The notes under the pieces: model-generated | Database searches by the model: none | What the model was told of the DNA's origin: nothing | What the model saw: only the letters and a program-made list of their open reading frames with translations | Virus record (IMG/VR): IMGVR_UViG_2703718816_000002 | Location: 1-18,683 of that record | Length of the DNA: 18,683 bases | Direction: 5' to 3' (one strand) | Origin: a virus | Taxonomy: Duplodnaviria > Heunggongvirae > Uroviricota > Caudoviricetes | Made by a program: the position numbers and the translations under genes | Shown: piece by piece, positions 1-18,683 of the stretch | Numbering within the stretch: the stretch's first letter is position 1 | Layout: every line of letters begins with the position of its first letter

Positions 1-209
1 TCTCCAGGATTTCCGGGGCGGTTCACTTCGGCTCTTGTCCAGCGTCTTCCTCGAAGTCGGCTAACAATGTCAGCGCCAATCCTTGTTGCTTTCGCCATTA
101 CTGCTTTTTCAGTCCTTTCCAGTTTTTCAGCGATAACTTCAACTGGCATTGTCGCCGCTACTTCGCGCAAGAAATCGACTTCCCATTTCTCCCATGGAGT
201 CTTTTTCAT
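1..209 (-). CDS. hypothetical phage early protein, 3' end cut by window edge
   Basis: Not in the ORF track because it runs off the window. ATG at 209-207 on the minus strand; my translation begins MKKTPWEKWEVDFLREVAATMPVEVIAEKLERTEKAVMAKATRIGADIV and stays open to position 1. Same orientation as the upstream operon, 11 nt after the previous gene's stop. No family recognised. Confidence 0.35.
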   Translation of the reverse strand, partial: MKKTPWEKWEVDFLREVAATMPVEVIAEKLERTEKAVMAKATRIGADIVSRLRGRRWTRAEVNRPGNPG

Positions 210-220
210 AGGCGATACCG

Positions 221-703
221 TTATTTGATAAGAAGTGAAGGTTTCCCAACTTTGAGTTGAGCACCGGGGATATTTATTCCTGCCTTTAGTTGGTGCTTGA
301 TTGCCAACTTGTCGGCTTTAATTGTCGTTTCGAACTCAACGTATTCAGGAGGAAGGGCGCTTGAGTCGATGATTTCTACAGTTTCTGACGGTTTGCGGAT
401 TGTTACCTGGTGAATACCTGCTCGAATCTTTTTCTTGCCAACCATTTCAAGCGATGACGCTATATATGCCATAATGCTATCAATCTTATTTTGAATTACT
501 GCTGCTCGTTCATTCAGTGACTTTGCCTCGTCCTTGAGGCGTTCAGCATAACCAGATTCATTTTTAATAATGGCAAGAAGTTGCTCTATTTTATCGGTAA
601 ATTCTCCTTCCATGCCTTCTATTGTGTCAGCAATCATCTCTGGCTCTAAATCTGAATCCATCAGCTTTGCGTATTCATTGGCTATTTCATACAGTTTGCT
701 CAC
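221..703 (-). CDS. Gam-like / Gp157-family protein (putative host-nuclease inhibitor) downstream of recT
   Basis: ORF-track 221..709. The track start is TTG placed directly against a GGAGG; a GTG at 703-701 sits 6 nt after that GGAGG and is the likelier start. N-terminal coiled-coil-like region then a beta-rich C-terminal part (KIRAGIHQVTIRKPSETVEI), the architecture I associate with Mu Gam / Sipho_Gp157 proteins found next to RecT. Family assignment from memory only. Confidence 0.45.
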   Translation of the reverse strand: MSKLYEIANEYAKLMDSDLEPEMIADTIEGMEGEFTDKIEQLLAIIKNESGYAERLKDEAKSLNERAAVIQNKIDSIMAYIASSLEMVGKKKIRAGIHQVTIRKPSETVEIIDSSALPPEYVEFETTIKADKLAIKHQLKAGINIPGAQLKVGKPSLLIK

Positions 704-1589
704 TGGCAACCTCCAGTTTCGCTTTGCATTCTATGTAAATGGCTTGTACGTTCTGCTGCAATTTCATTCCAGATGTCAGGCGATATGCTTCTGCAAAATA
801 TCGCTTCAAATCATCCATGTTTTCTGCCTGAGCCATTTCATCACAAAGAAGTTGTGCTTTTTCCATAAATTCCTGCTGGCGTTTCCGTTCATCTTCGCGG
901 ATATCTTCCTCTGATTTGTGCGGCATAACTGGTTCCCGATGCATACCTTCATCTTCGTTAAGCAGGTGAATGGCATTATCCAGTCGCTGGGCTTTAGGCC
1001 AGTATTTGCTGGCGCGTTTAACTATGGTTTTACGCGCCATCTCTTCCCAGAATGTCTTCCACGGTCCATTCTTTGCCTTGCTCGTTGCTTCCACAGCTTT
1101 AATTTCTGCCAGACTCATTTCTTCAGTGAGGTAGTCACCATCTGCTGTTTTAACCGTGCAATAACCACCAACAATAGAGCCTCGCTCATCAAATGCGTTG
1201 TATTTGTGGGTTGGTGCTGAATCAAGGCCGTTTGATTCATAGGTGTCGTTTGAGTACACCAGTTTGCATTGTCCCCATTTAATTGAGCCTGTCGATTGCG
1301 CAAGATGAAGTAATCCCATGTAACTGATATCAAGGCACACCATGCCGTCGCGCGGAACCAGATAAGCCAGTTTGCTAGCCGGGTTTAAGGTGATGCCGAT
1401 CGCCGCAACATTGATGATGGCGTTCTGTGCGCTGGTTGGATTTGCCAGTGCCGTTTTAGCCAGGTAATCATTTTTCTGGAAATACTGAATTGCAAACTGG
1501 CTTTCCTTAGCCCATGTCACCGTCTGTTCAGTCAATGCTCCGCAGAATAACTGCTCCTGCTGTTTAACGAATTCAACGATATTGCTCAT
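687..1589 (-). CDS. recT: RecT-family single-strand annealing recombinase
   Basis: 300-aa ORF. The block GPWKTFWEEMARKTIVKRASKYWP closely parallels the conserved RecT block (GPWVTHWEEMAKKTAIRRLFKYLP in Rac RecT, recalled). ATG at 1589 preceded by GGAGAAG; start overlaps the upstream ORF stop (ATGA). Confidence 0.85.
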   Translation of the reverse strand: MSNIVEFVKQQEQLFCGALTEQTVTWAKESQFAIQYFQKNDYLAKTALANPTSAQNAIINVAAIGITLNPASKLAYLVPRDGMVCLDISYMGLLHLAQSTGSIKWGQCKLVYSNDTYESNGLDSAPTHKYNAFDERGSIVGGYCTVKTADGDYLTEEMSLAEIKAVEATSKAKNGPWKTFWEEMARKTIVKRASKYWPKAQRLDNAIHLLNEDEGMHREPVMPHKSEEDIREDERKRQQEFMEKAQLLCDEMAQAENMDDLKRYFAEAYRLTSGMKLQQNVQAIYIECKAKLEVASEQTV

Positions 1590-1897
1590 GCAGCTTCTCC
1601 ATAAATATGTCTGCGTTTGAATATTGCGAAGGCATATTCAGCCTTAACTCTTTCGGTTATTGCATCCCAGAACCATTCAGCGGCTTTTTCCTGATAGTTA
1701 CAGTCATCATATTCCAGCCAGTCGATAGCGTCCTTAGTGTGTTCATCTGGTTTATATGAGCGAAGCATTTCGCTTATTGGGTCGCAACGTTTGCAGAGGC
1801 GATCAACTTCACTGTTGATTCGTTCGTAATCATCATCGGTAAAACTTGCGATGATTTGCGATATTTCACGCTTATCATTCAGAGTCAGAATCATCAT
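1586..1897 (-). CDS. hypothetical early-left operon protein (103 aa)
   Basis: ORF-track 1586..1897. ATG start, acidic protein, stop overlaps the recT start (ATGA), in the operon position where lambdoid phages carry small accessory genes. No family recognised. Confidence 0.5.
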   Translation of the reverse strand: MMILTLNDKREISQIIASFTDDDYERINSEVDRLCKRCDPISEMLRSYKPDEHTKDAIDWLEYDDCNYQEKAAEWFWDAITERVKAEYAFAIFKRRHIYGEAA

Positions 1898-1978
1898 CTT
1901 TCTCCTGTTCTTTGTGCTGATTGAGCATTTCTTTCATCTGACGAATGAATTCTTCGTCTGACCAGTTATCTGTAAAAC

Positions 1979-2131
1979 TCATTTCCTGCGATACCACGGA
2001 AGGTTGATAGCTGATTTCATCGCTTTATTTGCTTCAAGCCACATTTTGGAATCACCAATAAATCGGGCTATTACTGCTTTGTTTTGTGCCGCACGAAGCA
2101 TCTGGTGATTGATGGCTATTTCATTGCGCAT
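1979..2131 (-). CDS. kil: Kil-like small protein (50 aa)
   Basis: Not in the ORF track (too short). Translates as MRNEIAINHQMLRAAQNKAVIARFIGDSKMWLEANKAMKSAINLPWYRRK. The segment VIARFIGDSKMW resembles lambda Kil (IATFIGDEKMF, recalled from memory). GGAGG 4 nt upstream of the ATG; overlaps the 3' end of the CIII-like ORF as kil does with cIII in lambda. Confidence 0.45.
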   Translation of the reverse strand: MRNEIAINHQMLRAAQNKAVIARFIGDSKMWLEANKAMKSAINLPWYRRK

Positions 2132-2250
2132 AACGCCTCCAGTTGTTTCTTTGCTGCTCTGATTAATTGTTTAACTCGTCGTGATAATTCAGATTCGTGC
2201 GGGTAGAAAGCGGACATGACGCCGCTACCCGCGAGCTGAAAGTGCATCAT
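2116..2250 (-). CDS. cIII: CIII-like small protein (putative FtsH inhibitor, 44 aa)
   Basis: The ORF track gives 2116..2325 (69 aa), but an internal ATG-ATG at 2250 has an AAGGAG 7 nt upstream. Product MMHFQLAGSGVMSAFYPHESELSRRVKQLIRAAKKQLEALCAMK. The core ESELSRRVKQL parallels the lambda CIII core ESLLERITRKL (recalled). Position just upstream of the kil-like ORF matches the lambda order. Confidence 0.5.
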   Translation of the reverse strand: MMHFQLAGSGVMSAFYPHESELSRRVKQLIRAAKKQLEALCAMK

Positions 2251-2325
2251 GGGTAACTCCTTATATTTGATTGCATAACGAAAACGCCTCGAGTGAAACA
2301 TTATTGGTATGCGGTAAAGCCGCAC

Positions 2326-2694
2326 TTAGTCGGCCTTGATAGTCATATCATCTGAATCAAATATTCCTGATGTATCGATATCGGTAATTCTTATTCCTTC
2401 GCTACCATCCATTGGAGGCCATCCTTCCTGACCATTTCCATCATTCCAGTCGAACTCACAAACAACACCATATGCATTTAGGTCTTTTGAAATTGCTATA
2501 AGCAGAGCATGTTGCGCCAGCATGATTAATACAGCATTTAATACAGCGCCGTGTTTATTGAGTCGGTATTCAGAGTCTGACCAGAAATTATTAATCTGGT
2601 GAAGTTTTTCCTCTGTCATTAGGTCATGGTCGATTTCAATTTCTATTGATGCTTTCCAGTCGTAATCAATGATGTATTTTTTGATGTTTGACAT
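2326..2694 (-). CDS. hypothetical phage protein (122 aa)
   Basis: ORF-track 2326..2694. ATG start with GAGGA 9 nt upstream; first gene after the terminator at 2713-2740. Acidic C-terminus. No family recognised with confidence. Confidence 0.5.
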   Translation of the reverse strand: MSNIKKYIIDYDWKASIEIEIDHDLMTEEKLHQINNFWSDSEYRLNKHGAVLNAVLIMLAQHALLIAISKDLNAYGVVCEFDWNDGNGQEGWPPMDGSEGIRITDIDTSGIFDSDDMTIKAD

Positions 2695-2712
2695 CTATTC
2701 ATATCCTCATAG

Positions 2713-2740
2713 ATAAAAAATCGCCCTCACATTGGAGGGC
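2713..2740 (-). terminator. Rho-independent terminator (tL1-like) in the pL operon
   Basis: On the minus strand: GCCCTC caatgt GAGGGC (perfect 6-bp stem, 6-nt loop) then GA TTTTTT. Lies between the 156-aa ORF and the 122-aa ORF, in the pL operon downstream of N. Confidence 0.6.
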
Positions 2741-2844
2741 AAAGAAGATTTCCAACAATCAGAACAAGTCGGCTCCTGTTTAGTTACGAGCGACATTGCT
2801 CCGTGTATTCACTCGTTGGAATGAATACACAGTGCTTATTCGTA

Positions 2845-3315
2845 CTAATAAAATACCCAGTTTTCTGTTTCTTGGTTGTGTCCAAAGTTATATTCAATAT
2901 CTGGTGTTGATGTATCAATATTCTTCATCCCATCAACAAGAGTTGATACAACAGCCAAATCTTGTTTGATTCTCATTAAATGGTATTTCTTCCGGCGCAA
3001 TAAACTTTCAATAGCAAGTTTCTTCGTTGGGAATGCAAAAGATCTTTCTGCATTTTTTGCTACTTTCTTAATTGCATATCTATTTCTCCTTTGTTTCCAT
3101 TCCTGTAACCACTGATTTGGTGCTGGTTTAAAATTAACAATCCAATGCGCAGGAACCAACCATGCATAATGCTCTGTCTGATGAAAAGCTATATATTGAA
3201 GTGCGAATATTTTTATCCCATCTTCTTCAACTGTCGCCTGGAATCTCCAGAAAACAGGCATTCCATCATGTTCAGTTTCTGATTCAGGAAAAGGTACGCT
3301 CCATGATTTTGTCAT
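2845..3315 (-). CDS. hypothetical AT-rich accessory gene immediately downstream of N (156 aa)
   Basis: ORF-track 2845..3315. ATG at 3315 with GAGGTG 4-5 nt upstream. Visibly more AT-rich than the flanking N and recombination genes. No family recognised. Confidence 0.55.
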   Translation of the reverse strand: MTKSWSVPFPESETEHDGMPVFWRFQATVEEDGIKIFALQYIAFHQTEHYAWLVPAHWIVNFKPAPNQWLQEWKQRRNRYAIKKVAKNAERSFAFPTKKLAIESLLRRKKYHLMRIKQDLAVVSTLVDGMKNIDTSTPDIEYNFGHNQETENWVFY

Positions 3316-3373
3316 ATCTCACCTCAAATAAGTGGTTTGCTGCCTAATTTCATTTTCTGGCGACCAACACAAG

Positions 3374-3757
3374 TCACCTCGCCGTCAGTTGTTTTGATTT
3401 CCGGTAGCCTGCCGCGTAAATGGCTACGTTTGGAAGACATACACCAGTTTCTGGTTGCTTATGTCCAAACTCATTCGCGTACACAATGGCCGCTCGCTCC
3501 AGATTGCGTCTGTATTCTTTCTGTTGCCAGATCACGTCCTGTGCCATGAACTTAATTGGCTTAGCGTCTTCTATGCGCTCAGGCGTTTCGTGAGTACCTT
3601 TAGCCTGAATCTGCGCTCTGCTTAGAGTAGGGCGGTGTAATACTTCTGAACTTATTGCTTCTTCGCGGGCCAGTACGCCGTTAGCTAATGCCTTTGCCTT
3701 TAAACGCTCACGACGACGAGAACGTGAATTGCCTTTGAACTGAGTTCTGCGTGTCAT
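3374..3757 (-). CDS. N: N-like transcription antiterminator (P22 gp24 / phage-21 type rather than lambda N)
   Basis: The ORF track extends to 3859, but the internal ATG at 3757 has AGGAGG 5 nt upstream and starts with the arginine-rich motif MTRRTQFKGNSRSRRRERLKAKA expected at an N protein N-terminus. C-terminus LPNVAIYAAGYRKSKQLTAR matches the P22 N-analogue C-terminus as I recall it. Sits just downstream of pL and a boxB element. Confidence 0.8.
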   Translation of the reverse strand: MTRRTQFKGNSRSRRRERLKAKALANGVLAREEAISSEVLHRPTLSRAQIQAKGTHETPERIEDAKPIKFMAQDVIWQQKEYRRNLERAAIVYANEFGHKQPETGVCLPNVAIYAAGYRKSKQLTAR

Positions 3758-3885
3758 ATAGACCTCCTGATGAACTTTGGTGGTGAATACAGCCGGGCGA
3801 CTAACTCCGGTCGCGTAATCATTGCAAAGCGCCTCCGCCGAGAAGGTTAGCTTCTGCATTCACCCCAAAGTTCACTTTGGTTATT

Positions 3886-3900
3886 GCGCTTTGTCAGCGC
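3886..3900 (-). promoter_or_regulatory. nutL boxB hairpin (P22-type GCGCUGACAAAGCGC)
   Basis: Minus-strand sequence GCGCTGACAAAGCGC: 4-bp GC stem with a 7-nt loop UGACAAA, in the pL leader upstream of N. The same loop is seen in the nutR-position element at 6743-6757. No convincing boxA (CGCTCTT-like) found near it. Confidence 0.7.
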
Positions 3901-3968
3901 CGTAGATTCATATTCGAATCGTTGTATATTCACCGCCCTGGTGAGTAGTGCGTCCTGCTGATGTGTTT

Positions 3969-4031
3969 AGTATCACCGCCAGTGGTATTTATGTCAACAC
4001 CGCTAGAGATAATTCATCACCGCAGATGGTT
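3969..4031 (-). promoter_or_regulatory. pL promoter with operators OL1, OL2, OL3
   Basis: OL1 TATCACCGCCAGTGGTA (3971-3987), OL2 CAACACCGCTAGAGATA (3995-4011), OL3 CATCACCGCAGATGGTT (4015-4031). On the minus strand, -35 TTGACA (3997-3992) and -10 GATACT (3974-3969) with a 17-bp spacer. Matches the lambda oL/pL arrangement as recalled. Confidence 0.85.
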
Positions 4032-4179
4032 ATCTGTATGTTTTTTATATGAATTTATTTTTTGAATTGGGGTATTGCTTTGGAGGGCGAGAGATCAGAA
4101 TTGCGATGTTTAGTGAGTTGTATCTATTTATTTTCAAATAAATACAATTGGTTATGTGTTTTTAGGTGGGCGAACGTGA

Positions 4180-4210
4180 GGCAAAGAAAACCCGGCGCTG
4201 AGGCCGGGTT
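4180..4210 (-). terminator. Rho-independent terminator closing the cI operon (tImm-like)
   Basis: On the minus strand: AACCCGGC ctcagc GCCGGGTT followed by TTCTTTG. Located 7 nt after the stop of the 206-aa ORF, between that ORF and oL. Confidence 0.65.
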
Positions 4211-4216
4211 AATGCG

Positions 4217-4837
4217 TTAATGCTGGGGAGTGATTTTTTTGTTGTCTGTTGGCTGGGTATTTTGTGGCGGCGCTTGCAAAGTGGAAGGCTGTTGCAAAGG
4301 TGCGTGGTCTGACTTTAAAGCTGATACCAGCCCGGGAATAGCAACTATTACAGCGATAATGACACTAAAAATGGCTAATCGTATAGAAATACCCGACTGA
4401 ACACCACTAATTGCGGTATTAACCCCTGTTATTTGTCCTTGAATTCCTTCGAATCTCCCATTAATTGCTTTTATATCGCCAGCAGCGCTATCCATCTTTC
4501 CATCGATCTTGGACGATAGAGAGCTTATGGCTGCATTAAGTGATGCAAATTGGACATTAACGCTTTCACGAGATAGAGCCATGTCAGCCCTAATGGAAGA
4601 AGCAATAGACTCCATCTCTGCTTTATTAGCAGCTAAGCGAGCATCAAGTTCCTCTCTGCTGATCGTTCCCACTTCTTCCTCCGTTTGTGGCGGTTTTATG
4701 TAATTATTTTGCACCTTGGTGGGAGAATTATCAAATTCAGCCTCAAAATCGGAACCGCCAACAACCTTCAACCTCCGGCTTTCAGATATGTTGGTGTCTT
4801 GCTTTCCATGATTATTTAAATTACTGTCGTCACTCAT
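4217..4837 (-). CDS. hypothetical coiled-coil protein with a single C-terminal transmembrane anchor (206 aa), in the rexB position
   Basis: ORF-track 4217..4837. ATG start overlaps the stop of the upstream 144-aa ORF (ATGA). Low-complexity N-terminus, central Ala/Ser-rich heptad-like segment, then a hydrophobic stretch IRLAIFSVIIAVIVAIPGLVSAL and a Pro/Gln-rich tail. Not RexB-like (RexB is polytopic). Confidence 0.6.
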   Translation of the reverse strand: MSDDSNLNNHGKQDTNISESRRLKVVGGSDFEAEFDNSPTKVQNNYIKPPQTEEEVGTISREELDARLAANKAEMESIASSIRADMALSRESVNVQFASLNAAISSLSSKIDGKMDSAAGDIKAINGRFEGIQGQITGVNTAISGVQSGISIRLAIFSVIIAVIVAIPGLVSALKSDHAPLQQPSTLQAPPQNTQPTDNKKITPQH

Positions 4838-5268
4838 AATAGCTCTACGGTGAAAAATGATTCATTTTTATGAAGTTCATTTTTAGGGTCTTCATTATCT
4901 TGCAATATCCCTATAACACTATATAGCCCTTTAGCTGGGACCCTAATTTCTTTCAATGTTACTATTACCTGTCCGCCAACCCCTGTTTCAAAATGGCTAT
5001 CTTTCGTATCGATGAAAAGTGAAACTGATTCCGAAGAGCCGTCAGGGAATTGAATTTCCTCACCTTTTTTTATAATTAGGTGCGCGGGGATTACCATAAT
5101 ACCCAAATTATATCTTGAATTTGGTTTCAACCCGATCATACCAACCCTGAAATCAATTGATAGCCGCGCAGGAAATTCATTGCATGTAAAATTAAGCGTC
5201 GGTTGGTTGGGTTCTTCGCTGCTATCAAATGGGGTTATAAAAGATATTCTTTCTAAATTAAGTGCCAT
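4834..5268 (-). CDS. hypothetical protein (144 aa), in the rexA position
   Basis: The ORF track gives 4834..5322, but the internal ATG at 5268 has AGGAG 6 nt upstream and yields MALNLERISFITPF... Predicted soluble and beta-rich. Translationally coupled to the 206-aa ORF. No family recognised. Confidence 0.55.
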   Translation of the reverse strand: MALNLERISFITPFDSSEEPNQPTLNFTCNEFPARLSIDFRVGMIGLKPNSRYNLGIMVIPAHLIIKKGEEIQFPDGSSESVSLFIDTKDSHFETGVGGQVIVTLKEIRVPAKGLYSVIGILQDNEDPKNELHKNESFFTVELL

Positions 5269-5318
5269 AAATTCTCCTGCATCGCTGTATGCTCTACGAG
5301 CATCTCTGCGACCATCCA

Positions 5319-5338
5319 TCATCCAAACGTCTCTTCAC
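5319..5338. repeat. second copy of the cI 3'-terminal sequence, downstream of the 113-aa gene
   Basis: TCATCCAAACGTCTCTTCA at 5319-5337 versus TCACCCAAACGTCTCTTCA at 5690-5708 (cI stop plus its last five codons): 18 of 19 identical. On the minus strand the second copy reads ATG AGT GAA GAG ACG TTT GGA TGA (MSEETFG-stop), mimicking the cI C-terminus PEETFG-stop. Confidence 0.85.
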
Positions 5339-5680
5339 TCATCCGAAGAAGCAGCAATCCGGGTCAGCACGCACAAGCTCAAGCGCATCAGTCAGCGAAA
5401 GTTCAGTACTGTACTGATGCCATTTCATATCCTTCCGCATCCAATAGATTTTCCATCTATCCAGAGAACGTATGTACTTGATTCTTGCTGATGGCAGGAT
5501 GTTTGTTTCACCTGGGTTGCCCTGCCACACGGGGCGCTGTTCGCCGATATCTATCGTTTGGTCATTGATGCTATAAACAATATCCAGTTCATTGCGGATA
5601 TGTTCAGGCGGCCTTATGCTTTCAATGAATTGGTGAACTTCTTTTTTGACCGCTTGATATTCAAGGTCAGTGAACGCCAT
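5339..5680 (-). CDS. hypothetical protein (113 aa) immediately downstream of cI
   Basis: ORF-track 5339..5680. ATG at 5680, 9 nt after the cI stop, with GAGGAGG 5 nt upstream, so it should be co-transcribed with cI from pRM. Ends CCFFG. Bracketed by the duplicated cI 3'-end sequence. No family recognised. Confidence 0.6.
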   Translation of the reverse strand: MAFTDLEYQAVKKEVHQFIESIRPPEHIRNELDIVYSINDQTIDIGEQRPVWQGNPGETNILPSARIKYIRSLDRWKIYWMRKDMKWHQYSTELSLTDALELVRADPDCCFFG

Positions 5681-5689
5681 CTATCCTCC

Positions 5690-6406
<717 letters not shown>

Positions 6407-6413
6407 TTAAATC

Positions 6414-6479
6414 TATCACCGCAAGGGATAAATATCTAACACCGTGCGTGTTGACTATTATACCTCTAGCGGTGATAAT
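6414..6479. promoter_or_regulatory. oR operator region (OR3, OR2, OR1) with divergent pRM and pR
   Basis: OR3 TATCACCGCAAGGGATA (6414-6430), OR2 TAACACCGTGCGTGTTG (6437-6453), OR1 TACCTCTAGCGGTGATA (6461-6477). pR -35 TTGACT (6451-6456) and -10 GATAAT (6474-6479). Cro RBS AAGGAGG at 6493-6499. Confidence 0.9.
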
Positions 6480-6503
6480 GATTGCCTGTACTAAGGAGGT
6501 TGT

Positions 6504-6704
6504 ATGGAACAACGCATAACCCTGAAAGATTATGCAATACGCTTTGGGCAAACCAAGACGGCTAAAGATCTCGGCGTATATCAAAGCGCGATTAACAAGG
6601 CCATTCATGCAGGCCGAAAGATTTTTTTAACTATAAACGCTGATGGAAGCGTTTATGCGGAAGAAATAAAGCCCTTCCCAAGTAACAAAAAAACAACTGC
6701 ATAA
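6504..6704 (+). CDS. cro: Cro repressor, lambda type
   Basis: 66 aa, [66 protein letters not shown], near-identical to lambda Cro as recalled. Strong RBS, directly downstream of pR. Confidence 0.95.
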
Positions 6705-6711
6705 GTAACAC

Positions 6712-6757
6712 CGCTCTTTTCACAATGGACATTCGTCCTACGTCGCTGACAAAGCGA
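6712..6757 (+). promoter_or_regulatory. nutR-like site: boxA (CGCTCTTTT) and boxB (TCGCTGACAAAGCGA)
   Basis: boxA-like CGCTCTTTT at 6712-6720, 8 nt after the cro stop. A hairpin at 6743-6757 carries the same UGACAAA loop as the nutL boxB. The loop is the P22 type, not the lambda type (GCCCUGAAAAAGGGC). Confidence 0.65.
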
Positions 6758-6842
6758 GTCCCAATATATCTGACCAACTAAGGCCATATGCGTTTCCACG
6801 CATACCTTTCAACTAGCTATTCACTATTGGAAATCTTAAGAA

Positions 6843-7139
6843 ATGGAACAAACAAGTTACAGCAAACTATCACAGCGAGAAATTGATCGCGCTGAAACTG
6901 ATTTACTCATCAACCTGTCAACGCTTACCCAGCGCGGTCTGGCAAAGATGATTGGCTGTCATGAATCGAAGATAAGCAGAACGGACTGGAGATTTATTGC
7001 TTCGGTCTTGTGTGCTTTCGGAATGGCATCAGACATCAGTCCGATTAGTAGGGCTTTTAAGTATGCGCTTGATGGAATCACAAAGAAAAAATCCCCGGTG
7101 GCCGCCGGGGACTCTAAGCAAATTGATATGCAATTCTGA
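6843..7139 (+). CDS. cII: CII-like transcriptional activator (diverged from lambda CII)
   Basis: 98 aa in the cII position between nutR and O. HTH-like RGLAKMIGCHESKISRTDW and C-terminus KQIDMQF parallel lambda CII (SQISRWKRDW and EQIQMEF, recalled), but the rest differs. Weak RBS. Confidence 0.6.
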   Translation: MEQTSYSKLSQREIDRAETDLLINLSTLTQRGLAKMIGCHESKISRTDWRFIASVLCAFGMASDISPISRAFKYALDGITKKKSPVAAGDSKQIDMQF

Positions 7140-7171
7140 GGGAATTACTGGATCAATCCACAGGAGTCATT

Positions 7172-8071
7172 ATGACAAATACAGCAAAAATACTCAACTT
7201 CGGCAGAGGTAACTTTGCCGAACAGGAGCGTAATGTGGCAGATCTCGATGATGGTTACGCCAGACTATCAAATATGCTGCTTGAGGCTTATTCAGGCGCA
7301 GATCTGACCAAGCGACAGTTTAAAGTGCTGCTTGCCATTCTGCGTAAAACCTATGGGTGGAATAAACCAATGGACAGAATCACCGATTCTCAACTTAGCG
7401 AGATTACAAAGTTACCCGTCAAACGGTGCAATGAAGCCAAGTTAGAACTCGTCAGAATGAATATTATCAAGCAGCAAGGCGGCATGTTTGGACCAAATAA
7501 AAACACCTCAGAATGGTGCATCCCTCAAAACGAGGGAAAATCCCCTAAAACGAGGGATAAAACATCCCTCAAATTAGGGGATTGCTATCCCTCAAAACAG
7601 GGGGACACAAAAGACACTATTACAAAAGAAAAAAGAAAAGATTATTCGTCCGAGAATTCTGGCGAATCCTCTGACCAGCCAGAAAACGATCTTTCTGTGG
7701 TTAAACCGGATGCTGCAATTCAGAGCGGCAGCAAGTGGGGAACAGCAGAAGACCTGACCGCCGCAGAGTGGATGTTTGACATGGTGAAGACCATCGCACC
7801 ATCAGCCAGAAAACCGAATTTTGCAGGGTGGGCTAACGATATCCGCCTGATGCGTGAACGTGACGGACGTAACCACCGCGACATGTGCGTGCTGTTCCGC
7901 TGGGCATGCCAGGACAACTTCTGGTCCGGTAACGTGCTAAGTCCGGCCAAACTCCGCGACAAGTGGACCCAACTCGAAATCAACCGTAACAAGCAACAGG
8001 CTGGCGTGACAGCTGGAAAACCAAAACTCGACCTGACAAACACTGACTGGATTTACGGGGTGGATTTATGA
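7172..8071 (+). CDS. O: replication initiator O, lambda type
   Basis: 299 aa, MTNTAKILNFGRGNFAEQERNVADLDDGYARLSNMLLEAYSGADLTKRQFKVLLAILRKTYGWNKPMDRITD... as in lambda O (recalled). Contains the iteron array internally. RBS CAGGAG. Confidence 0.95.
   Translation: MTNTAKILNFGRGNFAEQERNVADLDDGYARLSNMLLEAYSGADLTKRQFKVLLAILRKTYGWNKPMDRITDSQLSEITKLPVKRCNEAKLELVRMNIIKQQGGMFGPNKNTSEWCIPQNEGKSPKTRDKTSLKLGDCYPSKQGDTKDTITKEKRKDYSSENSGESSDQPENDLSVVKPDAAIQSGSKWGTAEDLTAAEWMFDMVKTIAPSARKPNFAGWANDIRLMRERDGRNHRDMCVLFRWACQDNFWSGNVLSPAKLRDKWTQLEINRNKQQAGVTAGKPKLDLTNTDWIYGVDL
7520..7645 (+). repeat. ori-lambda-type origin: four iterons plus AT-rich tract inside O
   Basis: Iterons TCCCTCAAAACGAGGGA (7521-7537), TCCCCTAAAACGAGGGA (7541-7557), TCCCTCAAATTAGGGGA (7565-7581), TCCCTCAAAACAGGGGGA (7588-7605), each internally palindromic, followed by an A-rich tract to about 7645. 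Confidence 0.85.
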
Positions 8072-8769
8072 AAAACATCGCCGCACAGATGGTTAACTTT
8101 GACCGTGAGCAGATGCGTCGGATCGCCAACAACATGCCGGAACAGTACGACGAAAAGCCGCAGGTACAACAGGTAGCGCAGATCATCAACGGTGTGTTCA
8201 GCCAGTTACTGGCAACTTTCCCGGCGAGTCTGGCTAACCGGGACCAGAACGAACTGAATGAAATCCGCCGCCAGTGGGTTCTGGCTTTCCGGGAAAACGG
8301 GATCACCTCGATGGAACAGGTTAACGCAGGAATGCGCGTAGCCCGTCGGCAGAATCGACCATTTCTTCCATCACCCGGGCAGTTTGTTGCATGGTGCCGG
8401 GAAGAAGCATCCGTTATCGCCGGACTGCCAAACGTCAGCGAGCTGGTTGATATGGTTTACGAGTATTGCCGGAAGCGTGGCCTGTATCCGGATGCAGAGT
8501 CTTATCCGTGGAAATCAAACGCGCACTACTGGCTGGTTACCAACCTGTACCAGAACATGCGGGCCAATGCGCTGACTGACGCGGAATTACGGCGCAAGGC
8601 TGCCGATGAACTGACCTGTATGACAGCACGAATTAACCGTGGTGAGACGATACCTGAACCAGTAAAACAACTTCCTGTCATGGGCGGCAGACCTCTAAAT
8701 CGAGCACAGGCTCTGGCGAAGATCGTAGAAATCAAAGCTAAGTTCGGACTGAAAGGAGCCAGTGTATGA
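8068..8769 (+). CDS. P: replication protein P (DnaB helicase loader), lambda type
   Basis: 233 aa, start overlaps the O stop (ATGA). MKNIAAQMVNFDREQMRRIANNMPEQYDEK... matches lambda P as recalled. Confidence 0.93.
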   Translation: MKNIAAQMVNFDREQMRRIANNMPEQYDEKPQVQQVAQIINGVFSQLLATFPASLANRDQNELNEIRRQWVLAFRENGITSMEQVNAGMRVARRQNRPFLPSPGQFVAWCREEASVIAGLPNVSELVDMVYEYCRKRGLYPDAESYPWKSNAHYWLVTNLYQNMRANALTDAELRRKAADELTCMTARINRGETIPEPVKQLPVMGGRPLNRAQALAKIVEIKAKFGLKGASV

Positions 8770-9056
8770 CAGGCAAAGAGGCAATTCTTCATTACCTGGG
8801 GACTCATAAGAACTTCTGTGCACAGGACGTTTCCGCGGTAACAGGCGCAACCGTAACCAGCATAAATCAGGCTGCGGCTAAAATGGCGCGGGCAGGAATC
8901 CTGGTCATTGATGGTAAGGTCTGGCGAACGGTGTATTACCGGTTTGCTACCAGGGAAGAACGGGAAGGAAAGGTGAGCACGAACCTGATTTTTAAGGAGT
9001 GTCGCCAGAGTGCAGTGATGAAACGGGTATTGGCGGTATATGGAGTTAAAAGATGA
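8766..9056 (+). CDS. ren: Ren protein, lambda type
   Basis: 96 aa, start overlaps the P stop. MTGKEAILHYLGTHKNFCAQDVSAVTGATVTSINQAAAKMARAGILVIDG... matches lambda Ren as recalled. Confidence 0.85.
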   Translation: MTGKEAILHYLGTHKNFCAQDVSAVTGATVTSINQAAAKMARAGILVIDGKVWRTVYYRFATREEREGKVSTNLIFKECRQSAVMKRVLAVYGVKR

Positions 9057-9082
9057 CCATCTACATCACTGAGCTTGTAACA

Positions 9083-9113
9083 GGCCTGCTGGTAATCGCA
9101 GGCCTTTTTATTT
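9083..9113 (+). terminator. Rho-independent terminator (tR2-like) downstream of ren
   Basis: GGCCTGC tggtaatc GCAGGCC (7-bp stem, 8-nt loop) followed by TTTTTATTT. Confidence 0.7.
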
Positions 9114-9141
9114 GGGGGAGAGTAATTGGAGGATTTAAGAA

Positions 9142-9357
9142 ATGAGTACGATAGCTGAGCTTGTCAGGGCTAATTTTCGTGAAGAGTTGGTGCGTTGGTA
9201 TCGGTATCGTTCATCGTCAAGTTTGCCGCTTGATGAGTTGTATGAGCATTCACCTGCCGCACGACGCTATCCGCGTGACCGTGTTCTTCGGCGGTTGTTC
9301 AGACTCAACAATGAGTTTCAGCGCAACAGAATAATCCGGAGTCTGGATTTAAAGTGA
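9142..9357 (+). CDS. hypothetical arginine-rich small protein (71 aa)
   Basis: ORF-track 9142..9357. ATG with GGAGGA 8 nt upstream. Lies between the tR2-like terminator and ninB. No family recognised. Confidence 0.5.
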   Translation: MSTIAELVRANFREELVRWYRYRSSSSLPLDELYEHSPAARRYPRDRVLRRLFRLNNEFQRNRIIRSLDLK

Positions 9358-9367
9358 AGGAGTGAGC

Positions 9368-9550
9368 ATGAGCGAGCAAATATTCAGAGAGATTAAGCCA
9401 CGGTTTTATCGCAAGGTAAGGGTAGTTTATCAGGACGAAAACAAGACCTGTGCATACGCCATTCATAATGGTCGGTGGTCAGTGTTCGACACCAAAAACT
9501 TCGAGAAGAACTTCGAGAGGATTAAGGGTGATGAGGAAACTAACATTTGA
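9368..9550 (+). CDS. hypothetical small protein (60 aa)
   Basis: The ORF track starts at a GTG at 9362; the ATG at 9368 has AAGGAG 5 nt upstream. 3' end overlaps the ninB start by about 20 nt. No family recognised. Confidence 0.4.
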   Translation: MSEQIFREIKPRFYRKVRVVYQDENKTCAYAIHNGRWSVFDTKNFEKNFERIKGDEETNI

Positions 9551-9971
9551 ACTAAGAAGCCCCATCCATCAGCAGAACGCCATTCAAGCTATCCAGCAAA
9601 TCCTTCCAGACCCAACCAAACCAATCGTAGTAAGCATTCAGGAACGCAACCGCAGCTTAGACCAGAATCGAAAGCTTTGGGCTTGCCTTGGTGACGTCTC
9701 TCGTCAGGTTGAATGGCATGGGCGCTGGCTGGATGCAGAAAGCTGGAAGTGTGTGTTTACCGCAGCATTAAAGCAGCAGGATGTTGTTCCTAACCTTGCC
9801 GGGAATGGCTTTGTGGTAATAGGCCAGTCAACCAGCAGGATGCGTGTAAGCGAATTTGCGGAGCTATTAGAGCTTATACAGGCATTCGGTACAGAGCGTG
9901 GCGTTAAGTGGTCAGACGAAGCGCGACTGGCTCTCGAATGGAAAGCGCGATGGGGAGATCGGGCTGCATGA
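9531..9971 (+). CDS. ninB: NinB (Orf-family recombination mediator)
   Basis: The ORF track extends upstream to 9450; starting at the ATG at 9531 gives 146 aa, MRKLTFELRSPIHQQNAIQAIQQILPDPTKPIVVSIQERNRSLDQNRKLWACLGDVSRQVEWHGRWLDAESWK..., matching lambda NinB as recalled. Confidence 0.9.
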   Translation: MRKLTFELRSPIHQQNAIQAIQQILPDPTKPIVVSIQERNRSLDQNRKLWACLGDVSRQVEWHGRWLDAESWKCVFTAALKQQDVVPNLAGNGFVVIGQSTSRMRVSEFAELLELIQAFGTERGVKWSDEARLALEWKARWGDRAA

Positions 9972-10495
9972 CTATCAAATCAAATACGCCAGCACACGAC
10001 AAGGACTGCTGGCAAACGCCGCTTTGGCTTTTTGATGCACTGGATATTGAGTTTGGATTCTGGCTGGATTCGGCAGCGAGCGACAAAAATGCTCTGTGCG
10101 CTCACTGGTTAACTGAGGCCGACGACGCGCTAAATTCTGAGTGGATAAGCCACGGTGCAATCTGGAATAACCCGCCGTACAGCAATATCAGGCCGTGGGT
10201 GGAAAAAGCCGCTGAGCAGTGCATACAACAACGACAGACGGTAGTGATGCTTGTGCCAGAGGATATGTCTGTCGGATGGTTCAGTAAGGCTCTGGAGAGT
10301 GTTGACGAAGTTCGCATCATCACTGATGGACGGATTAATTTTATCGAACCATCGACAGGGCTGGAGAAGAAGGGAAACAGCAAAGGTTCCATGCTGCTGA
10401 TTTGGCGACCGTTCATCAGTCCTCGACGGATGTTTACTACCGTATCCAAAGCGGCATTGATGGCGATCGGGCAGGGCGTCAGGAGGGCGGCATGA
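9968..10495 (+). CDS. phage DNA N6-adenine methyltransferase (Dam-type, NPPY motif)
   Basis: The ORF track starts at 9908; the ATG at 9968 overlaps the ninB stop (ATGA) and gives 175 aa. Contains [12 protein letters not shown] and the catalytic-type motif NPPYS, typical of the phage Dam family found in nin regions. Confidence 0.8.
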
Positions 10496-10683
10496 GGCGA
10501 CAGCGACGAAGTATCACCGACATCATCTGCGAAAACTGCAAATACCTTCCAACGAAACGCTCCAGAAATAAACGCAAGCCAATCCCAAAAGAATCTGACG
10601 TAAAAACCTTCAATTACACGGCTCACCTGTGGGATATCAGGTGGCTAAGACATCGTGCGAGGAAAACAAGGGGATTGACGTGA
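10492..10683 (+). CDS. ninE: NinE
   Basis: The ORF track starts at 10402; the ATG at 10492 overlaps the methyltransferase stop (ATGA). [60 protein letters not shown] matches lambda NinE as recalled. Confidence 0.85.
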
Positions 10684-10766
10684 TGATTTATCCGGGGCTA
10701 TATTCCTCACACGCCAGCAAAATCTGGCGTCGGGATTAGCACCCCGGATGTTTACGGAGCGATATG

Positions 10767-10788
10767 AGACGCGCCCGCGTCTTTTTTC
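10767..10788 (+). terminator. candidate Rho-independent terminator in the nin region
   Basis: AGACGC gccc GCGTCT (6-bp stem, 4-nt loop) followed by TTTTTT. Confidence 0.55.
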
Positions 10789-10951
10789 ATATCGTTTGCA
10801 CAGTCACATTCGCGATTTATGGCGGGCTGTGTGGGGGAGCCGAAAGGCTCGCCGGTTTCCGTACCCGGTAGTGCTAACCCCGCACAGTTCGCCACCATGA
10901 TGATTAGCACCTGACGGTGGCGATAATGTCCAAATGTACGGAGTTATCGTT

Positions 10952-11656
10952 ATGGCCACTCAGATTTCTGTCGAAACTCTTTCCCCAATTACACACAACC
11001 AAATTCCCGTTATCACTACCGAGTTACTGGCACAGCTTTACTGTACCGAGATCAACAACATCAAAGTAAATTACACCCGTAATTCCGAGCGTTTTGTTGA
11101 GGGTAAACACTTTTTCAAGGTTGTTGGTGATGAGTTGAAAATTTTGCGGGTTACTTTAAGTAACTCACAAAATTTGCAACCATCTTTAAGAGGGTTACAA
11201 ATTTCCCCGAAAGCCCGCTCCCTCATCCTCTGGACAGAACGCGGAGCAGCCCGTCACGCCAAAATGCTCGAAACCGATCAGGCGTGGGAAGTGTTCGAAA
11301 AACTGGAAGACTGCTATTTTAGCCAGTGCGAGAAAAATACTGGCAAACAAGAGAAGAAGCTCAACGGGCTTTCCGCAAAAGAAACAGACAGCCTTGTATG
11401 GCTGTGGGATTATGCTAACCGCTCACAGGCATTATTCCGCGAATTGTATCCAGCGCTAAAGCAAATTCAATCGAACTATTCCGGCAGATGTTACGACTAC
11501 GGTCATGAGTTCTCGTATGTTATTGGAATGGCGAGAGACGTTTTAATCAATCACACACGAGATGTTGATATTAATGAGCCAGACGGACCAACGAATCTTT
11601 CCGCATGGGTAAGGCTTAAGAACAAAGAATTACCTCCTTCACTACATCGCTACTGA
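10952..11656 (+). CDS. ORF6N-domain phage protein (antirepressor-like)
   Basis: The ORF track starts at 10934; the second in-frame ATG at 10952 has GGAG 8 nt upstream. The N-terminal half ([46 protein letters not shown]...[32 protein letters not shown]) has the pattern I associate with the ORF6N / KilA-N-like domain. Assignment by recollection. Confidence 0.55.
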
Positions 11657-11673
11657 CAATTGACAACTTAACA

Positions 11674-11699
11674 AACCCAGCTTCGGCTGGGTTTTTTAT
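11674..11699 (+). terminator. strong Rho-independent terminator with a UUCG tetraloop
   Basis: AACCCAGC ttcg GCTGGGTT (8-bp stem, UUCG loop) followed by a T-run and ATT. Confidence 0.8.
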
Positions 11700-11724
11700 T
11701 GGTGAATTTTCAATATGAGAGGAC

Positions 11725-12453
11725 ATGACAATGAACGAGCTGATAAATAGCAACGTCATCAAAATGACCAGCATTGAAATCTCTGAGCTTACAGGTAAGC
11801 GTCATGACAATGTGAAACGTACTATCGAAATGCTGGCTAAAAATGGTGTTATCCGACATCCTCAAATTGAGGATTGTGGAAGAATCAATGGGTTAGGCTT
11901 AAATCAAAGTTTTCGTGTGTATGTATTCGAAGGCGAACAAGGTAAGCGAGACAGCATTATTGTCGTTGCCCAGTTGTCGCCGGAATTCACCGCTCGTCTT
12001 GTTGACCGTTGGCGAGAGCTTGAAGACGCTGCGGTTAATATCCCCAAAACTCTACCAGAAGCGTTGCGCCTTGCTGCTGATCTTGCTGAGCAGAAAATGC
12101 AACTGGAAAACCAGCTCGCAATTGCCGCACCTAAAGTTGAGTTTGCCGATCGCGTTGGCGAGGCCAGCGGAATTTTGATTGGAAACTATGCAAAGGTTGT
12201 TGGTATTGGTCCAAACAAACTGTTTGCGTGGATGCGCGAACACAAAATCCTTATTGCTTCAGGTTCCCGGTGCAATGTGCCAATGCAGGAATATATGGAT
12301 CGCGGCTATTTCACAGTGAAAGAAACAGCGGTCAATACAAATCACGGAATACAGATATCGTTCACCACAAAAATCACCGGGCGTGGTCAACAGTGGCTGA
12401 CCAGAAAGCTGCTCGATAACGGAATGCTGAAAGTAACAGGGGAGGCTGCTTAA
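11725..12453 (+). CDS. phage antirepressor: Rha-family N-terminal domain plus KilAC-type C-terminal domain
   Basis: 242 aa. N-terminal SIEISELTGKRHDNVKRTIEMLAKNG is Rha-like; C-terminal GNYAKVVGIGPNKLFAWMREHKILIASGSR is KilAC-like. Start could be 11725 or the ATG at 11731; the GAGAGGA RBS favours 11731. Confidence 0.75.
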   Translation: MTMNELINSNVIKMTSIEISELTGKRHDNVKRTIEMLAKNGVIRHPQIEDCGRINGLGLNQSFRVYVFEGEQGKRDSIIVVAQLSPEFTARLVDRWRELEDAAVNIPKTLPEALRLAADLAEQKMQLENQLAIAAPKVEFADRVGEASGILIGNYAKVVGIGPNKLFAWMREHKILIASGSRCNVPMQEYMDRGYFTVKETAVNTNHGIQISFTTKITGRGQQWLTRKLLDNGMLKVTGEAA

Positions 12454-12743
12454 TGGCTAACCTACGCAAAGAAGCGCGCGGCAGAGAATGCCAGGTACGT
12501 ATTTACGGCGTATGCAATGGAAACCCTGAAACTACAGTTCTGGCACATTACCGGATGGCTGGAATTTGCGGAATGGGAATGAAGCCTGACGACCTGATCG
12601 GCGCATGGGCTTGTAGCGCGTGTCACGATGAAATCGACCGACGCACCCATAACCTCGACAACAAAGACGCCAGACTTTACCACCTTGAAGGCGTGATCAG
12701 GACGCAGGCGATACTGCTGAAGGAGGGGAAGATTAAGCCATGA
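12453..12743 (+). CDS. ybcO: YbcO-like (DUF1364) putative nuclease
   Basis: 96 aa. MANLRKEARGRECQVRIYGVCNGNPETTVLAHYR...ACSACHDEIDRRTH parallels E. coli YbcO as recalled. Start overlaps the antirepressor stop; GGGGAGG RBS. Confidence 0.7.
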   Translation: MANLRKEARGRECQVRIYGVCNGNPETTVLAHYRMAGICGMGMKPDDLIGAWACSACHDEIDRRTHNLDNKDARLYHLEGVIRTQAILLKEGKIKP

Positions 12744-13102
12744 ACGAATATCAGTTTGTGCTTCCATATCCGCCGTCGCTGAACACCTACTGGCGAAGAC
12801 GGGGAAGCCAATACTACATCAGCGATAAAGGCCAGAAATACCGAAAAGACGTTCAGCAAATCATCCGCCAACTCAAGTTAGACATTTTCACCAAATCACG
12901 ACTCCGTATCAAAGTCATCGCAGACGTTCCAGACTCCCGCCGCCGCGACCTCGACAACATCCTGAAAGGTTTACTCGACTCCCTTATCCACGCCGGATTT
13001 GCGGAAGACGACGAGCAATTCGATGACATTCGCGTAATTCGTGGTGTGAAAGTATCAGGTGGGAGGCTTGGAATAAAAATCACAGAACTGGAGTGCGCAT
13101 GA
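12740..13102 (+). CDS. rusA: RusA-family Holliday junction resolvase
   Basis: 120 aa. LPYPPSLNTYWRRRG, the catalytic-region motif RRRDLDN and C-terminal GGRLGIKITELE parallel E. coli RusA as recalled. Start overlaps the ybcO-like stop (ATGA). Confidence 0.85.
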   Translation: MNEYQFVLPYPPSLNTYWRRRGSQYYISDKGQKYRKDVQQIIRQLKLDIFTKSRLRIKVIADVPDSRRRDLDNILKGLLDSLIHAGFAEDDEQFDDIRVIRGVKVSGGRLGIKITELECA

Positions 13103-13764
13103 ATAACCAGTATTTACAGTTTGTGCGTGAGCAGCTCATTATCGCTACCGCTGATTTGAGTGGGGCAACAAAAGGTCAGCTTGAAGCCTGGCAAGAGAAT
13201 GCCATGTTCGATACAGGGCGTTACAGGCGAAAAAAAATCCGGTACCGCGATGAAGTGACTGGAAAAATGATAACGCGGGATAATCCACCAATCCCGGGGA
13301 AGCAATCGCTGGCGAAGGGGACGTCAATTCCTCTGGTCAGTCCGGTTGAGTTTTCGACATCATCGTGGCGGCGGGCTGTTCTGTCTCTTGAAGAACATCA
13401 TAAAGCTTGGTTGTTGTGGTGTTACAGCGAGAGCATTTGTTGGGAATATCAGATCGCGATAACACAGTGGGCGTGGAATGAATTTAATACTCAATCCGGT
13501 ACCAGAAAAATTGCAGGGAAAACGCAGGAACGCCTGAAAAAATTAATCTGGCTGGCGGCGCAGGCAGTAAAAGCAGAACTTTTTGGTGGGGAAGGTTACG
13601 AATACCAGGAACTGGCGTTACTGGTGGGAGTAACAACCAAAAACTGGTCCAAGACATTTACTGGTCACTGGGTTGCAATGAAACACATTTTTCATCGGCT
13701 GGATAGTGAAGCTTTATTGTTGGTGGAGGGAACACGTTCAAAACAAAAGGCGGCATTTTCATAG
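13099..13764 (+). CDS. candidate late-gene antiterminator (Q-like) by position; family not recognised
   Basis: The ORF track starts at a GTG at 13093; the ATG at 13099 overlaps the rusA stop and has GGAG 6 nt upstream. 221 aa. Assigned only by synteny: last gene of the nin region, immediately upstream of a promoter plus short-transcript terminator. No similarity to lambda Q that I can see. Confidence 0.4.
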   Translation: MNNQYLQFVREQLIIATADLSGATKGQLEAWQENAMFDTGRYRRKKIRYRDEVTGKMITRDNPPIPGKQSLAKGTSIPLVSPVEFSTSSWRRAVLSLEEHHKAWLLWCYSESICWEYQIAITQWAWNEFNTQSGTRKIAGKTQERLKKLIWLAAQAVKAELFGGEGYEYQELALLVGVTTKNWSKTFTGHWVAMKHIFHRLDSEALLLVEGTRSKQKAAFS

Positions 13765-13780
13765 CAAAGTATTGCAAAAG

Positions 13781-13809
13781 TAGATAAAAAGGCATATATT
13801 TCGTGTAAA
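13781..13809 (+). promoter_or_regulatory. sigma70 promoter candidate (pR-prime-like late promoter)
   Basis: -35 TTGCAA (13781-13786), 17-bp spacer, -10 TATATT (13804-13809), 17 nt after the stop of the Q-like ORF. Confidence 0.5.
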
Positions 13810-13852
13810 TCTGATATTTTGCCGTTATTATACGTGATGGCAAAGCCACTAA

Positions 13853-13876
13853 AACCCGTGACCGAGCGGGTTTTTT
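13853..13876 (+). terminator. Rho-independent terminator (tR-prime-like), about 45-60 nt downstream of the promoter
   Basis: AACCCG tgaccgag CGGGTT with a run of six T. Promoter plus this terminator would give a short RNA of roughly 60 nt, as expected for a Q-antiterminated late unit. Confidence 0.6.
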
Positions 13877-13909
13877 ACCCCCAAAAAAATGGCATAGACA
13901 TTAAACGTG
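13865..13909 (+). repeat. copy 1 of a diverged ~45-bp direct repeat flanking the membrane-protein gene
   Basis: GAGCGGGTTTTTTACCCCCAAAAAAATGGCATAGACATTAAACGTG aligns with copy 2 at 14769-14814 at roughly 70% identity by eye. Copy 1 overlaps the tR-prime-like terminator. Confidence 0.6.
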
Positions 13910-13949
13910 ATGACGATTGTGCCAATACTTTCTCCATCAATGACGCCCC

Positions 13950-13979
13950 TTGACTGCATGGAATCCAATTTGTTATGTA
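13950..13979 (+). promoter_or_regulatory. sigma70 promoter candidate for the membrane-protein cargo gene
   Basis: -35 TTGACT (13950-13955), 18-bp spacer, -10 TATGTA (13974-13979) with a TG 2 nt upstream (extended -10 context). Confidence 0.4.
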
Positions 13980-14017
13980 ATGTGTGTTGATATTTTTGAG
14001 TTGTTAATGGTGTTACT

Positions 14018-14731
14018 ATGGATGACAGTGCTCTGTTCAGAAACTCTTCACTTTTTGTTGCTTATATGGGCTGTCTCGGATGGGGGAGCGCTTATTTCTA
14101 TGGATGGGGTACTTCATTTTACTATGGCTTTCCATGGTGGGTTGTCGGGGCTGGTGTCGATGATGTAGCACGAAGTTTGTTTTATGCTGTGACAGTTATC
14201 GTTATATTCCTTATTGGATGGGGAGTTGGTATTGTTTTCTTTTTGGGCATAAAACAAAAGCGCAATATACAAAATTTGAGTTTTATCCGGCTTTTTCTCG
14301 CGATATTGCTGCTTTTTATTCCACCTGTTCTGGAGTTTTCTGTAATTCATCAGCATGTTGAGCCAGATGTACTGATTTTCTGCGTTCTTGCTGCCTTTGC
14401 AATCACGCTTTTTGTCAGGTCTGGAAGAAGACTTGTTTCAGTCAAATGTTTTTCGGAAATGTCTGTTATTCGCCATCACCGAATTGAGTTCATGATGGCT
14501 GGGTTTATGATTTATTTCTGGGCATTCTCTCTTATTGCCGGTTGGTACAAACCACAGTTTAAGAGGGAATATCAGGCGGTCCACTATGAGAATGTATGGT
14601 ATTACATTATTGCGCGCTATGATGATCGTCTGGTGTTATCGAAATCATACAGGAGTGGGGGTAAGAAATTCGTTATATTTAATAGCGGAAATATTAATGA
14701 TTTTGAAATTAATACTGTCAGAGTACGTTAA
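14018..14731 (+). CDS. hypothetical polytopic inner-membrane protein (237 aa), AT-rich cargo gene
   Basis: ORF-track 14018..14731. At least five hydrophobic segments rich in Phe/Trp/Tyr (for example LFYAVTVIVIFLIGWGVGIVFFLGI, LSFIRLFLAILLLFIPPVLEFSVI, FMMAGFMIYFWAFSLIAGWY). Very AT-rich. Has its own promoter candidate and is bracketed by the diverged direct repeats. No family recognised. Confidence 0.6.
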   Translation: MDDSALFRNSSLFVAYMGCLGWGSAYFYGWGTSFYYGFPWWVVGAGVDDVARSLFYAVTVIVIFLIGWGVGIVFFLGIKQKRNIQNLSFIRLFLAILLLFIPPVLEFSVIHQHVEPDVLIFCVLAAFAITLFVRSGRRLVSVKCFSEMSVIRHHRIEFMMAGFMIYFWAFSLIAGWYKPQFKREYQAVHYENVWYYIIARYDDRLVLSKSYRSGGKKFVIFNSGNINDFEINTVRVR

Positions 14732-14768
14732 AATTTCCTGAGTAATAAAGATTTTACTGCCCGGCATT

Positions 14769-14814
14769 GAGCGGTTTTTTTATGCCAGAAAAATGGTGCA
14801 GTACATAAAATGTG
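14769..14814 (+). repeat. copy 2 of the diverged ~45-bp direct repeat
   Basis: GAGCGGTTTTTTTATGCCAGAAAAATGGTGCAGTACATAAAATGTG, 37 nt after the stop of the membrane-protein gene. Aligns with 13865-13909. Confidence 0.6.
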
Positions 14815-14904
14815 CAGGTGGTTATTAATACCGGTCTTTCAGCTTGCTGGCTTTTTTGACAAGAGTTATTGGTGTGTCACGTTAACCGGAAAAGGGAAAA
14901 AGAC

Positions 14905-15102
14905 ATGCTGAAACAGCAGGATATGACCGAAACTGCCAGAGTGGTGTTTAATGAATTAAGCGTCACCGAACCGGCGACAGTCGGGGAGATTGCGCAGAAT
15001 ACTTACCTTTCACGCGAACGCTGCCAGTTAATACTGACCCAGCTTGTTATGGCGGGTCTGGCAGACTATCAGTGCGGTTGTTACAGACGCCTTCAGTCCT
15101 GA
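14905..15102 (+). CDS. hypothetical small protein (65 aa), possible winged-helix DNA-binding fold
   Basis: The ORF track starts at a TTG at 14869; the first ATG is at 14905 with a weak purine-rich RBS. ATVGEIAQNTYLSRERCQLILTQLVMAGL looks like an HTH recognition helix. The stop lies inside the terminator hairpin. Confidence 0.4.
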   Translation: MLKQQDMTETARVVFNELSVTEPATVGEIAQNTYLSRERCQLILTQLVMAGLADYQCGCYRRLQS

Positions 15103-15115
15103 AGGCTTTTTATTT
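15089..15115 (+). terminator. Rho-independent terminator after the small ORF
   Basis: GCCTTCA gtcc TGAAGGC (7-bp stem, 4-nt loop) followed by TTTTTATTT. Confidence 0.6.
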
Positions 15116-15135
15116 GTGGTGAATGGGCGGCTGGT

Positions 15136-18683: not shown

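What the first reader, a model, noticed from the sequence alone, without database searches (positions are those of the whole stretch)
2741..3315. AT-rich 156-aa gene inserted between N and the first leftward terminator, with a 9-bp inverted repeat after it
The gene (2845-3315) sits between N and the tL1-like terminator, has a strong RBS, is visibly AT-rich relative to its neighbours and matches nothing I recognise. A 9-bp inverted repeat (GTGTATTCA, 10-nt spacer, TGAATACAC at 2803-2830) lies between it and the terminator. An early-expressed accessory gene of this kind is a candidate anti-defence or host-takeover function.
Basis: partly seen in the sequence, partly recalled or inferred. Interest (0 to 1): 0.5.

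Follow-up and report, generated by a model that had tools for sequence, protein, structure and literature searches.

The report
Uncharacterised early phage gene beside PreS sRNA
The 156-aa gene is real but already catalogued (phage HK97 gp45 = 933W L0079) and has no known function, while the "inverted repeat plus terminator" after it belong to the known lambda small RNA PreS, not to the gene.

Summary
ORF 2845-3315(-) is real, AT-rich (35.9% GC, against 49.2% for N) and has a perfect Shine-Dalgarno.

The gene is not new. It is 99-100% identical to 933W L0079 and HK97 gp45 (PHROG 1636, "unknown function"). It occurs in 598 of 5426 complete E. coli genomes and is under purifying selection.

The protein is basic (pI 9.1), and no catalytic residues are conserved across the family. 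It is one of at least 14 interchangeable cassettes at the site where lambda carries sieB and ral.

The terminator is the homologue of lambda tL2a, not tL1. It is the 3' end of the Hfq-dependent sRNA PreS/LPR1, which is 85/87 nt identical to lambda. The repeat is the core of a 14-bp RNA stem that abuts the PreS 5' end. An unrelated hairpin sequence replaces it at the same spot in other prophages, so it is probably a processing stem.

An anti-defence or host-takeover role for the protein is plausible but untested.

The parts
3969..3997 (-). pL promoter (TTGACA, 17 nt, GATACT) with lambda/HK97-type oL operators. It is the inferred source of the transcript that carries N, the 156-aa gene and PreS.
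   Evidence: Promoter scan. Alignment with lambda and HK97.
3374..3757 (-). Antiterminator N of the 933W/HK97 type, 127 aa. The mechanical ORF extends to 3859.
   Evidence: Pfam N_peptide and phrog_271. 100% identical to 933W N and 98% to HK97 N.
3316..3373 (-). N-to-gene spacer. It is an out-of-frame remnant of the 3' end of a lambda/21-type N gene. It contains the Shine-Dalgarno GAGGTGA at 3319-3325.
   Evidence: Upstream-flank comparison across loci. Sequence.
2845..3315 (-). 156-aa CDS = 933W L0079 = HK97 gp45 (PHROG 1636). It is a basic early accessory protein of unknown function.
2834..2842 (-). Conserved linker CGAAUAAGC, starting 2 nt after the stop codon. It pairs with the PreS 5' region (GC ... 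UCG) to form the lower part of the irregular helix.
   Evidence: Flank variants. Folds.
2798..2835 (-). Stem-loop. The 14-bp stem pairs 2819-2832 with 2801-2814. The loop is CAAC (2815-2818). There is an A bulge and a 2-bp GC clamp. Proposed role: RNA processing or stabilising stem at the PreS 5' boundary.
2715..2801 (-). Homologue of lambda sRNA PreS (LPR1), 87 nt and 85/87 identical to lambda. The differences are A46G (window 2756, in the seed) and G70A (window 2732, in the terminator loop).
   Evidence: Alignment. Paper 10.1101/2024.10.31.621285 and its cloning primer P810. Duplex with the dnaN leader.
2715..2742 (-). Intrinsic terminator, the homologue of lambda tL2a. Stem 2721-2742, U-run 2715-2720. 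It is also the Hfq-binding 3' end of PreS.
   Evidence: HK97 annotates a putative terminator at the same place.
2326..2694 (-). ea10 (DUF2528), the next gene downstream. It is shared with lambda at 97.5% amino-acid identity.

Best explanation
**Shown**
- The finding covers two separate modules that lie next to each other in the pL (early-left) operon of an HK97/933W-like lambdoid prophage.
- Module 1 (2843-3330) is a mosaic, AT-rich cassette encoding the 156-aa protein known as HK97 gp45 or 933W L0079. It has a perfect ribosome binding site, no promoter of its own and no intrinsic terminator between it and pL.
- Module 2 (2715-2842) is the lambda PreS unit. It comprises a conserved linker and stem-loop, the 87-nt Hfq-dependent sRNA PreS, and its terminator tL2a.
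- The cassette occupies the slot where lambda has sieB, tL1, orf28 and ral. It is one of at least 14 alternative cassettes that all end just 5' of the PreS stem-loop.

**Inferred**
- The protein is made together with N in the first minutes after infection or induction, independently of N antitermination.
- It acts as a non-enzymatic binder. The predicted structure is a small SH3/Tudor-like beta-barrel plus a long basic helix, with net charge +12 over residues 57-130. No catalytic-type residues are conserved across the wider family.
- I think the most likely job is a dispensable counter-defence or host-takeover function, exerted by binding a nucleic acid or an acidic host factor. This is analogous in position and timing to Ral. 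I put about 0.3 on anti-defence and about 0.45 on anti-defence or takeover combined.
- The stem-loop is an RNA element of the leftward transcript. Cleavage at its 3' base, where the mapped PreS 5' end lies inside the helix, points to a double-strand-specific nuclease such as RNase III. That cut would release PreS and leave the hairpin as the 3' end of the gp45 mRNA.
For: **Identity and reality of the gene**
- It is 100% identical to 933W L0079 and 99.4% to HK97 gp45.
- It matches phrog_1636 over its full length, E = 2.7e-112.
- It is present in 598 of 5426 complete E. coli genomes.
- Among 36 nucleotide haplotypes there are 22 synonymous and 9 non-synonymous variants.
- The AlphaFold model built on the 69-sequence alignment has pLDDT 95.5 and pTM 0.82.

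**Early expression**
- pL was found at 3969-3997, and the only strong terminator downstream of it is at 2742-2715.
- In a 71%-identical relative the gene again follows a different N directly.
- In distant relatives it is the first or second gene after a divergent promoter region.

**Cassette nature**
- It was never found with ral or sieB in 89 loci.
- 14 cassette types lie upstream of the PreS hairpin.

**Binder rather than enzyme**
- pI is 9.1 and the family median is 8.9.
- The conserved positions are mostly basic: R24, K83, K84, K87, K109.
- Only G33, T47, K87 and A101 are near-invariant.

**PreS unit**
- Near-identity with the lambda ral-ea10 spacer begins exactly at the hairpin.
- The paper places LPR1/PreS between ral and ea10, ending at tL2a. 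Primer P810 starts at GAGCAATGTCGC, which is window 2801.
- The predicted duplex with the dnaN leader is -33.0 kcal/mol, against -33.3 for lambda.

**Hairpin as an RNA structure**
- It has two G-U pairs that would be A-C mismatches on the other strand, and the plus-strand fold is weaker.
- In 191 PreS loci only two hairpin types occur, with unrelated sequences at the same place. Variation sits in the loop, the bulge and the G-U positions.
Against: - No experiment or paper addresses gp45/L0079.
- There is no homology to any known anti-defence, defence, regulatory or nucleic-acid-binding family.
- All other cassettes at the hotspot except ral are also of unknown function, so guilt by position is weak.
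- The gene is not in plasmid leading regions.
- Rho-dependent termination between N and the gene cannot be excluded.
- The PreS preprint says nothing about how the 5' end arises, and its 5' end may be approximate.
- The helix (14 + 2 bp plus a 3-bp outer stem) is short for a classical RNase III substrate.
- Type A hairpin copies are almost invariant, so there is no formal covariation statistic.
Confidence: 0.55

Rival explanations
1. gp45/L0079 is a phage-internal regulator. It would be a DNA- or RNA-binding protein that tunes early transcription, the pL transcript or the lysis-lysogeny decision, rather than acting on host defences.
For: - The protein is basic, with conserved Lys/Arg positions.
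- It is directly linked to N of three different types.
- In distant phages it is the first or second gene next to a divergent early promoter region, a place typical of regulators.
Against: - No HTH, RHH or other known DNA-binding signature was found.
- Lambda and many lambdoid phages lack the gene and carry ral or other cassettes instead, so it is dispensable for the core circuit.
- In Pectobacterium and Brenneria prophages it sits next to xis-int, far from the immunity region.
Confidence: 0.2
2. gp45/L0079 is a prophage-borne defence or superinfection-exclusion gene that protects the lysogen, like the sieB gene whose slot it occupies.
For: - It has the same genomic slot as lambda sieB.
- It has AT-rich, moron-like composition.
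- It is very common in E. coli prophages, with up to 4 copies per genome.
Against: - No promoter-like site lies upstream of it. It is on the pL strand and should be repressed in a lysogen.
- There is no significant PADLOC hit; the only match is Cas1_II at E = 0.018.
- AlphaFold predicts a soluble protein, with no membrane segments such as SieB has.
- Structural relatives also occur in phages such as Erwinia phiEa2809, Achromobacter phiAxp-3 and Delftia RG-2014. From my own knowledge these are virulent, and a virulent phage has no lysogen to protect.
Confidence: 0.1
3. The inverted repeat is a DNA-level feature, such as a protein-binding palindrome or a recombination joint for cassette exchange, or simply a chance repeat. 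It would not be an RNA structure.
For: - Mosaic joints fall exactly at its 5' edge in many phages.
- A perfect 9-bp repeat with a short spacer is expected about 0.7 times per window by chance.
Against: - The stem extends to 14 bp only on the leftward RNA, through two G-U pairs.
- A second, unrelated sequence forms a hairpin at the same position in other prophages.
- Substitutions fall in the loop or bulge, or convert U-G to U-A or C-G.
- It abuts the mapped PreS 5' end.
Confidence: 0.08
4. The hairpin acts only on the upstream message, either as a 3' stabiliser or as a sib-like negative retroregulator of the gp45/ral mRNA. On this reading it plays no part in making PreS, whose 5' end would come from RNase E or another single-strand cut next to the stem.
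For: - The hairpin begins within 12 nt of the stop codon of every upstream cassette.
- From general knowledge, stable 3' hairpins protect against 3' exonucleases.
- A shorter, roughly 68-nt PreS form shows that further single-strand cleavages do occur.
Against: - The hairpin travels with PreS and not with any particular upstream gene.
- The cloned 5' end lies at the closing pair of the stem.
- The flanks on both sides pair with each other and continue the helix into PreS.
Confidence: 0.25

Closest known systems
HK97 gp45 / 933W L0079 (PHROG 1636; relatives in PHROGs 13631 and 25384)
   Same: The protein is 99.4-100% identical, sits in the same position after N, and has the same downstream hairpin, PreS and terminator.
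   Different: Nothing differs at the sequence level. The family has no assigned function, no Pfam model and no solved structure.
Lambda sRNA PreS (LPR1) with terminator tL2a (bioRxiv 10.1101/2024.10.31.621285)
   Same: 85 of 87 nt are identical. It lies in the same place directly upstream of ea10, with the same GC-rich stem and U-tail. Complementarity to the dnaN leader is retained.
   Different: There is an A46G change in the seed, which gives G-U instead of A-U with dnaN, and a G70A change in the terminator loop. The upstream neighbour is gp45/L0079 instead of ral. The stem-loop 5' of PreS is not discussed in the paper.
Lambda Ral (restriction alleviation) and SieB (exclusion)
   Same: They occupy the same slot between N and the PreS/ea10 block. 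They never co-occur with the 156-aa gene in 89 loci. Ral is likewise a small pL-expressed accessory protein.
   Different: There is no sequence similarity. Ral is 66 aa and lies after tL1, so it is a delayed-early gene. SieB is on the opposite strand in the lambda record and, from my own knowledge, is a membrane protein. The 156-aa protein lies before the first intrinsic terminator.
RNase III processing hairpins of phage early transcripts (T7 R1.1-type sites; lambda N-leader and sib sites), cited from established knowledge
   Same: It is an irregular helix with an internal loop or bulge in a polycistronic early transcript. The putative cut is on the 3' side, so the hairpin would remain at the 3' end of the upstream message.
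   Different: Cleavage has not been shown. The helix is shorter than classical substrates. No sequence similarity was tested.
Small SH3-like beta-barrels with C-terminal helices (PipX, UvrD/PcrA Tudor domains, KOW, PWWP)
   Different: All scores are below the usual significance threshold. Foldseek against PDB finds nothing. This is a lead on the shape of the fold, not a family assignment.

Membership tests
HK97 gp45 / 933W L0079 family (PHROG 1636) | Full-length match to the family profile and near-identity to the named members. | tested here: met
   phrog_1636 E = 2.7e-112 over residues 1-156 of 156. 100% identical to 933W L0079 and 99.4% to HK97 gp45.
Lambda PreS (LPR1) sRNA | [quoted passage not shown] | tested here: met
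   85 of 87 nt identical with no gaps. Criterion taken.
Lambda PreS (LPR1) sRNA | Location in the early-left operon just upstream of ea10, ending at a GC-rich stem plus poly-U (tL2a). | tested here: met
   Terminator at 2742-2715 lies 20 nt before the ea10 start.
Lambda PreS (LPR1) sRNA | Seed complementary to the dnaN leader. | tested here: met
   The predicted duplex lies at -48 to -19 relative to the dnaN AUG. It is -33.0 kcal/mol for the window and -33.3 for lambda. A46G gives a G-U pair.
Lambda PreS (LPR1) sRNA | Hfq binding and expression in the lytic cycle only. | not testable with these tools
   This needs northern blots or RIL-seq in a lysogen of this prophage.
   The terminator and its flanks align with the lambda ral-ea10 spacer (about 97% identical over the shared part, by my count). 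The paper names that spacer's terminator tL2a. The lambda N-ral interval that holds tL1 is absent here, with no sieB or ral hit.
Ral restriction-alleviation proteins | Sequence similarity to lambda Ral. | tested here: not met
   tblastn with lambda Ral finds nothing in the window or in 89 L0079 loci.
SieB superinfection exclusion | Sequence similarity to SieB, opposite-strand orientation and own expression in the lysogen. | tested here: not met
   There is no SieB hit. The gene is on the pL strand with no promoter-like site upstream.
Acidic DNA-mimic anti-restriction proteins (Ocr/ArdA type) | Strongly negative net charge that mimics DNA. | tested here: not met
   pI 9.1 and net charge +3. The central segment has net charge +12.
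Known anti-phage defence systems (PADLOC-DB 2.0) | Significant match to a defence protein model. | tested here: not met
   The only match is Cas1_II at E = 0.018 and 12 bits, which is chance level.
RNase III processing site | An extended, irregular double-stranded helix with in vivo cleavage that depends on rnc. | tested here: inconclusive
   A helix of 14 + 2 bp plus an outer stem is predicted, and an alternative sequence keeps the fold. The cloned PreS 5' end lies at the closing pair of the 14-bp stem. Cleavage itself is not testable here.

The most novel reading that the evidence does not exclude
The gp45/L0079 family is found from E. coli Stx phages to Vibrio, Rhizobium, Tenacibaculum and Cellulophaga phages. 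It could be a new fold class of immediate-early effector that binds a conserved host target or nucleic acid to disarm a defence or take over the cell. In lambdoid phages its mRNA could be physically coupled to biogenesis of the PreS sRNA through a shared RNase III-type hairpin. One cleavage would then set both gp45 message stability and PreS release.
Probability: 0.2. Interest if true: 0.6.

Novelty: already known. Interest (0 to 1): 0.3.

Why it matters
- **Reach.** The gene is carried by the Shiga-toxin phage 933W, by the model phage HK97 and by about 11% of complete E. coli genomes. It is probably among the first proteins made on induction, yet nobody has assigned it a function.
- **Tractability.** A confident structure prediction with no solved relative, plus a broad phage-only distribution, makes it a reasonable target for anti-defence or host-takeover screens.
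- **Limits.** It is one of many such orphan cassettes.
- **Main practical result.** The annotation needs correcting. The "hairpin plus terminator" is the PreS sRNA locus, so Stx and HK97-type prophages carry a near-identical copy of this host-replication-boosting sRNA.
- **A testable lead.** The conserved stem at the PreS 5' end gives a concrete hypothesis for how PreS is cut out of the pL transcript. The PreS preprint read here does not address this.

Tried and rejected
- **Family searches.** Pfam, NCBIfam and PADLOC scans of the protein gave nothing significant. Pfam on all 69 family members, even at E up to 10, gave no recurrent family.
- **PDB by sequence.** Searching PDB sequences with the protein and with the profile gave only chance-level hits.
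- **First structure model.** The first AlphaFold run used a shallow 20-sequence alignment. It gave pLDDT 59.5 and was discarded.
- **Rfam.** A scan of 2000-4400 found no family, so PreS is not in Rfam 15.
- **Plasmids.** I tested the idea that the gene sits in plasmid leading regions. There were only 11 records, all non-mobilizable and all at least 98.7% identical to the query, so I read them as prophage copies.
- **Locus search.** The search for related loci with the wide alignment failed because no stretch was conserved enough.
- **Literature.** Searches for L0079, HK97 gp45, accession numbers and phrog_1636 found nothing relevant. Tree et al. 2014 on EHEC sRNAs does not cover this locus. 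I looked for expression data in an EDL933 ciprofloxacin study, but my guessed locus tags were not found.
- **K-12 check.** I asked whether the K-12 Rac prophage carries PreS, so that published RNase III maps could be used. Rac has an unrelated sRNA, KilS, instead.
- **Neighbouring cassettes.** PHROG scans of 10 of the alternative cassettes at the hotspot all returned unknown function, so guilt by position adds little.

Full report
**What is there.**

The window is the early-left and immunity region of a lambdoid prophage.
- cI (5690-6403) is 100% identical to HK97 cI and 99% to lambda cI.
- pL and oL at 3969-3997 are of the lambda/HK97 type.
- N (3374-3757) is of the 933W/HK97 type.

- It has a 7-nt perfect Shine-Dalgarno, GAGGTGA, 3 nt before the ATG.
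- It is 35.9% GC, against 49.2% for N and 46.5% for the window.

A strong intrinsic terminator follows at 2742-2715.

**The gene is real, and already catalogued.**

The same DNA is 99.3% identical in 933W, Min27, phi24B and many other Stx phages. In 933W the ORF is annotated L0079, "hypothetical protein". In HK97 it is gp45, 99.4% identical.
- It matches PHROG 1636 ("unknown function") end to end.
- It is present in 598 of 5426 complete E. coli genomes, with up to four copies per genome. The five records listed all annotate it as hypothetical.
- Among 97 copies there are 36 nucleotide haplotypes, carrying 22 synonymous and only 9 non-synonymous variants. That indicates purifying selection.
- Full-length relatives at 55-85% identity, where a source names an organism, all come from Enterobacterales. 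These are Pectobacterium, Brenneria, Cronobacter, Rosenbergiella and Symbiopectobacterium.
- An exhaustive profile search adds about 70 distant proteins of 130-150 aa. The same sequence logic runs through the combined alignment.

**What the protein looks like.**

No Pfam, NCBIfam, PADLOC or PDB-sequence match exists for it or for the family.

With the deep alignment AlphaFold gives a confident model, pLDDT 95.5 and pTM 0.82.
- Long beta strands at 19-30, 33-46 and 50-55.
- Two short helices.
- A strand at 83-86.
- A 33-residue helix at 98-130.
- An ordered C-terminal tail.

Structure searches gave the following.
- Foldseek against PDB finds nothing.
- Foldseek against predicted viral structures finds 12 matches at E of 1e-3 or better. 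Those that carry a name are uncharacterised. They come from very different phages: Erwinia phiEa2809, Tenacibaculum, Achromobacter phiAxp-3, Rhizobium, Sinorhizobium and Delftia. A Cellulophaga phage follows just above that cut, at E = 1.5e-3.

Sequence properties:
- pI is 9.1 and the family median is 8.9.
- Net charge is +12 between residues 57 and 130, with acidic termini.
- Positions conserved across the family are mostly Lys/Arg.
- Only G33, T47, K87 and A101 are nearly invariant.

That pattern argues for a binding protein rather than an enzyme. It also rules out an Ocr/ArdA-type DNA mimic.

**Genomic logic.**

In 89 E. coli prophage loci the gene always lies after N and before the PreS, ea10 or cIII genes. 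N there is either of the 933W type or detected with lambda N as query. The gene never occurs with ral or sieB.

Other contexts:
- A 71%-identical relative again follows a different, 76-aa N with a 2-nt gap.
- In Pectobacterium and Brenneria prophages the homologue is the last gene before xis-int.
- In a Marinobacterium prophage it lies among small early-left genes.
- In three other elements it is the first or second gene beside a divergent early promoter region.
- One is a solitary opposite-strand gene.

There is no conserved partner gene. I found no promoter-like site upstream of it and no convincing intrinsic terminator between pL and it. I therefore infer that it is transcribed with N as an immediate-early product. 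Rho-dependent termination cannot be assessed.

**The repeat and the terminator belong to PreS.**

Aligning the region downstream of the stop codon with lambda shows near-identity that begins exactly at the hairpin. It runs through the terminator into ea10. In lambda this is the ral-ea10 spacer.

A 2024 preprint (10.1101/2024.10.31.621285) shows that this spacer encodes LPR1/PreS.
- PreS is an Hfq-dependent sRNA of about 88 nt, with a processed form of about 68 nt.
- Its 3' end is the terminator tL2a.
- It is made only in the lytic cycle.
- It activates dnaN translation and represses alaS.

The authors' cloning primer starts at GAGCAATGTCGC. That is window position 2801, so the PreS homologue spans 2801-2715.
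- It differs from lambda at two positions: A46G in the seed and G70A in the terminator loop.
- The predicted duplex with the dnaN leader is essentially unchanged, -33.0 against -33.3 kcal/mol.

So the "tL1-like" terminator is tL2a. From my own memory of the lambda map, tL1 lies in the N-ral interval. That interval is the part replaced here.

**The hairpin.**

On the leftward RNA the repeat extends to a 14-bp stem with two G-U pairs, a CAAC loop, an A bulge and a GC clamp. The flanks (CGAAUAAGC upstream and GC..UCG inside PreS) continue the helix. The opposite-strand RNA folds less well. The cloned PreS 5' end is the last nucleotide of the 14-bp stem.

Across 191 PreS-containing loci the upstream gene varies, but only two hairpin types occur.
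- One is the type seen here.
- The other is an unrelated sequence, CCUAUAGCAGAUUUACGAGUCUGCUAUGUG, that forms an 11-bp stem-loop at the same position.

Rare variants of the first type fall as follows.
- Some fall in the loop or the bulge.
- Some change U-G to U-A or to C-G.
- Three changes weaken a pair, in five loci.

A perfect 9-bp repeat by itself would not be beyond chance (3 observed against 0.7 expected). Position, strand asymmetry and replacement by a different hairpin together show that this is a functional RNA structure belonging to the PreS unit.

My inference is that it is a processing stem.
- Cleavage at its 3' base would create the PreS 5' end.
- That would leave a hairpin at the 3' end of the upstream message, as at T7 early RNase III sites.
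- A sib-like destabilising effect is the alternative outcome.

The preprint does not mention RNase III or RNase E. This is a hypothesis, not a result.

**A cassette hotspot.**

Taking the ORF that ends just upstream of the hairpin in 87 non-redundant contexts gives at least 14 unrelated cassettes.
- gp45/L0079: 25 contexts.
- ral: 18 contexts.
- Twelve others. The ten that I scanned all fall in unknown-function PHROGs.

The 58-nt spacer between N and the gene is an out-of-frame remnant of the 3' end of a lambda/21-type N gene. The cassette has evidently moved between N types. Because only Ral has a known role, position gives only weak support for an anti-defence function.

**Verdict.**

The anatomy is settled with high confidence. 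It consists of a catalogued orphan early gene, followed by the PreS processing stem, the PreS sRNA and tL2a.

The function of the protein is not known.
- My best guess is a non-enzymatic binder made with N that serves counter-defence or host takeover. I put about 0.3 on anti-defence.
- A phage-internal regulator is the main rival, at about 0.2.
- A lysogen-protecting exclusion function is unlikely, at about 0.1.

The finding is ordinary in kind, since lambdoid early-left operons are full of such cassettes, and it is already in the databases. I therefore score interest at 0.3.

Two things are of some value. One is the corrected reading of the RNA elements. The other is the testable idea that one hairpin couples upstream mRNA fate to PreS release.

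Noticed in passing
window 4189-5680 (minus strand): Three genes sit between cI and pL/oL, at the position of lambda rexA and rexB. (1) 113 aa at 5339-5680: DUF3024, PADLOC candidate PDC-S43 at E = 7e-42, and 98% identical to 933W L0084. (2) 162 aa at 4834-5322: phrog_5893. (3) 206 aa at 4217-4837: phrog_5820. A terminator follows at 4210-4189. The trio occurs in only 6 of the roughly 215 fetched loci. It is a candidate defence module expressed in the lysogen.
   Followed up: partly
window 3316-3373: The spacer between N and the 156-aa gene is identical to the last 54 nt of a lambda/21-type N gene (..VTCVGRQKMKLGSKPLI*), read out of frame. A mosaic joint therefore lies inside N, and the cassette was once linked to another N type.
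   Followed up: partly
window 2756 (PreS nt 46): The PreS seed carries A-to-G, a rare variant seen in only 2 of 78 loci. It turns an A-U pair with the dnaN leader into G-U, with almost no predicted energy cost (-33.0 against -33.3 kcal/mol).
   Followed up: yes
loci L099, L023, L136, L151, L198, L205 (upstream of PreS): An alternative, unrelated hairpin (CCUAUAGCAGAUUUACGAGUCUGCUAUGUG) replaces the window's stem-loop at exactly the same place before the PreS 5' end. It comes with a longer outer helix formed with the PreS 5' region.
   Followed up: yes
87 non-redundant PreS loci (for example L121, L151, L131, L123, L040, L163): The site just 5' of the PreS hairpin is a cassette hotspot with at least 14 unrelated genes. 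Apart from ral, every cassette I scanned is of unknown function. They include a 149-aa hydrophobic protein (phrog_3054) and a 293-aa protein whose C-terminal end shows a weak Nun-like match.
   Followed up: partly
L218 8406-8503 (E. coli K-12 Rac prophage): Rac carries a different annotated sRNA, KilS, at the analogous place between sieB and kilR. It is not homologous to PreS. Early-left operons of different lambdoid prophages may each carry their own sRNA here.
   Followed up: partly
window 7539-7583 and 11134-11180: Two long inverted repeats. The first has 20-nt arms and lies inside the O-like gene (7172-8071), so it is probably the ori iterons. The second has 23-nt arms 1 nt apart and lies inside ORF 10934-11656; I have no explanation for it.
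   Followed up: no

Follow-up and report, generated by a model that had tools for sequence, protein, structure and literature searches.

What does a GC-rich, multistem element do in the gene-free gap between ninE and an ORF6N gene of a lambdoid prophage? The gap lies in the nin region of a prophage with lambda immunity, and within the window (the whole stretch of viral DNA analyzed here, 18,683 nucleotides long) it measures 268 bp, from the end of ninE at 10683 to the start of the ORF6N gene, ant, at 10952, in line with the roughly 250 bp given by the original prediction. C4 RNAs, initially described from phages P1 and P7, have been known since 1990, and the element is a member of that long-known, curated RNA family in a typical context. 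We conclude that it very probably encodes an antisense RNA of C4 type, which would serve as repressor in an antirepressor module like immI of phages P1 and P7, and that C4 most likely keeps the antirepressor off by pairing with the ribosome-binding site of ant. The finding as such is already known, real but ordinary.

Fold and family of the GC-rich element

For the plus strand from 10815 to 10899, the minimum-free-energy and centroid structures agree on a 17-bp closing stem in which 10820 to 10836 pair with 10878 to 10894. The stem contains the 16-bp pairing of 10821 to 10836 with 10878 to 10893 that had been noticed in the sequence, and three of its pairs are G-U (G10825-U10889, G10826-U10888, and U10832-G10882). 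Inside it, hairpin 1 (GAGCC-GAAA-GGCTC, with a GAAA tetraloop) was found at 10837 to 10850, precisely where it had been predicted, and a second CCGG hairpin, earlier placed at 10852 to 10868, was computed as 10851 to 10869 (GCCGG-UUUCCGUAC-CCGGT) with a 9-nt loop. The remainder, AGUGCUAA at 10870 to 10877, is an unpaired junction. Fold energy was -49 kcal/mol versus -30.0 +/- 3.2 kcal/mol for 200 dinucleotide shuffles (z = -5.9), none of which was as stable, and the fold persisted as an independent domain when the 250-nt leader was folded whole. The minus strand folds more weakly (-39.8 kcal/mol), as the G-U pairs predict, and thus the plus strand is the RNA strand; a minus-strand RNA was rejected on its weaker fold and on the absence of an Rfam match. 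The GC content of 10820 to 10899 is 0.66 versus 0.45 to 0.58 in the flanks, and so the element is richer in GC than its surroundings, but "far more GC-rich," as the original prediction put it, is somewhat overstated.

10815 to 10899, plus strand: gene for C4 antisense RNA, bounded by the Rfam match (RF01695)
10820 to 10894, plus strand: closing stem (10820 to 10836 with 10878 to 10894) enclosing hairpins 1 and 2, from the fold and covariation
10856 to 10864, plus strand: b' recognition loop UUUCCGUAC, the loop of hairpin 2
10870 to 10877, plus strand: a' recognition element AGUGCUAA, the unpaired junction

A scan of the window at the curated gathering thresholds of Rfam identified 10815 to 10899 (plus strand) as C4 antisense RNA (RF01695) with 78.8 bits (threshold, 45) and an E value of 2.7e-14. 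The match spans the full model, positions 1 to 87 of 87, and the consensus structure of the family is the same as the predicted minimum-free-energy fold. Thus, the Rfam check that had been suggested for this element was positive over the full length of the family. Earlier proposals for the element were a small RNA, a site of processing, or a structure bound by protein, and the assignment supports them, C4 being a small RNA that RNase P excises in P1 and P7. By analogy to the 77-nt C4 annotated in P1, the mature RNA here is predicted to be 76 nt long, from 10821 to 10896. As in P1 and P7, RNase P would cut between U10820 and G10821, and the RNA would end in an ACC tail (10894 to 10896); the sequence determinants for RNase P are present, with a U followed by GG at 10820 to 10822 and ACCA at 10894 to 10897. 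A SNORD88 match at 10889 to 10923 (19.9 bits versus 46) was dismissed as spurious, as it is merely the hairpin around a2, described below. We note that the original prediction did not recognize the family and missed the a1/b1 leader, the a2/b2 targets, and the Shine-Dalgarno sequence of ant.

Leader, predicted target sites, and candidate regulated genes

C4 is flanked by an upstream leader, by sites complementary to its unpaired elements, and by the genes that it may control, as follows.

10675 to 10704, plus strand: sigma-70-type promoter by consensus, with -35 TTGACG (10675 to 10680), an 18-nt spacer, and -10 TATATT (10699 to 10704)
10698 to 10750, plus strand: c4-a1b1 motif (RF03163), a marginal match with 47.7 bits versus 46.7, model positions 1 to 53 of 53
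10711 to 10787, plus strand: IsrK-like leader or short sRNA (RF01394), 73.5 bits (threshold, 50), model positions 1 to 77 of 77
10736 to 10742, plus strand: a1, UUAGCAC, in the loop of a CGGG/CCCG hairpin (10731 to 10746), complementary to a' GUGCUAA
10753 to 10759, plus strand: b1, UACGGAG, complementary to the hairpin-2 loop b' over 7 bp
10766 to 10787, plus strand: intrinsic terminator of the leader, GAGACGC-GCCC-GCGUCUU plus a U run, with a 7-bp stem; the 3' hairpin of isrK
10904 to 10910, plus strand: a2 target, UUAGCAC, complementary to a', 8 nt after the predicted 3' end of C4
10936 to 10943, plus strand: b2 target GUACGGAG, complementary to b'
10952 to 11656, plus strand: antirepressor Ant, 234 aa, with ORF6N (PF10543, 3.5e-19) and P22_AR_C (PF10548, 2e-27)
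11725 to 12453, plus strand: second antirepressor-type gene, Rha plus KilAC/ANT, Roi-like (PF03374, 1.4e-32; PF09669; RefSeq)
10819 to 10914, plus strand: ORF of 31 aa, from the ORF list
10752 to 10910, minus strand: ORF of 52 aa from GTG and 48 aa from the first ATG, from the ORF list

Both leader families, c4-a1b1 and isrK, lie directly upstream of C4 on the same strand, and the leader runs from a hairpin at 10711 to 10730 through the hairpin that displays a1 to b1 and then the intrinsic terminator. The promoter matches the consensus at 10 of 12 positions and is the sole promoter-like site between 10400 and 11100. Transcription is predicted to start near 10711, where the isrK model begins, and transcripts that read through the leader terminator would carry C4 and ant. 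The OR operators of the window are of lambda type (TATCACCGC...), and a test that consisted of k-mer sharing with OR and OL found no lambda-type operator at the module promoter, which has one 8-mer in common with OR and one with the OL side. Control of the module promoter by the repressor was set aside, as the single 8-mers do not amount to evidence for it. Absent a lambda operator nearby, the promoter therefore is probably constitutive.

The two unpaired elements of C4 each find a partner both upstream and downstream. Within the loop of hairpin 2, nucleotides 10857 to 10864 of b' (UUCCGUAC) pair with b2 over 8 bp and 10857 to 10863 pair with b1 over 7 bp, and a' (GUGCUAA, 10871 to 10877) pairs with a1 and with a2 over 7 bp each. 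Mean unpaired probability in mature C4 is predicted to be 0.84 for b' and 0.99 for a', and the duplex of b' with the leader was computed at -10.4 kcal/mol. The C4-target duplexes are short, at 7 to 8 bp each, and taken alone, the energy of the a'/a2 duplex does not differ significantly from that with shuffled targets (p about 0.09). Combined as TTAGCAC-N(5-35)-TACGGAG, the two sites occur exactly twice in the 18.7-kb window, in the expected places, versus 0.01 occurrences expected by chance. Moreover, b2 contains the Shine-Dalgarno sequence GGAG (10940 to 10943), which precedes the ant ATG at 10952 by 8 nt.

The a2 site can also be displayed in another way. In an alternative hairpin, 10889 to 10896 pair with 10916 to 10923 and a2 occupies the 19-nt loop. 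The helix uses the 3' strand of the C4 closing stem and the ACC tail; it is incompatible with the lower C4 stem and thus would form only in unprocessed transcripts. Among 25 diverse relatives, 93.1% of its cells are paired (slid controls, 29 to 67%) and 5 of its 8 pairs show compensatory change, and none of 500 shuffles matched either the observed pairing or the observed covariation score. A further helix, an "anti-arm" between 10916 to 10921 and 10955 to 10960 in the region of the ant start codon, was not supported: it is 81.6% paired versus 79.3% in shuffles, with almost no compensatory change in 25 relatives.

RefSeq uses ATG 10952 as the start of "phage antirepressor Ant," and the RefSeq genome that carries this Ant is 100% identical to the window over the 321 nt compared (10640 to 10960). 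The Rha/KilAC gene lies directly downstream of ant on the same strand and may be cotranscribed with it. In the E. coli records of RefSeq that were examined, the C4 RNA is unannotated, and some phage records have spurious protein calls over it, labeled "hypothetical" or "ash family."

Conservation, proposed mechanism, and alternatives

Searches for the region matched from 164 phage records in near mode to 278 in distant mode, at 60 to 99% identity, mostly from Stx-converting phages, and in the matching phage records it always lies between ninE and ant-roi. The module occurs in 810 of 5,426 complete E. coli genomes, with as many as 4 copies in one genome, and in hundreds of Stx and lambdoid phages. 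E. coli OkiPb01678 has a sequence identical to that of the window, and O103:H2 12009 is 99.1% identical. Pattern scans added 43 viral contigs and 14 genomes, with Enterobacter, Raoultella, Kosakonia, Brenneria, Izhakiella, Dyella, Rhodanobacter, Paraburkholderia, and others among the genera; the pattern used for the genome collection fixes hairpin 2 and part of a', so that the scan undersamples divergent C4s and missed Salmonella. An alignment of 24 sequences, including P1 and APSE-7 and covering phages and at least eight genera, has the C4 fold as its consensus structure, and 14 of 27 pairs have changed on both sides, including 8 of 17 in the closing stem and all 5 in hairpin 1. The stem of hairpin 2 was fixed by the search pattern, and its invariance carries no information. 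Paired cells made up 96.3% of the alignment versus 85.5% in shuffles (slid controls, 31 to 50%), compensatory cells numbered 56 versus 15, and none of 500 shuffles reached the observed values. We conclude that the element is conserved and covaries in its relatives, with strong compensatory change; the comparative check suggested in the original prediction thus was positive as well.

The recognition elements change along with their targets. Among the relatives there are 25 distinct loop and junction specificities, and the upstream and downstream sites change in step with them, at constant offsets, in almost every case. Cognate b'/b2 pairing averages 10.1 bp versus 6.0 bp for noncognate pairs, of which 0.5% reach the cognate mean, and in nearly all relatives a' pairs with a2 over 7 bp, with the offset constant. 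In most of them b2 ends in GGAG or GGAGG. Downstream of C4, the relatives have a gene for an antirepressor or for an Icd-like protein. Four of them (L002, L007, L008, and L058) keep the Icd-like gene (NF033153, 3.2e-22), as does P1; BLASTP of the relatives' protein against P1 Icd gave no match, and the NCBIfam profile linked both. Finally, Stx2a phage LC727845 and viral contig L040 each carry two isrK-C4 modules that differ in a' and b'. In these two cases, cognate pairing is complete, with 7 bp for a'/a2 and 7 to 12 bp for b'/b2, and C4-to-a2 pairing across modules is only 3 to 5 bp.

We propose the following mechanism. Transcription would start near 10711 from the promoter at 10675 to 10704, and most transcripts would end at the leader terminator (10766 to 10787) to give a short IsrK-like RNA. 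Read-through transcripts would carry the C4 domain, which would fold on its own and, by analogy to P1 and P7, be excised by RNase P between U10820 and G10821 as an RNA about 76 nt long whose ACC tail is tRNA-like. The mature RNA would display two unpaired elements, GUGCUAA (a') in the junction and UUCCGUAC (b') in the loop of hairpin 2, and these could pair with a2 (10904 to 10910) and b2 (10936 to 10943) in the leader of ant. As the GGAG Shine-Dalgarno sequence is part of b2, ribosomes would be kept off ant and the antirepressor would stay off in the lysogen. The a1 and b1 sites of the leader may bind C4, either in cis or as the short RNA in trans, and titration of C4 in this way would switch ant on.

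That the element is a chance GC-rich inverted repeat, or a DNA-level structure for protein binding or recombination that has no function as RNA, is suggested only by its appearance as an inverted repeat. The idea has practically no probability, as it is already refuted by the Rfam match (E value, 2.7e-14), the stability of the fold (z = -5.9), the strand-specific G-U pairs, and a compensatory covariation that 0 of 500 shuffles equaled. A different explanation accepts the RNA structure and has it act mainly in cis, as a structured leader with a translated upstream ORF: a ribosome translating from AUG 10819 would unfold the structure, and ribosomes would thereby be coupled to ant, with no need for a free sRNA. 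The authors of the work on Gifsy-1 explained their system by such a translated upstream ORF, "orf45," together with alternative mRNA folds; a tagged orf45 product was detected, and mutation of the first AUG of orf45 or insertion of a stop lowered activation of the antirepressor gene anrP (PMC4825925). Moreover, most relatives keep the AUG at the 5' edge, and in about half of these the frame runs on without a stop as far as the downstream gene. The short ORFs across the element exist as the original prediction described them (31 aa on the plus strand and 48 aa on the minus strand), but a conserved protein was not found: neither ORF has a Pfam match, the plus-strand ORF also has no NCBIfam match, and among relatives the ORF may be as short as 14 codons or longer than 62. 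For the first, second, and third codon positions, column entropy is 0.66, 0.82, and 0.54 in the 5' half versus 0.66, 0.66, and 0.56 in the 3' half; the third position thus varies least, the opposite of a coding signature, and the substitutions are compensatory for RNA pairing. The AUG itself belongs to a conserved AUGG, which is part of the consensus of the RNA family and extends across the site where RNase P is predicted to cut. In the window, the plus-strand ORF stops at 10912 to 10914, 37 nt before the ant ATG and in another frame, and therefore coupling by termination and reinitiation is not available. The ORF has none of what marks an orf45-type coding sequence, namely, a kept frame and length, an AUGA overlap with ant, and coding substitutions. 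We therefore reject a coding role for the overlapping ORFs in this window on family match, length, and codon position, and we consider a mainly cis-acting leader quite unlikely.

How C4 would act on its targets is a separate matter. C4 might work mainly on transcription, such that pairing with a2/b2 or a1/b1 causes premature termination or Rho-dependent polarity. Precedent comes from the CI RNA of phage P4, which is processed from an untranslated leader and pairs with an upstream and a downstream site, seqA and seqC (PMC4825925), and in P1 a block of icd translation halts the transcription of ant; the P1 record states that icd is required for ant expression. Further, IsrK supplied in trans raised the long transcript of Gifsy-1 about 8-fold; the same treatment, however, raised anrP translation about 140-fold, far above the transcriptional effect (PMC4825925). 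In the window, b2 lies directly on the ant Shine-Dalgarno sequence, no intrinsic terminator follows a2/b2, and no icd-like ORF is present to mediate polarity. A mainly transcriptional action is doubtful on this evidence, and we note that the transcriptional and translational modes of C4 are not mutually exclusive. Alternatively, C4 might have been co-opted as a trans regulator of host mRNAs or those of other prophages, with control of ant secondary. Co-option has been proposed for many C4-like sRNAs of Acinetobacter baumannii (PMC5320573), and the Gifsy-1 homologs of the RNAs of this module show high expression in lysogens in every condition tested (bioRxiv 787010). The paired target pattern, however, occurs in the 18.7-kb window only at the module's own two sites, and within each module a' and b' covary with their targets; co-option as the main role is very unlikely.

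Returning to C4 as a repressor of ant translation, we speculate that leader and C4 together form an antisense switch with a built-in decoy, that the read-through RNA is bistable, and that co-resident prophages are gated independently, a combined reading to which we give somewhat less than an even chance. If it is true, "activation" of the Gifsy-1 antirepressor by IsrK would be relief of C4 repression, and "orf45" would be the C4 RNA. The alternative hairpin would make the read-through transcript bistable, serving either as a source of C4 or as its target. Finally, a'/b' alleles that do not cross-pair would gate each co-resident antirepressor independently, as in the heteroimmunity of P1 and P7.

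Comparison with known systems

As a discovery the element carries little weight: C4 is curated in Rfam, and both it and isrK already appear in an Rfam-based annotation of EHEC EDL933. Three aspects are mildly new, namely, the coincidence of the Gifsy-1 "orf45" with C4, the conserved alternative hairpin that displays a2, and the presence in one genome of modules with different, non-cross-pairing specificities. The module would gate an antirepressor and hence bears on prophage induction in Stx and lambdoid phages. The C4 model would also simplify the literature on IsrK and orf45 of Gifsy-1 and suggest direct tests; a 2025 review lists IsrK and c4 as separate systems.

Gifsy-1 of Salmonella has the same order of isrK, c4-a1b1, and C4 upstream of an antirepressor in a lambdoid prophage. 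BLAST with the IsrK consensus did not retrieve it, and it was compared through its accession instead (NC_010392), where Rfam places isrK at 34240 to 34316, c4-a1b1 at 34277 to 34329, and C4 at 34131 to 34214 (69 bits), in a row upstream of STM2616/anrP. The Rfam C4 coincides exactly with the "orf45"/STnc1160 of Hershko-Shalev et al. (PMC4825925). STnc1160 is processed and stable, measures about 80 nt, and requires the isrK promoter, and the IsrK terminator is partly read through (PMC4825925); the window likewise has a predicted leader sRNA with a terminator. The differences are that the ORF across C4 of Gifsy-1 overlaps anrP by AUGA, whereas that of the window stops 37 nt before ant and out of frame, and that a' is of UGCCAA type in Gifsy-1 versus UGCUAA in the window.

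Several results reported for Gifsy-1 can be restated in terms of C4. Compensatory mutations linked IsrK-G28 to orf45-C162 and G31 to C159 (PMC4825925), and by position from the transcription start these pairs would correspond to a1/a'. Similarly, "helix d-II," in which orf45's ribosome-binding site pairs with the orf45 3' end, would be the C4 closing stem. The approximately 140-fold activation of anrP by IsrK in trans is, by analogy, what would be expected of an a1/b1 decoy. One result seems to run the other way, in that extra "orf45" RNA increased the toxicity of IsrK rather than relieving it (PMC4825925); the construct extends from the second AUG, 12 nt into the closing stem, to the start of anrP and thus may have supplied a truncated C4 together with a2/b2 decoys. 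Neither phage P1 nor RNase P is named in the paper, and its interpretation is not framed in terms of C4 (PMC4825925).

Phage APSE-7 of Hamiltonella (LR794149) has the same layout, with an annotated isrK sRNA, a C4 sRNA with a' and b', Bro-N, and Rha, and its targets covary with its own a' and b'. APSE-7 is a different type of phage in a different host, and its record swaps the two labels relative to the record of P1, with a' for the loop and b' for the junction. The P4 CI RNA, compared by description only, resembles the window C4 as a small processed RNA that pairs with one upstream and one downstream site, but it causes premature termination of replication genes rather than masking the ribosome-binding site of an antirepressor. 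The Ant of the window has the P22_AR_C domain of P22 Ant, and in P22 the sar RNA of immI limits synthesis of P22-type Ant by pairing at the ant start. Unlike C4, sar is a cis-antisense RNA from the opposite strand across the ant start, and it is not known to have the C4 fold, the a/b site pairs, or RNase P processing.

The closest comparison is with P1 and P7. The accounts of C4 given in PMC5320573 and PMC11143913 describe an RNA cut from a longer transcript by RNase P, in which b' occludes the ribosome-binding site and a' gives specificity. The P1 record gives, in order, promoters with the C1 operator Oc4, a1, b1, the 77-nt C4, a2, b2, icd, and ant1/ant2; in its sequence, a1 and a2 (TTGACAG) pair with the junction CUGUCAA, b1 and b2 (GTTAGTG) pair with the loop of hairpin 2, a2 starts 4 nt after the 3' end of C4, and b2 abuts the ribosome-binding site of icd. 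The window differs in that its a' and b' sequences are others and in that its module sits in the nin region of a lambda-immunity lambdoid prophage. No ORF was found between b2 and ant, and Ant has no match to NF033153; C4 is followed directly by the ORF6N/P22_AR_C antirepressor, as in Stx phages, and icd is a feature of the P1/P7 operon rather than of the C4 RNA family. Oc4 controls c4 in P1, whereas no operator for the primary repressor was found at the promoter of the window. Without icd, by which P1 couples translation to transcription of ant, and without a recognizable lambda operator at the promoter, the control logic therefore differs from that of P1. In other respects the window follows P1 and P7: the three-helix fold is the same, with a' in the junction and b' in the loop of hairpin 2, and a1, b1, C4, a2, and b2 follow in the same order on one predicted transcript. 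In both, a2 lies a few nucleotides past the 3' end of C4 and b2 lies on a ribosome-binding site, the GG 5' end and ACC tail are those expected of an RNase P substrate, and the operon encodes an antirepressor. Ultimately, the co-resident modules with different a' and b' (two cases) resemble the heteroimmunity of P1 and P7.

Alternative folding and start codons at C4

The C4 precursor may adopt more than one structure. The 3' strand of the C4 closing stem and the ACC tail are together predicted to build a conserved alternative hairpin, in the loop of which lies a2, the downstream target of the C4 junction element a'.

Alternative hairpin
Window 10889-10896 with 10916-10923, loop 10897-10915: alternative hairpin, a2 inside the loop

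Across 25 relatives, the pairing was 93.1% intact, with compensatory pairs at 5 of the 8 positions. The hairpin and the C4 stem cannot coexist, and their mutual exclusivity suggests that the precursor is bistable.

Processing may also bear on translation. A conserved AUG at window 10819-10821 starts a 31-codon open reading frame, and its Gifsy-1 counterpart is the start of "orf45." As the RNase P site predicted from P1 homology, between U10820 and G10821, falls within that AUG, cleavage there would destroy the start of the reading frame. At window 10754-10871, the upstream site b1 (ending in ACGGAG) is followed by an AUG at 10764, a layout that resembles the Shine-Dalgarno sequence and AUG of b2. 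The 35-codon frame opened by AUG 10764 crosses the leader terminator and enters C4, and it had no Pfam match.

C4 modules in Gifsy-1 and other records

In Gifsy-1, isrK and anrP flank "orf45"/STnc1160, and the Rfam C4 match (69 bits) coincides with this published element. Neither phage P1 nor RNase P is mentioned in the experimental study of the locus (PMC4825925), which also makes no use of the C4 framework; its model thus admits a reading in which an antisense RNA is accompanied by a decoy. Elsewhere, in public phage records, C4 is overlain by coding sequences annotated as "hypothetical protein" or "ash family protein"; in the RefSeq E. coli records examined, nothing is annotated at the C4 position. 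Two isrK-C4 modules are present per phage genome or contig in LC727845 and L040. The a' and b' recognition elements differ between the co-resident modules, and pairing of C4 to a2 across modules is 3 to 5 bp versus 7 bp for cognate pairs.

Modules and annotations in relatives
NC_010392 (Gifsy-1, L072) 34131-34329, minus strand: module, Rfam C4 plus published "orf45"/STnc1160
LC727845 (L073) 4984-5166 and 14056-14244: isrK-C4 modules
L040 2515-2716 and 10975-11163: isrK-C4 modules
L048 1259-1426 and L054 1309-1422 (public phage records): coding sequences annotated over C4

The top phage-database match to the whole module was PP818812.1 (15568-15838, 98.5%). Its label, "Actinobacillus phage vB_Apl-pPE4," names an odd host given the E. 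coli-type lambdoid sequence.

Immunity region and other RNAs

The immunity of the prophage is lambda-like, to judge from the lambda-type operators between cI and cro.

Operators
Window about 6417-6480, cI-cro intergenic region: TATCACCGCAAGGGATA, TAACACCGTGCGTGTTG, TACCTCTAGCGGTGATA

Rfam matches at window 16342-16610 and 15981-16229 were to STnc100 (176.7 bits) and AgvB (56.6 bits), the latter on the opposite strand and borderline against a threshold of 56. A group of three tRNA genes, one for Ile and two for Arg, immediately precedes these matches. This region is where stx sits in Stx phages. Here, the annotation of the region contains no stx genes, and a DUF6645 gene comes next.

Operon layouts downstream of C4

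Many unrelated proteins downstream of C4 start with MAT(T/I)P. Two operon layouts exist. In four relatives (L002, L007, L008, and L058), a gene for a 63- to 65-residue Icd-like protein lies about 55 nt downstream of C4, an assignment checked for L002 with NCBIfam NF033153 (3.2e-22). These relatives resemble P1, in which Icd follows C4, whereas in the window and in Stx phages, ant follows C4 directly.

Follow-up and report, generated by a model that had tools for sequence, protein, structure and literature searches.

Two diverged copies of a tR'-type terminator around a membrane-protein gene of a lambda-like prophage probably arose by stacking of phage modules

Why should one accessory gene at the head of a phage late operon be enclosed by two diverged direct repeats? 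The window, the whole 18,683-nucleotide stretch of DNA that was analysed, is a lambda-like E. coli prophage. The original prediction, made from its letters alone, had placed a membrane-protein gene together with its promoter between two repeats of about 45 bp, and had proposed either an insertion that duplicated its target site or recombination between two terminator-containing module junctions. Indeed, both the open reading frame and a promoter-like site lie inside the repeats (Table 1). Our analysis indicates that the repeats are very probably two homologous copies of the late terminator tR' with its leader, brought into tandem by the stacking of modules from different lambda-like phages. 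Such bracketing of an accessory gene is nothing unusual in the mosaic evolution of phages.

Table 1 Features of the late-operon head of the prophage (window coordinates)
Feature	Position	Strand	Description and basis
Late antiterminator gene Q	13093..13764	+	223 aa as listed; Pfam PF06323 Phage_antiter_Q, E = 1.4e-92; RefSeq relatives "bacteriophage antitermination protein Q", annotated length 221-229 aa
pR'-like late promoter	13772..13800	+	TTGCAA, 17-nt spacer, TATATT; consensus scan, 9/12 matches; putative function
Predicted short constitutive pR'-tR' RNA	13807..13876	+	~70 nt, two hairpins; putative transcript, from fold (13807-13880, -24.1 kcal/mol, z = -4.1)
Repeat copy 1	13851..13915	+	tR' hairpin 13851-13874, U-run 13871-13876, ~39-nt leader box 13877-13915
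Membrane-gene promoter-like site	13950..13979	+	TTGACT 13950-13955, 18-nt spacer, TGnTATGTA 13971-13979; read from sequence; putative function
Cargo (moron) gene	14018..14731	+	237-aa integral membrane protein; PHROG 1521, E = 3e-85 (no assigned function)
Right junction of membrane-gene module	14747..14759	+	13 nt; blastn endpoints: L004 homology ends 14746, L001 homology starts 14760
Repeat copy 2	14756..14821	+	decayed tR' hairpin 14756-14775, T-run 14775-14781, leader box 14782-14821
TrmB-like small winged-helix ORF	14905..15102	+	first gene of copy-2 module; PHROG 331, E = 2e-37; Pfam TrmB 18.3 bits, below cutoff; relatives annotated "TrmB family transcriptional regulator"
Next junction, same layout	15089..15137	+	terminator hairpin 15089-15106, T-run, exact Chi GCTGGTGG 15130-15137; terminator scan, Chi positions, alignment of six loci
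Rest of downstream module	15239..16232	+	AraC-family regulator 15239-15952 (Pfam HTH_AraC, HTH_18; NCBIfam likeness to YdeO, GadX below cutoff); three tRNA genes 15981-16232 (ARAGORN + Rfam)

The two repeats are real and exceed chance. Between 13864/5-13909 and 14769-14814, for which about 70% identity had been estimated, 36 of 47 columns match (77%, 2 gaps), and the likeness continues on both sides, into the hairpin upstream and past the segments downstream, so that the full pair (13851-13915 versus 14756-14821; family D4 of the repeat search) matches in 45 of 67 columns (67%). The local alignment score between the intergenic regions bordering the membrane gene was 35, which none of 2000 dinucleotide-preserving shuffles reached (mean 18.3, sd 2.5, maximum 32; z = 6.7), and no other 253-nt stretch of the window scored above 23 against copy 2. 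The pair might be viewed as AT-rich intergenic regions with GC stem and T-run motifs whose likeness is compositional, by convergence or chance, rather than homologous, since the low-complexity T-run and A-run make up much of the identity and intrinsic terminators have a common form. However, besides the score, unmatched by any shuffle or by the rest of the window, about 40 nt of similarity lie past the T-run, intermediates in relatives bridge the copies (the boxes of the related loci L004 and L005 are 67-74% identical to copy 2), and the other terminator of the region (15089-15111) is unlike both. The shuffle test and the graded series of homologues already refute this compositional reading, which keeps next to no probability. 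A search for a third copy after the tRNA genes (16258-16311) gave an nhmmer E-value of 0.33, and the pairwise score against L004 was equalled in 1 of 500 shuffles.

Copy 1 is close to Q and to the late promoter, its hairpin starting 87 nt past the Q stop codon and 51 nt past the -10 hexamer. It combines a hairpin with a U-run (stem AAAACCCGU...GCGGGUUUU, 9 bp, -11.9 kcal/mol, U6) and is homologous to the tR' of relatives. These are the features of a tR', and the overlap of one repeat with a tR'-like terminator was thus correctly recognized, copy 1 containing a strong intrinsic terminator at 13851-13876. The pR'-like site directly after Q, about 70 nt before the terminator, keeps its position in L002, L004, L006 and L009, and homology to L002, a tRNA-type relative, ends at 13874. 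Copy 1 would be the resident, working tR' of the Q-pR' unit of the prophage. In a lysogen it is predicted to end constitutive transcription from pR' after about 70 nt, and Q-modified RNA polymerase should read through it. An Rfam scan of 13000-16500 (E ≤ 1) returned nothing for the pR'-tR' leader or the repeats, and only the tRNAs and STnc100 were found.

Copy 2 lies 905 nt downstream of copy 1 and about 1 kb past Q, beginning 25 nt after the stop codon of the membrane gene. The terminator-like T-run that had been read after GAGCGG in both copies is literally present in each, with 7 T in copy 2, but copy 2 is unconvincing as a terminator: its hairpin reaches -5.1 kcal/mol (z = -0.2), and 88 of 200 shuffles fold as well. 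Of the features of a tR', copy 2 has homology to the tR' of relatives but neither proximity to Q nor a strong hairpin. Its homologues in L001, L003, L006, L008 and L009 are intact tR' hairpins of -11 to -19 kcal/mol, and single-copy tR' hairpins range from -11.1 to -18.7 kcal/mol. Copy 2 stems have fallen to -5.1 kcal/mol in the lineage of the window and -2.2 kcal/mol in that of L010-L012; one G was lost in common, followed by different stem-breaking substitutions in the two lineages. Once internal, copy 2 would no longer have been needed to stop pR' transcripts, and its stem could decay. It is now predicted to be at best a weak terminator for the transcript of the membrane gene, and some read-through into the TrmB-like gene would be expected, up to the good terminator at 15089-15111. 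To call copy 2 decayed and redundant is a judgement, as a -5 kcal/mol hairpin followed by seven U may still terminate in part. The leader box was also considered as a promoter, having a 9/12 match (ATGCCA-18-TAAAAT) in copy 2 of the window only, and was rejected in this role as a general function because the -10 element is absent from relatives.

The post-Q terminators of L001-L009 and of IMG/VR loci align with both copies, as do the single tR' and box of 10 other loci and 42 unique elements from 93 loci. Moreover, each copy with its right flank is colinear with its own set of relatives, as expected of recombination between two terminator-containing module junctions, the second of the origins proposed. 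On the copy 1 side, L004 is 85% identical to window 13006-14746 and carries Q, tR' and the membrane gene without copy 2, the tRNAs following directly. On the copy 2 side, the terminator and its right flank are 91-92% colinear with phages in which that terminator directly follows Q or another cargo gene, the colinearity starting at window 14760 (L001), 14771 (L003) or 14773 (L006); from copy 2 onward to 16273, the window is 91-94% identical to phiSTEC1575-Stx2k, Stx2_EH2201 and phiP27-type phages. The 29 columns distal to the box separate the same two groups: copy 1 is 66-69% identical to the membrane-linked L004 and L005, and copy 2 is 72-90% identical to TrmB-linked loci, versus 31-45% between groups. 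The short right junction between the two homologies has a weak likeness to the bases immediately before the tR' of L001.

Single-copy genomes that lack the membrane gene, which the original prediction suggested looking for, do exist. They include L006, L008 and L009, and this empty site (Q, tR', TrmB-like gene) occurs in about 271 of 5,426 complete E. coli genomes, counted as at least 80% coverage of an in-register chimera of the two flanks, nearly always as a single stretch of about 400 nt. The membrane gene together with both copies is present in 196. The single element of L006 (2972-3011) aligns to both window copies, with its left flank 87% and its right flank 91% identical. None of the 5,426 genomes is a recent deletion derivative produced by recombination of copy 1 with copy 2, since no one-piece match to the in-register chimera exceeds 88% identity. 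The single-copy L008 resembles a copy 1 hairpin joined to a copy 2 box, a form compatible with an ancestral state as well as with a product of deletion.

Such a locus, extra DNA flanked by direct repeats together with single-copy genomes whose one element aligns to both copies, is also what target-site duplication would leave, if a mobile cassette carrying the membrane gene had entered a single tR' and box, duplicated some 45-65 bp and let the copies diverge in place. This first of the two proposed origins is contradicted by the degree of divergence: the copies are 67-77% identical, whereas their flanks are 85-92% identical to their own one-copy relatives, and in-place duplication must therefore predate the split from genomes that lack it. 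Furthermore, the box of copy 1 runs into the leader of the membrane gene in L004 and L005, both without a second copy. As L004 has the membrane gene without copy 2, each copy came with its own module rather than by duplication of a target site. The repeat unit is a functional element of 65 nt, found once in every related prophage, and the insert has no transposase or integrase, the membrane gene being the only family-matched ORF in 13916-14746; no terminal inverted repeats were reported at its ends. Repeats of 45-65 nt with 67-77% identity also contrast with the 2-14 bp, initially identical, by which target-site duplications are recognized, and to our knowledge a duplication of 45-65 bp is far above the length of known transposase target duplications. 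Taken together, these data make in-place duplication improbable.

Also in favour of duplication at the target are the copies around a lipoprotein gene in L001 and L093, which are identical at 30 of 32 positions. In L093, however, the copy beside the resident right flank is identical to the empty site, with three differences in the other copy, as expected if a donor tR' had come in with the cargo. The empty site of this lipoprotein gene is seen in L096, and a 176-aa ORF is bracketed in the same manner in L169. The bracket architecture thus recurs, having arisen independently in other Q lineages with two unrelated genes as cargo. Duplicated elements were counted with an nhmmer profile over the fetched loci, as a BLAST search of the phage collection with the 75-nt element returned 17 records and was too insensitive for this purpose.

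We therefore favour the stacking of modules. The repeated element would be the intrinsic terminator tR' of the late operon (hairpin and U-run) with a leader box of about 45 nt, and copy 2 would be the tR' belonging to a module of TrmB-like gene, AraC-type or methylase gene and tRNAs, which directly follows Q-pR' in many relatives. A unit of Q, pR', tR', box and membrane gene, stacked on a unit of tR', box and TrmB-like gene, would leave two orthologous terminators in tandem. With respect to the order and mechanism of joining, we infer that the left side most likely came from homologous exchange and the right side from an illegitimate join made a few bases before the second hairpin. Alternatively, a cassette of box, promoter, gene and terminator may have been inserted just after the resident T-run, with a right join at 14747-14759 that has no traceable donor.

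The enclosed gene fits a moron, a class reportedly defined by Juhala et al. in 2000. Judged by the criteria for morons given in PMC3594210, it is missing from single-copy relatives and lies in DNA of low GC (0.38-0.41 over 13800-14800 versus 0.485-0.52 over 12400-13400, and 0.49 in Q). Its promoter-like site was not called by a strict promoter consensus scan; TTGACT and the TGT-ATG-AA motif are retained in L004 and L005 despite about 68% regional identity. To judge from 60 synonymous and 42 non-synonymous codon differences between the window and L004, the gene is under purifying selection. As for a terminator of its own, copy 2 with its weak stem follows the gene, and the next good terminator is at 15089-15111. 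The product has at least four hydrophobic segments and found no matches in Pfam, NCBIfam or PADLOC; one RefSeq record names it "STM1630 family protein", and the papers naming STM1630 are lists from screens. With a predicted sigma-70-type promoter of its own and a place just downstream of tR', the putative moron should therefore be expressible both from the repressed prophage and in the late transcript.

Whether the second copy was instead duplicated and kept under selection was considered as well, either as a terminator or insulator of the moron or with its box as a cis-acting site before each module (a protein or RNA target, or a recombination signal containing Chi). The T-run of copy 2 is uninterrupted in 13 of 13 occupied loci, the two other cargo genes at the site also have a terminator after them, and the box is kept before three downstream modules (TrmB-like, tRNA and membrane gene) behind at least four hairpin or Q types. 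The exact Chi octamer GCTGGTGG ends the box in 64 of 78 single-copy loci, many of them near-identical, and in 3 of 13 second copies. Nevertheless, the stem of copy 2 is broken in both occupied lineages, and both copies of the window lack Chi: copy 2 ends in the near-Chi GCAGGTGG (14814-14821), at a place where L059 has the exact octamer, and the homologous position in copy 1 (about 13908-13915) is degenerate, with three mismatches. In addition, the terminator hairpin is the only secondary structure conserved across the elements, the RNAalifold consensus of the box holding nothing beyond this hairpin and a trivial 3-bp stem; a hairpin drawn by hand in the CAGTACATTAAAC region was likewise unsupported across sequences. 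At least 10 other modules after the L001-type Q follow the T-run without any box, so the box is not required at the junction. Selection for a functional duplication consequently seems unlikely to us.

A related proposal, formed post hoc and similarly doubtful, is that the box of about 45 nt, ending in a correctly oriented Chi, could serve at the head of the late operon as a conserved landing pad for recombination. Chi would switch RecBCD arriving from the cos side, which would then load RecA over the box and the terminator. This would keep the small patch alike between phages and make it a preferred site of crossover for cargo such as morons, tRNA sets and pre-stx modules. Tandem tR' brackets around cargo would then be footprints of such exchanges, and the terminator and Chi pair at 15089-15137, where AraC-type and methylase-type continuations part about 13 nt past Chi 15130-15137 and L003 homology ends at 15138, would act likewise. 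Homology breakpoints near Chi amount to 5.0% versus 1.7% expected, a threefold excess at both right and left alignment ends. The figure is inflated by the high redundancy of the loci, all of which lie in a single genomic region, and is unusable as a test. Many other modules also lack the box in front of them.

Our results mainly document the addition of cargo at the most consequential slot of lambda-like prophages, just after tR', which houses Shiga toxin genes, tRNAs and regulators and whose genes, silent in the lysogen or expressed there independently, become strongly expressed upon induction. Here, a resident and a second terminator enclose each of three unrelated cargo genes, and the T-run is a recurrent breakpoint. 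As a practical rule for annotation, a second tR'-like sequence 0.6-1 kb past Q marks a moron. The locus also suggests that redundant internal terminators decay, in which case the moron promoter could drive the TrmB-like gene in lysogens, and its read-through might reach the AraC-like regulator and the tRNA genes. The current understanding of mosaic phage evolution is unchanged by this finding.

Several parts of the locus can be compared with known systems. As for lambda Chi, the Chi at the box end of relatives is on the top strand, the standard lambda orientation, active for RecBCD that enters at the right-hand cos end. Zheng et al. 2025 (PMC12315714) treated Chi abundance in phages without a recombination module; in contrast, the prophage of the window encodes RecT, and both its copies are without exact Chi. 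The text of PMC12315714 does not contain "terminator", "intergenic" or "boundar...", and apparently does not discuss Chi beside terminators or module junctions.

In Stx phages, the small RNA StxS comes from pR' transcription that stops at tR'; its 258-nt transcript is processed to 74 nt (PMC7547250). Like lambda tR'/6S RNA and StxS, the window has a predicted constitutive late promoter directly after Q and a strong intrinsic terminator close downstream, an arrangement predicted to yield a short structured RNA in the lysogen and, through read-through dependent on Q, transcription into the cargo and lysis genes. Unlike StxS, the predicted RNA of about 70 nt has no Rfam family or sequence match, and unlike both lambda tR' and StxS, the window has a second, decayed terminator copy 905 nt downstream.

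The morons of lambda-like phages, such as HK97 gene 15 and lambda bor and lom, are reviewed in PMC3594210. Like these, the gene of the window is an extra gene between units that are adjacent in related phages, with lower GC, a promoter-like site and a terminator-like sequence after it, and like many morons it encodes a small membrane protein. In contrast to known morons, the sequence after it is a broken-stem homologue of the phage's own tR' rather than an independent terminator. The Q-to-tRNA region of Stx phages consists of Q, pR', tR', a small ORF, a DNA methylase or AraC-like regulator, ileZ-argN-argO and stx. Some occupied loci likewise carry stx2k just downstream (L011), whereas in the window no stx follows the tRNAs, and ahead of the module lie the membrane gene and a second tR'.

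The window is an E. coli lambda-like prophage in standard lambda orientation, and strain OkiPb01678 is 100% identical to it over 13700-14950. The original prediction of ~45-bp diverged direct repeats flanking the membrane-protein gene was borne out, with 36/47 aligned columns matching between the two segments and 45/67 over the full similarity (13851-13915, copy 1, and 14756-14821, copy 2). The proposed comparison with shuffled sequence was run. The best local alignment of the two intergenic regions flanking the gene scored 35, above all 2000 dinucleotide-preserving shuffles (mean 18.3 ± 2.5, maximum 32), and copy 2 scored ≤ 23 against every other stretch of the window. Therefore, the repeat is real. 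Inside the membrane gene, 14240-14266 (minus strand) matched the copy 2 start (ATTGAGCGGTTTTTTTATGCCAGAAAA) in reverse complement at 21/27, with 0/200 shuffles as high; this coding sequence has many homopolymer runs, and the match may be compositional. A candidate third, very decayed T-run and box lies at 16258-16311 just 3' of the tRNA cluster (nhmmer E = 0.33, marginal; score against L004 reached by 1/500 shuffles, marginal), and Stx phage homology stops at 16273, within its T-run.

Features of the window and of related loci
Locus	Feature	Position	Strand	Remark
window	RecT, N, cI-type repressor		-	
window	O, P, Q		+	
window	Q	13093-13764	+	PF06323
window	pR'-like promoter	13772-13800		predicted; downstream of Q
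window	strong hairpin with U6	13851-13876		after pR'-like promoter
window	membrane ORF	14018-14731		237 aa
window	TrmB-like small ORF	14905-15102		
window	second terminator and Chi pair	15089-15137		hairpin GCCTTCAGTCCTGAAGGC and T-run; exact Chi 15130-15137
window	AraC-family regulator	15239-15952		
window	three tRNA genes	15981-16232		
L001 (phiSTEC1575-Stx2k)	element after Q; Chi at box end	2556 (Chi)		
L001	two tR' copies	1823-1847 and 2499-2522		around 141-aa ORF
L002 (PPompW)	element after Q; Chi at box end	2855 (Chi)		
L003 (Stx2_EH2201)	element after Q; Chi at box end	2543 (Chi)		
L004 (E. coli F374)	element after Q			
L006 (06-00048)	element after Q; Chi at box end	3013 (Chi)		
L008 (UMNK88)	element after Q; Chi at box end			
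L009 (NMBU-W12E19)	element after Q; Chi at box end	1668 (Chi)		
L059	Chi at box end	5722 (Chi)		
L169	terminators	1503-1534 and 2120-2181		around 176-aa ORF

Relatives carry one element each (hairpin, T-run and a conserved ~45-nt box) directly 3' of their own Q and late promoter. Profile searching with nhmmer recovered this element in 91/93 loci (104 elements, 42 unique sequences), and the terminator hairpin was the sole conserved secondary structure in the alignment. The single element after Q in each relative, together with these profile matches, shows that both window copies are homologous to tR', the late terminator of lambdoid phages, plus its downstream leader.

Homology endpoints of relatives against the window were sharp. 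The tRNA-type relative L002 matched from Q to 13874, ending within the copy 1 hairpin/T-run, and L004 matched 13006-14746 at 85%, including Q, copy 1, the promoter region and the membrane gene, beyond which it runs straight on to tRNA genes without copy 2. Homology to the Stx phage L001 (91%) spanned 14760-16273, starting at the base of the 5' arm of the copy 2 hairpin, and that to L003 began at 14771. L006 matched 13006-13907 and 14773-16273, and its one element (2972-3011) aligned with both copies. Moreover, sequence distal to the box split cleanly into membrane-linked and TrmB-linked groups, with identities of 66-69% and 72-90% within them, respectively, and 31-45% across, and the copy 2 box was nearest to TrmB-linked single-copy boxes (83% to L006). 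The endpoints, the distal-sequence groups and the affinity of the copy 2 box indicate that each copy arrived with its own downstream module and that the ~30% divergence of the copies is that of two phage lineages rather than decay in place after duplication. Of the two origins first proposed, an insertion duplicating its target site was rejected, because each copy tracks its own downstream module in endpoints and distal groups and differs from the other as lineages do; recombination between two terminator-containing module junctions is supported, each copy being colinear with relatives of its own module.

Among 5,426 complete E. coli genomes, 196 covered 13700-14950 at ≥ 80%. Empty sites were probed with a chimera joining, in register, the left flank up to the copy 1 T-run and the right flank starting at the copy 2 box, which was covered at ≥ 80% in 271 genomes, nearly all in one ~400-nt piece comprising Q, tR' and the TrmB-like gene. 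The anticipated relatives with one copy and no membrane gene thus exist (nearly all of these 271 genomes, among them H88, and L006), and some strains, such as STEC316 and ETEC4068, hold both forms in separate prophages. No recent deletion through recombination between copies 1 and 2 was seen in the 5,426 genomes, because no one-piece chimera match exceeded 88% identity. In the related locus L007, the membrane gene is frameshifted and both flanking copies are kept.

A convincing intrinsic terminator (-11.9 kcal/mol) coincides in part with copy 1, and the predicted 74-nt pR' leader as a whole adopts a two-hairpin fold (-24.1 kcal/mol, z = -4.1). Copy 2 keeps a seven-T run, and its stem reaches just -5.1 kcal/mol, no different from shuffles; tR' hairpins of single-copy loci range from -11.1 to -18.7 kcal/mol. 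Relative to the intact hairpin of L001 and the empty-site locus L096 (AACCCGC / GCGGGTT), one G lost from the copy 2 stem is common to both occupied lineages, with a further C-to-G in the 5' arm in the window lineage (giving the -5.1 kcal/mol) and a further C-to-A in the 3' arm in the L010-L012 lineage (-2.2 kcal/mol). Such a pattern would be expected of a redundant internal terminator under relaxed selection; selection favouring read-through of transcripts from the moron promoter into the TrmB-like gene could account for it as well.

An exact top-strand Chi octamer (GCTGGTGG) ends the box in most single-copy relatives; many of these loci are near-identical, and at least 7 diverged versions with differing flanks preserve the octamer. 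In lambda, Chi in this orientation acts on RecBCD that enters from the right (cos) end (PMC12315714). Homology among alternative downstream modules (tRNA, TrmB-like, membrane gene) stops ≤ ~10 nt past the octamer, and AraC-type and DNA-methylase-type continuations part ~13 nt past the Chi at 15130-15137. Both window copies have lost Chi (~13908-13915 and 14814-14821), copy 2 reading GCAGGTGG, one change from L059. Chi might play a causal part at the junctions, a tentative lead given that these regions are generally Chi-rich (~1 site per 1.3 kb, both strands counted), the breakpoint-near-Chi test is confounded by locus redundancy, and the box is missing in front of many other downstream modules. 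In the window, the Chi at 15130-15137 merges with a G9 homopolymer (15134-15142) absent from relatives.

Farther downstream, the AraC-family regulator resembles YdeO/GadX (NCBIfam 106 and 88 bits, far under equivalog cutoffs), and a DNA methyltransferase alternates with it at that position in relatives. The tRNA at 15981-16056, tRNA-Met(CAT) by ARAGORN, is labelled tRNA-Met in phage records of close relatives (e.g. L001) and tRNA-Ile by RefSeq in several relatives, and is probably the ileZ of Stx phages (annotated in AP012536/AP012537), in which a modification of the CAT anticodon makes it read an Ile codon. An Rfam STnc100 sRNA match (123 bits, E = 8e-28) covers 16342-16500 and beyond, the searched range ending inside it, where Stx phages have stx genes.

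The bracket recurs elsewhere. With L001-type Q, a different Q family, two elements occur in 15/80 IMG/VR loci. A 141-aa lipoprotein-like ORF is flanked in both L001 and L093 by two tR' copies alike at 30/32 positions. The empty site L096 exactly matches left flank plus second copy and differs from the first copy at three positions, as expected if the first copy came with its cargo from a donor phage. The L097 class resembles a hybrid of the two copies and may be a deletion product. In L169, a different hairpin follows a 176-aa ORF, and homology to resident sequence restarts within the T-run. These ORFs are two further cargo genes, unrelated to the membrane gene, in the same post-tR' slot, and stx of Stx phages lies downstream of it (stx2k just 3' of the tRNAs in L011). 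Because loci with L001-type Q alone show at least 10 unrelated continuations after the T-run, the tR' T-run is a recurrent mosaic breakpoint and cargo slot.

The membrane ORF, with at least 4 hydrophobic segments, falls in PHROG 1521 (function unknown), and Pfam, NCBIfam and PADLOC searches gave no match. Its 60 synonymous versus 42 non-synonymous codon differences from the L004 homologue point to purifying selection. Its GC is 0.38-0.41 versus ~0.49 in Q, and upstream of it three homologues retain the -35 box TTGACT and the motif TGnTATGTA across a region just ~68% identical. A frameshifted remnant with box, promoter region and tRNA-Arg (L005; E. coli NU14, NZ_CP019777.1 1120947-1121578), between IS4 fragments beside iro (salmochelin) genes and away from any intact prophage, is a decayed piece of the module. 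Given this selection, low GC, kept promoter-like motifs and absence from relatives, the gene fits the moron definition (PMC3594210), the promoter and terminator criteria being inferential. The arrangement clearly belongs to a known type, in which a mosaic lambdoid prophage carries a moron in its post-tR' slot; what is particular here is that a second tR' copy, in decay, makes up the sequence 3' of the moron.
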